DNA of 64,000 nt from NCBI GenBank assembly GCA_964448685.1, contig CAYUWR010000015.1, positions 2,217 to 66,216 on the forward strand, in the 5' to 3' direction. The translations under genes were made by a program, and so were the position numbers. Positions 1 through 64,000 of the stretch are shown here, piece after piece (the first letter of the stretch is position 1; each line of letters starts with the position of its first letter). The stretch comes from an uncultured Nitrososphaeria archaeon. Lineage in GTDB: Archaea; Thermoproteota; Nitrososphaeria; JACIWG01. Below the pieces are notes generated by a model. It saw only the letters and a list, made by a program, of their open reading frames with translations, did no database searches and was not told where the DNA came from.

Positions 1-100
1 TCTGCTTTCTCTTTCGGTTCACTCATTGTTATTGCAGGTCGTTTGGGTGTTGATTAAATGGTCTAAGATGCCAAAAGTATAGTTGGCCGTCAAAAGATTT

Positions 101-1702
101 TTACTTTTGCCCACTTGACTCTGGCTGACATATTGAAGAGAGGAGGGTTTGCTTTGCTTTTTCGATGCCGAGGTCTATGAGGTATGGTCCGAGTCTGGGG
201 CCGCTTTCTGTGCCGAGGAGTATCATGTAAAGCAGTCTGAAAAAGTCTTTCGGTTCCACCGAATGCTTCCTGGCGATCTCGAATACTGAGTACTGAATCT
301 GCTTCGGGTCTCGGGTGCCTAGGCTGTCTACGAATTCGGTGACAAGCTGCCTTTCCATTTCATTTAAATTTATTGTCTTCCGTTCTATGGCCTGCAGGTC
401 CCTCGACCAATTGAGTGAAAGCTGGATCTTCCTTTTCAGTTTCTCTTCTGCCGCCTTTATCATGCCATATTGTCTAAGCTTCTCTTCGACGTATTCGACC
501 TCTTTGCCTATTGGTGCTACTGAGCAGAGTTGTACGAGTAGAAAGTAGGGAATATGCTGGGACGGCTTGTCGGCTGGATGAAGGAGGTTTATGTATTCGT
601 ATAGGCCTCTTAACTTGACCTCTTTCATATTTGAAGGTTCCCTTTTGGAGAAGTAGAGCTTTTCCAGTTGGTCGACTTCATCCATGTAGCTTGGTATATC
701 GGTTATCGAGAGAGCTCTTGTTCCCGCTATTCTCTTGTAGAGTAGCAGGAGAAGTGATTGGGGGGTTCCATACTTGAGCCAAGTCTGAGGTGTGAAGACA
801 TTTCCTGCGGACTTTGATATCTTCTTTCCAGCCTTATCCAAGAACATCTCATATCGTACATGGTATGGGTGAGGGTAGTTCAGGATGTTGTCTGAGACCC
901 AATCGTTGACCTTGACTGAGTCGGCGATGTCTTTCCCGTAGGCTTCATACCGGATATCGAGGGCTGACCATCTGGCGGCAAATTCCACCTTCCAAGCAAG
1001 CTTGCCTAGGCCGTCGGCGACCTTGACTTCGCCTTCATGACCGCACCCTTGAATAAACTTCTTCCTGATCTCGGCTCCTTCACATCTGTATATGACTTTC
1101 TGGCTGACCTTGTCATATTTTATCGCCCTTGCGAGATATATCCTGCCACAGCTTTCACATATGGGGAAGTATGGCAGCTGCTCTTGAAACTTGGTCTGTC
1201 CAGTTATCGTCTGAATCGCCTTACCTATTACGTCAACGTTCTCCAGAATCTTTGTGATCTGCTTATTGTAGAGTCCCCTTCTGTAGGCATCACGTCCACT
1301 CATGAAAGTGTATTGGATTCCACATCTGTCCATGGCATCCATCAAGATCGAGCTCATGTGAGCTCCATAGCTTTCATGGCACTTGTATGGGTCAGGTATT
1401 GAAGAAACCGGATATGCCAGATACTCTGACAGCCAGTCTGGAAGGCCATATGGCACCTTTCTTAGTCCGTCGAGGTCGTCTGAGAAGGCTATGAATTCGG
1501 ACCTGTATCCTAAGTTCTCTAAGGCAAGCTTGACTGCGGCCGCTCTAGCCGCATCCGCAAGACTTCCGACGTGAGGTATGCCAGAGGCGCCGATGCCGCT
1601 TTCCACACGTATGAGGTTAAGGGACCTGCCTAGGCTCTTTTCCCTTTCGATGACCCTGTACCCTACCAGGTCGATCCAGGTTCCCTTCCCTATTACTTGC
1701 AT
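101..1702 (-). CDS. lysS: Lysine--tRNA ligase, class I
   Basis: ESGIGASGIPHVGS (HIGH-like), GKLAWKVEFAARW, KISKS and GPRLG motifs. Start placed at ATG 1702 (MQVIGKGTW) rather than the track's 1747. Confidence 0.95.
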   Translation of the reverse strand: MQVIGKGTWIDLVGYRVIEREKSLGRSLNLIRVESGIGASGIPHVGSLADAARAAAVKLALENLGYRSEFIAFSDDLDGLRKVPYGLPDWLSEYLAYPVSSIPDPYKCHESYGAHMSSILMDAMDRCGIQYTFMSGRDAYRRGLYNKQITKILENVDVIGKAIQTITGQTKFQEQLPYFPICESCGRIYLARAIKYDKVSQKVIYRCEGAEIRKKFIQGCGHEGEVKVADGLGKLAWKVEFAARWSALDIRYEAYGKDIADSVKVNDWVSDNILNYPHPYHVRYEMFLDKAGKKISKSAGNVFTPQTWLKYGTPQSLLLLLYKRIAGTRALSITDIPSYMDEVDQLEKLYFSKREPSNMKEVKLRGLYEYINLLHPADKPSQHIPYFLLVQLCSVAPIGKEVEYVEEKLRQYGMIKAAEEKLKRKIQLSLNWSRDLQAIERKTINLNEMERQLVTEFVDSLGTRDPKQIQYSVFEIARKHSVEPKDFFRLLYMILLGTESGPRLGPYLIDLGIEKAKQTLLSSICQPESSGQK

Positions 1703-1743
1703 ATGCATAAGGGAAAAGTGGGGGATGTAATAAAGGGTTGCTT

Positions 1744-3912
1744 TCACCTGTAGTATGGTTTGATCTCTTTCTCCGGCAGTCTCCCTTCCTTCGTTGAACG
1801 AACCCTGTTTATCGCCTCGTCTATGTTCTTTTGAGTTATTATCGCTTCGTCAGCGTGCTTCTTCGCTTCCTCGGGTGAAGGATACTTTGATATGTATTCT
1901 TGGACAACTTGGGAGACGGCGGTGTTCGCTACCGCTGCGAGATCTGCGCCTGAGAATCCGTCGGTTAGGTCGGCGATTCTTTCGATCGAGATTTCAGGAG
2001 AGAGGGGTTTTCCTTTGAAATGTATCTCCAGTATCTGTTTTCTCGCGCTTTTGTCTGGTAATGGGACATAGACAAGTTTGTCGAATCGTCCGGCTCTGAG
2101 AAGGGCGGTGTCAACCATATCTATGCGGTTCGTTGCTGCCAACACTATCACGTCATGTAATTCCTGTATGCCATCGAGCTCGGTCAGAAGCTGGCTTACA
2201 ACCCGCTCCGTCACCATGCTTTCGCCTAAGCCATAGCCTCTCACCGGAGCAAGTGAGTCTATTTCGTCGAAGAAGATTATGCAAGGAGCGGCCTGTCTGG
2301 CTTTCCTGAATACTTCACGGATACCTTTCTCTGATTCTCCAACCCACTTCGAAAGAAGCTCTGGGCCTCTGACACTTATGAAGTTGACTTCGCTTTCTGT
2401 TGCAACAGCCTTTGCCAGCATTGTCTTTCCTGTCCCAGGAGGGCCGTAGAGAAGTATTCCTTTGGGCATCGTGTAGCCAACCTTCCTGTATACTTCTGGA
2501 AACTTCAGTGGCCATTCTATCGCTTCTTGAAGTTCCCTCTTCACGTTTTCGAGCCCACCTATCTCCGACCATTTAACGTTTGGTGTCTCAAGAAAAACTT
2601 CCCTGAGCGCTGAAGGCTGCACATCCTTCAGAGCCTTTTCGAAGTCAGACATATTAACCTGCAGCTTGTTTAATGCGTCATAGTTGAGCCTTTCCTCATC
2701 AAGTTTGAGCTCTGGAAGAACCCTTCTGATCGCCTTCATGCCAGCTTCCTTGCATAGGTACTCTAAGTCGGCGCCGACGAAACCGTGGGTGATTGATGCG
2801 AACTTTTCTATGTCGACATCTTCAGCGAGGGGCATGTTCCTAGTGTGAATCTGCAGGATTTCCAGCCTTCCCTTCTTGTCTGGAACCTTGATTTCGATTT
2901 CCCTGTCGAAACGTCCAGGCCTTCTCAGGGCAGGATCTAGTGCGTTTGGCCTGTTTGTCGCCGCTATGACGATGACCCGCCCCCTTGCCTCCAACCCATC
3001 CATGAGAGATAGCAGTTGGCTTACAACCCTGCGTTCCACTTCACCAGTTACCTCCTCACGCTTAGGAGCGATCGAGTCGATTTCGTCGATGAATATTATC
3101 GAGGGAGCCTTTTCTTTCGCCTCCTTGAAGATTTCCCTCAGTCTAGCTTCTGATTCACCGTAGTATTTGCTCATGATTTCCGGCCCACCTATGCTTACAA
3201 AGTAGGCGTTGCTTTCGTTAGCCACAGCTTTGGCCAGCAGAGTCTTTCCAGTTCCAGGCGGACCAAAAAGGAGCACACCCTTAGGAGGCTCTATGCCGAG
3301 ACGTTCAAATATTTCAGGATGCCTAAGAGGTAGCTCTATCATCTCACGTACCTTTTGTATTTCATCCTTGAGACCGCCTATGTCCTCGTATGTAACCTGT
3401 GGAACACCTTTGAGTGCTTCACCTCTTTCAGAGATTATGAACTCAGTCCTCTTTGTTACGACGACAGCGTCAACATTCGGTGAAATAGAGGCCACATTGA
3501 ATATAAGTTTGCTGCCAAAGTATGGAACCATGATGTTGTCACCCTTGGTTACAGCCAAGCTCTCCAGAACTTCGGCGAAGTATCGTTTGTCGAGTGGGGG
3601 ATAGCCTTCAGGGGGAATTAGGGTGACCTTCTCTGCGGGCAGGGCGTTGATCTTTCTGACCATCACCGTATCTCCTAATGGCACATCCGCATTGTTTCTG
3701 GTTATCCCATCTATTCTTATGATATCCTTTCCTTCATCTGAAGGATGAACTGGCAGAACCTTGGCAACAGTCCTCTTACGCCCCCTGATCTCTATCACAT
3801 CACCGGTGTGAGACTGAAGGAGATCCATGATCGAGTAATCAACTCGCGCTATTCCTCGGCCAACATCTCTCGTGTAGGCCTCCATTACTTGAAGCTTTAT
3901 CAGGTCGCTCAT
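1744..3912 (-). CDS. cdc48: CDC48/VCP family AAA+ ATPase
   Basis: N-domain plus two AAA modules (GPPGTGKT twice, DEID Walker B, RPGRFD). Confidence 0.96.
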
Positions 3913-3928
3913 GTCACCACCACTATGA

Positions 3929-4456
3929 TTATTCGATGCTTATATCTGTAAAGCCTTCTCTAGACTCTTTAAGCTTCAGATTGATCGTTAGGATGCCGTT
4001 CTTTAAGGTCGACGATGCTGAGGTGGGATCGACTTCGGCTTCTAGAGCGACATCTGCATGATAAGCTCTACCTTCACTTCTGGCGTCAAGCACCAACTTG
4101 CTGGTCGAAGCCTTCACTTGGATATCTTCCTTTTCGACACCAGGCAACTCGAATATGAGAACGAGTTCGTTTCTGTTCTTGTCCAGGTACTGGTCAAAGA
4201 ATGGGGTTCTCGTATCCTTTGAGGTTAGAAGGCTGTCTCCGAACTTCTTGATCTTGGGCATACCACTGTCATCCATCTGTACTGAGAATCCGTAGAATCT
4301 TGGCTTGCCAAAGTATCTTATGTCATCGCTTCTTAGAAGACTCTTGATTGACTTTTCCACGTCCTCCATGGCATCTTCTATCATCTCCTCCAACTCTTCA
4401 AAGAAGTCATCGTATTTCCTTCTCTCATCATCGTAACTTACGTCATCATGCACCAT
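3929..4456 (-). CDS. hsp20: Small heat shock protein Hsp20
   Basis: Archaeal sHSP pattern: [24 protein letters not shown]-terminal IxI. Directly upstream of cdc48. Confidence 0.9.
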
Positions 4457-4458
4457 AT

Positions 4459-4497
4459 TTTACCACCGGTTAATTAACCAGAGGTTAACTTTATAAA
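4459..4497. promoter_or_regulatory. Tandem T(T/A)AC-N5-GTTA heat-shock-type operators plus palindromic TATA box
   Basis: TTTAC-CACCG-GTTAA (4459-4473) and TTAAC-CAGAG-GTTAA (4474-4488) next to TTTATAAA (4490-4497), between divergent hsp20 and the regulator. Confidence 0.7.
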
Positions 4498-4520
4498 CCT
4501 TTCTATCCTAAACACTGTCG

Positions 4521-4976
4521 ATGAGCGAAAAAGGCGTCAAAGAACTATTCCAGGTGATAGGAGCATACAATAGGTTTAGGATAGTTCAGATGCTATGCAA
4601 GAGGCCTCTCTCAATGGACGAAATAGCTCAAGAGCTGAACATAAGCATTCCAGCGGTACTGAAGCACCTCAACGCCCTCGAGAGACTGAAGATCGTCTCC
4701 TCAAGGGAACAAAGGGGACCCGAGGAGGGCAGGCCCAAGAACATCTACTATCTCACTCAGAAAGTGATCCCGAAGATAGTTTTCGACGACGAAGTTCAAG
4801 CAGTAGAGTTCTACAAGGTAACCCCCAAGCTCGAACCCGAAAACATCGACATGCTTGAAGTGAAGCTGAGAAAGGCCATGTTCGAAGCCAAACTGAGGAG
4901 GTTGGAGAGGAAGAGGCTTAAGCTGATCAAGGAGCTGGAGAGACTGAAACAACTGGAAAGGACGTTGTCGAACTAA
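4521..4976 (+). CDS. ArsR-like winged-HTH regulator, probable heat-shock repressor (HSR1/Phr-like)
   Basis: wHTH (EIAQELNISIPAVLKHLNALE, GRPKNIYY) plus C-terminal coiled coil. Divergent from hsp20-cdc48. Confidence 0.8.
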   Translation: MSEKGVKELFQVIGAYNRFRIVQMLCKRPLSMDEIAQELNISIPAVLKHLNALERLKIVSSREQRGPEEGRPKNIYYLTQKVIPKIVFDDEVQAVEFYKVTPKLEPENIDMLEVKLRKAMFEAKLRRLERKRLKLIKELERLKQLERTLSN

Positions 4977-5010
4977 GTTTATAAGGTGAATCTGTAGAAT
5001 TGGACAAAAT

Positions 5011-5856
5011 ATGAAGACGATTTTAGTCACCAACGACGACGGATATAACAGTGAAGGAATCAAGGTTCTACATGGCTCTGTAAAAGAACTGGGAGAGGCG
5101 GTCATCGTGGCACCAGAGGGGCCGCAAAGTGGCGCGAGCATGAGTCTCACCTTCCACAAACCTCTAAGAATAAATAGGGTTATGGCCGGCAACATGCTTG
5201 CCTACGCAGTATCAGGAAGCCCGGCTGACGCAGTCATGCTAGGTATTCATACAATCTTGAAGACTAGGCCTGATGTAGTTGTTTCAGGAATAAACTATGG
5301 CGACAACTGCACTTTCCAAGACATCTTTGCAAGTGGCACAGTAGCCGGCGCGATAGAGGGGGCAATAAACAAGATACCTAGCATAGCATTTTCTATGGTG
5401 GTTCCGGAGACCGCCATATTCTCTCCTGGCTCGATGGACTTGAGCTTTGAGAGAGCTGGACCTGTTGCCAAGGCCATAACATCATGGGTGCTTGATCGAG
5501 GCCTGCCACGCGGCGTAGATCTTCTGAACGTGAACTTTCCACTACAGGTAGACGTGTCAACGCCGATACTTGTGACCAGGTTAGCTAAGAGAAAGTATTC
5601 AGACTACGCGATCGAGAGGAAGGATCCACGTGGTAGACCCTACTTTTGGATATGGGGTAGAAGGTTCAGCAAGTTCGAGAAATGGACTGATGCCTACGCC
5701 GTACACTATGCCAAGGCGATTTCGATAACACCGATAAGCCTCGACCTGACAGCCGAAATAGATAGAGATAAGTTCAAGGACTTGAGAGACAAGATCAAGG
5801 AAAGCCTACGAAAAGGTCAGCCTCGAACAGGAAGCTTAACTTCGTCCCCTGTGTAG
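5011..5856 (+). CDS. surE: 5'/3'-nucleotidase SurE
   Basis: ILVTNDDG, GSPADAV, SGINYGDN, SGTVAGA. Confidence 0.95.
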   Translation: MKTILVTNDDGYNSEGIKVLHGSVKELGEAVIVAPEGPQSGASMSLTFHKPLRINRVMAGNMLAYAVSGSPADAVMLGIHTILKTRPDVVVSGINYGDNCTFQDIFASGTVAGAIEGAINKIPSIAFSMVVPETAIFSPGSMDLSFERAGPVAKAITSWVLDRGLPRGVDLLNVNFPLQVDVSTPILVTRLAKRKYSDYAIERKDPRGRPYFWIWGRRFSKFEKWTDAYAVHYAKAISITPISLDLTAEIDRDKFKDLRDKIKESLRKGQPRTGSLTSSPV

Positions 5857-6131
5857 CAGTCAGCTGACACTACAGCCGAATTGTCTGATGGGGAAACGTA
5901 TAGACTTCTAGCATTCAAGATGACCAGAGAAGACTGAGGCGTGAGGCTGAGGTTAACTATAGCTATTTCTTTGCCAGATGATGTGGTTATGGCTACTGTA
6001 ATAGATGAAACCTTAAGTGTGAGACCTGAGAGTACATCGCCGTCCTTGAAGACTAGAAAGCCCTCCTTGGTTCCGATGAAATTCAATTTACAGGAAGGCG
6101 TAAAGACATATTCCCTGTCCAACATAGCCAC
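5817..6131 (-). CDS. Hypothetical protein
   Basis: 104-aa ORF filling the gap after surE. No family recognised. Confidence 0.5.
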   Translation of the reverse strand: MAMLDREYVFTPSCKLNFIGTKEGFLVFKDGDVLSGLTLKVSSITVAITTSSGKEIAIVNLSLTPQSSLVILNARSLYVSPSDNSAVVSADCYTGDEVKLPVRG

Positions 6132-6181
6132 CTTATGGTAGCAACATTCATAACCTATAACCTAATAAGGTGTTTGGTTAG

Positions 6182-6466
6182 ATGGTCAGCACACCTTACT
6201 ACAAAGGGAGAAACAGGGAATATAAGGTTATGTCAGCCTTGAGAAAAGAGGGATGGGTGTGCAGCAGAAGCGCGATGTCCCATGGCCCAGTCGATATCTT
6301 TGCCGGAAAGGATGGAAACACGAAGCTGATACAGGTGAAAAGTGGAAAAAAGATGAACAGCCAGGAGAAGGGAGAGCTTGCCAGATGGGCGAAGGCCTTT
6401 GGAGCAAGCGCTGAAATATGGTACTACAAGAAACGGAATGAATTGGTGAAAGAGAAGGTCTGGTGA
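6182..6466 (+). CDS. Holliday junction resolvase-like PD-(D/E)xK nuclease
   Basis: Hjc-like pattern: KGRNRE, GWVCSRSAMS, VDIFA, IQVKS. Short (94 aa). Confidence 0.75.
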   Translation: MVSTPYYKGRNREYKVMSALRKEGWVCSRSAMSHGPVDIFAGKDGNTKLIQVKSGKKMNSQEKGELARWAKAFGASAEIWYYKKRNELVKEKVW

Positions 6467-6509
6467 ACTACCAGGCTTGGATCATGTGGGCTTTTCACTT
6501 CCTAAACTA

Positions 6510-6641
6510 CTATTTCTTCTGATCCTTGAATTTTACTTCCAAAAGTAATATTAGTAGGCCGAGGAGGCCGATAGCGGCGGCTAAAACCCCGACTGCGATC
6601 ATGAAGTTTGGATCTTCAACCACGAAGCCAATAGGCCACAT
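6510..6641 (-). CDS. Small single-pass membrane protein (43 aa)
   Basis: Manual translation MWPIGFVVEDPNFMIAVGVLAAAIGLLGLLILLLEVKFKDQKK: one hydrophobic helix and a basic tail, with an AT-rich TATA-like element upstream. Below the ORF track cutoff. Confidence 0.55.
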   Translation of the reverse strand: MWPIGFVVEDPNFMIAVGVLAAAIGLLGLLILLLEVKFKDQKK

Positions 6642-6929
6642 ACCACAGTTCTTCACATAGCATGCTCTTATTATTTATTCTTTTGCGGTCAAGGCCTTCG
6701 ACACCAGATTCTTTAGAACTGGAGATCCATTGGCAGCTGCAGGGCGAGAAGGAGATGACGAGTATAAGAGTATAATAGAGGAATCTGGTAGGTTATGCCA
6801 GGGTTTCATCATCGACCCAAAAGGATGATCCGGAGAGGCAGGCGATAGGCATGCCGACGCATACCTACCTGTGCCTATGTGAAGCGAAACCCAAAAGATT
6901 AATAATAGTCCTTTTTGCGATTATCGTTC

Positions 6930-8366
6930 GTGAGAACAGAAGAGATAGATCTTGATTTATCCTCTTTTGCGATAGAGCAGGCGGAGAAGGCCGGGGCACA
7001 ATATGCGGAAGCAAGACTGCATTCAACAGAATACACTGTCTGTATGCTGAAGAATGGCCAACAGCAGCCGATCGCCTTAGGAAGATCGTCTGGCTTGGGC
7101 CTGAGGGTGATAGTGGACGGAGGATTAGCCTTTTCTGCCACAAATATACTTCAAAGAGAGCAAGCACGCGACTTAGTGGAAGAGACTGTGAAAAAGGCGA
7201 AGGCCTTATCTGAGCTGTTGAAGGAAAAGATAGTATTCAGTAGAGAGCGCAAGGCGAGGAGAAGATGGCAAGCTGAAGAGAAAGAGAAACTTGAGGACAA
7301 GAACTTCGAAGACATGATCGAAGTCTTGAGGGAGCTTGATAAGATCGTGCTAGAGAGAAAAGAGTATATACCGATGAGATTTCTTGAGATGGAACTTTCG
7401 ATGGAAAAGAAGATAGTTGAAAACTCTCAGGGAACACGTGTGGAAGGATATGTTCCAAGGCTCTTCATTTCAGGCTTTCTTACTGGAATGAAGGAGGGCA
7501 GAATGGCTCAAAAATCTATAGAGTATGGAGGCAGTGGGGGATGGGAGCTTCTAAAGATGCTGAAGATAAGGGAGAATGTAGAGCATCAGAGCCAGATAAT
7601 AAGAGACATCATCGACAGAGCTCAGAAGACTACCCCTGGCAGCTATGATATCATCACAGGATCTGAAGTGACAGGCATAATGGCTCACGAATCCGTAGGG
7701 CATCCATTCGAGGCAGACCGGATATTGGGTAGGGAAGCAGCTCAAGCTGGCGAATCCTACCTTAAGCCTTCTGACATCGGCAGAAGGATAGGAAATCAGC
7801 AAGCGAACATAAGCGACGATCCGACAATACCCAATTCCTATGGATTCTACCTCTACGACGATGAGGGGGTTGCGGCTAGAAAAAGAAGGCTGCTTGCAAA
7901 CGGTATTGTAAACGAGCTTTTACATAATAGGGCTACTGCACGAGCATTTAAGACGAAGAGCAATGGCGCGGCAAGGGCAGTCTCATTCAACCGAGAACCA
8001 ATCGTGAGGATGGCGAACACCTTTGTTGAGCCAGGCGACTACTCTTTTGAAGAGCTCATAAAAGAAGTCAAACATGGGATATTCGTGAACTCTTTCATGG
8101 AATGGAACATAGACGATGTCAGAGAGAACCAAAGGTATGTCGGACACGAATCCTACTTGATAGAAAATGGTGAAATAGGAAACCTCATCATCAACCCAGT
8201 AATCGAAGTGACCACCGAGAGATTATGGAGTAGCCTGGATGCAAGAGGAAAGCAGGTTGAATTCTGGGCTGCAACATGTGGCAAAGGAGACCCCATGCAG
8301 GGAGCCCCAGTCTGGGCTGGTGGGCCAAACCTAAGATTCAAGAACATGATGGTGAAGACAAGATGA
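6930..8366 (+). CDS. tldD: TldD family metalloprotease
   Basis: HESVGHPFEADR, YDDEG, PIVRMANT, CGKG. GTG 6930 preferred over TTG 6915 from the TATA position. Confidence 0.92.
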   Translation: MRTEEIDLDLSSFAIEQAEKAGAQYAEARLHSTEYTVCMLKNGQQQPIALGRSSGLGLRVIVDGGLAFSATNILQREQARDLVEETVKKAKALSELLKEKIVFSRERKARRRWQAEEKEKLEDKNFEDMIEVLRELDKIVLERKEYIPMRFLEMELSMEKKIVENSQGTRVEGYVPRLFISGFLTGMKEGRMAQKSIEYGGSGGWELLKMLKIRENVEHQSQIIRDIIDRAQKTTPGSYDIITGSEVTGIMAHESVGHPFEADRILGREAAQAGESYLKPSDIGRRIGNQQANISDDPTIPNSYGFYLYDDEGVAARKRRLLANGIVNELLHNRATARAFKTKSNGAARAVSFNREPIVRMANTFVEPGDYSFEELIKEVKHGIFVNSFMEWNIDDVRENQRYVGHESYLIENGEIGNLIINPVIEVTTERLWSSLDARGKQVEFWAATCGKGDPMQGAPVWAGGPNLRFKNMMVKTR

Positions 8367-9703
8367 ACAAGGACATCACCAAGAATCTGACAGAAGCAGT
8401 CTTCAAGAAGGCTAGGAGCCTGAGCCCAGACGACATCTCAGTTATCACAGCGTATGTAGAAGATTCCATCTTACGTTTCAGCAACAACAGCGTGACCGTC
8501 GTCGACACCTCGAAGGAGGCTACGGTCTTCCTCTACCTGACGAAAGCAGGCAGGAGGGCGATGGGCGCAACTTACGCAGTCGATCCTTCCAATCTAGACA
8601 ACTTCGTCGACAGACTATTCACCAGCATGAAGTTCACCGAGAAGAGCGAAGAATATGTGCCACTTCCGAAGGCAACCCGAATACCTGAGGCTAGAAGTCA
8701 CTATGACGCAAACATAGAAGGACTCAAAGAAAAGATTTCGGACCAGGGTGCTGCAGCAGTCGATGCCGCATTGGCGCAGGGGGCACAAAGGGTTTCTGGG
8801 GCGGTTACAGCAACCATTCAAGCTTACAGCATAAAGACGTCAGGAGGGGTCGAAGCCTCGGACCAAAGAAGTTCGATAACGATAAATGTGAGAGCCTTTT
8901 CCAGTACGGGCTCAAGTGGCCACGGACTCTCCTGTTCAGCGTCTCTGAGGAACTTCAATGCTGAAGAGGCTGGAGCGACAGCCGGCAGATTCGCACAAGA
9001 ATCTAGGAAAACAGGCCACTGGGAAGAAGGCGAATATGATCTGATAATGGGGCCAACAGTTGCCGCGAACATATTGCAGATGGTAGGCTACTCTGCGTCA
9101 GCATTTCGCGTGGACGCGGGAACATCATTCCTTGTAAACTCGCTTGGAAAGAAGATTGCCTCAGAAGAGTTTACACTCGAAGACATTGGCGTAATCGAAG
9201 GAGGCTTTGGGGGAAGGTCATTTGATGACGAAGGCGTACCAACACAGAGGACGAGCATAATCGAGAAGGGAATACTTAGGACATACTTACATAATTCATC
9301 AACTGCGAAAAAATATAACACAAGCACAACCGGCAACGCCGGCATACTTGCACCACATCCGTGGAACATCGTTGCCACGCCAGGAAAGATGAGCCTGGAG
9401 ACCATGATAGCCGAATGCAAGAAGGCCATCTACGTCACAAACAATTGGTATACCAGATACCAGAACTATGTCACAGGAGAGTATTCAACCCTACCTAGAG
9501 ACGCAACATTTCTGATCGAAAACGGGTCAGTAAAGTATGCAATCAACGGCACAAGGATCAGCGACAGCATACCGAGGCAGCTGATGAACCTGAAGGGCAT
9601 AGGAAAGGAGAGAAAATGGATCGAATGGTGGGAAGTTGAGGTGCCAACGAACACGCCAGCCCTTCTCATAGAAAAGGCGAGGGTAACAAAAGCCCAGCCC
9701 TGA
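8363..9703 (+). CDS. pmbA: TldE/PmbA family protein
   Basis: RFSNNSV, FDDEGVPT, TGNAG, no HExxH. ATG 8363 overlaps the tldD stop. Confidence 0.88.
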   Translation: MNKDITKNLTEAVFKKARSLSPDDISVITAYVEDSILRFSNNSVTVVDTSKEATVFLYLTKAGRRAMGATYAVDPSNLDNFVDRLFTSMKFTEKSEEYVPLPKATRIPEARSHYDANIEGLKEKISDQGAAAVDAALAQGAQRVSGAVTATIQAYSIKTSGGVEASDQRSSITINVRAFSSTGSSGHGLSCSASLRNFNAEEAGATAGRFAQESRKTGHWEEGEYDLIMGPTVAANILQMVGYSASAFRVDAGTSFLVNSLGKKIASEEFTLEDIGVIEGGFGGRSFDDEGVPTQRTSIIEKGILRTYLHNSSTAKKYNTSTTGNAGILAPHPWNIVATPGKMSLETMIAECKKAIYVTNNWYTRYQNYVTGEYSTLPRDATFLIENGSVKYAINGTRISDSIPRQLMNLKGIGKERKWIEWWEVEVPTNTPALLIEKARVTKAQP

Positions 9704-9771
9704 AGCAGAACCCTTCAGTGCCACTGATCGAGCCAGCAGCCAGAAGCCCCACACGTAGGCTTGATCGGAGA

Positions 9772-11367
9772 CTAACTGTTGAAGACAGCCCTTATACGGG
9801 GGTCAAGTCTATCGCCAAGGCTTCTTATGGCCTCACTTCTTATCTTATTGAATTCTCTAACTTTCTCCTCGTAGACGCTCTGTGGATACAGCTTTTCAGG
9901 ATGCAAAAAGATGTCATCAACCATCCTAATAGCCCGCGGAACTTGGAAGCCGATGGGTGAATCCACCCAGTCTTCAAGTCCTCCCCTCAAGAGGGAATCC
10001 AATACGCCCATAGTATGTTCGAGGGTGATCTTCTTGTAACGTGAACCTTCTCCGATTCCACCGGTATTCAGTAGATAATATTTCACATGAGGAAGACCCT
10101 TCAAGATCCTGTAGAAGATGTTCGCGTGCTCAGCTCGGTCCCCTGCAACAAATGGGTCATAGAAGAACTCGCTTCTTATTCTGCCAGCCTTCGTGGGATC
10201 TCCTGCACTTGATTCCATAGCCCAGCCCAATATCGTCAAGGCGACAGCCTGCTCAAGGTTCAGCCTGGATATAGCGGGGATCAGTGGGCCTCTAGTGATC
10301 AAGATTATGTTGTCGATCCTGTCAACATCGATATGGGTTGAAGCATGCATGACGTTCCTTCTCAATATGACAGCCCGACCATTTGAGGTTCTTTCGATAT
10401 TGTAGAAGTCGAAGTCGCCATCTTCGGTAACGTAGACGTCTTCACATAACGTTTCAGGCTTAAGGAGGCCATAGTATATTTCCCGCTGAGAGCCAGGGTT
10501 CACCCCTTCAGTCTTAACGAAGACGCCTCCTGCCTCAAATCCGTGAAAGGAGCCGTCAGGCATAAGGGTTCCACCATCATCTTGAATCATCCAAGACTGT
10601 TCTCTACCCTTTCTCGCCAGTATCTTACAGGTCAAGGTAGTCTTCCCATTAGCGCTTAGGGCCAGAAGCAGCGTCCTAACCCTCACGTAGTCGCCGTGAG
10701 CCGATTGAAGGTAGTCCTCTCTACATCCAGCGTGTAAGAAGAGCCCGCCGCGCTTGGTCTTGGCAACCCAGTCCTCGGAGGCAAACACACCCTTCTTATA
10801 CTCACCAATGTAGTTGCTGTTTCTTATGATCTTGACCACCCTGCCATCTTCCAACATAGCCAACCGAATCGTGATGTCTTTTTGGGGAAGAGGCTTCGAC
10901 TTATTCGACTCATACGCCTCGTCAAAGAAGAAGACTATCTGATAGTCTGGCACCTCCACCTTCTCCCTAACTGGGATGAAAAGATGTCCGCCACCGTAGG
11001 CTATGTGAGCGAAACGCTCTGGCACGATAAGCCTGACCACGGTCTTGCTGCTGTGATTACCGACAATCTTGTCCAAAGATATCAGCCTCTCTTTGGAAAG
11101 ATACTCTTCACATTGCTCCAGAAGCCTGAGCTCCGCTTCCCCAAAAGGTGTATCAACACTATTCCTTGTGAACATGGCCGCACGTGATGTTGGTTCGCTT
11201 TCGACCACGTAGCTGCCATATATCGTCTTCTTAACCCCCTCCTCCTTCTCCACAAGGGCCCTAAGCTCTTCTTCTGAAGGGTTATCGATCAACCTATTTT
11301 CCTCTAAGGCCTTATTCCTTATCCTATCAGCGGTCCTCGCGAACTCGCCGAGGTCAAATCCTTCCAT
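9772..11367 (-). CDS. pckA: Phosphoenolpyruvate carboxykinase (ATP)
   Basis: YIGEYKKG, LHAGC, LSANGKTT, IQDD, FEAGGVFVKT, SNGRA, LLNTG. Start at ATG 11367. Confidence 0.85.
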   Translation of the reverse strand: MEGFDLGEFARTADRIRNKALEENRLIDNPSEEELRALVEKEEGVKKTIYGSYVVESEPTSRAAMFTRNSVDTPFGEAELRLLEQCEEYLSKERLISLDKIVGNHSSKTVVRLIVPERFAHIAYGGGHLFIPVREKVEVPDYQIVFFFDEAYESNKSKPLPQKDITIRLAMLEDGRVVKIIRNSNYIGEYKKGVFASEDWVAKTKRGGLFLHAGCREDYLQSAHGDYVRVRTLLLALSANGKTTLTCKILARKGREQSWMIQDDGGTLMPDGSFHGFEAGGVFVKTEGVNPGSQREIYYGLLKPETLCEDVYVTEDGDFDFYNIERTSNGRAVILRRNVMHASTHIDVDRIDNIILITRGPLIPAISRLNLEQAVALTILGWAMESSAGDPTKAGRIRSEFFYDPFVAGDRAEHANIFYRILKGLPHVKYYLLNTGGIGEGSRYKKITLEHTMGVLDSLLRGGLEDWVDSPIGFQVPRAIRMVDDIFLHPEKLYPQSVYEEKVREFNKIRSEAIRSLGDRLDPRIRAVFNS

Positions 11368-11520
11368 TAGCACCGTGTAAAACCTATAGGTTAGTATTAT
11401 AAACTTTCTAGTGCCCACACCGGCATCATGCCAGCCAAGATGTGGACATAGCATACTAGGACTGGCAATATGTGTCGATTGCGAGCAGAAGAAGAAGATT
11501 TTGTCCGCTCCCAGACCAGA

Positions 11521-11535
11521 ATGCATATATATCAA
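11521..11535 (+). promoter_or_regulatory. Shared 15-bp promoter element, copy 1 (upstream of glnA)
   Basis: ATGCATATATATCAA, identical to 14265-14279. Confidence 0.5.
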
Positions 11536-11576
11536 GACGATGCAGGACTATGACCAATTAAGATCTGATGTAGAAG

Positions 11577-12941
11577 ATGAGAAACTTCAAAGATGAAGTG
11601 TGGAGAAGAAACGTGGATAAGGTGGTGAAGCAGATAGAGGAGGAAGACATAAAGTTCGTCAAACTACAGTTCACGGATATCAATGGCATACTGAAGAGCC
11701 TTTCTGTACATTCAAAGAATATAGAAAACATCTTCGAAAACGGACAACCATTTGATGGATCTTCAATCACGGGTTTCCGACCAATAGAAGAATCAGACAT
11801 GGTCCTCTTTCCAGACCCCACCACCTTCGCGGTCATCCCATGGAGACCTCAAGAGAAATCATCATGCAGGCTAATATGTGACGTGTACACTCCAGATAAC
11901 AGACGATTCGAGGGAGACCCACGATATGTGCTCGAGAAGGCGCTCTTGAAATGTGAGGAGGCTGGAATGAGCTACATATGCGCACCTGAACTGGAATTCT
12001 TCCTACTTAAGGAGGGGGAGAATGGCGGCGCTCCAACACCAATCGACCTAGCAGGATACTTTGACTATCACCCAGGCGACCTCACTGATGGCATAAGGAG
12101 AGAGATAGCCGACTCAGCCGAGCACTTCGGCATCGAAATCGAGGTCTCCCATCATGAAGTCGCTCTTGGACAGAACGAAATCGACTTCAAATACGATGAA
12201 GCGCTGACTACGGCGGACAGGGCGATTACGATGAAGATGATCACCAAGACCGCCGCCGCCAGAAACGGATATCTTGCGACATACATGCCAAAGCCCTTCT
12301 TTGGAATAAATGGTTCAGGAATGCACGTACACCAGAGCATGTGGAACCGAGAGAGGACAGAGAACCTCTTCTACTGCAAAGACGAAAACAGCAACTACCT
12401 CTCTGACATAGCCAGACACTTCATAGGAGGACAGCTTCGATACGGCAGAGAAATGTGTTCTGTACTTGCATCATGGCCAAACTCCTACAAGAGGCTTGTC
12501 CCAGGCTATGAGGCGCCAGTTTATATTGCTTGGGCTTTCAAGAATAGGTCGCCTCTAATAAGAGTCCCCAACTTTGGCGGCAGAAAGAATGCGGCAAGAT
12601 GCGAGATCAGATGCCCAGATCCAGCGGGAAACCCCTACCTGCAGTTCGCAGTCCTCTGTCTATCGGGGCTAGAGGGGATCAAGAGGAAGGAGGACCCAGG
12701 TGAGCCCACCGAGCTGAACGTGTACAGGATGAGCTATGAAGAAAGAAAGGCGAAGAAGATCGTTTCACTTCCGGAATCACTTAAGGAGGCATTGGACTTG
12801 ACCGAACAGAGCCCATTCATGAGAGAAGCCCTTGGCGAGACACTCTTCGAGAACTACCTGCAGGCAAAGAGGAAGGAGTGGGACCTCTACAGGACGCAGG
12901 TTACAAACTGGGAGATCGACAGGTACATCAGAAGACTCTGA
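11577..12941 (+). CDS. glnA: Glutamine synthetase type I
   Basis: FDGSSI, HHEVA, MPKPF, NGSGMHVHQS, SYKRLVPGYEAP, NRSPLIR, EIRCPD. Confidence 0.97.
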   Translation: MRNFKDEVWRRNVDKVVKQIEEEDIKFVKLQFTDINGILKSLSVHSKNIENIFENGQPFDGSSITGFRPIEESDMVLFPDPTTFAVIPWRPQEKSSCRLICDVYTPDNRRFEGDPRYVLEKALLKCEEAGMSYICAPELEFFLLKEGENGGAPTPIDLAGYFDYHPGDLTDGIRREIADSAEHFGIEIEVSHHEVALGQNEIDFKYDEALTTADRAITMKMITKTAAARNGYLATYMPKPFFGINGSGMHVHQSMWNRERTENLFYCKDENSNYLSDIARHFIGGQLRYGREMCSVLASWPNSYKRLVPGYEAPVYIAWAFKNRSPLIRVPNFGGRKNAARCEIRCPDPAGNPYLQFAVLCLSGLEGIKRKEDPGEPTELNVYRMSYEERKAKKIVSLPESLKEALDLTEQSPFMREALGETLFENYLQAKRKEWDLYRTQVTNWEIDRYIRRL

Positions 12942-13083
12942 GAAAGGGAAGGCTACAGGGAACCAGCTGGTTGTATAGCTTCCATTCTCACAGTTCTCTC
13001 AAGTCAACCAACCATTCTCATGCCGAAACATATTCACGATTTCTCCATCTCACACAAATCATTTATAAACTCCCCTGATATAG

Positions 13084-14202
13084 ATGAAAAATATGTCCTG
13101 CGGCGGAAGCTCGGCTGAAGAAGACCTAGGATATAGGACGGTACAGGTCACTGGAAGAGACTCATACATTATATCCCTGCCCAAGCGGTGGGTTCTGAGC
13201 AACGGACTAAAAAAAGGCAGCCAACTTATATTCAAGAAGCTCGCTGACTCATCACTTCTATTAGTTCCCAGAGAAGTCTTGGAAGCTCAAGGGAGACAGA
13301 AGGAGCAGACTTTGAAGGAGTTCACAGTTAGAATAACGTCCAAAGACGATCCTACATCCATATCCCGTCGAATCATGTCATTGTACACTATCAGCGCCGA
13401 CCTGATCCAAGTCAAGTATAAGGAAGGAGATATTACTCCAGCACAGAAGGCATCGATAAAGAACACGGCAAGAATGCTCCTAGGCTCTGAGATCATCTCT
13501 GAATCTTCCACGGAAATCATCATACAGATTCTAATCAATCGCATGGAATTTCCACTAGAAAAGGCCGTTAGAAGGATGTTTACAATTGCCAAGTCAATGG
13601 ACGCAGAGGCTGTCTCAGCTCTCAAGGGCTTTGATGGGAGATTACTTCAAGAGGTTATAGACTCAGATCAGGACCTTGACCGCCTCAGCCTCTATGCCGT
13701 ACGTCAGCTCAAATACGGAATAGACCACAACCTCTTCAGAGAAATGGGTCTTAGGACGTCAAGAGAGGCACTGGGCTACCGGATTCTGATAAATGGACTC
13801 GAAAACATAGGCGACAACGCGGTGAGCACGGCGAGAAGCATCCTGGAACTTAAGAGGTTAACCGATGACCATGTCTTGGTCTTGAGCGAGCCAATGGATG
13901 AAGAAGTTTTCTCTGGCGTTCTAAAATGCCATTCTTTCGGACATCTCCTCCTCGATGATTCAATGAAGGCTTTTTTCAAGAGAGACTACCATTTAGCCGA
14001 CGATGTGATATCAAGATTCATTTCAACTGGCGAACAGTTCGAGAGGGACTCGATCAACCTGATGCTGAACAAGAAGATAGACCCCAACCTTGCAGCGGTT
14101 CTAAGACTAGCACTCTACAATTCCAAGAAGATGATGGAATACAGTAGAGACATCGCAGAGGTGACACTGAACAGAACCGTGGACGAGATAAGCACCATAT
14201 AG
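13084..14202 (+). CDS. AbrB-PhoU family regulator
   Basis: N-terminal AbrB-like RTVQVTGRDSYIISLPKRW followed by two PhoU-like helical repeats (DQDLDRL, LENIGD). Confidence 0.85.
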   Translation: MKNMSCGGSSAEEDLGYRTVQVTGRDSYIISLPKRWVLSNGLKKGSQLIFKKLADSSLLLVPREVLEAQGRQKEQTLKEFTVRITSKDDPTSISRRIMSLYTISADLIQVKYKEGDITPAQKASIKNTARMLLGSEIISESSTEIIIQILINRMEFPLEKAVRRMFTIAKSMDAEAVSALKGFDGRLLQEVIDSDQDLDRLSLYAVRQLKYGIDHNLFREMGLRTSREALGYRILINGLENIGDNAVSTARSILELKRLTDDHVLVLSEPMDEEVFSGVLKCHSFGHLLLDDSMKAFFKRDYHLADDVISRFISTGEQFERDSINLMLNKKIDPNLAAVLRLALYNSKKMMEYSRDIAEVTLNRTVDEISTI

Positions 14203-14264
14203 CCGACTGAGCCAGCACGTGAAGCAGCCTGCGCCTATCTATATGAATCATTTATGGGCATCTC

Positions 14265-14279
14265 ATGCATATATATCAA
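14265..14279 (+). promoter_or_regulatory. Shared 15-bp promoter element, copy 2
   Basis: ATGCATATATATCAA, identical to 11521-11535. Confidence 0.5.
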
Positions 14280-14312
14280 TTACGCTAGTCTTATATTTAG
14301 TCTACTGCGAAC

Positions 14313-14657
14313 ATGAGTAACATGTTAGATAACATAGATGATGAGGACAAGAAGATCCTTTTAGCCTTGGCCTTCGCCAAAGGTGCCGCACCCCCAGAAT
14401 ATATTTCATTTCACACAGGGATCAAGGATCCCATAAAGATCCTTAAGAAGATGGAGAAGGTTGGACTGGTCCACAGGAGCAAGTCTTCGGGCTGGTCCCA
14501 TAGTATGAGCCTTATGTTCGAGATAACACTTCAAGCAAGAAGGGAGCTGTTTACCAGCGACCTGATCTGTATCATAGATGGATCCGGTCAACCTACAGCC
14601 TTTAAATTCGACGAGTTCGACGCAGCCACCACCGCCTACGATGAAGAAATAGGGTGA
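14313..14657 (+). CDS. Hypothetical winged-helix protein
   Basis: DDEDKKILLAL...ILKKMEKVGLV...FEIT, a wHTH-like pattern. Confidence 0.55.
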   Translation: MSNMLDNIDDEDKKILLALAFAKGAAPPEYISFHTGIKDPIKILKKMEKVGLVHRSKSSGWSHSMSLMFEITLQARRELFTSDLICIIDGSGQPTAFKFDEFDAATTAYDEEIG

Positions 14658-14800
14658 TTACAGATTCACAGCTACATTGATATACTAGATGAAATGGGCA
14701 TACGCTCGCGGACAGATTTGAGAGAGCCGGCGCGAGCACATGTAGGTGTACTCACCAGCATGCTCAGAACATGACGTCGAGCCACAGAGAGGCTGTCACC

Positions 14801-15244
14801 ATGAAGAAGATCATATTCAGAGAAGAAGTCTGCATGGGCTGCGGCTTATGTGAAGTCCACTGTCTAGTACAGCATTCAAGGTCAAAGGACGCCATCAAAG
14901 CGTACCGCAGAGAGGACCCAAAGCCGCTAAGTCGCATCAGACTAGAAGTTGACAGACCTACAACATCGGTCGTGCAATGCCAAAACTGCAGAGACCCCCC
15001 ATGTGTCATGGCCTGCCTATCTGGGGCGATGCACAAGGATATCGACAGTGGACTCGTAGTTCATGACGCTGACAGATGTGGCGGATGCCTGACCTGTGTC
15101 ATCGTCTGCCCATTCGGCGCGATAAAACCTGACTACAGCATAAGGAGAATAGTTGCAAAATGTGACATGTGCCAAGACACAGGCATCCCTTCATGTGTAT
15201 CCAACTGCCCCAACGAAGCATTAGTGTACGTGGAGGCCGGCTGA
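14801..15244 (+). CDS. 4Fe-4S dicluster electron-transfer protein (CooF/DmsB-like)
   Basis: CxxCxxCxxxC and CxxC...CP motifs for up to four clusters. Start at ATG 14801. Confidence 0.9.
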   Translation: MKKIIFREEVCMGCGLCEVHCLVQHSRSKDAIKAYRREDPKPLSRIRLEVDRPTTSVVQCQNCRDPPCVMACLSGAMHKDIDSGLVVHDADRCGGCLTCVIVCPFGAIKPDYSIRRIVAKCDMCQDTGIPSCVSNCPNEALVYVEAG

Positions 15245-15246
15245 CG

Positions 15247-16530
15247 GTGCCAAAGTATGTTATCGTTGGAGGTTCAGCTGGAGCCGTAGGGGCGATAGAG
15301 GCTATCAGAGAAGTGGACGCTGATGGAACGATCACAGTCATATCTGAGGAGACGCCGCCAGCCTACTCAAGACCTATGATCGGCGAATTCCTATCAGTTG
15401 ATCCTTCTATGAGGAAGCTTGCTTATCGTTCAGAAGGATTCTGGCAGCGGAACAGGGTTGAGACCATCGTAGGAAAGAAGGCTGTTGGAGTCGACTTAGC
15501 TGGAAGATGCGTGAAACTTGATGGGGGAGAAAAGGTTTACTTCGAGAGACTACTGATAGCCTCGGGAAGCAGGCCGGTTATCGTGAAGGTTAATGGAATA
15601 GAAAAAGGTGGCGTCTTCACCTTCACAACATTGGCTGATGCTTTGACATTAAAGGAGAAGATGGCGCGATCAAGGAGGGCTGTGGTCGTAGGTGGGGGAC
15701 TGATCGGGGTCTACGCAGCAGACGTTCTATCCGATCTGGGTGTGAAGACCACGATAGTGGAGCTTCGTGAGAGAATTCTAAGCCTCCTCCTTGACCAAGT
15801 GGCTTCAGAGATAGTTAAGACTAGGATTCAGGAGAAAGGCGTCGACGTAATCACAGGCCACTCTGTACAACAGATATTGGGAAAACAAGATGATGGGAGC
15901 GAAGTTGGAGCCGTCGTCTTGGACGATGGCAAGGTGATCGCCTGCGACATAGTCGTGATGGCGGTAGGCGTCAGACCACGCATCGAACTTGTACAAGGCA
16001 CAGGAATAAATGTGAACGTCGGAATCGTCGTGGACAGGTTTATGCGTACGAACGTGCCAGACGTGTATGCATGTGGAGACGCTGCCGAAGCCTACGACTT
16101 CATCTTGAACGACAACCGTGTACTCCCCCAGTGGCCGACAGCCTACGAGGGAGGGAGAATTGCAGGCTACAATATGGCAGGAAAGGAAGTCCAGTATCCG
16201 GGTGGAACACTCATGAGCGCGCTGAAGTACTTCGACGTCCCTGTAGCCGCCGCTGGCTTAACAGACCCAAGAGGAGAAGACAAATGTGAGGCGCTCTCAT
16301 CACTTGATCCTCTCACCTCAACATACAAGAAGGTCGTAGTCAAGGACGATAAGGTCGTCGGCTTCATCCTGGTCAATGACATAGAGAAAGCGGGAATACT
16401 ATTCTATTTGATGAGTAAAGGTGTCAACATCGCAGGATTCAAGGAGAAACTTGTTTCAAACACCTTCGGCCTAATCAGCCTGCCGGCCAAGATAAGAAAT
16501 AGGATGTTGGAGGAGAGTCTCAGAGGATGA
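15247..16530 (+). CDS. NAD(P)/FAD-dependent oxidoreductase (NirB/rubredoxin-reductase-like), likely GOGAT electron donor
   Basis: IVGGSAGA, YSRP, VGGGLIG, VYACGD. GTG 15247 follows GGAGG. Confidence 0.88.
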   Translation: MPKYVIVGGSAGAVGAIEAIREVDADGTITVISEETPPAYSRPMIGEFLSVDPSMRKLAYRSEGFWQRNRVETIVGKKAVGVDLAGRCVKLDGGEKVYFERLLIASGSRPVIVKVNGIEKGGVFTFTTLADALTLKEKMARSRRAVVVGGGLIGVYAADVLSDLGVKTTIVELRERILSLLLDQVASEIVKTRIQEKGVDVITGHSVQQILGKQDDGSEVGAVVLDDGKVIACDIVVMAVGVRPRIELVQGTGINVNVGIVVDRFMRTNVPDVYACGDAAEAYDFILNDNRVLPQWPTAYEGGRIAGYNMAGKEVQYPGGTLMSALKYFDVPVAAAGLTDPRGEDKCEALSSLDPLTSTYKKVVVKDDKVVGFILVNDIEKAGILFYLMSKGVNIAGFKEKLVSNTFGLISLPAKIRNRMLEESLRG

Positions 16531-17651
16531 GCTGGACTGAAGTCAACAACAGGTACAACGATGACAAGCTGATCGAAGGCTGCTCCCTATTTGGCATGAT
16601 GAACCTCAGCGGAGAAAGGTTTTCTTCAAGAAACCCAGTTCGCGCCATAGCAAACATGCATGAGCGAGGCAACGGATTGGGCGGAGGCTTCGCAGTCTAT
16701 GGCATCTACCCAGAACATAGGGAAGAGTACGCGTTACACATAATGTACCTTGACAGAGACGCCAAGAAAAAGACTGAACGTCTTCTCAAGGAGGACTTCC
16801 ACGTGAACTTCGACGAAGAAATGCCGACGAGAGAGGCGAAGGTGAAGGATCCACCAATACTCTGGAGATACTTCGTGCAACCTCGCAGGAGACAGCTGAC
16901 AAAAGACGACGACTACGTGATGGAGAAGGTGATGAAGATCAACACGCAGACAGGAAAGGCCTTCGTTTTTTCAAGCGGCAAAGATATGGGAGTCTTCAAG
17001 GGTGTAGGGTTCCCAGAGGACATCGCCGAATACTACTGTCTAGAGGAATACAGGGGATACATGTGGACCTGCCACGGAAGGTTTCCAACAAACACTCCAG
17101 GCTGGTGGGGTGGCGCACACCCATTCAGCATACTCGACTGGAGCGTCGTCCACAACGGTGAAATCTCCTCTTACGGCATCAACCGACGCCATCTTGAAAT
17201 GTACGGTTACAGATGCACCATGCAGACCGACACAGAGGTTTTAGCATACACATTTGACCTCCTCATAAGACGCCATCATCTTCCCATCGAGGTGGCGGCC
17301 CAGATCATCGCACCACCATTCTGGAACGAAATCGACAGACAGCCGCCACAGAGGCGCCGGCTCCTGACAGCACTTCGCCAGACATATGGCAGCCTGCTGA
17401 TGAACGGCCCATTCAGCATCATAGTAGCCCACCAGGGGGAAATGATAGGGTTAACGGACAGGATCAAACTGCGCCCACTATCGGCAGGGCTCAAGGGAGA
17501 CTTCCTCTACCTCTCCTCGGAAGAATCAGCCATCAGCCTGATTTCCCCCCATCTAGACAGGATTTGGCGTCCGAAGGGAGGGGAGCCGGTTGTGGGAAGG
17601 CTTGGAGCAAGAGGAGTCAAAGAGCTCCTTGTCAGGAGTGAAATGCAATGA
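16527..17651 (+). CDS. Glutamate synthase amidotransferase subunit (GltB domain 1)
   Basis: GCSLFG N-terminal nucleophile, ERGNGLG, HGRFPTNT, AHPF, VHNGEI, TDTE. Confidence 0.92.
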   Translation: MSWTEVNNRYNDDKLIEGCSLFGMMNLSGERFSSRNPVRAIANMHERGNGLGGGFAVYGIYPEHREEYALHIMYLDRDAKKKTERLLKEDFHVNFDEEMPTREAKVKDPPILWRYFVQPRRRQLTKDDDYVMEKVMKINTQTGKAFVFSSGKDMGVFKGVGFPEDIAEYYCLEEYRGYMWTCHGRFPTNTPGWWGGAHPFSILDWSVVHNGEISSYGINRRHLEMYGYRCTMQTDTEVLAYTFDLLIRRHHLPIEVAAQIIAPPFWNEIDRQPPQRRRLLTALRQTYGSLLMNGPFSIIVAHQGEMIGLTDRIKLRPLSAGLKGDFLYLSSEESAISLISPHLDRIWRPKGGEPVVGRLGARGVKELLVRSEMQ

Positions 17652-19156
17652 ACTACTGTGAACCAGAATATGTTGTCGACAGAGATGACAGCAAGTGTAT
17701 AAGATGCAAGGTCTGTGTCAACCAGTGCACATACGAGACACACTATTATGATCCAGAAGACGACAGAGTCTACAGCAGAAGTGAAAAATGCGTCAACTGC
17801 CACAGATGTGTAGTCTTCTGTCCAACCCAAGCTATCTCCATCAGAAGGAACCCAACCGCTTACACAGCAAACGACAACTGGACCCAAGAGGTAATCATGG
17901 ACATCAAGAGGCAGGCGGAAGTGGGCGGAGTCCTCCTTACCGGGATGGGATGTGATAAACCAAACTACTCCTACTGGGATAGGCTACTATTGAACGCGAG
18001 CCAAGTCACAAACCCCTCAATCGACCCAATAAGGGAGCCCATGGAACTCCGCACCTATCTAGGCTCAAGACCTGACAGGCTCGAGTTGGAGATGGAAAGC
18101 GGAGAGATGATATTGAAGACCAAGTTGGCACCTCAAGTATGCGTTGAAACACCAATCCTCTTTTCAGCCCTCTCCTATGGCGCGATCAGCTACAACGTAC
18201 ACGAAGCCCTAGCGAGAGCAGCCTCACAGTTCGGGACTCTATTCAATACAGGAGAGGGGGGACTGGACAGTAGGCTATACAAGTTTGGAGACCACACGAT
18301 CGTCCAGGTGGCTTCAGGCCGATTCGGCGTCCACCAAGACTACTTAGATGTGGGGGCTGCAGTTGAAATCAAGATCGGCCAGGGAGCGAAACCTGGAATA
18401 GGAGGCCACCTACCTGGTGAGAAGGTTGGCCCAGAGGTTTCTAGAACGCGGATGATACCAGTGGGAACAGACGCCCTATCACCAGCTCCACAGCATGACA
18501 TCTACTCAATCGAAGACCTACGTCAACTGATCTACGCTCTGAAGGAGGCAACAGACTATACAAAACCGGTTTCAGTCAAGATAGCGGCGGTGCACAATTC
18601 AGCCGCCATCGCAAGCGGCATAGCCAGGGCAGGCGCAGACATCATCGCCATAGACGGAGTTAGAGGGGGAACAGGAGCCGCTCCAAAGGTCTGCCGTGAT
18701 AACGTCGGCATACCAATAGAACTTGCCCTGGCATCAGTCGACCAGCGGCTACGTGACGAGGGAATCAGGAACAAGGTTTCCATTATCGCCGCAGGAGGCA
18801 TCAAGAGCAGCGCAGATGTGGTGAAGGCCATCGCCTTAGGCGCAGACGCAGTATACATTGCAACAGCAGCCCTCGTAGCCATAGGGTGCACAGTCTGCCA
18901 GAGATGCTATACGGGAAAATGCCCATGGGGAATCGCTACCACAGACCCATGGATTTCGAAGAGGGTGAACCCAGACATAGCCACCAGAAGGCTGGTCAAC
19001 CTACTTCAGGCCTGGAGCTGGGAGATAAAGGAGATGATGGGCGGGATGGGGGTTAACGCCATCGAAAGCCTCAGGGGAAACCGACTGCATCTCCGTGGCG
19101 TCGGACTGACAGAGGCTGAACTGAAGGTTCTCGGAGTGAAGGCAGCAGGTGAATGA
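17648..19156 (+). CDS. Glutamate synthase FMN-binding subunit with N-terminal ferredoxin (GltB domain 2)
   Basis: NTGEGG, QVASGRFGV, KIGQGAKPGIGGHLPG, CTVCQRCYTGKCPWGI. Confidence 0.95.
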   Translation: MNYCEPEYVVDRDDSKCIRCKVCVNQCTYETHYYDPEDDRVYSRSEKCVNCHRCVVFCPTQAISIRRNPTAYTANDNWTQEVIMDIKRQAEVGGVLLTGMGCDKPNYSYWDRLLLNASQVTNPSIDPIREPMELRTYLGSRPDRLELEMESGEMILKTKLAPQVCVETPILFSALSYGAISYNVHEALARAASQFGTLFNTGEGGLDSRLYKFGDHTIVQVASGRFGVHQDYLDVGAAVEIKIGQGAKPGIGGHLPGEKVGPEVSRTRMIPVGTDALSPAPQHDIYSIEDLRQLIYALKEATDYTKPVSVKIAAVHNSAAIASGIARAGADIIAIDGVRGGTGAAPKVCRDNVGIPIELALASVDQRLRDEGIRNKVSIIAAGGIKSSADVVKAIALGADAVYIATAALVAIGCTVCQRCYTGKCPWGIATTDPWISKRVNPDIATRRLVNLLQAWSWEIKEMMGGMGVNAIESLRGNRLHLRGVGLTEAELKVLGVKAAGE

Positions 19157-19162
19157 ATAAGG

Positions 19163-19972
19163 ATGGAGACTGGAAGCAAGGGGGCGGTATCAGAGTTCTC
19201 CTGGATGAACCTCCGTGACCGTGTCACATTAGGAGATGGCGTGGCGAAGGTGAACGCCGAAGGCATGTACTACGGTGACCTCAACGCCCTAACGAAGGCC
19301 CTGAACCGAGACAGTGTGAAGAAGATAGAAATCTTCAACGTCTACGGACAGAGATATCTTGGCACAGGCCTAGAGGGAAACAGCCACATTGAAATCCATG
19401 GGACGCCAGGAAACGACCTCGGCGCATTCATGAAGCAGACGACCTTGGTCGTCCACGGAAACGCACAGGACGGCTGCGGCAACACCATGGACAGCGGCAA
19501 GATCATCGTCCACGGCTACGTGGGGGACATCGTGGGATACTCGATGAGAGGTGGAAGCATCTTTGTTAGAGACGACGCCGGATACCGCGCAGGAATACAT
19601 ATGAAGGAGTATCAGGAGAAAAAGCCGGTTCTCGTGATAGGGGGCACGGCCCAAGACTTCCTCGGAGAATACATGGCGGGAGGTATACTAGTTGTCCTAG
19701 GTCTCACCCTCCAAGATGACTTAAGGCATACGGCCAGGTTCGTTGGCACAGGAATGCATGGGGGAAAGATGTACATCAGAGGAAAGGTCGACGGCCTATC
19801 ACGGGACGTTGAGGCAGTGGACTTGGATGGGGAAGACCGAAGGCTACTTGACAGCATCGTATCCGAGTTCTGCGGCCACTTCGGCTTCAACGCCGACAAG
19901 ATTATGAGAGCAAAATTTGGAAAGCTTGTGCCGACTTCAAGCAGACCCTACGAGAGGCTCTATGTGAGATAG
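19163..19972 (+). CDS. Glutamate synthase GXGXG subunit (GltB domain 3)
   Basis: GTPGNDLGAFM, GNAQDGCGNTM, GEYMAGG. Confidence 0.92.
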   Translation: METGSKGAVSEFSWMNLRDRVTLGDGVAKVNAEGMYYGDLNALTKALNRDSVKKIEIFNVYGQRYLGTGLEGNSHIEIHGTPGNDLGAFMKQTTLVVHGNAQDGCGNTMDSGKIIVHGYVGDIVGYSMRGGSIFVRDDAGYRAGIHMKEYQEKKPVLVIGGTAQDFLGEYMAGGILVVLGLTLQDDLRHTARFVGTGMHGGKMYIRGKVDGLSRDVEAVDLDGEDRRLLDSIVSEFCGHFGFNADKIMRAKFGKLVPTSSRPYERLYVR

Positions 19973-20096
19973 TCGAAGACTCACACTTCTTCTTAACAGC
20001 AAGAAGAGAAATCGCGGCAAAGGATGTCCTTCAGCCTTAGTGAAAGGATAGAGTATAGAGACCGCAGCCAAAGAGGGCGACTGGCGGAAAGCCTTA

Positions 20097-20642
20097 TCAG
20101 ACATTCTTACAGAAGCTGACAACAATCTCCGGATTCAAAGCTTCAGGATGAAAAAGGCAACAGTAGACTTCTCTAGACCTATGTTTCGTCAGACATCCAA
20201 CCCCATTCGCCCTAGCCAAGACCCCAAATTCTCCACCAGGCTTCGGAGCCTTCGAGGTCAAAAAATAGGCATAGAATTCGCTCTTTTGGCATAGGATGTT
20301 CGCTTCAACGACGTCTACCTTAAACTGTCCAATCATGTCCACATCTATTAAGTCGCCTCCAAAAAGCCTTACCACAGCCTGCACCCCAGCACCTACCGCG
20401 AGGACAGGCTTCAGTGTATCCTTCAACCATCCGAATGCGTCGATCTGATCCAAGAAATTAGAGTCTTCAAGGGCGGCCCCGCAGACGACGACCTTTTCAG
20501 ACTTCCCTATGTCATCGCGGCCAATGCGAAGATAATGTCTAGTCCTATTAGAGATGCCTGATCTATTGAGAACTTCTTCAATTGGTCTAACGAACTCCAG
20601 CCTGCTAAGCCCATCCGAGCAGATATCAACAACCAATATCAC
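20097..20642 (-). CDS. Class I glutamine amidotransferase-like protein lacking the nucleophile Cys
   Basis: ILVVD, KPVLAVGAGVQ (usually PVLGICxGxQ), FHPE. Confidence 0.75.
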   Translation of the reverse strand: MILVVDICSDGLSRLEFVRPIEEVLNRSGISNRTRHYLRIGRDDIGKSEKVVVCGAALEDSNFLDQIDAFGWLKDTLKPVLAVGAGVQAVVRLFGGDLIDVDMIGQFKVDVVEANILCQKSEFYAYFLTSKAPKPGGEFGVLARANGVGCLTKHRSREVYCCLFHPEALNPEIVVSFCKNV

Positions 20643-21334
20643 TTGTCCACCAGCCTCGCTTCCAAGATACTGTATGTCCCCGAATAGCTCTTGTATTCAA
20701 CCTGATACCTTGTCACCTCTATCCTCTTCCTGAAGAAGGGTGCATCAATCACCGTTGTCTCCATCTCTCCACCCTCACCTGCAGGGTTGACGCCATATCT
20801 GCACTTGAACATAGCCAGATCCTCGACCACCTTTTGGTCGATTACCTTACCAAGATAACGGTCATCCAAGGGAAAGGCGAAGACACCCGAGACAATAACC
20901 ACCAAACCAACCTCCAGTATTTCTTTCAAGAGCTCGATTTGGTCACTTAGCCAAAGTGGATTAAAACACCACAACTTCAGCTGATGGCATATCTTTTGAA
21001 TTCTACTCGCCTGATAGACTGACATAATCGCTCCAGTTACGACACCTTCAATGCAGAATCTATCTTTGGCAAGAGCCAGCACATCCCTCAAGTCATCAAG
21101 CTCCTTCTCCCTTTCCCCCTCCGTAATCTTCTGCAACAGAGGAACCCCCATTGCTTCAGCCTGAAGTCTGGTAACGTCGATGTTTGGGACATGGAACATG
21201 TAGCTTTCTCTATTCTTCGAGACCAAAGCGATCAGGCAGACAACATCATGATAGCCCCTAGCTCTATAGTATGCCATACATGAATCCTTGCCGCCGGAGA
21301 AAAGGACGCCAACCCTCACAGCTGCCCTTATCAT
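20639..21334 (-). CDS. dph6: Diphthine--ammonia ligase (Dph6 / ATP pyrophosphatase)
   Basis: SGGKDS, SYMFH, GAIMSVYQ, PLW, GEGGEMET. Confidence 0.88.
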   Translation of the reverse strand: MIRAAVRVGVLFSGGKDSCMAYYRARGYHDVVCLIALVSKNRESYMFHVPNIDVTRLQAEAMGVPLLQKITEGEREKELDDLRDVLALAKDRFCIEGVVTGAIMSVYQASRIQKICHQLKLWCFNPLWLSDQIELLKEILEVGLVVIVSGVFAFPLDDRYLGKVIDQKVVEDLAMFKCRYGVNPAGEGGEMETTVIDAPFFRKRIEVTRYQVEYKSYSGTYSILEARLVDK

Positions 21335-21581
21335 ACACCTCGTCTAATAAACATAACCACCTGATCAGATCAGCACTGCAAACAAACATTTCAGCCTAAA
21401 CACAGCAACCTGACCCACTTGGACTCACTTAATGAACTGGGTGCAAGATGCTCATTACCTCAAACGTTCTGTCAAACAGAGCTGAAGTCGTAATCTTCCA
21501 TAAACAGCTTGCTGGTTTGAAGAAGCCCCTCATCCTTTGAATCCTAAAGGTTTATAGGTTGTTAATAATTAGCAAAGGATT

Positions 21582-21956
21582 ATGGGCGAGGCGCTCAATC
21601 ATGCAGAAATTTCTGAAGAGAACTTCTTAGGCGCCTTGGAGGAATTCGGCAACAAGAGGTTTTCTAATGTGGGTCTTCTATGCTTGAGGGCTCTAGAGCA
21701 GATGATCGAGGCCTGCGCTTCCACAGAAAACCTCCATTTCCATGAACATCCTGGGACTGCACATAGAAACCGTCGAAGTTGGCTGAGGCAGCATCATCCC
21801 GACTTATTAAGGATGTCGGATCAGCTCTGGGGCATCTACGGTGCTCTTGGGTACGGAGGCAAAGACGGTGAAAGAGCTGAACAAGCATTGAAGCTGCTCA
21901 GGGAATGTTTAGGTGAATTGAGTAGGAGGGAGAAGGTTGCAATCAGAGGTTTATAG
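21582..21956 (+). CDS. HEPN-like helical protein
   Basis: 124-aa helical protein overlapping an MNT gene. Confidence 0.6.
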   Translation: MGEALNHAEISEENFLGALEEFGNKRFSNVGLLCLRALEQMIEACASTENLHFHEHPGTAHRNRRSWLRQHHPDLLRMSDQLWGIYGALGYGGKDGERAEQALKLLRECLGELSRREKVAIRGL

Positions 21957-22518
21957 TGAAATAGAACGTTTAGCTGACAGGATTGGAGAAATAGAGGGTG
22001 TAGTTGGCGTAGTATTGTTTGGCAGTTACTCGAGGGGAGATTTTGACGAGGGAAGTGATGTCGACCTACTAGTTGTCTTCAAAGACAAGAGCACCCTCAG
22101 AAGAGGACAAGAAGACGTGTACAAGATAACGGCTGAAACAGATCTCCCCATTCAGGCGATACCTCTGACAGTTAGAGAACTTAAGGAATCCGCACTTCTC
22201 GAACCAGTAGTTTACGAGGGGAAAATACTTCGTGGATCAAAGGGGCTACGTAGGCTATTGGCTGGAAGAGGGAAACCTTACGCGCTTATTTCATATGAAA
22301 ACACAGGCTTGGCTGCGAGAGAAAGGGTGGCCTTCACACAGAAGTTGGAGGGGAGGCGAGTAGGCAGATACAGGTACTATGGAATTCTACAGGAGAATGG
22401 CGGTTTCAAGGTTGGTAGGGGGGCTCTTATGATACCCTTAAAGAACATGAGAACGATAACTGAATTTTTGGAGGAAAACAGAGTTGAATATATGATAAGA
22501 TATGTCTGGACGTACTAG
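21937..22518 (+). CDS. Minimal nucleotidyltransferase (MNT) with C-terminal extension
   Basis: VLFGSYSRGDFDEGSDVDLLV plus an extra ~80-aa domain. Confidence 0.85.
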   Translation: MQSEVYSEIERLADRIGEIEGVVGVVLFGSYSRGDFDEGSDVDLLVVFKDKSTLRRGQEDVYKITAETDLPIQAIPLTVRELKESALLEPVVYEGKILRGSKGLRRLLAGRGKPYALISYENTGLAARERVAFTQKLEGRRVGRYRYYGILQENGGFKVGRGALMIPLKNMRTITEFLEENRVEYMIRYVWTY

Positions 22519-22706
22519 AATTTTGCTAACCCATTCATTAAACTCTTAATCCAATTTCCTTGGTTGCCAATTTTCCGATAATACAACAATATTGAACCTT
22601 TCAGATTCCCAAAGCTGATCTAACTCAACCTTACAGTTCTTCCAAAGAATTGACATCGAACTCTGCAAAGAATTTAGCAAGACATTAAACTTCCATAACC
22701 TTTCTT

Positions 22707-22928
22707 ATGTATCCTGTATCTCCTAAGATCACGTTCTATAAATACTTCAAGGATTTAGAAAATCTTGGCCTGGTCACCACATCAAGGAAGATAGGCAGAG
22801 CAATACTCTACAAGATAAACCCAGAAAATCCGATGGCCAAAATGCTTATCGAATACGGAACACAACTTTCTCTACAAATGGCTGAACAAGAAGCAGGAAG
22901 GATGAAGAAGCCGATAGAAGCAATATAG
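22707..22928 (+). pseudogene. N-terminally truncated winged-HTH protein
   Basis: Begins at the recognition helix (ITFYKYFKDLENLGLV..RKIGRAILY). Preceding helices are absent. Confidence 0.5.
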
Positions 22929-23040
22929 ACTGAAATTTTCAAATATCTCTGCCCTCAACCTCCTTTGTCTATAGTTTTCTACTATATCGTCAAGGTTCAA
23001 GCTAAAAAGCATATTTGCCCAAATAGCCTTCGGGGAGACT

Positions 23041-23448
23041 ATGGTTCTAAGGATTAAGAGGAAGCACCTAGATGAAATATTCCAGCACGCGAGAAGATGC
23101 TATCCCGCTGAAGCCTGTGGCATTCTCGTTGGTAGGAGAGAAGGAGAGGAAAAAATCGTCGAGAAAGTTTACCTTACAAGAAATGTGTTGGCTTCCACCT
23201 CCGAATACCGAATTGACCCAATAGAACAGTTGAAGGTCTTTGAGGAAGCAGAGCACCAAAGCCTAAACATTATCGGCTTCTACCACAGTCACCCATTCTG
23301 GGAGCCTTTCTGGTCCAAAACTGACGAGGACAGAAGCGAACTGTGGACAGGATATTCCTTTTTAATAGTCTCTCTTAAAACTGGAAAGGCGCGTGCATAC
23401 ATTAGGAGGGAGAATAGGGCGGAGAGAGAGGAAATGGCTGTCATCTAA
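23041..23448 (+). CDS. JAMM/Mov34 metalloprotease (desampylase-like)
   Basis: EACGILVG and GFYHSHP...SKTD JAMM motif. Confidence 0.9.
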   Translation: MVLRIKRKHLDEIFQHARRCYPAEACGILVGRREGEEKIVEKVYLTRNVLASTSEYRIDPIEQLKVFEEAEHQSLNIIGFYHSHPFWEPFWSKTDEDRSELWTGYSFLIVSLKTGKARAYIRRENRAEREEMAVI

Positions 23449-23935
23449 TGGAACTGACCGCGATTCGGCCTGATGGAAAGGTTAATGGGATTGTCTTGCC
23501 ATTTTGAAATCAAGCAACCTGAACAGGTTTTCGCATCCTGTTTCCTTCTTTTTCAGCAATTTGCATCGAAACTTTTTTCCACAATAGATTGACGAGAAGA
23601 AGTTTATCGAGCAAGAAAGAATGGAAAAGGAGAAGAAGATTATGAAGATACTCGTGAATAATGGACACTTGCTTCTACATAAGGTGGAAGAATAGTTTCT
23701 CTTCCTATTCAAGGGAAAGGAGATGATTCAGTGTGTAGAAAGAATGATTATGAGAAGCTGATTATGTACAAATTTTAATGATTTCAGTCTTACATCATAA
23801 CACAAAGCCATTTCATGGATTAAATGAATGCAAGTCTTTTCAATTGTTCTCTGAATTGGTCCTCACCATGATTGTGAGAAGCATAGCCTTTTATCTACTA
23901 TTAGATAATAGTGGAGCGAAGGAATACTAACAATT

Positions 23936-24514
23936 TCATTCGAAAAAACCCACAGTTGTGCCTTTCATAAACATTTCAATGAAAGTTAAAGTTAGTATAA
24001 CGACCAGAAAAACTATCGCTCTTGATTCCTTGACTCTGTATAGAATTCTTGGCCCAATATAGACCTGTAGGATGAGAGAATAAAAAGCCGCAAATAGTGA
24101 TATGTATGGCAAGAATCCGCCGAGTATGCAGGGGCCGACTCCATAACATACAGCCTTCCAAGCGTTTAAGACTGACCCTCTTCCACCCATCAATCTGTAG
24201 AACAAGTGTAGAAATCCTGTGAGGGATAACGTTATGGCACCAGCAAACCCCACAATTAGAAATGCTTCAATCAAATACGCAGAAGTTCCATATTGGCTTA
24301 ATAAAGTACTTTCCAAAAGTCCATAGGCCAAAATTTGAGCTTGGTAGGCAGAGGAAAAATCTGTACTCTCAACCCCAATATAATTCACAATCGGCGTGAC
24401 GATAGAGAGAATTACCGTAATTGCCAAAAAGAACTTGAAAGCAGGCTTCCAATTTTCACCTTTAACATTTTCAAAAAATTTGATTGGATCTTTCAATAAA
24501 TCAAACAATATCAT
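23936..24514 (-). CDS. Yip1-like membrane protein
   Basis: LLKDPIKFFE N-terminus, about five TM helices, LMGGRGS..KAVCYG. AT-rich. Confidence 0.75.
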   Translation of the reverse strand: MILFDLLKDPIKFFENVKGENWKPAFKFFLAITVILSIVTPIVNYIGVESTDFSSAYQAQILAYGLLESTLLSQYGTSAYLIEAFLIVGFAGAITLSLTGFLHLFYRLMGGRGSVLNAWKAVCYGVGPCILGGFLPYISLFAAFYSLILQVYIGPRILYRVKESRAIVFLVVILTLTFIEMFMKGTTVGFFE

Positions 24515-24632
24515 CTCTTGATCCCTTAAATGTTTAACTCACTTGTATTTTTATGTTTACACCTCGAACTGAGTATTCCATCCGATGTCAAAGTGTATAG
24601 AAGCGAAGAATGCAATAAAGCGTAGACATAAG

Positions 24633-24719
24633 CGCCGGGAGTGGGATTTGAACCCACGCCACCCGCGAGGAGTGACAGGCTCTCAAGGCCTGCGCATTTG
24701 TCCACTCTGCCATCCCGGC
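24633..24719 (-). tRNA. tRNA-Ser(TGA)
   Basis: GCCGGGA acceptor, CAGGC-CT-TGA-GA-GCCTG anticodon arm, long variable arm, GTTCAAATC T-loop, G discriminator, no encoded CCA. Confidence 0.96.
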
Positions 24720-24790
24720 ATATACCTTCTTCTATCTTCATGTCTCCAGACGCTTAAGTATAAATATTGTTATTGGCATGCTGAACCTAT

Positions 24791-25219
24791 ATGGGCTCCT
24801 TCTACAAGATTCTGGAGCATGTTTCAGACGCCTACATCGAGGTTCAAGGTTCAAGCCTGGAGGAGTGCTTTAGCAAGGCAGGGCTGGCGGTTGTTGACTT
24901 GATGGTGGACTTGAGCCTGATCTCTGAGGTATCGAGTTCCACTTACAGGGCTCAGGGCTTCGATCTTGAATCATTGCTTTACGGCTTCTTAGAAGAGGTT
25001 CTTCTTAAGACAACCTCCGGCGAGTTTCTTGCACATTCTTTGGAGGTGGACATAAGTAAGGAAGAAGGTGGTTACAGTGTCAGAGGGGTTGGTAGAGGAG
25101 AACCGCTTATTGTAGACAAGCATAGACCTAAGCTTGAAGTCAAGGCTGTAACCTACCATCTTATGGAGATCAAGAAGATGAGGGAAGGGTATTTGATAAG
25201 GTTTCTCTTGGACCTTTAG
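24791..25219 (+). CDS. Archease
   Basis: LEHVSD at the N-terminus, EVKAVTYH, C-terminal LLDL. Confidence 0.93.
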   Translation: MGSFYKILEHVSDAYIEVQGSSLEECFSKAGLAVVDLMVDLSLISEVSSSTYRAQGFDLESLLYGFLEEVLLKTTSGEFLAHSLEVDISKEEGGYSVRGVGRGEPLIVDKHRPKLEVKAVTYHLMEIKKMREGYLIRFLLDL

Positions 25220-25239
25220 AGACTGCCTTAGAGGACTTG

Positions 25240-25581
25240 CTATTGGATATGTTCTTTAAGCATGCTTTCCAGTCCCCTTTCTCCTACGGCGCCAACCAAG
25301 CAGTCGATTATGACGCCGTCCTTGAATAGCATGAATGTTGGAACGGTCGAAATCGAATACTTTGAAGATATTTCAGAGTATTGGCCGGCATCAAGTTTTC
25401 CGACGACGATCCTTCCGTTGTATTTTCTAGCCATCTTTTCCACTATCGGTGTCATGTGCTTGCAAGGATTACACCATGGAGCCCAGAAGTAGACCAAGAC
25501 ATGGCCTTTATCCTTGATCTTCTCTCTAAAATTGGAAGAATCGAATACGACCACGTCGTCGGCCATTCTAATCTTGTCCAA
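25240..25581 (-). CDS. trxA: Thioredoxin
   Basis: FWAPWCNPCK and VPT motifs. Start may be ATG 25566. Confidence 0.9.
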   Translation of the reverse strand: MDKIRMADDVVVFDSSNFREKIKDKGHVLVYFWAPWCNPCKHMTPIVEKMARKYNGRIVVGKLDAGQYSEISSKYSISTVPTFMLFKDGVIIDCLVGAVGERGLESMLKEHIQ

Positions 25582-25682
25582 GATACTTGTATGGCAAACT
25601 TATATTAATGTTTATTACATCATGTGATGAGACGCCATTTCTTCAAAACACTTTTAAACAAGCCGACTGTCACACCTCAAAC

Positions 25683-26828
25683 ATGAGCCTGCCAAATATA
25701 GAAATGCGTAACTTATCAGAGAAGGTTGTTCGAAGAAGCCTTAGGATCGGCAAGAAACCTGATGGCTCATGTGAATCCGTCAGAATCGTATACAACAGCA
25801 CAGACCCCTCATGTGAAAGGTTCGCTGAGATGGTTGAAGAAGAATGCTGGAGGGCTGGAGCATACACGATCCTGATCCCGACAAGCTATAGAAGACAGAA
25901 GCTATTCTACCAGCTCTTTCCAGAGGACTCGCTCAAGACGACGAATCCATTCAGCAAGGCCTTAGCGGAGACTATGGACGCCCACATATTTATTGGGGAA
26001 CTTGACGATCCAAACTGGTCCAAGACGGTGTCAGGAAAGCTCAAGATCGACGCACCCAACAGGCAAAAGATCAGAGAAATAATGGATAGTAGGAGGGTTC
26101 GTTGGCTATACCTTGGATGGCCTCTCCCTGGTGCAGCAAAGGGCTTCGGCATACCGCTGAAGCGGTTTAAAAGAATATTCTTCAACAGCATTAGGGAGTC
26201 ATTTTCAGACAGGCTCTTGGAGCTTTGCGGATACTATCGGAACGCGCTTGCTGGCCACGACATGGTCAGAATCGAGGCAGATGACGGAAGCGACCTTAGC
26301 TTTAGCATAAGAGATAGAAGGATACTGGTCGACGATGGAATCATTTCAGAGGAGGATAGGGCAAGAGATGAGATAGCTTTGAATATTCCGTCAGGTGAGG
26401 TCTTTGTTGCACCAGTAGAAGATACTGCGGAGGGAAGAATCTTCTTCGACGACGTCACCATCTCCGGCTTCGGCAGGGCGAAAGGACTCTGGCTTAAGTT
26501 CGAAAAGGGAAAGGTTGTGGAGTTCACTGCAAGACGTGGCAGAGAAAATTTCGCAGACTTCTTGGAGTCCAATACAGGCGAAAAAGATCGCATCGCAGAA
26601 CTTGGAATAGGATGCAATAGGGCAGCAGAATACACTGGAGGCAGCGTCATCGTAGACGAGAAGATCTATAAGACTGTCCACATCGCCATAGGAAACAACC
26701 TGGGCGCCTACCACGGCAAGAACAGGGCATCATCGCATCTCGACATGATCAAGTCAATGGATAGGGGTAGAATGTACGTCGACGGAGAACTTGTCATGGA
26801 TAAAGGAGAGCCGACCAAACCTATCTGA
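25683..26828 (+). CDS. Aminopeptidase (M29, thermophilic metalloprotease)
   Basis: NIPSGEVFVAP, IAELGIG, DEKI..TVHIAIG, HLDMI. Start at ATG 25683. Confidence 0.88.
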   Translation: MSLPNIEMRNLSEKVVRRSLRIGKKPDGSCESVRIVYNSTDPSCERFAEMVEEECWRAGAYTILIPTSYRRQKLFYQLFPEDSLKTTNPFSKALAETMDAHIFIGELDDPNWSKTVSGKLKIDAPNRQKIREIMDSRRVRWLYLGWPLPGAAKGFGIPLKRFKRIFFNSIRESFSDRLLELCGYYRNALAGHDMVRIEADDGSDLSFSIRDRRILVDDGIISEEDRARDEIALNIPSGEVFVAPVEDTAEGRIFFDDVTISGFGRAKGLWLKFEKGKVVEFTARRGRENFADFLESNTGEKDRIAELGIGCNRAAEYTGGSVIVDEKIYKTVHIAIGNNLGAYHGKNRASSHLDMIKSMDRGRMYVDGELVMDKGEPTKPI

Positions 26829-26854
26829 AAATCGATAATACACCAGATGAACTT

Positions 26855-27892
26855 TCAATATTGTCTTGGAAGCGGAACCCTCGGCTTGCCTGTTATGGGA
26901 ATTCTGAGACCACAGCTCGGACATTCGTTTCGTTCAGTTAGATTGACACTTGTAATATTCGAACTGTATCTGGTTATCAGGGGGGTGTGGCATCTTGGAC
27001 AGTGAGTATCCTCAAGCCCTTCAACGAACACATTCTTAACATAGACATATTCTAGTCCCCTCTCGTAGGCCAGATTGGCTGCTGCAATCAAAGTGTCTGC
27101 CGGAGTTGGAGGCCGATCCACCATCCTATATGTGGGATGAAATCTGGCAAAGTGCACGGGTACATGTGGATTCAGTTCGTCGATAACCCAGCCAACGAAC
27201 TCTCCTATCTCCTCCAGCGAATCATTCAAGAGTGGGATAATGAGGTATGTCAACTCCACCTTGACACCTTTTCCAATCATATACTTTATCGAATCGAGCA
27301 CCGGATCCAGTTCTCCAGAACAGTATGTTCTATAGAATTCTCTGGAGAAGCTCTTCACATCAACACATGCACCGTCGATGTAGTCGACAAGTTCACCGAG
27401 AGCATCCAATGTTATGTAGCCGTTGGTGACCAAGATATTCTTGACATCTTCTCTCCGGTTTAATCGAGCGGCATCCTTGATGAATTCGTACCAGATCAGA
27501 GGCTCATTGTAGGTGTAGGTTACAGAGCCAGCACCATATTTCTTCGCCATGCCAACAACTTCATCAGGTTTTATTTCGAAGGTGACAACATTATTCACCT
27601 TCGCCTGCGAGATGTTATAGTTCTCACACCAAGGGCATGAGAATGAGCAGCCTATCGTGGAAATAGAAAGTGTCTGGGTTCCAGGATAAAAATGGAACAA
27701 GATCTTCTCGATCGGCTCGACTGACTGCCCAGACGTCTTCCCATATATTAACGTGTAAAGTCTACCATCCCTATTCTGTCTAACCCTGCAGAAGCCAGTA
27801 TCCTGGAGTGCGATAATACACCTACGTGGACAAAGAAAGCACTCTACTTCTCCCCCTTCACGTTGCAGGTAGCATTCAGCTTCCCTTATCAT
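26855..27892 (-). CDS. amrS: AmmeMemoRadiSam system radical SAM enzyme
   Basis: CFLCPRRC..GFCRVR, PIEK, GCSFSCPWCEN, YTYNEP, CPRC/CPSC. Confidence 0.88.
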   Translation of the reverse strand: MIREAECYLQREGGEVECFLCPRRCIIALQDTGFCRVRQNRDGRLYTLIYGKTSGQSVEPIEKILFHFYPGTQTLSISTIGCSFSCPWCENYNISQAKVNNVVTFEIKPDEVVGMAKKYGAGSVTYTYNEPLIWYEFIKDAARLNRREDVKNILVTNGYITLDALGELVDYIDGACVDVKSFSREFYRTYCSGELDPVLDSIKYMIGKGVKVELTYLIIPLLNDSLEEIGEFVGWVIDELNPHVPVHFARFHPTYRMVDRPPTPADTLIAAANLAYERGLEYVYVKNVFVEGLEDTHCPRCHTPLITRYSSNITSVNLTERNECPSCGLRIPITGKPRVPLPRQY

Positions 27893-27936
27893 ACCCTAAC
27901 GCTTAATTAGCTCCAAAGTTGCTTATATCAATATCT

Positions 27937-28830
27937 ATGAGCGCGAGAGACTACCTTATAGCACCAGGCCCAGCCTCTGTCCAGTTTGCAAGATCCATGG
28001 CAAAGCAGATGGAATGTGACATGGTGGACATAGAGTTCAAGGAGTTCGCAGACGGAGAAAACTACTTTAGGCTTCTCTCCAACGTGGAAGACAAGAGAGT
28101 TCTTCTCGTACAGTCCCTGAGCCCGCCTGTAGACCACCATCTGATACAGTTACTGTTTCTGTCAAAGAAGCTGTCAGAATCAGGAGCCTTCGTTTACGCG
28201 ATATGCCCCTATCTCGGGTACTCAAGGCAGCATAGAGAATATCTGTCTGGAGAAGTACTTAGCCTTAAGACCGTAGGTCACCTAATGGCCAGCGTAAACG
28301 TTAGACGACTGCTCACAGTCGACATACATAACGTTGAAGGATTAGGGCTCTTCAAGTTTCCAGCATTCAGCCCTTCAGCAATACCCCTTCTAGCAGAATA
28401 TGTCAGCAAGAACGAAGACCTCTCAGACTCGATCATCATCTCCCCAGACCTCGGAAGCTCGACGAGGGTGGAGGCATTCGCCAAATTCGTGGGAAGACCA
28501 TACTGTGTGTTCGAAAAGGAACGTGACCTCATAACAGGCGAAGTGAAGGCTAAACCGCCATCCTTCGACATAAAAGGGAAGACGGCATACATAGTCGACG
28601 ACATGATTTCATCAGGTGGGACGGTCGCCAAGGCCGCCAACATACTAAAAGGCTTGGGCGTTGAAGAGATCGTGGCAGTCTGTGTCCACCCAGTACTCGC
28701 TGCCGGAGCAGCTGAGAAGATGGCCAACGCAGGCGTATCCAAGCTCATAGCCTCAAACACGATACAGACAGAATACAGTAAAGTGGACGTGTCAAAGGCC
28801 ATAGTAGACTACATTAAACTCTTGAGTTGA
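27937..28830 (+). CDS. prs: Ribose-phosphate pyrophosphokinase
   Basis: FADGE, PYLGYSRQ, VDIH, SPDLG, IVDDMISSGGT. Confidence 0.93.
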   Translation: MSARDYLIAPGPASVQFARSMAKQMECDMVDIEFKEFADGENYFRLLSNVEDKRVLLVQSLSPPVDHHLIQLLFLSKKLSESGAFVYAICPYLGYSRQHREYLSGEVLSLKTVGHLMASVNVRRLLTVDIHNVEGLGLFKFPAFSPSAIPLLAEYVSKNEDLSDSIIISPDLGSSTRVEAFAKFVGRPYCVFEKERDLITGEVKAKPPSFDIKGKTAYIVDDMISSGGTVAKAANILKGLGVEEIVAVCVHPVLAAGAAEKMANAGVSKLIASNTIQTEYSKVDVSKAIVDYIKLLS

Positions 28831-29780
28831 ACAGGATGAGCCTGAAAGTAGTCTTCCTCGGCACATCTTCAGCCGTACCAGTTGCAGAAAGAAGCTTTCC
28901 ATCGATCGCAGTCCTCAGAAAAGATGAGGTCATATTAGTGGATTGCGGTGAAGGCGCCCAGAGACAGATGGTTAGGGCGACAATCGGCTTCTGCAGGAAG
29001 ATGAAGATCTTCATAACACACATACATGGAGACCACATAGGAGGACTTGCTGGACTACTTCAGACAATGGGAATGCTAAAGCGCACCAGAAAAGTCGACA
29101 TCTTCGGCCCAAGGGGAATCAGAGGCTTCATAAAGGAGATGATAAAGTACCTGAAGGTGGAACTTCAGTACCCAATCCAGGTGGCTGAGGTGAAGGAAGG
29201 ACTTGTACTCAGAGAAAGAGAGTATGAAGTTTACGCTATGAGAGGAAGACATCTGGTGTCCAACTACTGCTACCTTCTGAAAGAGCTGCCTAGGCCGGGA
29301 AGGTTTGATGTACAAAAGGCCAGAGAGCTGGGAATCCCAGAAGGACCCCTTTGGCACAAGATACAGTCGGGCGATAAGATCCGAATAGGAGAAAAGGTGG
29401 TTGAACCTCAGGCGATCTTAGGGCCTCCCAGACCTGGCAGAACCATAGGCTTCTCAGGAGACACCTGCCCAGATCCTAGGCTGGCGAAGTTCTTTTCAAA
29501 AGCAGATCTCCTCGTCTTCGAGTCAACATACTCAGAAGGCGATAGAAAAAAGGCGGAAGAGCATATGCATTCGACATCTACAGATGCGGCGAAGATTGCC
29601 TCAAGTGCGGGTGCAAAGATGTTGGCGTTAACACACCTAAGCGCCAGATATAATGATCCGACAGTGATCTTGAGAGAGGCTCAAAGATTTCACCAGAATG
29701 TCATCATAGCAGAGGACATGGACGTGATAGAGGTCCCCTACCCCGATTCAGGCGAACCCTTCAAAACCTACCGCCTTTGA
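28827..29780 (+). CDS. rnz: Ribonuclease Z
   Basis: LGTSSAVP, DCGEG, THIHGDH, GIPEGP exosite, SGDT, HLSARY. Confidence 0.95.
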   Translation: MNRMSLKVVFLGTSSAVPVAERSFPSIAVLRKDEVILVDCGEGAQRQMVRATIGFCRKMKIFITHIHGDHIGGLAGLLQTMGMLKRTRKVDIFGPRGIRGFIKEMIKYLKVELQYPIQVAEVKEGLVLREREYEVYAMRGRHLVSNYCYLLKELPRPGRFDVQKARELGIPEGPLWHKIQSGDKIRIGEKVVEPQAILGPPRPGRTIGFSGDTCPDPRLAKFFSKADLLVFESTYSEGDRKKAEEHMHSTSTDAAKIASSAGAKMLALTHLSARYNDPTVILREAQRFHQNVIIAEDMDVIEVPYPDSGEPFKTYRL

Positions 29781-30555
29781 GCAGATGCCTTAAGAAAACG
29801 ACGGTTTCGAAGACGCCGTTCACGCTTTCTATTACATATGGGCCGTCGAAACCATGCCCATTAAGTCTTCCCACCACATATCTCCAATCTATGTTTCCAT
29901 CTCCGATTTTCAGATGCTCATCGTCACTTCCGCGGTTGTCGTGAACGTGGACAACCCCTATCCTGTCACACAGGCTATCTACAAACGCCTTCGTCACACC
30001 CCCAATGTTCGCATGCCCCGCATCGAAAGCCATCCTGAGGCCTAAGCCGATGCCACGATATAGTTCAAGAAATTCGTCAGGAGTAGTGAGAAGATGCTCA
30101 AGTTTCGTGATGTGGTTTTCCACGTACACGTTGAGGCCTATCGACCTGGAGTAATCGTATGCCATCTCCAAGAATTCTCGGTGTCGAGCTTCAGCCTCCC
30201 CCCTTGAGAGACCTTTGGGTATGGCCGCAGGATGGAAGACGTAGGCTAGAGGAGAGAGCTCCACCGCATTATACATGGAATTCTTCAGCCTATCCACACA
30301 ACTCCTTCTTGTCTCTTCGTCCGGGTCGATGTATTTAGTGGAGAAGAGTGGGCCGTGCACAGTGAACCTTAACCCTGATTTCTCAAGCTGCCTATATTCC
30401 TTAAGGTTCTTATTTGAAAGGGTGTATTCGCCGTCGTCGATGAGATCCCATGCGTCTGGTCTTTTGGGCCCATCGATGTTTCTTGAAAGCTCTTCGATAA
30501 CCGACTTAAATGGCTTAGACCACATGTAGAGTATTGACAACGATATGACATTCAA
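29761..30555 (-). CDS. Sugar phosphate isomerase/epimerase (xylose-isomerase-like TIM barrel)
   Basis: TVHGP, VFHP, VEN, FDAGHAN, HVHDN..DEHL.IGDGNID. Confidence 0.85.
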   Translation of the reverse strand: MNVISLSILYMWSKPFKSVIEELSRNIDGPKRPDAWDLIDDGEYTLSNKNLKEYRQLEKSGLRFTVHGPLFSTKYIDPDEETRRSCVDRLKNSMYNAVELSPLAYVFHPAAIPKGLSRGEAEARHREFLEMAYDYSRSIGLNVYVENHITKLEHLLTTPDEFLELYRGIGLGLRMAFDAGHANIGGVTKAFVDSLCDRIGVVHVHDNRGSDDEHLKIGDGNIDWRYVVGRLNGHGFDGPYVIESVNGVFETVVFLRHLLKGGRF

Positions 30556-30562
30556 GGCCTAC

Positions 30563-31003
30563 TCACCGCCTTCCCGCCGCCACTTCGACATCACGCTCGG
30601 AGGCCAACCACTCTATAACCTCAAGCAGATGTTGACTTGAAATCTTCACATAAATTGGGCCAAGTGGAGACTCAGCCTCTTCTTCGCATAAGACGATATT
30701 TCCTATGTATGCAGCCTGCCTATTTACCAAGATCGTGGTAGAATTTTTGGCCATATTCTCCAGCAGAAGCCTCCTTGCAACCGAAATCACCTGCCTTTCT
30801 CTAATCTTCCTGTAAATATAGTGTAAGGCATGTTCACCTTCATACTCTAGGACAACATGTGCCTCAGTTTCTTCAAAGTGATCTGGCTCCAGGCCGCCTG
30901 TTATGTTTCTGGCCGCCGTTGCAACCTTCGACGGATCTTCAGACTTCTGTACCAAAGCAGAAACCTGAACTCTCACATCTAGGTTGAGAGGTGGAATCTT
31001 CAT
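30563..31003 (-). CDS. DUF54 family putative RNA-binding protein
   Basis: SEDPSKV, NRQAAY, ESPLGPI. Adjacent to the CoaE-like kinase. Confidence 0.8.
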   Translation of the reverse strand: MKIPPLNLDVRVQVSALVQKSEDPSKVATAARNITGGLEPDHFEETEAHVVLEYEGEHALHYIYRKIRERQVISVARRLLLENMAKNSTTILVNRQAAYIGNIVLCEEEAESPLGPIYVKISSQHLLEVIEWLASERDVEVAAGRR

Positions 31004-31638
31004 CGCCTACCATCCTCCTCCATCCAAGCCTTAACCTGGTCTCTCACCCTCTCAACAAGCTCTTCTATCGTCGAATTGTTGGATATTATCTCGTCAGCCA
31101 AGGCTATGGCGTTGCCGACACCAACATCAAGCTCCCTCCGATCTCTCAGATCAAATTCCTCCCTGGTCTTTGGGGCGTCAATCCTCTCCCTTGACGCTGA
31201 AAGCTGAAACCTCCTTTGAGGGGAAGCGTGGACAGCCAACAACCTGACGTCGCCGAGAGACCGGTATAGGTTGACTTCATCGATGCTTCTTACGCCATCT
31301 ACCGTAATCAAACGCTCATCTTCAGGCATACGACTAAGTGAGAGCTTCGCGATCGCTTGAGGACCGAGCTCCCTCCTCAGAGCCACCATTACGAGGCCGC
31401 AGTTGGCATCAGTCAACTCGTATCCTCTCAGTTTCGTCTGCTCTCTTACCACATCACCCAAGCTTATATAGTAAAAGCCCATCTTTCTGATCTCCTGTGC
31501 GACCGTCGTCTTTCCCGAACCAGGCATACCGGTTACACAGAGAATGAGCCTCTCCAAGCCACCACCACCATTTTCCTCTTCTGCAACCACGTTATATCTG
31601 TTCCCCGAATAATCCTTATCAACATGTTGCAATGTCAT
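31000..31638 (-). CDS. Dephospho-CoA kinase-like P-loop kinase
   Basis: VTGMPGSGKTT, LGDVVRE, DGVRS..E, RDRREL. True start is probably downstream of 31638. Confidence 0.8.
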   Translation of the reverse strand: MTLQHVDKDYSGNRYNVVAEEENGGGGLERLILCVTGMPGSGKTTVAQEIRKMGFYYISLGDVVREQTKLRGYELTDANCGLVMVALRRELGPQAIAKLSLSRMPEDERLITVDGVRSIDEVNLYRSLGDVRLLAVHASPQRRFQLSASRERIDAPKTREEFDLRDRRELDVGVGNAIALADEIISNNSTIEELVERVRDQVKAWMEEDGRR

Positions 31639-31646
31639 ATCGTTGA

Positions 31647-32204
31647 ATGAGTCTAATACGAGCCTTCATCGCATTGGATGTCGAAAACGGGGAAGTGAAA
31701 GCCAAGATATTGGAGGTGCAAAGGGATCTTCTTTCACTTGGAATAGATGGTAAGCCTGTTCAACCAGAAAACCTCCATTTCACGATAAGATTCATTGGAG
31801 AAATACACGAGACGATGGTGAGAGATTTGATTGGCGCGCTTTCAATGATAAGATTCGAACCATTCAAAGTAAAATATGTGGGCTTAGGTGCCTTCCCCTC
31901 GATGGCCCACATTAACGTCGTGTGGGTGGGAGTAGACGACGAGGCGTCAGAGAAGATGACTTCACTTTGGGAGAGGGTTGAAGCCAGCCTTGAAAGGGCA
32001 GGATTCCAACCTGATCGAAGATTCGATCCACATCTCACCATATTAAGGGTCAAGACTGGACGAGGCAGAGAAGAGCTTGCTGCTGCAATAAGAAGATACA
32101 GCAACCTAGATCTCGGTGAGGAGACGATTTCCAAGCTTAAGGTGAAGAGAAGCATTCTCACGCCAGGGGGACCGATATACAGCGACCTACATGTCGTGGG
32201 GTAG
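31647..32204 (+). CDS. thpR: RNA 2',3'-cyclic phosphodiesterase (2'-5' RNA ligase family)
   Basis: RAFIA, two HxT motifs (HFT, HLT), GPIY. Confidence 0.93.
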   Translation: MSLIRAFIALDVENGEVKAKILEVQRDLLSLGIDGKPVQPENLHFTIRFIGEIHETMVRDLIGALSMIRFEPFKVKYVGLGAFPSMAHINVVWVGVDDEASEKMTSLWERVEASLERAGFQPDRRFDPHLTILRVKTGRGREELAAAIRRYSNLDLGEETISKLKVKRSILTPGGPIYSDLHVVG

Positions 32205-32211
32205 AAGGAGA

Positions 32212-33594
32212 ATGCAGCCCCTTTCCAAGATACTTGAGGATGCGAAAAGGATGACGACGCCCAAGCCAGAAGAGTACGAGAAAGCAGACAAGGTGGCCAG
32301 ATTGGTCACAGAGCAGGTGAAAAGGTATTCGGAGACAAGCCAGTTCACACCAAAGGTTATAGTTGGAGGATCATATGCACGGGACACATGGCTTCCCGAA
32401 GACGCGGACATAGACGTGTTCCTCTCATATCCACTTCAGGCGTCAAAGGAGGAGCTTGAGAGAGAAAGCTACAGGATATCATGCCAAGCCTTCGGCAAAG
32501 AGAATCTGATCATAAGGTACGCCGAACACCCATATGTCGAGACAAACGTCGAAGGATCCCGAGTAAACATCGTACCATGCTATATGGTCAAGCGTGGGCA
32601 TTGGGTGACAGCCGCAGACCGTTCACCACACCATTTAAAGTTCATGCAGGAGCATCTAAGCCGAACACAAAGATCTGATGTGAGACTACTGAAGAAGTTC
32701 ATGAAGGCCTCTGGCACGTACGGTGCAGAAATAAAGATTGGAGGCTTCAGCGGATACGTCTGTGAGGTGCTCATATATCGCTTCAAAAGCTTCAAAGGAC
32801 TGCTAGAGGAAGCCGTGAAGTGGAAGCTACCACTGATAATAACCGACAAAGAGAGACAACAGTATGTAATGGAAAGGTTCCCAGACGATAAGGTTATCGT
32901 CACAGACCCAATAGACGTCAACAGGAACCTGGGAAGAGCAATATCGGTCGCAACCCTCTCAAGGTTCATACTATCATGCAGAAGTTTTACAAGAGAGCCT
33001 AAGCTCGAGTACTTTATGGAGAAAGAGAAGACACTTGCAATCAAGAGGGAGCAGTCTCATCTCATCGACAACGTTCTCTGCGTCTTCTTCGAACACGAGC
33101 AAACTAGTGTCGACATACTCTGGGGCATGCTCAACCACACCATCGACAGCCTAACAAAACACCTGGAGGGAGAAGGCTTCAAAGTCATAAGGTCTAAGGC
33201 GGCAAGCGACGAAAGAAAGACCAGCGCATTCATCTTCCTCTTCGAGACCATGAACATTTCACCATACCATGTGAGGCTTGGACCTGAAATCTTCGACGAA
33301 GGCAACGTGCAAAAGTTCACATCAAAGAATAGAGGAGATTCCTACATGATGTGGCTAGAGGATGACGCCAGACTCAGGGCACTTAAGAGAAGACGCCATT
33401 CCACGACAATAGATTTCATGAGGGAGATCTTGAGGAATCCCACCAAATATGGTGTCTCAAGGAAGCTGGTTCAACCGCTCAAAGAAAAACACAAGATCGT
33501 AGGTGGAAGAGAGGCTGAATCAGAAGAAAAGAGATGGGTTAATGAAGCCTTAAGTGAGATATTTGAGCCAAGAGACCAAGACTATCTCAGTTGA
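32212..33594 (+). CDS. cca: CCA-adding tRNA nucleotidyltransferase (archaeal, class I)
   Basis: GGSYARDTWL..DADID, YAEHPY, DRSPHH, GFSGY, DPID.NRN. Confidence 0.95.
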   Translation: MQPLSKILEDAKRMTTPKPEEYEKADKVARLVTEQVKRYSETSQFTPKVIVGGSYARDTWLPEDADIDVFLSYPLQASKEELERESYRISCQAFGKENLIIRYAEHPYVETNVEGSRVNIVPCYMVKRGHWVTAADRSPHHLKFMQEHLSRTQRSDVRLLKKFMKASGTYGAEIKIGGFSGYVCEVLIYRFKSFKGLLEEAVKWKLPLIITDKERQQYVMERFPDDKVIVTDPIDVNRNLGRAISVATLSRFILSCRSFTREPKLEYFMEKEKTLAIKREQSHLIDNVLCVFFEHEQTSVDILWGMLNHTIDSLTKHLEGEGFKVIRSKAASDERKTSAFIFLFETMNISPYHVRLGPEIFDEGNVQKFTSKNRGDSYMMWLEDDARLRALKRRRHSTTIDFMREILRNPTKYGVSRKLVQPLKEKHKIVGGREAESEEKRWVNEALSEIFEPRDQDYLS

Positions 33595-34333
33595 CGACCT
33601 CAAGAAGCCACCATATAACCTCCTCGTCTCATATCCGAAGGTAGACGAAGAAAGGGTGGAGAGAATAGTACATAAACTCAAGGACAGAGGCGTATATGCA
33701 GTCCACTACAAAGGAAACACGCAGGTAGACGGCTTAAAGGTGCTCGGTAAAGGATGCACAGCAATAGTGTTCGCAGCCAACACCAGATACGGCCTTTCAG
33801 CCGTGAAGGTGCTGAGGGCAGACGCGGACAGAGCCACCTTAAGACATGAAGCAGAATACCTCGAGAAAGTTAATAGGCTCAAGATAGGCCCAAGGCTATA
33901 TCATGCGGCAGACGAATTCCTGATAATGGAACTACTCATTGGCAGAAGAATTGGAGAATACATACAGGAATTGAAGGGCAAAGGGAGAACAAGAAGACTC
34001 AGAAAGGTGATCAGAAAGATACTTCATCAATGCTTCATATTGGACCGAGAGAAGATAGCACACTGTGAACTAAGCAACCCACTCAAGCACATAGTTGTGA
34101 CTTCAAGAGACAAACCTGTGATATTAGACTTTGAGTCAGCAAGCGAGAAAAAGAAATACTCGAACCTAACTTCATTCACACAAAGCCTATTCATTGGAGG
34201 AAGGCTTTCGCCGAAGGTCAGAAGAATCCTAGGAATCGGGAACAGTGACCAGATAGTCAACGCACTAAGAGAATACAAGCAAAATCCAGATCAGGAAACA
34301 TTCAAAAGAGTCTTGACAAGCCTAAAAATGTGA
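33554..34333 (+). CDS. RIO/Bud32-like Ser/Thr protein kinase
   Basis: LGKG, AVKV, HEA, HCELS, ILDFESAS. Confidence 0.85.
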   Translation: MRYLSQETKTISVDDLKKPPYNLLVSYPKVDEERVERIVHKLKDRGVYAVHYKGNTQVDGLKVLGKGCTAIVFAANTRYGLSAVKVLRADADRATLRHEAEYLEKVNRLKIGPRLYHAADEFLIMELLIGRRIGEYIQELKGKGRTRRLRKVIRKILHQCFILDREKIAHCELSNPLKHIVVTSRDKPVILDFESASEKKKYSNLTSFTQSLFIGGRLSPKVRRILGIGNSDQIVNALREYKQNPDQETFKRVLTSLKM

Positions 34334-34445
34334 AACGAACAGCAAACATTTTTCGGTGTCGATGCCAGAAGGACGATTACCAAAAGAGAATCGAGCAGGC
34401 ATCATAGATAAAGCAAATAAACCGACATAGGACATCATCTTCCGA

Positions 34446-34537
34446 GGGGTCATCGTCCAGCTTGGTCAAAGATGCCAGCCTGGGGAGCAAGAAGCCCAGA
34501 ACGCTGGTGAGCGTGGGTTCAAATCCCACTGGCCCCA
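34446..34537 (+). tRNA. tRNA-Pro(GGG) with 16-nt intron at 37/38 (34486-34501)
   Basis: GGGGTCA/TGGCCCC acceptor, CCAGC/GCTGG anticodon stem, BHB motif (CTGG/CCAG helix with two 3-nt bulges), GTTCAAATC T-loop. Confidence 0.95.
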
Positions 34538-34971
34538 TCATATTTTAGTAAGCGACAAAATTGTTGCTTCTAGTTAGATGATAAATGGCGTGGAGCTTTA
34601 ATGCTTGTTCAATCAATCTGAAGACTTGACCCTACTTTGACGCAGAGACATGAAAGCTTAGCTTATCTGCTTATTGGTTCGAGTATAGTTAGATCCGATT
34701 TCTGTATGAATTGAGACTTCGTTGTTGGCATTTTGAGGTATTACAGAAGTTATCTTTGTCATCTCCCCTGGAGTAACCATATTTTATCCTCAACTCTGTA
34801 CGTGTTCAAATTCGAACCAAAGCCAAATCATAAGGACACGTTGAGCGTAATATGGGATAATACAATACATAGTATTATCTTATGTGAGCATCATTATAGA
34901 AATATTTAAATTGCGTTTTGCCCAAAAACGCATATGTTTAAAATAGGACATGAGGGCGATAGTGAAGAATC

Positions 34972-35382
34972 TTGGTTATCGACAAAGGCTATTTGAGAAG
35001 TAGAATTGGAGAAGCAAGAGAAAGCCTCAAAGAGATAGATAGGATAGTGAAAAAGCCCTATACGATTCTAACAGGTGATGAGAGATACTCTCTAAGGTAT
35101 CAGATAATAGTTTTGGTTGAAGCTATCGGTAGTGCCTGTTTGCATATGGCTATTGAAGGCTTCAACTATGAACCTGAGTCCTATAGTGACTGCATAAAAT
35201 ACTTGGGGAGATCTGAAGTTTTAACCTATGTTGAGGACATCATCAAGGTCGTAAGGTTGAGGAACCTCCTTGTTCACAGATATTGGATTATCGACGATCT
35301 TAAGGTCTACGAGTCCGCTAAGAAAAACTTTCAAAAAATTGAGGATTTCTTAAGGGATGTTGAGAGCAGATATGGATTATGA
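34972..35382 (+). CDS. HepT/DUF86 HEPN ribonuclease toxin
   Basis: RNLLVHRY (Rx4HxY) motif. Confidence 0.88.
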   Translation: MVIDKGYLRSRIGEARESLKEIDRIVKKPYTILTGDERYSLRYQIIVLVEAIGSACLHMAIEGFNYEPESYSDCIKYLGRSEVLTYVEDIIKVVRLRNLLVHRYWIIDDLKVYESAKKNFQKIEDFLRDVESRYGL

Positions 35383-35770
35383 TAGAGTTAAATACCATAA
35401 GTTAAGTGAGGGGGAAAAAAGAGAAGTGTTACAGAAGCTTCAAGAAATCTTTCAGAAAGAGGATAATATAAAGTTAGCATACATTTTTGGAAGTCTAGTG
35501 AGGAGAAATGCTTTTAGAGACATAGACATAGCGGTTTATGCGGTACCTGCACTGACATTCGATGAACTCCTTGAATTAGGAACTAAAGTGGAGTTGGAAA
35601 TAGATTTTCAGGTGGACCTGGTCCAACTTCAAGACCTGAATCCTAGGTTAAGGTCAAAAGTACTGATGGAGGGCAAGCCGATTATTATAAGAAATCATGA
35701 GCTGCACCACAGGCTAATATCACAATCAATATCAGAAGTTCAAGACTGTGAGATGTCAAAGGCTCTTTGA
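35357..35770 (+). CDS. MNT nucleotidyltransferase antitoxin
   Basis: YIFGS...RDIDIAV, VDLV. Confidence 0.88.
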   Translation: MLRADMDYDRVKYHKLSEGEKREVLQKLQEIFQKEDNIKLAYIFGSLVRRNAFRDIDIAVYAVPALTFDELLELGTKVELEIDFQVDLVQLQDLNPRLRSKVLMEGKPIIIRNHELHHRLISQSISEVQDCEMSKAL

Positions 35771-35932
35771 CTCGGCTCCGGTCTTGATTCCTCATAATCA
35801 ATAGCTAAAAGGTTTGCGAATTGTGTTAGTCAAAGATATGAGCTTATATCCTACCATTGATTATGATTTGCTAAATAGGACTGATCGGTATTCTTATATA
35901 GTACGTCATTATGCTATTTTATGGTGATATAA

Positions 35933-36160
35933 CTGAAAAAGTATGCAACGATATCCATCCCATTAGAGGTAAAGAGAATTTTGGAGAAGGCGAAAGATAA
36001 AGAAGAGTGGGGAACATTCCTGCTTAGTCTTTACAATGAACTTAGGAGGTTAAAAGGTTTAGAGGCGTTTGAGAATTTGAAGAAAACTTTATCGGAAGAG
36101 GACTTAAGGTCCATCATGGAGTCGAGTAGGGAGTTCAGGGAGAGGTTCAGCTTCAGATGA
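35933..36160 (+). CDS. VapB-like antitoxin (75 aa, apparent CTG start)
   Basis: Manual translation (M)KKYATISIPLEVKRILEKAK...REFRERFSFR. GGTGA SD upstream; stop overlaps the vapC ATG. Missed by the ORF track. Confidence 0.75.
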   Translation: MKKYATISIPLEVKRILEKAKDKEEWGTFLLSLYNELRRLKGLEAFENLKKTLSEEDLRSIMESSREFRERFSFR

Positions 36161-36513
36161 AGTTGTTCGATACAGACGCTATTGTAGACATGTTGAAGGC
36201 TGAAAAGTATGAGCATGGAAGCATATCCGTTGTAACGTTAACAGAAATTTTGAGGGGTGTGAAGGATGACAAGAGGGGTTTAGTGAAGAAGTTGCTGGAA
36301 GATAGCTTTAATGCCATATGGCTTGATAACGATATTGTCCAGGCCTATTGTAAAATCTATCGAAATCTTAAAGAAAGGGGGGAACTAATTCCTGACGCGG
36401 ACATATTAATAGCGGCTACAGCGGTTTCAAAAAATCTTAGCCTAATTTCAAACGACATGCATTTCGAAAAAGTGGCAGCCTTTGGATTAAAGTTGATGAA
36501 AAACTGGAGATAA
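36157..36513 (+). CDS. VapC PIN-domain toxin
   Basis: LFDTDAIVD, TLTEI, DADILIAATA, SND.HF. Confidence 0.9.
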   Translation: MKLFDTDAIVDMLKAEKYEHGSISVVTLTEILRGVKDDKRGLVKKLLEDSFNAIWLDNDIVQAYCKIYRNLKERGELIPDADILIAATAVSKNLSLISNDMHFEKVAAFGLKLMKNWR

Positions 36514-36610
36514 TGCAACACACGATTTCGCTGGGCTAAAATGCTGTGAACATGGGCTGATCCGCATTTTCAAAACTGCTCTCACATTAGAGAAAGAGGA
36601 CGTTAAAGAA

Positions 36611-36694
36611 GAACATCACCTCCTACAGGCTGCAGCGAGAACAAACCGACCATGCGAGGACGTTAAAGAGGTTGGGCTGATAATCGACTATGCA
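36611..36694 (+). pseudogene. Remnant of a type I restriction enzyme R subunit (HsdR)
   Basis: Translates EHHLLQAAARTNRPCEDVKEVGLIIDYA, matching HsdR helicase motif VI (LxQAIARxNR...GxIVDY). No start and no rest of the gene. Confidence 0.65.
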
Positions 36695-36757
36695 TGCTTG
36701 CATCCTTCCAACTACAAGCAATTAAGGTAGGTTGCAGCAAGGCTTCGACTGCAGACT

Positions 36758-39340
36758 TCATTGGAAAATGAACGTTTGCAGCAGCCGAAACGCTACCCCA
36801 CCGATGGTGATCGCGAACATGATCTCGAATGATGTTATCAGTATAGCCTTCTTGAGGCCAAACTCTCTTATCAAGGCAGCTATCGTCGATACACAGGGTA
36901 TGTAGAAAAGTGTCACCAAAGTGAACACAATCATCTGCAATGGAGTCAAGACGTTCGCGAAGTTCGTTGTTCCAAGAAGGGTTGCGAGCATCACCAACGT
37001 CAACTCTTTCCTTAACACACCAAAGATCAGAGCTGCACCTGTGAGCATGGGTAGTCCTAGCCAGGCGACAGTTATTGGGCTGAGTATGTTCCCAATAGGC
37101 TCCAGTAGGTTCAGGACTTCAAGTAGCTTGATCGAGAGGCTGCCGACAACTATGAGGGGAAAGGCTATCTTGGCAAATTCCTCTAGCCTGAACCACGTTT
37201 GCTTCACAACCGTTCTGAGGCGGGGAACTCTATAATCGCTCATTTCCATGATTAAAGCCGTTGGCTCTCCAGGTAGGGCTTTGAAGGCGATTCTGCCTAA
37301 GACAAAGATGACTAGCAGGTCAAAGATGTACAATGCCAGAGCCCACTGGATACCTACATATGCGCCGACTAGGCCTAGGATTATTACTGTCCGAGCAGCA
37401 CATGGTATGAGGGTTGTGATAAATCCTGCTATAAGCCTCTCCCTCTCTGTTTCCATGATCCTGCAACCGAGACAGGCGGGAACATTGCATCCGTAACCCA
37501 ACATCACTGGAATGAAGGCTTTGCCATGTAGTCCTATCTTGTGCATCAAGCTATCCATTAGAAACGCGATTCGGCTAAGGTATCCGGAGTCCTCTAGGAA
37601 ATATAGTATGACGTAGAAGGGTGCGATGTATGGGAGTGCTATCGTGATCCCAGCTATCAAGCCTTCAATCAGGCCGCCCCAGATAAGTTCTCCAACCGGA
37701 CCGGCTCCGAATAGGCTGATGAAGATTGGCTGCAATCCGTCAAGAAGGCTGGTCAACACCTTCGAAAGGAAATCTCCGAAGGTGAATACAGTGTAGAAGA
37801 TTGTTAGCATTACAGCAGCCATTATTGGGTAACCCAACAGTCTACTGGTCGTTATGTTGTGGAGGATTTCTCCTGCCCTTGGCTTAAGTGGAGTTCTCAC
37901 CGTCTGCACATTCCGGGTTATTCTCGCAGCCACACCATACCTCTCTGACGCTATCACGGTGGACGAGGGGTGGCCGTGGATTTCTTCAAGCTCCAGAGCA
38001 AGCTTCCTCGCTGTCTTCACGATTTCTGGATCTATCTTTTCAACTTCTTTTTCGATTTCTTCGTCTCCTTGTAGGAGCTGGACTGCCGTATATCTTGGAG
38101 GATACTTCAGAGGGCTGCCTTCGACTAGGCCAGCTATCTTCATTATCCTTTTTTCAACTTCATCCCCATATCTGACAGTAGAGGGCTTCGCGTTCCTATC
38201 AACGAGTCTAACCGCTTCTTCAACGATATCATAGAGACCCACACCTTTCGTCGCAATGGTTGAAATAACCGGTACACCCAGTACTTTAGCCAACTTCTCT
38301 GTATCGATCTCTATTCCCTTGGTCTTTGCCATATCCATCTGATTCAAGGCGATAATCATTGGCTTCTCAAGCTCCATAAGCTGCAGGGTGAAATAGAGGT
38401 TCCTTTCGAGCACCGACGCGTCGACGACATTGACCACCACATCTGGATTCTCACATGCAATATACTCTCTTGAAATCTTCTCCTCTATCGAGAAAGGTGA
38501 AAGGGAATAGATTCCGGGAAGATCAACTACATCGATCGTGTACCCTCTAAAATGTAGAGTGCCCTCAGCCTTCTCAACCGTCTTACCAGGCCAGTTACCT
38601 ATGTGCTGATGAAGCCCTGTCAGATGGTTGAATATCACACTATTATGAACGAAGAGCCCGTTTGCTAGCATGAAGTTTCCATTAGCTTCTACCGATAAAT
38701 CGTATACATAGTCTTTGTTGGAGTCATCCTCTATTTCCGTCACTTCATCCCAGACGATATCTCTGAAGGCGAGTTTCTCTATTAGTCTTGGGATTGTTTT
38801 TCCATGTACGGTCACGAACTCGTCGGAAATCTGATACTGTCTGTTTCCTTTCCTAACTTTGTCTGAAAGAAGATTTCCTATATCTATGGACGATCTGGAC
38901 CGTTCTAAGATTGATAATGTTTCGATTACTGGTAAGAGGTCTCCCTTCAGCAACTGCTTAGCATCTAGCACTTGCAGCTTACCACGTCTTAAAACCATGA
39001 AGTTGTGGTCTTGAGTAGCCTTCAACGTGCGTCCTGAAGAGGTCTCAAGACGAATAAGCTTACGCTTCTCCTTATGCCTCAGAACGTATGTCACTCTCTG
39101 TTTCTCAACCTTTAAGGTTTCTGGGTTCAGTGAGACAACGAAGAGCCCTTCAGGTTTGGCGAACTCCGTTTCGCCAACCTTTTCAACCCTTGAGCAGCCA
39201 AAAACCTCGTCTGCCAGCTCCCTTATTCTTTCTATTTTCCACAACCCATTGTAATAGACGAACACGTATTCTTTTCCGTCAATAGATTTCCCGACATTTG
39301 CATTTCCAGCCAGGGCTATCCTAAGCTTCTTGTCGCCCAC
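36758..39340 (-). CDS. feoB: Ferrous iron transporter FeoB containing an intein
   Basis: GNANVGK|S G1, [40 protein letters not shown]. Removing the 215-aa insert leaves a 645-aa FeoB. Confidence 0.95.
38642..39286 (-). mobile_element. Mini-intein (215 aa, no homing endonuclease) in the FeoB G1 motif
   Basis: Starts SIDGKE, block B ATQDHNF, block F VYDLSV..NF, ends VHN followed by Ser+1. Confidence 0.92.
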
Positions 39341-39614
39341 GCTCCACCACTACATATATCCTCTCAGCCATACCTCTACCGAGCGCAAGCCTCGATCCCC
39401 TGACGAGCACTTCAATAGGCCCTTGAAGAGGCGCCGACTTCACCACAGTCACTAAGGTGCCTGGCGTGAGCCCCATGTCCGCGAGCCGTCTTTCAAAACC
39501 CCATCGTCTACCCCGTCCTCCCGGCCCTCTTCCACATGAGCCGCCGTCAACATTGGATATGATCCCGCTTTCGCCATTCTTTAAAGCGGTTAGAGGCAGC
39601 TCCAAGGCGCTCAT
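39321..39614 (-). CDS. feoA: FeoA family protein
   Basis: RRLADMGLTPG, APLQGPI, RGSRLALGR. Start at ATG 39614. Confidence 0.92.
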   Translation of the reverse strand: MSALELPLTALKNGESGIISNVDGGSCGRGPGGRGRRWGFERRLADMGLTPGTLVTVVKSAPLQGPIEVLVRGSRLALGRGMAERIYVVVERGRQEA

Positions 39615-40276
39615 CTCCCCTTTCTGACCCACACAACAGAGGCAACCTTCTTGCTGATGGGACGATCTTGCCCATCCACCTTCACTATCATCGATCCATC
39701 AAACGCTATCTTTTCTATGACTTCAACATCGGCCCCTGGGACAAGTTTGATCGCCATGAGGTAGTTGAGTATATCTTCGTCTTCGTCCACGATCTTCGTG
39801 ACCACACTTTTTCCCCCTACATGGAGGGCTTCAAGAGGCTGTGCCGCCTCCTCCAAGCCACCGCAGGCAGTAGGGATAGGGTTCCCGTGAGGGCAGGTCT
39901 TCGGATGCCCTAGTGCCTTCTCAAGGGGTTTGACTAGGTCGTCACTTATTGCATGCTCAAGCCCGCAGGCCTGCTTATGGAGCCTACTCCAATCGAGCTT
40001 GAGAAAATCGGATAGCATGCATTCCACCAGCCGATGCCTTCTAACTACATCTACGGCTATTTTATGCCCCTTCTCTGTCAGCTTCGCACCCTTATAGGGT
40101 TCGTGGACTACGAGGTCGTTCTGCTCCAGCGTCTCTATGGTATTTGTCACCGTCCCCAAGCTTACACCCAGCAGGTCCGCCAGCTGCTTCGTTCTGACAA
40201 CACCATATTCGTTTTCAAGTCTGTAGATCTGTTCAAGATATTCCTCTATTGTTGGGGAGACGACCAGCCTAGACAT
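39611..40276 (-). CDS. DtxR/IdeR family metal-dependent repressor with FeoA domain
   Basis: EEYLEQIY, RRHRLVE, LEHA, CPHGNPIP. Confidence 0.92.
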   Translation of the reverse strand: MSRLVVSPTIEEYLEQIYRLENEYGVVRTKQLADLLGVSLGTVTNTIETLEQNDLVVHEPYKGAKLTEKGHKIAVDVVRRHRLVECMLSDFLKLDWSRLHKQACGLEHAISDDLVKPLEKALGHPKTCPHGNPIPTACGGLEEAAQPLEALHVGGKSVVTKIVDEDEDILNYLMAIKLVPGADVEVIEKIAFDGSMIVKVDGQDRPISKKVASVVWVRKGR

Positions 40277-40476
40277 CGGCGAAAGTACGACTAGCCAAAT
40301 TTATATATTTTTTTACTCGTAAATGAGGGTTTGGGGGACAGGGCGCCGAAGATGCCCACAAGGCTTCTCTATCTCTTGCAGCCAAGGACTCCAAGATGAT
40401 TGCCTAAACGGAGACTGTAATGGCATGCTGCTCGGTTACGTTACCTTTGAGAACAAGAGGTTTTCTAGTATGACAA

Positions 40477-40830
40477 TTAGTCTCCTAAACTTTCCCCTCC
40501 TCCATCGACGTCTTGAGAAGACATCTTGTATTCGGTGATATGTAGTGGCCGCCCCTCGCTGAGAGCTTGAGCAGCCTTCCTTCTGGCATTTTGTAGAAGC
40601 CTCCAAACAGTGCCCCTTGACACCATCATTTTTCGGCCAGCCTCCTCTTGAGATAACCCCTCTTGATCCACTAGGCGGAAGGCTTCCAATTCAGCTGGAC
40701 TTATGTGGACAGGCTCAAGATTTTGTAAGGGTAGGGGGGCGAACCTTTCTATGGCTGGGCTTCTCTCGATGTTTATCGGTTTCGGAAGCCTACCTCGTCT
40801 TCCATGTCTGTGTCTGTGCCTGTAGCTCAT
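40477..40830 (-). CDS. DUF134 family HTH protein
   Basis: ELEAFRLVDQEGLSQEEAGRKMMVSRGTVWRLLQNARRK. Confidence 0.88.
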   Translation of the reverse strand: MSYRHRHRHGRRGRLPKPINIERSPAIERFAPLPLQNLEPVHISPAELEAFRLVDQEGLSQEEAGRKMMVSRGTVWRLLQNARRKAAQALSEGRPLHITEYKMSSQDVDGGGESLGD

Positions 40831-40872
40831 GTGCCATCAGTGGGTTTGACCCTGCCCACCTTTATATATTTT

Positions 40873-40911
40873 TGTGCTTATGCAAAAAATATAAATATGT
40901 GCATATGCACA
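40873..40911. promoter_or_regulatory. Tandem palindromic operator TGTGCATATGCACA
   Basis: Perfect 14-bp palindrome at 40898-40911 and a 12/14 copy at 40873-40886, with a TATA-like AATATAAATA between them. Confidence 0.7.
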
Positions 40912-40930
40912 CAATATGCGGTGACAAAGT

Positions 40931-41149
40931 ATGGGATGGAGAGGATTTGGAAGAGGATATGGCATGTGGCCTGGAAGAGGCCCCTTCAGCTATCTACCCC
41001 CATGGCAGAGACCAGGATGGCTTTTCGGAAGAGGGGCATGCTGGTGGTTACTTCCATACATTTACATGTATGGCTACCCACAATATCAGTACTCTAGTGC
41101 TTTCTATGGTACACCCTATCTTCCGCCAACACAATACTATAGGAGGTGA
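40931..41149 (+). CDS. Small Gly/Trp/Tyr/Pro-rich protein (DUF5320-like)
   Basis: WPGRGPFSYLPPWQRPGWLFGRGACWW. GGTGA SD upstream. Confidence 0.75.
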   Translation: MGWRGFGRGYGMWPGRGPFSYLPPWQRPGWLFGRGACWWLLPYIYMYGYPQYQYSSAFYGTPYLPPTQYYRR

Positions 41150-41154
41150 ATCTT

Positions 41155-41667
41155 ATGGGATACCGTAGAAGAAACATGTATTATCTCACAGGAATCCCGG
41201 GATGGATGAGGTTCGGGTACTCGCCTGGTTGGGTGGGCAGATCGCCGACCGGCCTACCACCTACGGCAGAATGGATAATGTCGAGTGGTCTGATGCCTCA
41301 ATTTAGAGAATATCTGAGAACCGGAAGAACATCGCCTGCGGCTGCACCTTATCCTACAGGTGTTGGAGTGAGCAGAGAAGAAGAGGTCAGGATGTTAGAG
41401 GAGCAGGCGAAAGCCATAGAATCTCAGCTTGATGCTACAAAGAAGAGGTTGGAGACATTGAGGAAGAATAGTTCAACCGAACAGTCTCAGAGCAGCCTAT
41501 TTGCATCCTATGGATATCCGCCGACGCTCTCTCCCGAAGAGGAGCTGGCTTCACTGGAGGACTACAGGAAAAGACTTGACGAGGAAGTGAAGGATGTGGA
41601 TGCGAGAATCGGGGAGTTGAAGAGGCTCCGTGAGGGAAAGGCTTCGACAGAGAAGAAGGTGAGCTAG
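41155..41667 (+). CDS. DUF5320-like protein with two coiled-coil modules
   Basis: YYLTGIPGWMRFGYSPGW, SREEEVRMLEEQ and SPEEELASLED. GGAGGTG SD upstream. Confidence 0.8.
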   Translation: MGYRRRNMYYLTGIPGWMRFGYSPGWVGRSPTGLPPTAEWIMSSGLMPQFREYLRTGRTSPAAAPYPTGVGVSREEEVRMLEEQAKAIESQLDATKKRLETLRKNSSTEQSQSSLFASYGYPPTLSPEEELASLEDYRKRLDEEVKDVDARIGELKRLREGKASTEKKVS

Positions 41668-41671
41668 ATAG

Positions 41672-41917
41672 ATGCCATATGGAATTGGACCATTCGGCTG
41701 GTTCATGTACCCATACTGGGGTAGGTGCAGATGGTTCCCTTGGCTTCCGAGACGGTGGTGGACTGGCATATATGGGCCGATAACGCCGTATACTGCACCA
41801 TATTGGATGCCTCCGATATCCAAAGAAGATGAGATAGCCATGCTGGAGGATGAGGCCAAGATCCTCGAACAGGAGCTTGAATTCATAAGAAAAAGGCTGG
41901 AGGAGCTCAAGAAGTAG
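41672..41917 (+). CDS. DUF5320-like small protein
   Basis: GRCRWFPWLPRRWW plus SKEDEIAMLEDEAKILEQEL. Confidence 0.8.
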   Translation: MPYGIGPFGWFMYPYWGRCRWFPWLPRRWWTGIYGPITPYTAPYWMPPISKEDEIAMLEDEAKILEQELEFIRKRLEELKK

Positions 41918-41926
41918 GTGTGGGAC

Positions 41927-42517
41927 ATGAAGGTAGCGGTAACAGCGACAGACGACAGCTTGGATGCCCAAATAGATCCTAGATTTGGCAGATGCCAGTA
42001 CTTCTTGATCGTGGACACCGAGACGATGGAGTTTGAAGCCATCGAAAACACTGCAGTGAACGAGGTAAGTGGCGCTGGCATTCAAGCAGCTCAGACGATC
42101 GCGTCCAAAGGAGCTCAGGTAGTAATAACGGGAAGCGTCGGCCCTAACGCTTACCAAGTGTTGTCGTTGGCCAAGATCAAGATCGTCTCCAGTGTATATG
42201 GCACAGTCAGAAACGCAGTCGAACGCTTCAAAAGAGGAGAATTCAAAGAAGGTCTAGCCCCAAATCCTGTAGGGGGCAGAATGCGAGGCATGGGTGCAGG
42301 TAGAGGGATGGGGCGGACGATGGGCGTGGGTCAAGAGACTGGCGGAAACATTCGAGGAGAGTTTCCAGCTGGCTTCCGAAGGCCTTTCGCTCTAGGAGAG
42401 CCAACTTCGAAAGAAGAAGAAATCTCGATGCTGGAGCATCAAATGGAAATCTTGAAGCAGCAGCTGGAGCAGATCAAGGAAAGGCTTGACAGACTGAAAG
42501 GCTCCACTCCGCACTGA
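41927..42517 (+). CDS. NifB/NifX-like (FeMo-co binding fold) protein with DUF5320-type tail
   Basis: DPRFGRCQYF, GAGIQAAQ, GSVGPNA, then GRGMG repeats and SKEEEISMLEHQ. Confidence 0.88.
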   Translation: MKVAVTATDDSLDAQIDPRFGRCQYFLIVDTETMEFEAIENTAVNEVSGAGIQAAQTIASKGAQVVITGSVGPNAYQVLSLAKIKIVSSVYGTVRNAVERFKRGEFKEGLAPNPVGGRMRGMGAGRGMGRTMGVGQETGGNIRGEFPAGFRRPFALGEPTSKEEEISMLEHQMEILKQQLEQIKERLDRLKGSTPH

Positions 42518-42535
42518 CCTCATAGGTGGATACAG

Positions 42536-42916
42536 TTGGGAAAGGTTAGGGTAGCTTTGCCAACCAAGGATGACAAGGGTTTGGATGATGAAGTATCTGA
42601 GATGTTCGGCAAAGCAAAGACGATCACCATCGTAGACATCTCAGACGGGAAGATAGAGAAAGTCAAGATGATTCAGAATCCAGCTGCATCTTTCAGGTTC
42701 GGAGCAGGCCCTATCCTGGTGAAGACCCTAGTTGACATGCGGACAGACGTCATAGTAGCCGGAGAACTCGGCCCAGGCGCCTCAGCGTTGATCGAAGACC
42801 ATAAGATGTGCAAGGTCACCGTGAAGCCCGGTACAAGAGTGAGAGAAGCCATAAAGATCGCTGAACCCAGATTCGTCAAAATACGTTCCAGAGATTTCGA
42901 AGATAGCAGCAGTTGA
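42536..42916 (+). CDS. NifB/NifX-like protein
   Basis: VSEMFGKAK, NPA...GAGP, GELGPGA. Confidence 0.85.
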   Translation: MGKVRVALPTKDDKGLDDEVSEMFGKAKTITIVDISDGKIEKVKMIQNPAASFRFGAGPILVKTLVDMRTDVIVAGELGPGASALIEDHKMCKVTVKPGTRVREAIKIAEPRFVKIRSRDFEDSSS

Positions 42917-42999
42917 CACCGTTATGTGGGATGTCGATTGGGTTAAGTGTTATTATAGAAAAGACTTAAATACCAATTCTAGGTGTTGTCGGTATCTAG

Positions 43000-43278
43000 G
43001 TGCTTGAGGTGGTTAAGGTAAAGACGAGCATTTACGTGGATAAGGAACTGTGGGAGAAATTCAAATTGCAGGCATCAAAGAGGGGAACAGAAATAACTCG
43101 AATGCTCGAGGATATGATCAGAGACGAGATGGTTGACAGTTTTCTAAATCAGATGATAGCGGATACAGGAGAGTCTGAAGACTACAAAATAGAATTTGAA
43201 CCGGTTGAACCTGAAAAAGGGCTTGTAAGCGAATTGGTCAGGGATATGAGAGATGGAAGAGACAATAGTGTATCTTGA
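43000..43278 (+). CDS. Ribbon-helix-helix antitoxin
   Basis: KTSIYVDKELWEKFK. Overlaps the PIN gene. Confidence 0.78.
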   Translation: MLEVVKVKTSIYVDKELWEKFKLQASKRGTEITRMLEDMIRDEMVDSFLNQMIADTGESEDYKIEFEPVEPEKGLVSELVRDMRDGRDNSVS

Positions 43279-43708
43279 TTCAAGCAGCACAATAAAGAGA
43301 TACATAATGGAGCCGGGAAGCACGCTTGTAAAGAACGTGTACCAGAAAGCGTATTCGGGAGAAGTGACATTAGCTTTCAGCACATGGAACATAGGAGAAA
43401 TCCTCGGAGCATTTGATAAAGCGAAGATGCAAGATAGGCTGTCCCTGCAGAAATATATGGCTTCAAAGAAACGTTTTCTATTTGAAGCAAGAAGGCTTGT
43501 GAAACTTGGTATCCTGCTGCTGGTTCCAGCCAAAACTGGACTTCTTTCCGAAAGCTGGAAGCTGATAGAAAAACATCACGTATACCAAGCTGATGCCCTT
43601 CAGATAGTTTCAGCAAAGGCAGTGGACGCATCAGAATTTTTAACGAGCGATAAAGGTCTCTTTGAGATTGCAAAGAAAGAGAAACTGAACAGCACATATA
43701 CAGCCTGA
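43253..43708 (+). CDS. VapC PIN-domain toxin
   Basis: YLDSS..IKRY..EPGS, NIGE, ADALQIVSA, TSD. Confidence 0.88.
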   Translation: MEETIVYLDSSSTIKRYIMEPGSTLVKNVYQKAYSGEVTLAFSTWNIGEILGAFDKAKMQDRLSLQKYMASKKRFLFEARRLVKLGILLLVPAKTGLLSESWKLIEKHHVYQADALQIVSAKAVDASEFLTSDKGLFEIAKKEKLNSTYTA

Positions 43709-43830
43709 AACCTTCTTAATCTCAGTTCAGCAAAAAGATAAGATTTAAGACGCAAACTTCCGGAGAATGTGATGGTGTGTAGGATTGCAGACGACACAGA
43801 GGCTGATGGGAATTCCTTCATCGAATTTTC

Positions 43831-44157
43831 ATGGTGAATTCGATGTTTAGTGGGAAAAAACTGGCTCTCAAAATAAGGCCAACAGATAATGTTGCAACGG
43901 TACTAGATGACGTTGTGAAGGGAGACATCGTCCACGTTAGGTCTGCAGACAGCAGCGAAGACCGCATGTTAGAGGCGAGAGAAAACGTGCCTTTCGGCTT
44001 CAAGGTTTCTCTAAGCGACATTCAGAAAGGCGAACACATAATAAAGTATGGCGAGATAATCGGTAAAGCAAGCGATTTTATAGGCGAAGGCTGCCTTGTC
44101 CACGTCCACAACGTTGAAGGTCTGAGAGGACGGGGCGACCTAGAAAAGACGGGTTGA
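43831..44157 (+). CDS. UxaA/GarD family dehydratase small (SAF) subunit
   Basis: DNVAT, PFGFKV, IKYGEIIG, VHVHNV..RGRGD. Confidence 0.88.
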   Translation: MVNSMFSGKKLALKIRPTDNVATVLDDVVKGDIVHVRSADSSEDRMLEARENVPFGFKVSLSDIQKGEHIIKYGEIIGKASDFIGEGCLVHVHNVEGLRGRGDLEKTG

Positions 44158-44163
44158 AAAAAG

Positions 44164-45348
44164 TTGACGTTCCTAGGCTACCAGAGACCTGACGGGTCCA
44201 TTGGTGTAAGAAACCATGTCCTAATCATACCGGGAGGAGTCATTTCCGAGGCAGTATGCAAATTTGTCGCAGGATGCAAGACCATAATTACAGCAGACGG
44301 TGGCAGTGGAAGGAGCAAAAAAGATAGGGAGACGATCGCTAGAACACTTGTAGGCTTGGGCAGAAATCCAAATGTAGCATCTGTCATCGTTCACGGTAGA
44401 AGTGTTGGGGCAGGATACCCAGAACTTGACGTGAACAGGTTGGCGGATGAGATATCTAAGTCAGGGAAGAGAGTTGAAGTACTTGACAGCCCTAATGCTT
44501 CAACTTTAGACTTGATCTGCAAGGGAATCGACCTAGCCAGAGAAATGGTCTATGATGCGTCCAAGCTTAGAAGAAGAGAATTCGATGACAGCAACCTCTG
44601 CCTTGGCGTAAAATGCGGCGCTTCAGATACCACTTCAGGTATCGTCGGCAACCCTGTTGTAGGATATGTATTCGACAAACTCGTCTTGAAAGGAGGGACA
44701 GCCTTCTTTGGAGAGAACACGGAAATAATTGGCGCCGAACATATCCTCGCAAAGAGAGCCGCCGACGGTCTGGTGGCAACCGAAATCTTGAAAGTTGCAA
44801 GGGAAACAGAGGAAAGAGCGTTGGCTATCGGGGAAGACATTCGCACGATAAACCCTGTACCAGCAAACATTGCAGGAGGAATCACAACCCTAGAAGAGAA
44901 GTCTCTAGGCGCCATAGAGAAGTCTGGGTCGATGCCGATCAAGGGCGTGCTAAAGTATGCAGAAGCACCAAGATCAAGAGGCCTATATTTCGTAGACAAC
45001 TGGATGAGCATGCTCTCAATATTTCTTGGATATGCTGCGTCAGGAGCTCAGATCGTGCTTTTCCAACTTGGAGGCGGCGGACTCTCTAGTGACACCATAC
45101 TATACAGCTCAGGCGGGGTCGTCTCACCACTCTTGTGGCTTACAGCGAACCCGCAAACCTACGGAAGGTTCGGGTGGAAGCTGGACTTCTATTCAGGAAC
45201 TGCTATAGAAGGGAAGGAGACGATACAGCAGGTCGGCGAGAGATTATATGAGCTTATATTGGACGTGGCTTCAGGCACCATGACAAAAACCGAGACGCTC
45301 ACCTATGTCGAACCAAACCAGGTCTACACCAGAGAACCGATGCTCTAA
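44164..45348 (+). CDS. UxaA/GarD family dehydratase large subunit (divergent)
   Basis: GYQRPDGSIGVRNHV, NPNV, KCGASDTTSG..NP, GGITTLEEKSLGAI.K.G. Confidence 0.85.
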   Translation: MTFLGYQRPDGSIGVRNHVLIIPGGVISEAVCKFVAGCKTIITADGGSGRSKKDRETIARTLVGLGRNPNVASVIVHGRSVGAGYPELDVNRLADEISKSGKRVEVLDSPNASTLDLICKGIDLAREMVYDASKLRRREFDDSNLCLGVKCGASDTTSGIVGNPVVGYVFDKLVLKGGTAFFGENTEIIGAEHILAKRAADGLVATEILKVARETEERALAIGEDIRTINPVPANIAGGITTLEEKSLGAIEKSGSMPIKGVLKYAEAPRSRGLYFVDNWMSMLSIFLGYAASGAQIVLFQLGGGGLSSDTILYSSGGVVSPLLWLTANPQTYGRFGWKLDFYSGTAIEGKETIQQVGERLYELILDVASGTMTKTETLTYVEPNQVYTREPML

Positions 45349-45402
45349 AGCACTAAACACGTGTAATCTTGACACCTAGACGATCGGACAGCACCAACAT
45401 TA

Positions 45403-46146
45403 TTACTTGAACCGCCCTTGAAGAAGCCTCATAGCAGGCAAGATAAAGATAACGAGGAAGCCTAAAAGTACTATGGCATCAGCAAAGATCACATCGCCAG
45501 GGTTCAGAGAGAAGGCTCCCCTTAGACCGTCTACAGTATAGGTAAGGGGCATCAGATAGGCTAAATACTGTAGTGCTGACGGCATAGCAGAAATTGGGTA
45601 GACAACACCACACAAGAACACCATTATGAAGCGTGGCAGGTTAAGTAAGGTCTGAGCTTCGAACACTTCCTTCACCATAACACAAAGAAGTGCGCCTAGA
45701 GACGAGAAAACCAAAAGAGAAGGAACAACGATTAAAGCCATATACAGCACTCCAACACCGGAAAGGCCTAAAGCCAAGACGATGCCGACGGTAACCACTG
45801 TCGTCATCAAAAACCCAAAGATAGCGCCCCCAAATATCTTTCCAAACAGTACTGCCTGCAAGCTGATTGGCGCGAGGAGCAGTCTCTCAAGAGAGCCCAG
45901 CCGCAGCTCAAAATTGATGACAACAGCCTCCGCAGCTGTCGTGCTAAATAAGATGGTCATCGCGACAAGGCCTGGCACCAGCTGCTTGAAGTCGAGAGGA
46001 CTTCTTAAGTAGAAGGCTAGAGTCCAGGCGAATGGAAAGACAATCCCCCAGCTGATCGATGGCGGCTTAAGGTAGTATGTTTTCATGTCCTTTAAAGCGA
46101 TGTAGAATATTCCACGCAAGTCGTCACGTAACAATTCATTTTCCAC
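45403..46146 (-). CDS. ABC-2 type transporter permease
   Basis: About six TM helices, ERLLLAPIS, FLCGVVYPI, PLTY.VDGLR. Confidence 0.9.
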   Translation of the reverse strand: MENELLRDDLRGIFYIALKDMKTYYLKPPSISWGIVFPFAWTLAFYLRSPLDFKQLVPGLVAMTILFSTTAAEAVVINFELRLGSLERLLLAPISLQAVLFGKIFGGAIFGFLMTTVVTVGIVLALGLSGVGVLYMALIVVPSLLVFSSLGALLCVMVKEVFEAQTLLNLPRFIMVFLCGVVYPISAMPSALQYLAYLMPLTYTVDGLRGAFSLNPGDVIFADAIVLLGFLVIFILPAMRLLQGRFK

Positions 46147-47113
46147 CCCCTTTTTCTATCGCCATAATAGTTGGGCTCAAACCTGTGATCTTCATGAATG
46201 CATCTTCCAAGCTTGGCTTGATGCAGTTTATTTCGTCGATTTCAACTTCTTCATCCTTAGAATACTGAATCACCTTCTCAAGCACATCCACTGGAACGCC
46301 GCCAGATACACGAACCCTGTTATGGTTTGCTAAAGAAACCTTAAGTTGTGGCATCCTCGCAGAAAGCCCTTCAACGGTCTTCGAGGACAACTGCTTGAAA
46401 GAGATTTCGATCACAGACTCTTCTTCCGCCAAAGCCTTTAAGTTGTCAGGGGTGTCGGTTGTAAGCACCTTCCCCTTGACGAGGATCCCGATGCGGTCAC
46501 ATAGAAGGTCAGCTTCTTCCAAGTAGTGGGTGGTGAGGAAGATTGTCACACCTTCACGTCGGAGGTTGTCGATCAGGATCCGCATGGAACGGGCTGCAAC
46601 AACATCCAATCCAGCCGTAGGCTCGTCGAGAAAAAGCAGCCTAGGTCTATGTATCAAGGCGGCTGCGATTGTCAACGCACGCTTCATACCACGTGAAAAG
46701 GTACCGAAAGGATCATCCTTTCGCCCGTAGAGGCCGAAGCTTTTCAAGAGCCCTTCAACCCTTGTTCTACGCTCGCTATGTGGTACACCATAAAGTCGAG
46801 CGGTGAACAAAAGGTTGTCGAAAGCTGAAAGCTCATCGTACAGATTCGAGACTTCGGGGACAACGCCGAAATACTTCTTTGCTTCAACGATCTCCGATCT
46901 GATATCAAAGCCAAGGACGTGAGCATTGCCGGCGGTAGGTTTAGACAGACCAGCAAGCATGCGGATAATTGTAGTCTTACCGGCTCCGTTAGGGCCTAGA
47001 AGGCCAAAGACTTCACCTTTATAGACCTCCAGGTTGACGCCATCGACCGCCACGACTTGCTCGTACACCTTTTTCAAGCCTTCTGCATCAACGACTTTTT
47101 CCACAATTGTCAC
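46136..47113 (-). CDS. ABC transporter ATP-binding protein (DrrA-like)
   Basis: GPNGAGKTT, FSRGMK, LDEPT, THY, SLEDAF. Confidence 0.93.
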   Translation of the reverse strand: MTIVEKVVDAEGLKKVYEQVVAVDGVNLEVYKGEVFGLLGPNGAGKTTIIRMLAGLSKPTAGNAHVLGFDIRSEIVEAKKYFGVVPEVSNLYDELSAFDNLLFTARLYGVPHSERRTRVEGLLKSFGLYGRKDDPFGTFSRGMKRALTIAAALIHRPRLLFLDEPTAGLDVVAARSMRILIDNLRREGVTIFLTTHYLEEADLLCDRIGILVKGKVLTTDTPDNLKALAEEESVIEISFKQLSSKTVEGLSARMPQLKVSLANHNRVRVSGGVPVDVLEKVIQYSKDEEVEIDEINCIKPSLEDAFMKITGLSPTIMAIEKGGGK

Positions 47114-48089
47114 CTTTGAGTGGATCAGCCAACTTCATGGCATAGTATTCCTTTCCCTCATATTCAAGCCTAACAATCTTCTCTTCTCTTAAAAGTTTCT
47201 CGATTGTCTGCCAGCTCATCCCTGCCTTCTTCAGAAAATCCTCGACAGCCTCCTTCCGCATAGGATGTACCGCGATTATATTCAACAGGCTGTCCTCGAC
47301 ATTTCCAGAAACAGTGAAATCGTTTCCCTCATATCCTATCAAGAGTTCAACCCTCTCCGAACCCAACTTCTCGGAGAAACGCTGAAAGGCAGCGTTGACC
47401 GTTTCTTCCCTGGCCGGTCTGATCCACCTTTCCGTTGGCGGTCTGGTTGGAGAGGCTATGTAGGCTCTATCCAGCCTCTTGAGAGCTGCCAAGTATCCTG
47501 CTATCCGCTCGAATTCATTTCCATATGCGACTTCGTTGATCAACATCGTCTCACTTACGACTGTACCTTTGAATTCTTCAACGAACTTGGCTATACCCTC
47601 TAGGATGGCCTGCAAGCTTAGATCGACATGGGGCCTGTTTATTCTCCTCCACAGACGTTCATCTAAGGCATCCACCTTCAGGGAGACATAGTCGGCCTTA
47701 AGCAGATCTTCTCTGACACTGTCATTGTATGTGAGTGAAGCGTTTGTTATCACAGCAACAGGTGTTCCTATAGACTTGAGAAGAGAAATTTCTTCACCGA
47801 GGTTTAGGTCTAAAGTTGGTTCACCATCTGGCACAAATGTCAGATAATCAATTCTACCATTCTCGGATTTGATAGCTTCAACCCTTCTTCTAACCGCCTT
47901 AAAGACTTCATTCGGATCAAAGAATTTTTGCCTATCCACCGTCATGTTTGTTGTCCTGCCAACCTGACAGTAGACACATGAATATGAGCATGTCTTCGCT
48001 GGAATATTGTTAATTCCCAGGCTTCGACCAAGTCGCCTTGACGGCACAGGCCCAAAAATCAGACCGCTAGTACACGCCAAAAACATCAA
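47088..48089 (-). CDS. Radical SAM protein
   Basis: FGPVPSRRLGRSLGIN, CSYSCVYCQ, DGEPTL. Confidence 0.9.
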   Translation of the reverse strand: MMFLACTSGLIFGPVPSRRLGRSLGINNIPAKTCSYSCVYCQVGRTTNMTVDRQKFFDPNEVFKAVRRRVEAIKSENGRIDYLTFVPDGEPTLDLNLGEEISLLKSIGTPVAVITNASLTYNDSVREDLLKADYVSLKVDALDERLWRRINRPHVDLSLQAILEGIAKFVEEFKGTVVSETMLINEVAYGNEFERIAGYLAALKRLDRAYIASPTRPPTERWIRPAREETVNAAFQRFSEKLGSERVELLIGYEGNDFTVSGNVEDSLLNIIAVHPMRKEAVEDFLKKAGMSWQTIEKLLREEKIVRLEYEGKEYYAMKLADPLKGDNCGKSR

Positions 48090-48961
48090 CCTTTCTCCAT
48101 CACGACCTCATACACTCTCTTCCATATTCTGCCCAGCTGTTGAGCCACATCACTTGATGGAGAATATTCTATGACAGGTTCAGCGTTGACCATCGCTTCC
48201 GTGACAACAGGATCGAATGGAATCCTTCCTACAACTTCTACACCCATCATCCTACAGTAATCCATTATCCTTTCAGTATTCTCGCTATTTATGTCGTACA
48301 TGTTCACACAGACCAAGGGAAGTATGTTAAAGTGAGCCAGCAGATCTAATGCCCTCTTAAGATCATGGATACCTGAAATCGAAGGCTCGGTGACGATCAT
48401 ACCCACATCTGCTCCCGTGATCGAAGCTATGACAGGGCATCCGATGCCGGGCGCACCATCCACTAGGATCAAGCTGGCATGCTCTCTCTCAGCCACTACT
48501 CTAGCATTCTGTCTAACCAAGGCCACAAGCTTACCTGAGTTAGCTTCGCCTGGGGCCAGCATTGCGTGGACCATAAACCCACGTTCTGTCTTCGAGACAT
48601 AGACATGCCCTGAAATCCTCTCCTGCAACACTATGGAGCCTGTTGGGCACACGAGGGCGCAGACACCACAGCCTTCACAGGCAAAAGGATTAACTTTGAG
48701 CTCTCCTGTGATAGCGTTAAATCTACATTTATCGCGACACAGGCCACACCTGGCACATTTCGTCTGGTCGATGGCGGCCAACTTTGAACCTCTAAACTCC
48801 ACGGTTCTGATGGGTTTGGGATGCAAGAGGATGTGAAGATCTGGTGCGTCAACATCACAGTCTGCCACTACAACACCTTCTGCGAGGGCCGCGAAGGAAG
48901 CCGTTATCGTCGTCTTACCTGTTCCCCCCTTGCCACTTAGAATCGTCAGCTGCTTGATCAT
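48086..48961 (-). CDS. MinD-superfamily P-loop ATPase with 4Fe-4S insert
   Basis: SGKGGTGKTT, DCDVDAP, two CxxCxxCxxxC, NSGKLV, PGIGCPV. Start at ATG 48961. Confidence 0.9.
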   Translation of the reverse strand: MIKQLTILSGKGGTGKTTITASFAALAEGVVVADCDVDAPDLHILLHPKPIRTVEFRGSKLAAIDQTKCARCGLCRDKCRFNAITGELKVNPFACEGCGVCALVCPTGSIVLQERISGHVYVSKTERGFMVHAMLAPGEANSGKLVALVRQNARVVAEREHASLILVDGAPGIGCPVIASITGADVGMIVTEPSISGIHDLKRALDLLAHFNILPLVCVNMYDINSENTERIMDYCRMMGVEVVGRIPFDPVVTEAMVNAEPVIEYSPSSDVAQQLGRIWKRVYEVVMEKG

Positions 48962-49791
48962 TTGACTAAGTTCTCCACCTCGTAAAAGACCACATGGAAT
49001 CTTTTCTTCCATTCAGGCATCACTTCAGAAAATGGGACGCCAATCGAGTAAAGTTCCGCTATCCTTCTGCTGAAGGGGATTTCAAGCAAGATCGGTATTC
49101 CCTTTTCTCCACAGAATTCGTGGACCTTTCTATCTCCAATATCTGCGCGGTTGACGATAACCCCAAAGGGGACATTCATCTGCTTTAGGACTTCTACAGT
49201 TATCTTAAGATCATGCAATCCGAAGGGAGTCGGCTCTGTTACGAGTATGCAGAAGTCGCTTCCACTAATCGTTTCGATTACTGGGCATGATGTTCCAGGT
49301 GGAGAATCGAGGATAACGTTCTCGTATATTCCAATCGACTTCTTCACTTCTCTTATGATGGGGACCGCCATAGGCTCACCGACTTCAAGCTCACCCCAGA
49401 CAAGCTCAAGGCCTTTGGCGCTTCCACGCTTCAATACACCAATCTTATGCCTCTGCTCTGTGATCGCCTTCCTTGGACAGACCAGCAAGCATCCACCGCA
49501 GCTGTGACAGAGTTCTGGAAAGACCAAAACCCTATCCGATGCCACATATAAAGCGTTATATTGGCAGAATCTGCCACATTCTCCACAACGATCACATAGC
49601 TCATCGTCTACTTTAGGGACTAGACTGTAGATCGGCTCAATCTGGTCTACTATAGGATTCAAGAAAAGATGATCATTCGGTTCCTCAACATCACAGTCGA
49701 GAAGCTGAATATTCTCTATAGATAGTGCCATATTTACAGCTACCGATGTCTTCCCTGTCCCTCCCTTCCCACTTGCTATCGATACGATCAT
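48958..49791 (-). CDS. MinD-superfamily P-loop ATPase with 4Fe-4S insert
   Basis: ASGKGGTGKT, DCDVEEPN, two ferredoxin motifs, PPGTSCP, TEPTPFG. Confidence 0.9.
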   Translation of the reverse strand: MIVSIASGKGGTGKTSVAVNMALSIENIQLLDCDVEEPNDHLFLNPIVDQIEPIYSLVPKVDDELCDRCGECGRFCQYNALYVASDRVLVFPELCHSCGGCLLVCPRKAITEQRHKIGVLKRGSAKGLELVWGELEVGEPMAVPIIREVKKSIGIYENVILDSPPGTSCPVIETISGSDFCILVTEPTPFGLHDLKITVEVLKQMNVPFGVIVNRADIGDRKVHEFCGEKGIPILLEIPFSRRIAELYSIGVPFSEVMPEWKKRFHVVFYEVENLVK

Positions 49792-49828
49792 TTAGCTTGA
49801 TAGCCCACCTTATCCTATAGTCGGAAGA

Positions 49829-50512
49829 TCAAATTCTCTTCTGCGACCTGATTATCTCCTTATGGTAGCTGCTATAGAGAGCGATCACAGGATTATGGCC
49901 CAACATACGGTCTTTCACTATCAAGGTCGTCACAGGCGCCTTCGAGTTGGCTGTAAATAGCATGTCGTGGCCAAGACAGAGGCCGACGATCACATTTATG
50001 TCCGTGTCAGCCATGTTTAGGAGCTCCGCTTGAAGGACAGGGTTGCAGCCTGGCTCAAGTTTCAGGGGGTCACCAATCTTATACTCTTTTTCGACACCAA
50101 GCCTTGTCTTGTCAGCACCTCCACACTTACACATGACCGAGGCGACGGTGAACCCGCAGCCTTCAAGAAGCTGCGCAATCCTTCTTGCCTCATCTATCAT
50201 GCCTGCGCAGAATGCCATTCCAATCCTGTTGGCGCCAACCAGCCTTCCAAATTCTATCAGCTCCTTGATCCGAGGACGAACAGCTACTCTAACCCCTCTC
50301 ACCAGCTCATATGCCTCTTTCTCTGTTATGGTAGCAGGCAGGTATATCTTCTTGATATCCTCCTGCTTGTATCTTTCAACAGCCGACTTGATCACTTCAA
50401 CACTTGTTTTCATTGGACAATATTCTGGAAGAATGCCCTCGTTCGCTGCATCAAATGGCATACTTCGACAATATCCTCCTGGACAGTCTGCACACTTAGG
50501 AGTAATCTTCAT
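49829..50512 (-). CDS. DUF1847 family Cys-rich protein
   Basis: IGMAFCAG, CKCG, CNPVLQA, GLCLGHD, VKDR..GHNP. Confidence 0.85.
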   Translation of the reverse strand: MKITPKCADCPGGYCRSMPFDAANEGILPEYCPMKTSVEVIKSAVERYKQEDIKKIYLPATITEKEAYELVRGVRVAVRPRIKELIEFGRLVGANRIGMAFCAGMIDEARRIAQLLEGCGFTVASVMCKCGGADKTRLGVEKEYKIGDPLKLEPGCNPVLQAELLNMADTDINVIVGLCLGHDMLFTANSKAPVTTLIVKDRMLGHNPVIALYSSYHKEIIRSQKRI

Positions 50513-50534
50513 CTTTGACCAAGCCCCCTACGTC

Positions 50535-50909
50535 TTAGGGGTGACGTGCCTGATGACATCCCTCCGTGAGCTCATCAAGCCTATTCTCCTTATATGCGGA
50601 CACAACTTCTCTAACCGTGTCCGCGTTAGCCCTGAGCACCGCGATCCCAGCATTCTGGAAACCGATCAACCCCCTCGGCCCCATGCCGTACACTATCACT
50701 GCAGTAGGCTTCAACTCCAAGATTAGATCGTGAGCGTATCCTCTCCCGCCAGCATGCTCTCCAGTGTTCGGAAAAGCTCTTAAGCTCGAGATTTCACCTT
50801 TTTCGTCAATTTCTATGACGGTAAAGTAAGGTGCCCTCCCAAAATGCTCTGCCAACATGGAATCAAGGCCACTGTCGTCTACGGTTGGGACAACAATTTT
50901 CGCCTTCAC
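50535..50909 (-). CDS. NifB/NifX-like protein
   Basis: EHFGRAPYF, GMGPRG, C-terminal CH. GTG 50909 follows GGAGGTG. Confidence 0.85.
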   Translation of the reverse strand: MKAKIVVPTVDDSGLDSMLAEHFGRAPYFTVIEIDEKGEISSLRAFPNTGEHAGGRGYAHDLILELKPTAVIVYGMGPRGLIGFQNAGIAVLRANADTVREVVSAYKENRLDELTEGCHQARHP

Positions 50910-51073
50910 TTTCTCACCTCCTTCCCAAATCTTTCCAGCATCCGTCCAACACATGTAGACCACCATACCAAAATCTTCCAAATCCCTCCTTGCTTGTTTC
51001 CACAAGCCAGGTCCTCGACCAGCCCCTCCACAGGATCATTGCATAGATTCACCCAATTGGTCAAGTCAACCCT

Positions 51074-51928
51074 TCAACCCCCTTGTATACTTACACTGCT
51101 TGAGTCAGCCGGTTTGGGCTGACTGCATTCTAGGAACTGCTCAATCTTTTCGACGATCGTAGCAAAGGCTCTAGTAGAAGGTGAACCCTGATGTTCGATT
51201 ACGAAGGGAACTCCGCTATCAGAACTTGAACATATATCTGGGTCGATCGGAATCCGCCCCAGAAAAGGTACAGCCAGGTCTTCAGCGATCTTCTTTCCAC
51301 CTCCAGTCCTAAATATTTCAACTTCAGTACCACACTTGGGGCAGACGAAACCACTCATGTTTTCGATTATACCTATGATAGGCACATTCAGCTGCTTTGA
51401 GAAGGCTACAGCCTTTCTAACCACAATCTGGGAGACCTCAGATGGTATTGTCACAATCACAACTCCATCCAAGTCTTGAATAAGCTGTATGACACTCAGA
51501 GGCTCATCTCCAGTACCAGGAGGGAGATCTATCAAAAGGAACTCAAGCTTTCCCCATATTATGTCCGATAGAAACTGTTGGATCGCCCTCATCTTTAGGG
51601 GACCACGCCATATTATAGGGTCGTCGTCGTTCTCAAGCAAGAAATCCATCGATACGACCTTGATCCCCAGAGGCCCAGAGACTGGAAATATTCCTATTGG
51701 ATTACCCATTATTCTTTGACCTCGCACACCCAACATTTTTGGAATACATGGCCCATGAATATCTGCATCAAGGACACCTACCTGGTTGACGTGGCCATGC
51801 ATCGCGAGAGCCATCGCCAGATTGGCAGCTACGGTGCTCTTTCCGACACCTCCCTTGCCACTTATGATAGCGATCTTATGTTTGATCAACGCCATATTCT
51901 CTTTGACCTTCTTCTGTTCATCTTCCAT
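51074..51928 (-). CDS. mrp: Mrp/NBP35 (ApbC) Fe-S carrier ATPase
   Basis: SGKGGVGKS, DADIHGP, IWRGP, DLPPGTGDE, ENMS..CPKC. Confidence 0.93.
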   Translation of the reverse strand: MEDEQKKVKENMALIKHKIAIISGKGGVGKSTVAANLAMALAMHGHVNQVGVLDADIHGPCIPKMLGVRGQRIMGNPIGIFPVSGPLGIKVVSMDFLLENDDDPIIWRGPLKMRAIQQFLSDIIWGKLEFLLIDLPPGTGDEPLSVIQLIQDLDGVVIVTIPSEVSQIVVRKAVAFSKQLNVPIIGIIENMSGFVCPKCGTEVEIFRTGGGKKIAEDLAVPFLGRIPIDPDICSSSDSGVPFVIEHQGSPSTRAFATIVEKIEQFLECSQPKPADSSSVSIQGG

Positions 51929-51993
51929 GCCGCATCTACTCCGATTTGATAAGTAAACTATATTAATACTTTGTGTTTAGAAAATAAACTTGG

Positions 51994-52572
51994 GTGTGGA
52001 TCGTGGAAGAAGTTGACAAGAAGATTGTGGCACATCTACAAAAGGATGGACGCATTACACTCACGGAATTGTCGAAAACGACCGGCTACACAAGCATGGG
52101 CGTCAAGAAGAGAATCGAAAGACTGCTAAGAGAGGAAGTTATCAAGGTCACAGCGTTATTAAATGTCGACAAGATCAGACTATGCGCTGCAGTTGTGATG
52201 CTTGAAATGGAAGACGCCGACGCCCTAGAGAACCTTCTCGAGCGGTTCAAAGACTGCCCCAGAGTAGTCAACATCTTCTCAACCTTTGGCGGATACAACC
52301 TTATCGCCTTGGTCGTCGCCGAAGACCAAGAAACACTCGAGAGCATATCCATAGAAAAGTGCTCATTGAGAAGTTGTAAGGGAATACGTAGGTCAGAGTT
52401 CTATCCAATAGGGGCTATCCACTTCTCACATTTTCTTCCCGTCAGAGAATATTTGGCCAACAAAGAAAGAGCTCAGGCGCCATGCAATGTCGACTGTAGA
52501 CCATGCACCCGATATAGGCTACAGAAATGTGTTGCATGCCCGGCGACACGCTATTATAGAGGCACACTCTAG
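51994..52572 (+). CDS. Lrp/AsnC family regulator with Cys-rich C-terminal tail
   Basis: DKKIVAHLQKDGR HTH, RAM-like domain, tail CNVDCRPC...CVACP. Confidence 0.85.
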   Translation: MWIVEEVDKKIVAHLQKDGRITLTELSKTTGYTSMGVKKRIERLLREEVIKVTALLNVDKIRLCAAVVMLEMEDADALENLLERFKDCPRVVNIFSTFGGYNLIALVVAEDQETLESISIEKCSLRSCKGIRRSEFYPIGAIHFSHFLPVREYLANKERAQAPCNVDCRPCTRYRLQKCVACPATRYYRGTL

Positions 52573-52701
52573 CAAGCGAAAAGATGCAGCAAAAGGCTAA
52601 CAGACCTGGCCTCTTTAGACCAAATAGCGTTATGCCGGTGGCCAATCAAACCTGCCCACTATCTTTTTAAATAAGGCTGATTAACGGGTTGGGCAGGAGT
52701 T

Positions 52702-52759
52702 GGTCATGGAAAGCCAATATCTTTAGAGGAAGGTGGCCATGGAACGCCAATTTTGTTAG
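52702..52759 (+). repeat. Two 25-bp imperfect direct repeats (33-nt period), each encoding a 6-aa micro-ORF
   Basis: GGTCATGGAAAGCCAATATCTTTAG and GGCCATGGAACGCCAATTTTGTTAG (20/25 identical), giving MESQYL* and MERQFC*. Confidence 0.6.
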
Positions 52760-53838
52760 GCGAGAAGATAGTTCTCGCAAGACTTTTGCTTAAAGCGTTT
52801 AACGAAAACCAGTTGCTTATTTTGTCTTCAATCAGAAGAAACAGGAAGTCTACAGCCACATCTTTTCTCAAGGAGCTATCTAGAGCTTCAGGGGTTCCTC
52901 TTTCAACCCTGAAGCTTAACGCCAAGATCCTCAAGGAATTGGATCTTGTAACCTACGGTTCACTGCGTGATCCGAGACCCATCAAGCTCACTGAAACCGG
53001 CAGGCTGCTGTCGACCATGGTTGCCACATATAAGAGCGCCGTAGAAAACCGTACTCGAGCAAGAAGAATCTCAAAGGGAACCAAGATCAATGTACTAAAG
53101 CAGGGAATATCCTCTCAATCGAGCCATCTTCCATCTTCTCTTTCCGCAACAGACTTGATAGCTTCAATCTTCGAGGTCTTCTCCCCCAACCTGGGAAACA
53201 GTGAAAATTCGTTTGTCCTGAGCAAGGGACATGCCGCACCCGCCCTATATGCAGCATTGGCTGAAGAGAAGGCAATAGATGAGAACGAGCTACTCTCGCT
53301 GGGCGTTTGCGGGTCAAGGCTTCAAAGTCACCCAGAAAAGAGGTACCTACCCGAAGTCCTCGTCTCAACAGGCTCCTTAGGCCAAGGTCTATCGATAGGT
53401 GTGGGGATAGCCTTGGGAAAGAAGATCAAGAACAAGAAGGGTAAAGTGATAGTGCTCCTCGGCGATGGCGAACTTAACGAGGGGCAGGTTTGGGAGGCTG
53501 TCATGAGCGGTGCTCATCACAAGTTAGATAACCTGATCGCCATCGTAGACAGAAACCTCCGCCAGCTGAACGGAGGCACCGAGGAGATAAAGCGGCTGGA
53601 GCCTCTAGACGAGAAGTGGAGCTCTTTCGGTTGGGAGGCAATCGTTGTCAACGGCCAAGACACGGAAGAAGTCGTTTCAACATTAGAGTACATTAAACGC
53701 AGCCAAACCAAGCCGGTGGTCTTGATCGCCCTAACTCAAAGAAACGGCGGCATAAGATCGCTGAAGAAGGACCTCTTCCATTACGTCCCAACAGCCGAAG
53801 AATACGAGAAGGCGGTGATGGATATAAATGGAATTTAA
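52753..53838 (+). CDS. Transketolase N-terminal subunit fused to an N-terminal winged-HTH
   Basis: First ~90 aa wHTH-like, then LSKGHAAPALY, HP, TGSLGQG, GDGELNEG...N. Start uncertain. Confidence 0.88.
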   Translation: MLGEKIVLARLLLKAFNENQLLILSSIRRNRKSTATSFLKELSRASGVPLSTLKLNAKILKELDLVTYGSLRDPRPIKLTETGRLLSTMVATYKSAVENRTRARRISKGTKINVLKQGISSQSSHLPSSLSATDLIASIFEVFSPNLGNSENSFVLSKGHAAPALYAALAEEKAIDENELLSLGVCGSRLQSHPEKRYLPEVLVSTGSLGQGLSIGVGIALGKKIKNKKGKVIVLLGDGELNEGQVWEAVMSGAHHKLDNLIAIVDRNLRQLNGGTEEIKRLEPLDEKWSSFGWEAIVVNGQDTEEVVSTLEYIKRSQTKPVVLIALTQRNGGIRSLKKDLFHYVPTAEEYEKAVMDINGI

Positions 53839-54757
53839 AGTTGAAAGCTACAGAAATGCCTTCGGACAGAAGCTGGTCGAGTTGGGAGAAAAGAACAGAC
53901 GTGTCATAGTGCTCGATGCGGACGTGGGAGATTCAACGAAAACGGCACTATTCCGAGAGAGGTTTCCAAGTAGATTTGTCAACGTGGGAATAAGTGAACA
54001 AGATATGATAGGCATTGCAGCCGGCCTCTCTATAGAAGGGTTCATTCCCATAGCAGCAGCGTTCTCCATGTTCGTTCTGAAGGCATGGGAACAGATAAGA
54101 AACACGATCGCAAGAGATAACATGAATGTAAAGATAGTAGCATCCCATAGCGGATTAAGTGATTTCGCAGACGGCTCATCACATCAATGCCTTGAGGATA
54201 TCGCATTGATGAGAACAATACCTGGAATGAAGGTGGTGGTTCCCGCAGACGCTCAGTCCACAAGAGGACTCCTCGAGCAGGCCGTGAGAAACAGGAGCCC
54301 AACATATTTCAGGATCGGACGAGACTACTGCCTGAAAATATACGAAGATGAAGACCAAGTCGTCCTCGGAAAGGCAAATGTCCTCGTGGAGGGGGACGAC
54401 CTCACTCTAGTAGCATGTGGTCTAATGGTTCCATTCGCTCTAACCGTCCACGAGAAGCTTTTGAAGAAGGGAGTTAAGTCTTCGGTAGTCGACGCCCACA
54501 CCATAAAGCCACTTGACCCAAACCTCATACAAGTCTGCAGAAGATCAGGAAAGGTTGTAACCATTGAAGAACATAATGTTGTAGGCGGCCTCGGATCAGC
54601 CGTGTGCGAAACCCTTTCCGAATACGGTGTGAGGGTGAAAAGAATCGGTGTAAGCGACAAGTTTGGGGAATCATCAGAAGACTATCGAAGACTACTTAGA
54701 AAATTCGCGTTAGACGAGGACGGCATATTCGAGCAGGTCAGCTCATTTGTAGGTTGA
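53828..54757 (+). CDS. Transketolase C-terminal subunit
   Basis: NVGISEQDMIG, DGSSHQ..ED, IKPLD, EEH...GGLG. Confidence 0.93.
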   Translation: MEFKVESYRNAFGQKLVELGEKNRRVIVLDADVGDSTKTALFRERFPSRFVNVGISEQDMIGIAAGLSIEGFIPIAAAFSMFVLKAWEQIRNTIARDNMNVKIVASHSGLSDFADGSSHQCLEDIALMRTIPGMKVVVPADAQSTRGLLEQAVRNRSPTYFRIGRDYCLKIYEDEDQVVLGKANVLVEGDDLTLVACGLMVPFALTVHEKLLKKGVKSSVVDAHTIKPLDPNLIQVCRRSGKVVTIEEHNVVGGLGSAVCETLSEYGVRVKRIGVSDKFGESSEDYRRLLRKFALDEDGIFEQVSSFVG

Positions 54758-55548
54758 AAGAGATGAACTTGAAACTGGTCCGAGAAAAGAGAAAGAGAGA
54801 ACTCGAGATTGGAGGTGCAAGAATTGGAAGAGACTTCCTGATGGTGGCCGGACCCTGCGCGGTCGAATCCAAAGAACAGCTGTCCACCACCGCCAAGTTC
54901 CTGAAGGCCAACGGCACCCACATGCTCAGGGCGATGATCTTCAAACCCAGAAGCTCCCCATATTCCTTTCAAGGCCTAGGAAAAGAGGGGCTAAAGATCG
55001 TGGAAGAAGTCAAGGCAGAAACCAGCATGCCAGTCGTCATCGAAGTACTCGACCCACGTGACATAGAGGAAGTCTGCACAGTAGCAGACGTGATACAGTT
55101 AGGAGCGAGAAACATGCAAAACTATACCCTACTGAAAGAAGTAGGCCGAACGACAAAGCCTGTTATACTCAAAAGGGGACTAAGTGCAACCATAGAAGAA
55201 TGGCTTAGTGCAGCCGAGTATGTGATGAACGAAGGAAACATGGACGTCATCTTATGTGAGAGAGGCATAAGAACCTTCGTTACAGAGACCAGGTTCACCT
55301 TGGACCTCGCATCAGTCCCAATCGTTAAAAGACTTTCAAGCTTGCCAATCATAGTTGACCCATCACATGCCGCAGGCACATCCGAGCTTGTCACACCATT
55401 AGCCAAAGCCGCAAAAGCCATAGGCTCAGATGGACTGACCATCGAAGTCCACCCAGATCCCCAGCATGCGTTAAGCGACAGCAGACAGCAGCTGAACTTT
55501 GAAATGTTCAAACAACTTATGGCAGAATTGGACGAGTTGAAAAGATGA
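54754..55548 (+). CDS. aroF: DAHP synthase type I-beta (no regulatory domain)
   Basis: AGPCAVES, KPRSSPYSFQG, GARNMQN, LKRG, CERGIRTF, DPSH. Confidence 0.93.
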   Translation: MKEMNLKLVREKRKRELEIGGARIGRDFLMVAGPCAVESKEQLSTTAKFLKANGTHMLRAMIFKPRSSPYSFQGLGKEGLKIVEEVKAETSMPVVIEVLDPRDIEEVCTVADVIQLGARNMQNYTLLKEVGRTTKPVILKRGLSATIEEWLSAAEYVMNEGNMDVILCERGIRTFVTETRFTLDLASVPIVKRLSSLPIIVDPSHAAGTSELVTPLAKAAKAIGSDGLTIEVHPDPQHALSDSRQQLNFEMFKQLMAELDELKR

Positions 55549-56579
55549 TAGAAAGCAAGTTCAGCAAGATAGTGGTAGGAAGAGAAGTCCTAGACAAAAT
55601 GGGGCCGGAGATAAGACATATGGCTCCTTCAAAGGTCGGCATAGTAACCAGCAAGACCGTCGCAGAAAGCTGGCTCCAGAAAGTAGTCGAAGCCATCGAC
55701 TGGAACGATGGCGTGGAAACGATCGAAGTCGCGGACGGAGAAAGGCAAAAGAGTATAGCCACCGCGACACTTATCTGGAAAAGACTTCTCGAAAAAGAGT
55801 TCACGAGAAGATCGCTGCTGGTGGCCCTGGGAGGCGGCGTAGTAGGCGATCTAACAGGCTTCGTCGCGTCCACATACATGAGGGGCATATATTTTGTTCA
55901 GGTGCCGACCACATTGCTGGCTCAGGTTGATGCAGGCGTAGGAGGAAAGACAGGCATAAACCTGAAAGGAAAGAACACTATTGGAACATTCTATCAGCCC
56001 AAGCTCATATTGATCGACACACAGTTCCTAAACACGCTACCTAACCCAGAATACTTGAACGGCCTAGCTGAAGTCATAAAATATGGTATGATATATGACG
56101 CCGACTTCTTCCGATTAATCGAAGAGAACATAGAACCGATTAAGGCAAGAGACCAGAGCCTACTGCAGCAGGTCGTCAAGAGATGTGTGGAAATGAAAGT
56201 CTCAGTGGTTGAAAGCGATGAAAAGGAGGCGGGCCTTCGAATGATCCTAAACTTCGGCCATACCTTCGGACACAGCATAGAGAAACTGACAAACTATAGA
56301 ATCAAACATGGATTCGCCGTGTCTATAGGAATGATGATGGCGTGCAAGGTGGCATCTGAGATGACAGGCTTCAACCAGACAGAACGTTTAGAGAGGCTCC
56401 TGAAAAGCTTGGGCCTGCCAACTTCAACAAAGCTCGATATCGGATCTATAGTTCAAGAAACTTCAAAAGACAAGAAGGCCTGGTATGGCAAGACGGTTCT
56501 AATATTACCGGAAAGAATAGGAAAGGTGATCGTCAGAGAAGTCGAACAGCAAGACCTACTCAGAATTCTCAGAAGCTGA
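55545..56579 (+). CDS. aroB: 3-dehydroquinate synthase
   Basis: GGGVVGD, PTTLLAQVD, GGKTG, LNFGHT, HG.AV. Confidence 0.95.
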   Translation: MIESKFSKIVVGREVLDKMGPEIRHMAPSKVGIVTSKTVAESWLQKVVEAIDWNDGVETIEVADGERQKSIATATLIWKRLLEKEFTRRSLLVALGGGVVGDLTGFVASTYMRGIYFVQVPTTLLAQVDAGVGGKTGINLKGKNTIGTFYQPKLILIDTQFLNTLPNPEYLNGLAEVIKYGMIYDADFFRLIEENIEPIKARDQSLLQQVVKRCVEMKVSVVESDEKEAGLRMILNFGHTFGHSIEKLTNYRIKHGFAVSIGMMMACKVASEMTGFNQTERLERLLKSLGLPTSTKLDIGSIVQETSKDKKAWYGKTVLILPERIGKVIVREVEQQDLLRILRS

Positions 56580-56580
56580 T

Positions 56581-57279
56581 ATGCCAATGCAGAAGCCAAG
56601 ACTCTGTGCTGTAATCTCAAGAAATAATATGAAATGTGTGGAGACCGCAAACAACGCAGACCTGATAGAAGTCAGAATCGACATGATAGGGGACCGCTGG
56701 CAGTCTCTGCCTAAAATGTTGAAAAGGCCATGGATAGCATGCAACAGAATAAGAAGCGAGGGAGGCTTCTGGAATGGATCCGAAAGCGAACGTGTGAGAG
56801 AACTCCTAGAAGCATTAGATCTAGGAGCTTCCTACATCGACATAGAGCTGAAATCAACCCACCTCAAGGAGGTTGTCCAACAAACGAAGAGAGCTGAAAG
56901 GAATGTCATCATCTCCTACCATGACACAGTGGGAACACCAACCACCTCAGAACTCAAGAAGATCGTCGATAAAGAGATACGCTTAGGGGCAGATATATGC
57001 AAATTGGTCACGACAGCAACAAGTTTCGAAGACAACCTGACCATCCTAAAACTAGTACACGAGTACGCAAGCTCAACACATATTGTCGCATTCTGCATGG
57101 GAGAGAAGGGTAGCGTGAGCAGAATACTTTCCCCACTGATCGGAGGAGAACTGGTCTACGTCTCCACCAAGGTTGGACTTGAATCTGCTAGTGGACAGAT
57201 AGAACTCGAAAGCCTCAGGACCCTCTACCAGATGCTCGAATCAGAGACAGAAAGGCAGAAGGCAGGTGACAAAACATGA
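56581..57279 (+). CDS. aroD: Type I 3-dehydroquinate dehydratase
   Basis: EVRID, EGG, IDIE, SYHD..TP, CK, MG.KG..SR, GQ. Confidence 0.92.
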   Translation: MPMQKPRLCAVISRNNMKCVETANNADLIEVRIDMIGDRWQSLPKMLKRPWIACNRIRSEGGFWNGSESERVRELLEALDLGASYIDIELKSTHLKEVVQQTKRAERNVIISYHDTVGTPTTSELKKIVDKEIRLGADICKLVTTATSFEDNLTILKLVHEYASSTHIVAFCMGEKGSVSRILSPLIGGELVYVSTKVGLESASGQIELESLRTLYQMLESETERQKAGDKT

Positions 57280-58139
57280 CCTTAAACAGGACACGAGTCT
57301 GCTGTGTAATTGGTGACCCAATTGAGCATACACTTTCGCCGTTGATCCATAACAGGGCGTATCAAGATCTCGGTCTAGACTTTGTGTATGTAGCATTCAG
57401 GGTCAAGAAGGAGGCGCTCGAGAAGGCTGTTGATGGCATGAGGGCATTCGACATACATGGCATGAATGTTACAATCCCACACAAGATCAAGGTAATAGAA
57501 TATCTCGATGCTGTCGATGGTATAGCACAAGACATAGGAGCTGTCAACACAATAGTGAACAACAACGGAAGGCTCACAGGATACAACACCGACGCAGACG
57601 CCGCAATAAGAGCCCTTTCTGAAAACAAGATAGCCCTGAGAGACAAGACGGTAGTCATCCTAGGAGCAGGCGGCGTAGCGAGGGCAATCGCTTTCGCCAT
57701 AGCAAAAGAGAAACCAGACCACATAGCGATCTTGAACAGGACAAAAGAGAAAGCCAGAAAGTTGGCTGGACACATTCAAGGAAAGACTGGAATATCGGCC
57801 ACAGCAGACGGCCTCGATCAACAATCGCTGACAGCAAATTTGAAAAATGCAGATCTTGTTGTAAACTGCACGCCGATAGGGATGGCGCCTTACATCGATC
57901 AATCCCCAATCCCAAAGAAGCTTCTTAGAAGGAAAATGGCGGTCATGGATGCCGTATACAACCCTCTTGAAACCAGACTACTAAAGGACGCAAAAGATGC
58001 CTCCTCGACCACAGTATCTGGAATAGATATGTTCATCCATCAGGCTGCATCAGCATTCGAAATGTGGACAGGCCACAGAGCACCCTTCAACACGATGAAG
58101 GAAGCTGCGATTCAAGCATTGAAGAGTAAGACCACATGA
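57276..58139 (+). CDS. aroE: Shikimate dehydrogenase
   Basis: GDPIEHTLSP, NVTIPHK, GAVNT, YNTD, GAGG.ARA, NRT. Confidence 0.95.
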   Translation: MTLNRTRVCCVIGDPIEHTLSPLIHNRAYQDLGLDFVYVAFRVKKEALEKAVDGMRAFDIHGMNVTIPHKIKVIEYLDAVDGIAQDIGAVNTIVNNNGRLTGYNTDADAAIRALSENKIALRDKTVVILGAGGVARAIAFAIAKEKPDHIAILNRTKEKARKLAGHIQGKTGISATADGLDQQSLTANLKNADLVVNCTPIGMAPYIDQSPIPKKLLRRKMAVMDAVYNPLETRLLKDAKDASSTTVSGIDMFIHQAASAFEMWTGHRAPFNTMKEAAIQALKSKTT

Positions 58140-58675
58140 AGACGAACATCGTTCTCATAGGATTCATGGCTACAGGAAAGACCACAGTAGCCAAGGCTAT
58201 CGCGCAAAAGCTGGGAAAAAGGTATGTGAGCACAGATGACATGGTGGCCGAGAAATCGAAGAAGACGATAACCCAGATCTTCAAGGAGGAAGGCGAAAGA
58301 GAATTCAGAAGACTCGAGATGGAGGCGATAGAGAAGGCCTCTAGAATGAGGAATGCCGTGATCGACTGCGGAGGGGGCGCGGTATTAAATAGAATAAACA
58401 TCGAAAGACTCAAGCAGGAAGGCGTCATAATCCTGCTCAAGGCATCCCCGAAAGCCATCCTCGAAAGAAACTCAAAAGACGACAGAAAGAGGCCTCTTCT
58501 AGAAGCCGAAGATCAAGCCAGCATCATACAAGAACTACTCGCCAGCAGGACACCCCTCTACCAGAATTCAGCAGACCACGAGGTCGACACAACCGATCTA
58601 ACCGTTGAAGAGGTTGTAGCCAAGATAGTTGAAATCTTCCAGAAAACCGGTGACAGAAGTGCGGGCAGTCGTTAA
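58136..58675 (+). CDS. aroK: Shikimate kinase (bacterial NMP-kinase type)
   Basis: NIVLIGFMATGKTT, GEREFRRLE, GGG, RPLL, R.PLY. Confidence 0.93.
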   Translation: MKTNIVLIGFMATGKTTVAKAIAQKLGKRYVSTDDMVAEKSKKTITQIFKEEGEREFRRLEMEAIEKASRMRNAVIDCGGGAVLNRINIERLKQEGVIILLKASPKAILERNSKDDRKRPLLEAEDQASIIQELLASRTPLYQNSADHEVDTTDLTVEEVVAKIVEIFQKTGDRSAGSR

Positions 58676-59912
58676 GAGAAGCACCATAGAAGGATTCTTC
58701 AAGGCACCACCATCAAAGAGCATAACACATAGAGCCCTCATTTGCGCCGGGCTCGCCAAAGGCAGAAGCATAATATCATCCCCTCTGATATGCGATGACA
58801 CTCTGGCCACCATAGAGGCGTTAAGAAGGCTAGGTGTCAAGGTGAGGATGAAAGGAGAAAAGATAGTTGTAGACGGCGGTAAACTGAAGGCACCCAAGGG
58901 AGAGATATTCTGTAGGTCGTCTGGCACAACCCTACGATTCATGACAGCCGTATGTTCTCTCGTTGGAGAAGAATGCAGACTCACCGGAAACGAAAGCCTG
59001 ATGAGGCGTCCAATTGAGCCTCTTCTTGAAGCACTCAGGCAGCTTGGCGTAGAATGCCGAATAAATGGAATAACGGTTTCTGTCCGAGGAAAGCCTAGGG
59101 GTGGAGAAGCAAATGTAAGAGGTGATGTTAGCTCCCAGTTTATATCCGCCTTACTTCTGATTTCCCCCCAAATCGAAGGAGAAACCGTCATCAGCTCACA
59201 GACCAAAATCCACTCACAACCTTACATATTGTTGACCATGGACGTGCAGTCCAAGTTCAGAGCAGAAGTCAAGAGAATCAACGAAGCAAACTTCAAAGTC
59301 CTTCCGCGACGGTATGAACCAACCACCTTTAAGGTGGAAGGCGACTGGAGTTCCGCATCATATATCCTTGCAGCTGCCGCCCTCACAGGCAAGGTCATCG
59401 CAGAAGGCCTAAACCCAAAGAGCCTGCAAGCAGACAAGGTCATAGTCAACCTCATAAAGAAAATGGGTGCAACAGTCAAGAAAGAGAGGAAATCGATGAC
59501 GGTCGAGAAGTCACCTCTTAAACCGATAGAGTTTAACGTATCAGACTGCCCAGACCTGTTTCCAGCACTCTCAATATTGTGTTCACAGGCCAACGGCTCA
59601 AGCCTAATAACAGGCATTGAAAGACTAAAGTCAAAAGAGTCAAATAGGATCGAAGCTATGGAAACATGCCTAAAGAAGATGAAAATAAAAGTTGAGAGAG
59701 AAAAAGACTCCATCAGAATATTCGGCTCAAAGGCCTACGGCTCAAGAATATATCCATACGATGACCACAGAATAGCCATGGCCTGCGCCACACTGGCCTT
59801 AACAGCAGAAGGGCAGACGACCATAGAGGATGCAGAATGCGTCAACAAATCCTTCCCTGAATTCTGGAATGTGATGAAAAACTTGAAGGCGGACGTCAAG
59901 GTGACCAAATGA
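58650..59912 (+). CDS. aroA: EPSP synthase
   Basis: PPSKSITHR, SGTTLRF, RRP, SSQFISA, KESNR, DHRIAM, KSFP.F. Confidence 0.95.
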   Translation: MTEVRAVVKRSTIEGFFKAPPSKSITHRALICAGLAKGRSIISSPLICDDTLATIEALRRLGVKVRMKGEKIVVDGGKLKAPKGEIFCRSSGTTLRFMTAVCSLVGEECRLTGNESLMRRPIEPLLEALRQLGVECRINGITVSVRGKPRGGEANVRGDVSSQFISALLLISPQIEGETVISSQTKIHSQPYILLTMDVQSKFRAEVKRINEANFKVLPRRYEPTTFKVEGDWSSASYILAAAALTGKVIAEGLNPKSLQADKVIVNLIKKMGATVKKERKSMTVEKSPLKPIEFNVSDCPDLFPALSILCSQANGSSLITGIERLKSKESNRIEAMETCLKKMKIKVEREKDSIRIFGSKAYGSRIYPYDDHRIAMACATLALTAEGQTTIEDAECVNKSFPEFWNVMKNLKADVKVTK

Positions 59913-61021
59913 GCGCCAACACGATAGGTGTGATGTATAAGGTTACAAGCTTTGGAGAAAGCCACGGCAGATGCGTCGGCGCCATAGTAGACGGCTGCCC
60001 AGCCGGCCTCAAAGTCTCAGAGGAGACCATCCAAAGAGAGCTGGAAAAGAGAAGAACCCACCAAAGCAGCTTCTCAACCCAAAGAGAAGAGGAAGACAAA
60101 GTCGAAATCATCTCAGGAGTATTCAACGGATTCACAACAGGCGCACCAGTATGCATGGTGATATGGAACAAAGACATAGACTCCACCCCCTATGAGAAGA
60201 TAAGAACTAAGCCCAGACCCGGACACGCCGATCTCACATCATATCTAAAGTATGGAGGATTCAACGACTACAGGGGCGGAGGCAGATTCTCTGGCAGAAT
60301 CACCGCCGGATATGTGATGGCAGGTGCACTGGCAAAAAGACTGTTGACATTACTGGAGATCGAGATACTCGCGCACACGGTTGAGATCGCAGGCGTCAAA
60401 GCCACACCGAAGACTTTAGCAGAGATCAGAAAGAATGTTGAAAGAAATCCTATCGGATGCGCTGACCTCAAAGCGGCAAGAGAGATGCTGGAAGCCGTCA
60501 ACAAAGCAAGGGACGAAGGCGACAGCGTAGGAGGCATAGTGGAAGGCATCGCAGTCAACGTACCAGCAGGCCTCGGACAACCAGTATTTGACACGTTGGA
60601 GGGAGATATAGCGAAGGCACTGTTCGCGATACCGGCAGTGAAAGGCGTCGAATTTGGATCCGGATTCGAGTCGGCAAGAATGAGAGGCTCAGAGAACAAC
60701 GACACATTCATAGTCAAGGATGGGAAGGTTGTGACCGAAACCAACAATTGTGGTGGAATCTTGGGAGGAATCAGCAACGGCATGCCCATAGTCTGCAGAG
60801 CAGCCATCAAACCCACACCTTCCATCTCAAAGATCCAGAAGACCATCGACATTGAAACAATGGAGCCTACAGGCCTTAAGGTCGAAGGAAGACATGATTC
60901 ATGCATCGTGCCACGAGCCTTACCCGTCGTGGAAAGCATGATCGCGATCGTCCTCGCTGACCACGCCATAAGAGCAGGCCTCATACCAGAAACCCTAAAA
61001 GGTGGCAGACTTGGCCTATGA
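59909..61021 (+). CDS. aroC: Chorismate synthase
   Basis: FGESHG, RPGHAD, GGGRFSGR, GGILGGIS, KPTPSI, GRHD. Confidence 0.96.
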   Translation: MSANTIGVMYKVTSFGESHGRCVGAIVDGCPAGLKVSEETIQRELEKRRTHQSSFSTQREEEDKVEIISGVFNGFTTGAPVCMVIWNKDIDSTPYEKIRTKPRPGHADLTSYLKYGGFNDYRGGGRFSGRITAGYVMAGALAKRLLTLLEIEILAHTVEIAGVKATPKTLAEIRKNVERNPIGCADLKAAREMLEAVNKARDEGDSVGGIVEGIAVNVPAGLGQPVFDTLEGDIAKALFAIPAVKGVEFGSGFESARMRGSENNDTFIVKDGKVVTETNNCGGILGGISNGMPIVCRAAIKPTPSISKIQKTIDIETMEPTGLKVEGRHDSCIVPRALPVVESMIAIVLADHAIRAGLIPETLKGGRLGL

Positions 61022-61322
61022 GAAAGAAATTGAAGCGGTCAGAAAGAGGATAGACGCGATAGACGAACAGATAATGAAGCTCCTTTCCGAAAGAGTCGAA
61101 ACCTCCAAAGAAGCTGGAAAATTAAAAAGAAGATATGGAAGGCCAGTCCTCGACCAAAAAAGAGAATCAGAAGTCTACGCGAAAACAAGAGAAAGAGCCA
61201 GACGGCTAAAGATAGACCCAGAAGGCAGTATATCGGTCTTCGAGAGGATAGTCAAGATGTGCAGAAGCTCACAAGAAGACGCCAACGATGCTGGGAGACC
61301 AAAAGATCAGACATCAAAATAG
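61002..61322 (+). CDS. Chorismate mutase (AroQ type)
   Basis: RKRIDAIDEQIMKLLSER, K, D..RE. Confidence 0.88.
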   Translation: MADLAYEKEIEAVRKRIDAIDEQIMKLLSERVETSKEAGKLKRRYGRPVLDQKRESEVYAKTRERARRLKIDPEGSISVFERIVKMCRSSQEDANDAGRPKDQTSK

Positions 61323-61364
61323 CAAAGGCGCAGAAGTGGGCACAAGGAGCACGACGATCTCTCA

Positions 61365-62195
61365 TCACCCCTGGCTATCAAAGGCATCCTTCAGCCTCAT
61401 CATCTCCTCCACGAACCTTCGCCTATCCTTCTTCTCCACCATCGCCAACCACTTTCGAACATTCCTTTCAAACCTCACTTCAGCCTCCTCTGTACTATCC
61501 AGACCCATCTGAATCTCCGCATACAATCCTGGATCAGAATGGATAACATTTTCGACAAGGCTAAATAGCAGATTAAAGCTTGTACCACCAACCTTCTTCA
61601 GCTCCCTTAACCCAGAATCCAGCCAAGTGTCAAAAGCCACAAGAGCTATGAAATGAGACAACCCCAATATTGTGCCCATCAGCCTATCATGCTCCCTCGG
61701 AGACATAACCGTCACCCTAAACCCCCTCATTTCAAGCCACCGTTTGAAGTCTGCAGCAAACCTTTCTTCCTCCTCTGAAGTCGGAGTCAATACAAAGTTC
61801 TGGCGACAGTCCACAGCGGATGGACCAAACAAAGGATGAGCCCCGAGCGTAACACAGCCTTTGATAAACCTGTGCATAAGATTGACAGGCCCCTCTTTCA
61901 ATGATGTCAAATCAACAACCAACTGCCCAGCTCTAAGATGAGGGCCTATCTGCTCAACAACCTCTTCGAAATCTTGAGGTGGAACAGAGATCACCACCAG
62001 GTCAGCATCCATCACCGCTTCAACGTTATCTTCAGCCACCCTAACAGAAGGCAGCTCCCCTTTGAGCTTATCCAACTTGCTCTTCGTCCTACCTGAAACC
62101 GTCACCTCGAAGCCTTCTCTAACAAAGAACCTAGAAAACCAGCTACCCATCCTCCCAGCACCACCGATCACAGCCACCCTTCTAAAGTTCATCAC
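61365..62195 (-). CDS. tyrA: Prephenate dehydrogenase
   Basis: IGGAGRMG, DLTSLK, HPLFGP, EHDRLMG..LGLSH. Confidence 0.92.
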   Translation of the reverse strand: MMNFRRVAVIGGAGRMGSWFSRFFVREGFEVTVSGRTKSKLDKLKGELPSVRVAEDNVEAVMDADLVVISVPPQDFEEVVEQIGPHLRAGQLVVDLTSLKEGPVNLMHRFIKGCVTLGAHPLFGPSAVDCRQNFVLTPTSEEEERFAADFKRWLEMRGFRVTVMSPREHDRLMGTILGLSHFIALVAFDTWLDSGLRELKKVGGTSFNLLFSLVENVIHSDPGLYAEIQMGLDSTEEAEVRFERNVRKWLAMVEKKDRRRFVEEMMRLKDAFDSQG

Positions 62196-62362
62196 AGGAC
62201 ATCACCTCCATCACGGGCAATCCACGATCTAGGCGACAACTCGACAAACCATATATGACGCACAGAACCCCCAACACATCCAGCAAAGGGTAGATTCGAC
62301 CACAGACAGAACCGAACTTGGACACGATCATACTCTATCACATCTTCTGAAAGTTACCCCAG

Positions 62363-63205
62363 TCAACTTCGAACAGCAAACTCCTTCGCCTTCGGATAAG
62401 AGCCTAAGACCTTCAAGAAAGTCGAATTCACCTCCAGCTCCCCCAGAGCATCCTTCACCTTTCCTTCCATCCTGTGACCTTCAAAGTCCAAGTAAAAGTT
62501 GTACTCCCAAGGCTTTCCCACTATAGGACGGGACTCGATCTTGGTGAGGTTAATATCTCTCCTAGCAAACGGTTCAAGCGCCTTATATAGTGCGCTAGGG
62601 ACATGCTTCGTCGAGAAGATTATCGACGTCTTGTCGACGCCGGTTTTCGGATGATCTTCCAAAGCAATGACAAGAAATCTCGTATAGTTGTGAGGATCCG
62701 TCTCGATATTTCGAGCTAGAATATTCATCCCATAGACCAACGCAGCCCTCTCACTTGCTATCGCCGCCGCGTTCGGAAGATCCTTCTCCTTCAGAACCTT
62801 CACACTTCCAGCAGTATCGTAGGAGGCTATTACGACGCAGCCTAAACGCTCCAAGAACTTTCTACACTGCCCCAGCGCCTGAGGATGAGAATAAACCTCC
62901 TTCACCGAGCCGATATCCTTTTCCTTCGAGATAAGGCAGTGCGATACCTTAAGAACCGTCTCCCCCCAGATCATGAGATTTGACTGCAGCAGCAGATCAT
63001 ATGTCTGGAAGACACTGCCTTCAATAGAGTTCTCGACAGGCACCAACCCATACTTAGCATCACCTCTGTCCACGGCACCAAAGACTTCCGTCAAAGTTCT
63101 ACACGGGAGAGTGCTGATATTCGGGCCAAAGAAGTTTAGAGAGGCCTCTTCACTGTAGGCGCCAACTTCCCCCTGAAAGGCCACCTTCAACCCATTCTCT
63201 GCCAT
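62363..63205 (-). CDS. pheA: Prephenate dehydratase with ACT domain
   Basis: FQGEVGAYSE, PVENSIEG, SHPQALGQC, NYTRF, LTKIESRP, LGSYP. Confidence 0.95.
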   Translation of the reverse strand: MAENGLKVAFQGEVGAYSEEASLNFFGPNISTLPCRTLTEVFGAVDRGDAKYGLVPVENSIEGSVFQTYDLLLQSNLMIWGETVLKVSHCLISKEKDIGSVKEVYSHPQALGQCRKFLERLGCVVIASYDTAGSVKVLKEKDLPNAAAIASERAALVYGMNILARNIETDPHNYTRFLVIALEDHPKTGVDKTSIIFSTKHVPSALYKALEPFARRDINLTKIESRPIVGKPWEYNFYLDFEGHRMEGKVKDALGELEVNSTFLKVLGSYPKAKEFAVRS

Positions 63206-63277
63206 CAGACCACTCTATCGTCTTCAAACCACAAGACTTAAAAGGATTAAAAGGAGTCAAGCAGACAGGAAACTATA

Positions 63278-64000
63278 ATGTCGATAAAGCCCTTCGATGA
63301 AACCGAAGCCACCAAGACCGTGGACGAAATCGTAGGCAAAGTTCAGTATGTGAACCGCATAAGTGAACAAGCTTACAAGTCAATTCAAGAGGCGCTCAAG
63401 AAGTCTCTCGAGAAATCGAGGGTCGTCGTTCCAGTCACCGACCCCTCACGCGTCATCCTTAGGGCGACAACAGTCCAAACACTCCTAGATGGCGTAAAGG
63501 ACCACGTTGGCGCGAGCCTTTATGCAAGACTCCTTCGCAGATGGGGAGAGGAAATCGGAGTAAGCTTCGGCCACATCCTAATCGAAACACTCAAACAAAA
63601 AAAGAGACTTCCAAAGACCTACAAGACAATACTTGTCGTCTGGGCCATCTTTGACAGCTCAGCCAGATGGGGCGACATAAGAGTCAACCAATTCGACGGA
63701 ACAAAAAGGACTGCAGAAGTCAAGATAACCAGAAACTTCCTCACAACCGGATACGAACATGACATACATAGACACTGTTCCTTCTTCGAAGGATACATAC
63801 AGGGTGTGACCACGCAGGCGTTCATGGAATGGGCGAGATGGTTCAACAGCACATACTCCACCCCCGTGAAACCTCTCCTATGTGAATCGATCACAGAACT
63901 ACAACATGAAGAAAGCTGCACATTTAGAATGAAATTTAGGGCGGAGGGGCTGGACGTGGCCTGTGACAGGCTTGTAGAATCCTTTAAAGCATACGACAAG
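63278..64000 (+). CDS. V4R-domain-like protein (runs off the window)
   Basis: Manual translation open from ATG 63278 to the window end: RRWGEEIGVSFG, RWGDIRV, HCSFFEGYIQGV, ESCTFRM. Missed by the ORF track because it has no stop in the window. Confidence 0.7.
   Translation, partial: MSIKPFDETEATKTVDEIVGKVQYVNRISEQAYKSIQEALKKSLEKSRVVVPVTDPSRVILRATTVQTLLDGVKDHVGASLYARLLRRWGEEIGVSFGHILIETLKQKKRLPKTYKTILVVWAIFDSSARWGDIRVNQFDGTKRTAEVKITRNFLTTGYEHDIHRHCSFFEGYIQGVTTQAFMEWARWFNSTYSTPVKPLLCESITELQHEESCTFRMKFRAEGLDVACDRLVESFKAYDK

What the first reader, a model, noticed from the sequence alone, without database searches (positions are those of the whole stretch)
38642..39286. Mini-intein inserted in the G1 (P-loop) motif of the iron transporter FeoB
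Seen: 215 aa inserted between GNANVGK and S(VIFNHLTG), with Ser1, TxxH block B, block F and terminal His-Asn. The +1 nucleophile is the Mg-coordinating G1 Ser, so the unspliced precursor should be GTPase-dead. There is no LAGLIDADG; the linker ends at TIPRLI, as if the endonuclease had been deleted. Known: inteins favour P-loops, mostly in replication/repair enzymes, and splicing of several inteins is inhibited by divalent metals or oxidative stress (e.g. mycobacterial SufB). I do not know of a characterised FeoB intein. Inference: an immobile intein retained in a DtxR-linked iron importer could act as a post-translational metal/redox switch on Fe2+ uptake.
Basis: partly seen in the sequence, partly recalled or inferred. 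Interest (0 to 1): 0.85.

Follow-up and report, generated by a model that had tools for sequence, protein, structure and literature searches.

The report
Endonuclease-less mini-intein in FeoB P-loop
The only ferrous-iron transporter gene (feoB) of this hot-spring archaeon is interrupted in its GTP-binding loop by a 215-residue self-splicing protein element that has lost its homing endonuclease; it is a real and apparently undescribed intein host, but nothing indicates it is more than an ordinary selfish-element remnant.

Summary
Window 38642-39286 (minus strand) encodes a 215-aa class 1 intein. It lies between GNANVGK and S(VIFNHLTG) of an 860-aa FeoB (36758-39340, minus strand). It has Ser1, block B TQDH, the block F Asp, a terminal His-Asn and Ser+1.

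Eighteen further database clusters carry a homologous intein at the same site with both junctions readable. All share these residues. Five of them are 458-aa inteins with a LAGLIDADG endonuclease plus an XRE-type HTH. The window's intein keeps both flanks of that module, so it is an in-frame 243-aa deletion derivative.

The allele is rare and patchy:
- It was found in only 1 of 401 same-class genomes, the window's own.
- It was found in 3 loci among GTDB species representatives.
- The nearest FeoB on the extein tree has no intein.

The proposed metal/redox switch is not supported. Both nucleophiles are serines. Six of 19 family members have no cysteine at all. A DtxR-type repressor already sits in the operon.

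The most likely reading is a constitutively splicing, immobile selfish remnant. It is a new host protein for a known kind of element. No paper on a FeoB intein was found. Interest is modest.

The parts
36758..39340 (-). feoB precursor ORF, 860 aa plus stop, GTG start. It is the only FeoB found in the 76%-complete genome.
   Evidence: TIGR00437 scores 529.6 bits and Pfam finds FeoB_N, FeoB_Cyto, Gate x2 and FeoB_C. One search gives one FeoB_N match over the cut-off on its own; a second, weak match (23 bits alone, 29.5 with its neighbours in the frame) lies in a 424-aa frame on C38.
39287..39340 (-). N-extein, 18 aa ([18 protein letters not shown]). It holds strand beta-1 and the P-loop up to the Lys at position -1.
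38642..39286 (-). Class 1 mini-intein, 215 aa (protein residues 19-233).
39284..39286 (-). Ser1 codon (TCT), the first nucleophile.
   Evidence: sequence; invariant in 19 of 19
39005..39016 (-). Block B T91-Q-D-H94 (TxxH).
   Evidence: T91, D93, H94 invariant
38768..38905 (-). Residual linker, intein residues 128-173. It corresponds to the lead-in to the endonuclease of the 458-aa alleles. The deletion junction lies at about R167/L168-I169 (38780-38788). The model has low confidence here.
   Evidence: alignment; (segments with pLDDT under 50: 128-134, 137-154, 168-173)
38642..38710 (-). Blocks F and G: YVYD196LSVE...[11 protein letters not shown]214N215.
38639..38641 (-). +1 Ser codon (AGT). 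This is the Ser of the G1 motif GNANVGKS.
36761..38641 (-). C-extein, 627 aa: the rest of the G domain, the helical domain and the membrane domain.
39321..39632 (-). feoA, overlapping the feoB start.
   Evidence: PF04023, E 1.6e-21
39611..40276 (-). DtxR-family iron-dependent repressor with a C-terminal FeoA-like domain.
   Evidence: PF02742 2.3e-30, PF01325 3.7e-17, PF04023 1.4e-14

Best explanation
This is a canonical class 1 mini-intein and a degenerate selfish element.

Origin. A 458-aa intein carrying a LAGLIDADG homing endonuclease plus an HTH domain once homed into the conserved DNA that encodes the FeoB P-loop. In this lineage an in-frame deletion then removed the 243-aa endonuclease/HTH module. 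The splicing (HINT) domain remained, together with a roughly 45-aa linker that is probably disordered.

How it works (inferred). After translation of the 18-aa N-extein and the intein:
1. Ser1 makes an N-O acyl shift at Lys18-Ser19.
2. Ser+1 takes over the N-extein by transesterification.
3. Asn215 cyclises and releases the intein.
4. An O-N shift restores the peptide bond.
The product is a 645-aa FeoB with an intact GNANVGKS P-loop.

Splicing is probably constitutive and early, because only 233 residues must be made before it can start. The intein persists because imprecise loss would destroy the P-loop, not because it regulates iron uptake. Iron control is provided at the transcriptional level by the DtxR-type repressor in the operon.

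Shown: the identity, position, motif conservation, fold, deletion origin, patchy distribution and purifying selection. Inferred: that splicing happens, that it is constitutive, and that the precursor cannot bind GTP.
For: Family and fold. The intein models pass their curated cut-offs. The model has a HINT fold and its best PDB matches are inteins.

Catalytic residues. Ser1, TxxH, the block F Asp, His-Asn and Ser+1 are invariant in 19 of 19 sequences with both junctions.

Deletion origin. Five alleles are exactly 458 aa. They carry LAGLIDADG (PF14528) and HTH_31 (PF13560) between ...VHGxxIPR and LExLAFxD, and the window keeps both flanks. The 14 mini forms range from 175 to 218 aa with different breakpoints, and full versus mini needs 2-3 changes on the trees. 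That is the repeated endonuclease loss expected in a homing cycle.

Patchiness.
- Only G000 among 401 same-class genomes has a FeoB-intein match; 0 of 9 same-family genomes do.
- 3 loci were confirmed in the GTDB representative scan.
- On an extein tree of 121 FeoBs, intein presence needs at least 6 changes, and the window's FeoB is sister to the intein-free P0022 with support 100.

The gene is live.
- It is the only FeoB found in the genome.
- Contigs about 98% identical from other runs span both junctions with no indel.
- Against run X2, the intein has 7 synonymous and 7 non-synonymous changes (pN/pS about 0.29; binomial P 0.02 against neutrality). The extein part has 8 and 5 (about 0.19).

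Context. The genome is intein-rich: 13 profile matches in about 7 open frames.
Against: - Nothing here shows that splicing occurs, or under what conditions.
- The selection estimate rests on 14 substitutions, and the four runs share alleles, so they are not independent.
- The C-terminal 8 residues of the model have low confidence.
- Long persistence of mini forms with all catalytic residues kept would also be expected if splicing were regulated.
- Intein and extein trees are broadly congruent in terminal clades, so recent horizontal homing is not shown.
Confidence: 0.8

Rival explanations
1. Conditional protein splicing acts as a post-translational gate on Fe2+ uptake. A divalent metal or oxidant binds the intein active site, blocks splicing, and so keeps newly made FeoB GTPase-dead when iron or oxidative stress is high.
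For: - The intein splits the P-loop between the Lys and the Ser that, by textbook knowledge of P-loop GTPases (recalled), coordinates Mg2+. Splicing is therefore obligatory for activity.
- This is the only FeoB found in the genome.
- The endonuclease-less intein is under purifying selection.
- Metal- and redox-controlled inteins exist, including a HEN-less P-loop intein in mycobacterial DnaB (passages read).
- The invariant active-site His94, Asp196 and His214 could in principle ligate a metal. This is my inference and was not tested.
Against: - Ser1 and Ser+1 are oxygen nucleophiles in 19 of 19 sequences. No Cys column is conserved, and 6 of 19 inteins have no Cys. A disulfide or thiolate-metal trap like those of DnaBi1 cannot operate.
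- The window's single Cys31 lies in a variable stretch.
- The allele is sporadic, with an intein-free sister FeoB, so the host lineage does not depend on it.
- Endonuclease loss happened repeatedly with different breakpoints, which looks like decay rather than domestication.
- Iron-responsive control already exists through DtxR, and a DtxR-type repressor lies upstream of feoB in all three related intein-bearing loci as well.
Confidence: 0.07
2. Splicing depends on temperature or on folding, without being a dedicated sensor. The Ser/Ser intein of a hot-spring archaeon may splice efficiently only at high temperature or only when the G domain folds, so the amount of mature FeoB tracks temperature as a by-product.
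For: - Runs holding this DNA are labelled hot springs or sediment metagenomes.
- The closest sequence and fold matches are inteins of hyperthermophiles: PI-PkoII, the Pab/Pho CDC21 inteins and the Pho RadA intein.
- A review lists temperature among the cues that control splicing in hyperthermophilic archaea (passages read).
Against: If true, this is a general property of thermophile inteins and not a feature of this locus.
Confidence: 0.1
3. The intein no longer splices, so feoB is functionally dead in this organism.
For: Splicing is unproven. The genome is only 76% complete, so another iron importer could exist.
Against: - Every catalytic residue is intact.
- The 860-aa frame is open.
- Contigs about 98% identical from other samples keep the frame with no indels.
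- Both intein and extein show an excess of synonymous change.
Confidence: 0.03

Closest known systems
P-loop (Walker A / G1) inteins of archaeal and bacterial NTPases, such as MCM site a, DnaB site b, RFC-S and the archaeal IF2/aIF5B GTPase
   Same: The intein is inserted inside the phosphate-binding loop of a P-loop NTPase. The survey by Novikova et al. (PMC4760082; passages read) describes this as a recurrent intein site and lists aIF2, a P-loop NTPase, among the top archaeal hosts. The nearest non-FeoB relatives of this intein sit in MCM, a DEAD-box helicase and NrdD, at 33-39% identity.
   Different: The host is an iron transporter with a membrane domain, not a replication, repair or translation protein. 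The words iron, GTP and transporter do not occur in that survey's main text; its supplements could not be opened. That the aIF5B intein lies in G1 itself is recalled, not checked.
Mycobacterium smegmatis DnaBi1 (a HEN-less P-loop intein whose splicing is zinc- and redox-responsive)
   Same: It is an endonuclease-less intein in the P-loop of an essential NTPase, with Ser as the +1 residue. It is the model for the switch idea (passages read).
   Different: DnaBi1 is a class 3 intein whose internal Cys118 is the initiating nucleophile. Zinc binds that Cys, and a Cys118-Cys48 disulfide gives the redox control. The FeoB intein is class 1 with Ser1 and has no conserved Cys.
Pyrococcus horikoshii RadA mini-intein, the Pab/Pho CDC21-1 mini-inteins and PI-PkoII
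   Same: These are the closest solved structures. By fold: 4e2t at E 8.5e-14 with target TM 0.86, and 6rpp. By sequence: 2cw7 at E 7.6e-18 and 6rpp at 1.4e-15. All are archaeal HINT domains from thermophiles.
   Different: The hosts and insertion sites differ, and identity is only 20-34%. The FeoB intein keeps an extra, low-confidence linker of about 45 aa left over from its lost endonuclease.
458-aa FeoB inteins of Promethearchaeati (Asgard) and other archaeal MAGs (P0004, P0006-P0009; locus L007)
   Same: The insertion site and catalytic residues are the same, with 50-56% identity over the shared parts. They are the full-length form of the same intein allele.
   Different: They retain the LAGLIDADG endonuclease and an XRE-type HTH, 243 aa that the window's copy lacks.

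Membership tests
Class 1 intein (HINT splicing domain) | Ser or Cys as first residue | tested here: met
   Ser1, codon at 39284-39286; invariant in 19 of 19
Class 1 intein (HINT splicing domain) | Block B TxxH | tested here: met
   T91-Q-D-H94; T91, D93 and H94 invariant
Class 1 intein (HINT splicing domain) | Block F Asp and block G His-Asn at the C-terminus, followed by Ser, Thr or Cys at +1 | tested here: met
   D196, H214, N215 and Ser+1 are invariant
Class 1 intein (HINT splicing domain) | Curated profile models matched above their cut-offs | tested here: met
   PF14890 93.6 bits against 35.8; TIGR01445 43.3 against 24.5; TIGR01443 31.8 against 15.6
Class 1 intein (HINT splicing domain) | HINT fold | tested here: met
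   AF2 model pLDDT 74 with a confident core at 1-127 and 175-205. The listed Foldseek PDB hits are inteins or intein-like HINT (BIL) domains, with target TM up to 0.88.
Class 1 intein (HINT splicing domain) | Actual protein splicing | not testable with these tools
   Needs expression and an SDS-PAGE or mass-spectrometry assay.
Mini-intein derived by loss of a homing endonuclease | No endonuclease domain present | tested here: met
   No LAGLIDADG or other nuclease family at E up to 1. The length is 215 aa.
Mini-intein derived by loss of a homing endonuclease | Homologous full-length alleles at the same site carry the endonuclease between the same flanks | tested here: met
   Five 458-aa alleles carry PF14528 plus PF13560. 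The window keeps ...VHGKTIPR and LIEKLAFRD on either side.
FeoB ferrous iron transporter | Equivalog model above its cut-off, and the G domain, helical domain and Gate/FeoB_C membrane domains all present | tested here: met
   TIGR00437 529.6 bits against 315.65; PF02421, PF17910, PF07670 x2 and PF07664 found
FeoB ferrous iron transporter | Intact G1 motif GxxxxGK[S/T] | tested here: not met
   In the precursor, G1 is split between K18 and S234. It would be restored only by splicing. Intein-free homologues read GNANVGKS.
Conditional (redox/metal) splicing switch of the mycobacterial DnaBi1/SufB kind | Catalytic or paired cysteines that form a disulfide or bind the metal | tested here: not met
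   Ser1 and Ser+1. The window's intein has a single Cys that is not conserved, and 6 of 19 family members have no Cys. The DnaBi1 mechanism was read. The SufB mechanism is recalled only.
Conditional (redox/metal) splicing switch of the mycobacterial DnaBi1/SufB kind | Splicing inhibited by a metal or an oxidant | not testable with these tools
   Needs a splicing assay.

The most novel reading that the evidence does not exclude
The FeoB mini-intein is a product-feedback gate. Cytosolic Fe2+ (or another divalent metal) is bound by the invariant active-site His94, Asp196 and His214 next to the Ser nucleophiles and stalls splicing. Newly made FeoB then stays without a P-loop when iron is plentiful. 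This would be a cysteine-independent metal switch on a transporter, layered on DtxR repression.
Probability: 0.06. Interest if true: 0.75.

Novelty: new member of a known kind. Interest (0 to 1): 0.33.

Why it matters
It adds FeoB, a metal transporter with a membrane domain, to the hosts of P-loop inteins. That list is dominated by replication, repair and translation proteins.

It also gives a clean natural series at one insertion site: 458-aa endonuclease-bearing alleles, at least several independently shortened mini forms of 175-218 aa, and empty sites in sister lineages. That series is useful for studying the homing cycle and for mining compact Ser/Ser thermophile inteins as tools.

If splicing proved to respond to metals, it would be the first intein gate on ion uptake. 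Present evidence makes that unlikely.

Tried and rejected
- RNA evidence. The look-up of sequencing runs listed no RNA holder, so nothing can be said about expression.
- Literature. Five searches found no paper on a FeoB intein: FeoB + intein; ferrous iron transport + intein; intein + iron transport + insertion site + archaea; inteins + Bathyarchaeota; intein + P-loop + GTPase + insertion. I opened two of the five papers that hold both FeoB and intein, and they use the two words in unrelated passages. The other three were seen as titles and abstract starts only. Supplements of the 2016 intein survey (PMC4760082) are closed and might list FeoB.
- Longer FeoBs. A search with the intein-free P0022 among proteins of 1139-3250 aa returned only P0006. 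This is weak evidence against multi-intein FeoBs.
- Horizontal transfer. Intein and extein trees of the 19 are broadly congruent in terminal clades and unresolved deeper down, so neither recent homing nor strict vertical descent is shown.
- Base composition. The intein has GC 43.3% and the extein 48.0%. This is too small a difference to argue foreign origin.
- The skip joint 38601 to 39285 in runs X2 and X5. It has only 26 letters on its shorter side, 38 unlike letters lie between the two sides, and the contig piece at 38544-38601 carries 8 mismatches in 58. I read it as intein-free FeoB of other organisms in the same samples, not as an intein-free allele of this organism.
- Pseudogene reading. 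Rejected; see the rival explanations.
Full report
**What is there.** The minus strand of window 36758-39340 is one open frame of 860 codons. It begins [19 protein letters not shown] 215-residue insert follows (SIDGKEY...[12 protein letters not shown], window 38642-39286). The frame then continues [23 protein letters not shown]... through a complete FeoB.

- Pfam finds FeoB_N (E 5.9e-59, starting at profile position 13), FeoB_Cyto, two Gate domains and FeoB_C. Over the insert it finds Intein_splicing (E 1.4e-26 on the insert alone).
- NCBIfam calls the host feoB (TIGR00437, 529.6 bits against a cut-off of 315.65). Its intein_Nterm and intein_Cterm models pass their cut-offs.
- No endonuclease family is reported for the insert, even at E up to 1.
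- Intein-free relatives read [16 protein letters not shown] without a break. This stretch aligns with GNPNVGKT of a solved FeoB G domain, 3k53.

The insert therefore lies between the Lys and the Ser of the G1 motif, and the Ser is the +1 nucleophile. That this Ser/Thr hydroxyl coordinates Mg2+ in P-loop GTPases is textbook knowledge and was not tested here.

**Fold.** An AlphaFold2 model built on 19 aligned sequences has a mean pLDDT of 74. The beta-rich core is confident (blocks covering residues 1-127 and 175-205). Confidence is low in 128-173 and in the last eight residues. The listed Foldseek PDB matches are solved inteins or intein-like HINT (BIL) domains, led by the Pyrococcus horikoshii RadA intein (E 8.5e-14, target TM 0.86-0.88) and the Pab CDC21-1 intein. 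By sequence, the closest solved chains are PI-PkoII (E 7.6e-18) and the same CDC21 inteins.

**It is one member of a FeoB-intein allele family.** A search with residues 1-300 of the precursor listed 120 best proteins. Nineteen clusters (P0003-P0021) carry PF14890 inside a FeoB. The remainder of the list are FeoBs of mostly 640-650 aa without it (one is 748 aa).

Source names, where given, are Bathyarchaeia/Bathyarchaeota, Promethearchaeota and Candidatus Njordarchaeum. The closest intein-free FeoBs are named Nitrososphaeria or Bathyarchaeia.

In the alignment, the window plus 18 clusters show both junctions. All 19 have the insert at the identical site, with Ser1, (V/I)-His-Asn and Ser+1. The record of P0021 begins inside the insert, so only its C junction can be read. 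Invariant intein positions include S1, T91, D93, H94, D196, H214 and N215.

**The endonuclease was deleted.** Five of the 19 inteins are exactly 458 aa (P0004, P0006-P0009). Between ...VHGxxIPR and LExLAFxD(V/I)xWD they carry two LAGLIDADG-type motifs (FFGLYxAEG and LLxGYxxGDGW, read) and a helix-turn-helix. Pfam reports LAGLIDADG_3 (E 1.5e-6 and 1.4e-5) and HTH_31 (E 1.1e-6 and 2.2e-5) for the two scanned.

The window's intein reads ...[24 protein letters not shown]. It keeps both flanks and lacks the 243 residues in between. The lead-in it retains (residues 128-173) is the low-confidence part of the model, as expected for a linker that has lost its domain.

The 14 mini forms measure 175-218 aa and have different breakpoints. 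On both the intein tree and the extein tree, the full/mini state needs 2-3 changes. Endonuclease loss therefore happened more than once.

**Distribution.**
- With the 215-aa intein as query, only the window's own genome among 401 genomes of its class has a FeoB-intein match. The four other genomes that scored hold different inteins, at 31-40% identity, in open frames of 924-1745 aa. None of the 9 same-family genomes scored.
- A pattern scan of the GTDB species representatives with an intein-only alignment confirmed three loci: a Promethearchaeati MAG (1154-aa FeoB with a full intein) and two Bathyarchaeota MAGs. The two patterns used are narrow, so this is a lower bound.
- In the 50%-identity representative library, only two proteins score below 1e-30: a FeoB and a 174-aa fragment. 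The next hits are inteins in a DEAD-box helicase, MCM and NrdD at 33-39% identity.
- On a FastTree of 121 FeoB exteins, intein presence needs at least six changes. The tree holds 19 sequences with the intein removed in silico, P0021's C-extein, and 101 intein-free best hits; these are not a random sample. The window's protein and its 97-98% identical twin P0003 are sister to the intein-free P0022 with support 100.
- Intein and extein trees of the 19 agree in their terminal clades and are unresolved deeper down. The data fit long vertical descent with repeated loss at least as well as recent homing.

**The gene looks alive.**
- The genome (1.52 Mb, 41 contigs, 76% complete) has one clear FeoB.
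- The stretch occurs in 11 listed runs labelled hot springs or sediment metagenome; one may be the source, and no RNA run is listed.
- In four laid runs, contigs about 98% identical cover the gene. In X2 and X4, single contigs span both intein junctions with no insertion or deletion.
- Against the X2 contig, the intein differs at 7 synonymous and 7 non-synonymous sites (143.7 and 501.3 sites; pN/pS about 0.29; binomial P 0.02 against neutrality).
- The covered extein differs at 8 and 5 sites (211.3 and 682.7 sites; about 0.19; P 0.004).
- Counts are small, and the runs share alleles, so this is modest evidence of purifying selection on the intein. At protein level the intein differs from P0003 at 7 of 215 positions. 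The extein differs at 9 of 644, the start codon aside.

**Mechanism.** All residues of the canonical class 1 pathway, as described in PMC10663303 (passages read), are present. The most likely course is:
1. an N-O acyl shift at Lys18-Ser19;
2. transesterification to Ser234;
3. cyclisation of Asn233 (intein N215);
4. an O-N shift, giving a 645-aa FeoB with a restored P-loop and a free 215-aa intein.

Because the N-extein is only 18 residues, splicing can start once about 234 residues are made. That is well before the membrane domain is translated. This point is my inference. It is also an inference that the precursor cannot bind GTP.

**The switch hypothesis.** The locus is a dtxR-feoA-feoB operon. 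A DtxR-type repressor also lies upstream of all three related intein-bearing loci. Iron-responsive control is thus already provided at the level of transcription.

The documented P-loop mini-intein switch, M. smegmatis DnaBi1, is a class 3 intein. Zinc binds its initiating Cys118, and a Cys118-Cys48 disulfide gives the redox response (passages read). The FeoB intein uses Ser at both nucleophilic positions in all 19 sequences. The window's copy has one Cys, in a variable stretch, and six of the 19 inteins have no Cys at all. A thiol-based redox or metal trap is therefore excluded as a family trait.

A cysteine-independent metal site formed by the invariant His94, Asp196 and His214 cannot be excluded by sequence. 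Nothing points to it either. The sporadic distribution, the intein-free sister and the repeated, differently placed endonuclease deletions look like decay of a selfish element rather than domestication. I put the switch at about 6-7%.

**Novelty.** P-loop inteins are a known kind. The survey PMC4760082 stresses them and lists the GTPase aIF2 among archaeal hosts (passages read). Its main text contains no occurrence of iron, GTP or transporter, and its supplements could not be opened.

Five full-text searches found no paper on a FeoB intein. The two co-mention papers I opened are unrelated. Public records name these proteins only as ferrous iron transport protein B or as hypothetical. That InBase lists no FeoB intein is my recollection only.

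I therefore file this as a new member (a new host protein and allele family) of a known kind. Interest is modest for intein biology and low for iron biology, unless conditional splicing is shown.

Noticed in passing
Own genome, outside the window: G000:C19:22857-24845 (locus L010, minus strand): Ribosomal protein uS12 is interrupted by an intein of roughly 500 aa (...PNSAIRK|CVAPDT...ILTGN|CVRIQL). Pfam finds Ribosom_S12_S23 (E 2e-40, in two stretches) plus Intein_splicing. A ribosomal-protein host seems unusual to me; that judgement is recalled, not searched.
   Followed up: partly
Own genome: C9:61924-64623, C10:90588-95378, C19:33158-38065, C22:39179-42553 (L011), C11:160473-162842 (L012): The 1.5-Mb genome is intein-rich, with 13 intein-profile matches in about 7 open frames. 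By my reading of the translated frames the hosts are PolB, MCM (two inteins), a ribonucleotide reductase (two), a T2SSE/VirB11-type ATPase (Pfam) and a PHP-domain protein. Most still carry LAGLIDADG-like parts. The FeoB and PolB inteins are the short ones.
   Followed up: partly
P0004, P0006-P0009 and locus L007:3854-7318: The full-length FeoB inteins carry an XRE-type helix-turn-helix (PF13560/PF01381) after the LAGLIDADG domain. All five are exactly 458 aa. P0004 has Tyr where the others have the Asp of the second LAGLIDADG motif (GYFRGYGW against GYFxGDGW), so its endonuclease may be inactive.
   Followed up: no
window 40477-42916: Next to the feo operon lie a DUF134 HTH protein (40477-40830, minus strand) and two NifX/NifB-like Nitro_FeMo-Co domain proteins (41918-42517 with a DUF5320 tail, and 42536-42916, plus strand). 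Short Pro/Trp/Tyr-rich ORFs that end in similar coiled-coil tails (41146-41667, 41672-41917) lie among them.
   Followed up: no
window 36157-36513 (+): A PIN-domain protein (PF01850, E 2e-10) lies just downstream of feoB on the other strand.
   Followed up: no
window 38544-38601 and 39285 onward, runs X2 and X5: Contigs of other organisms carry intein-free feoB in the same samples. They appear as a joint that skips the intein, with 38 unlike letters between its two sides. Empty target sites thus co-occur with this immobile intein.
   Followed up: no
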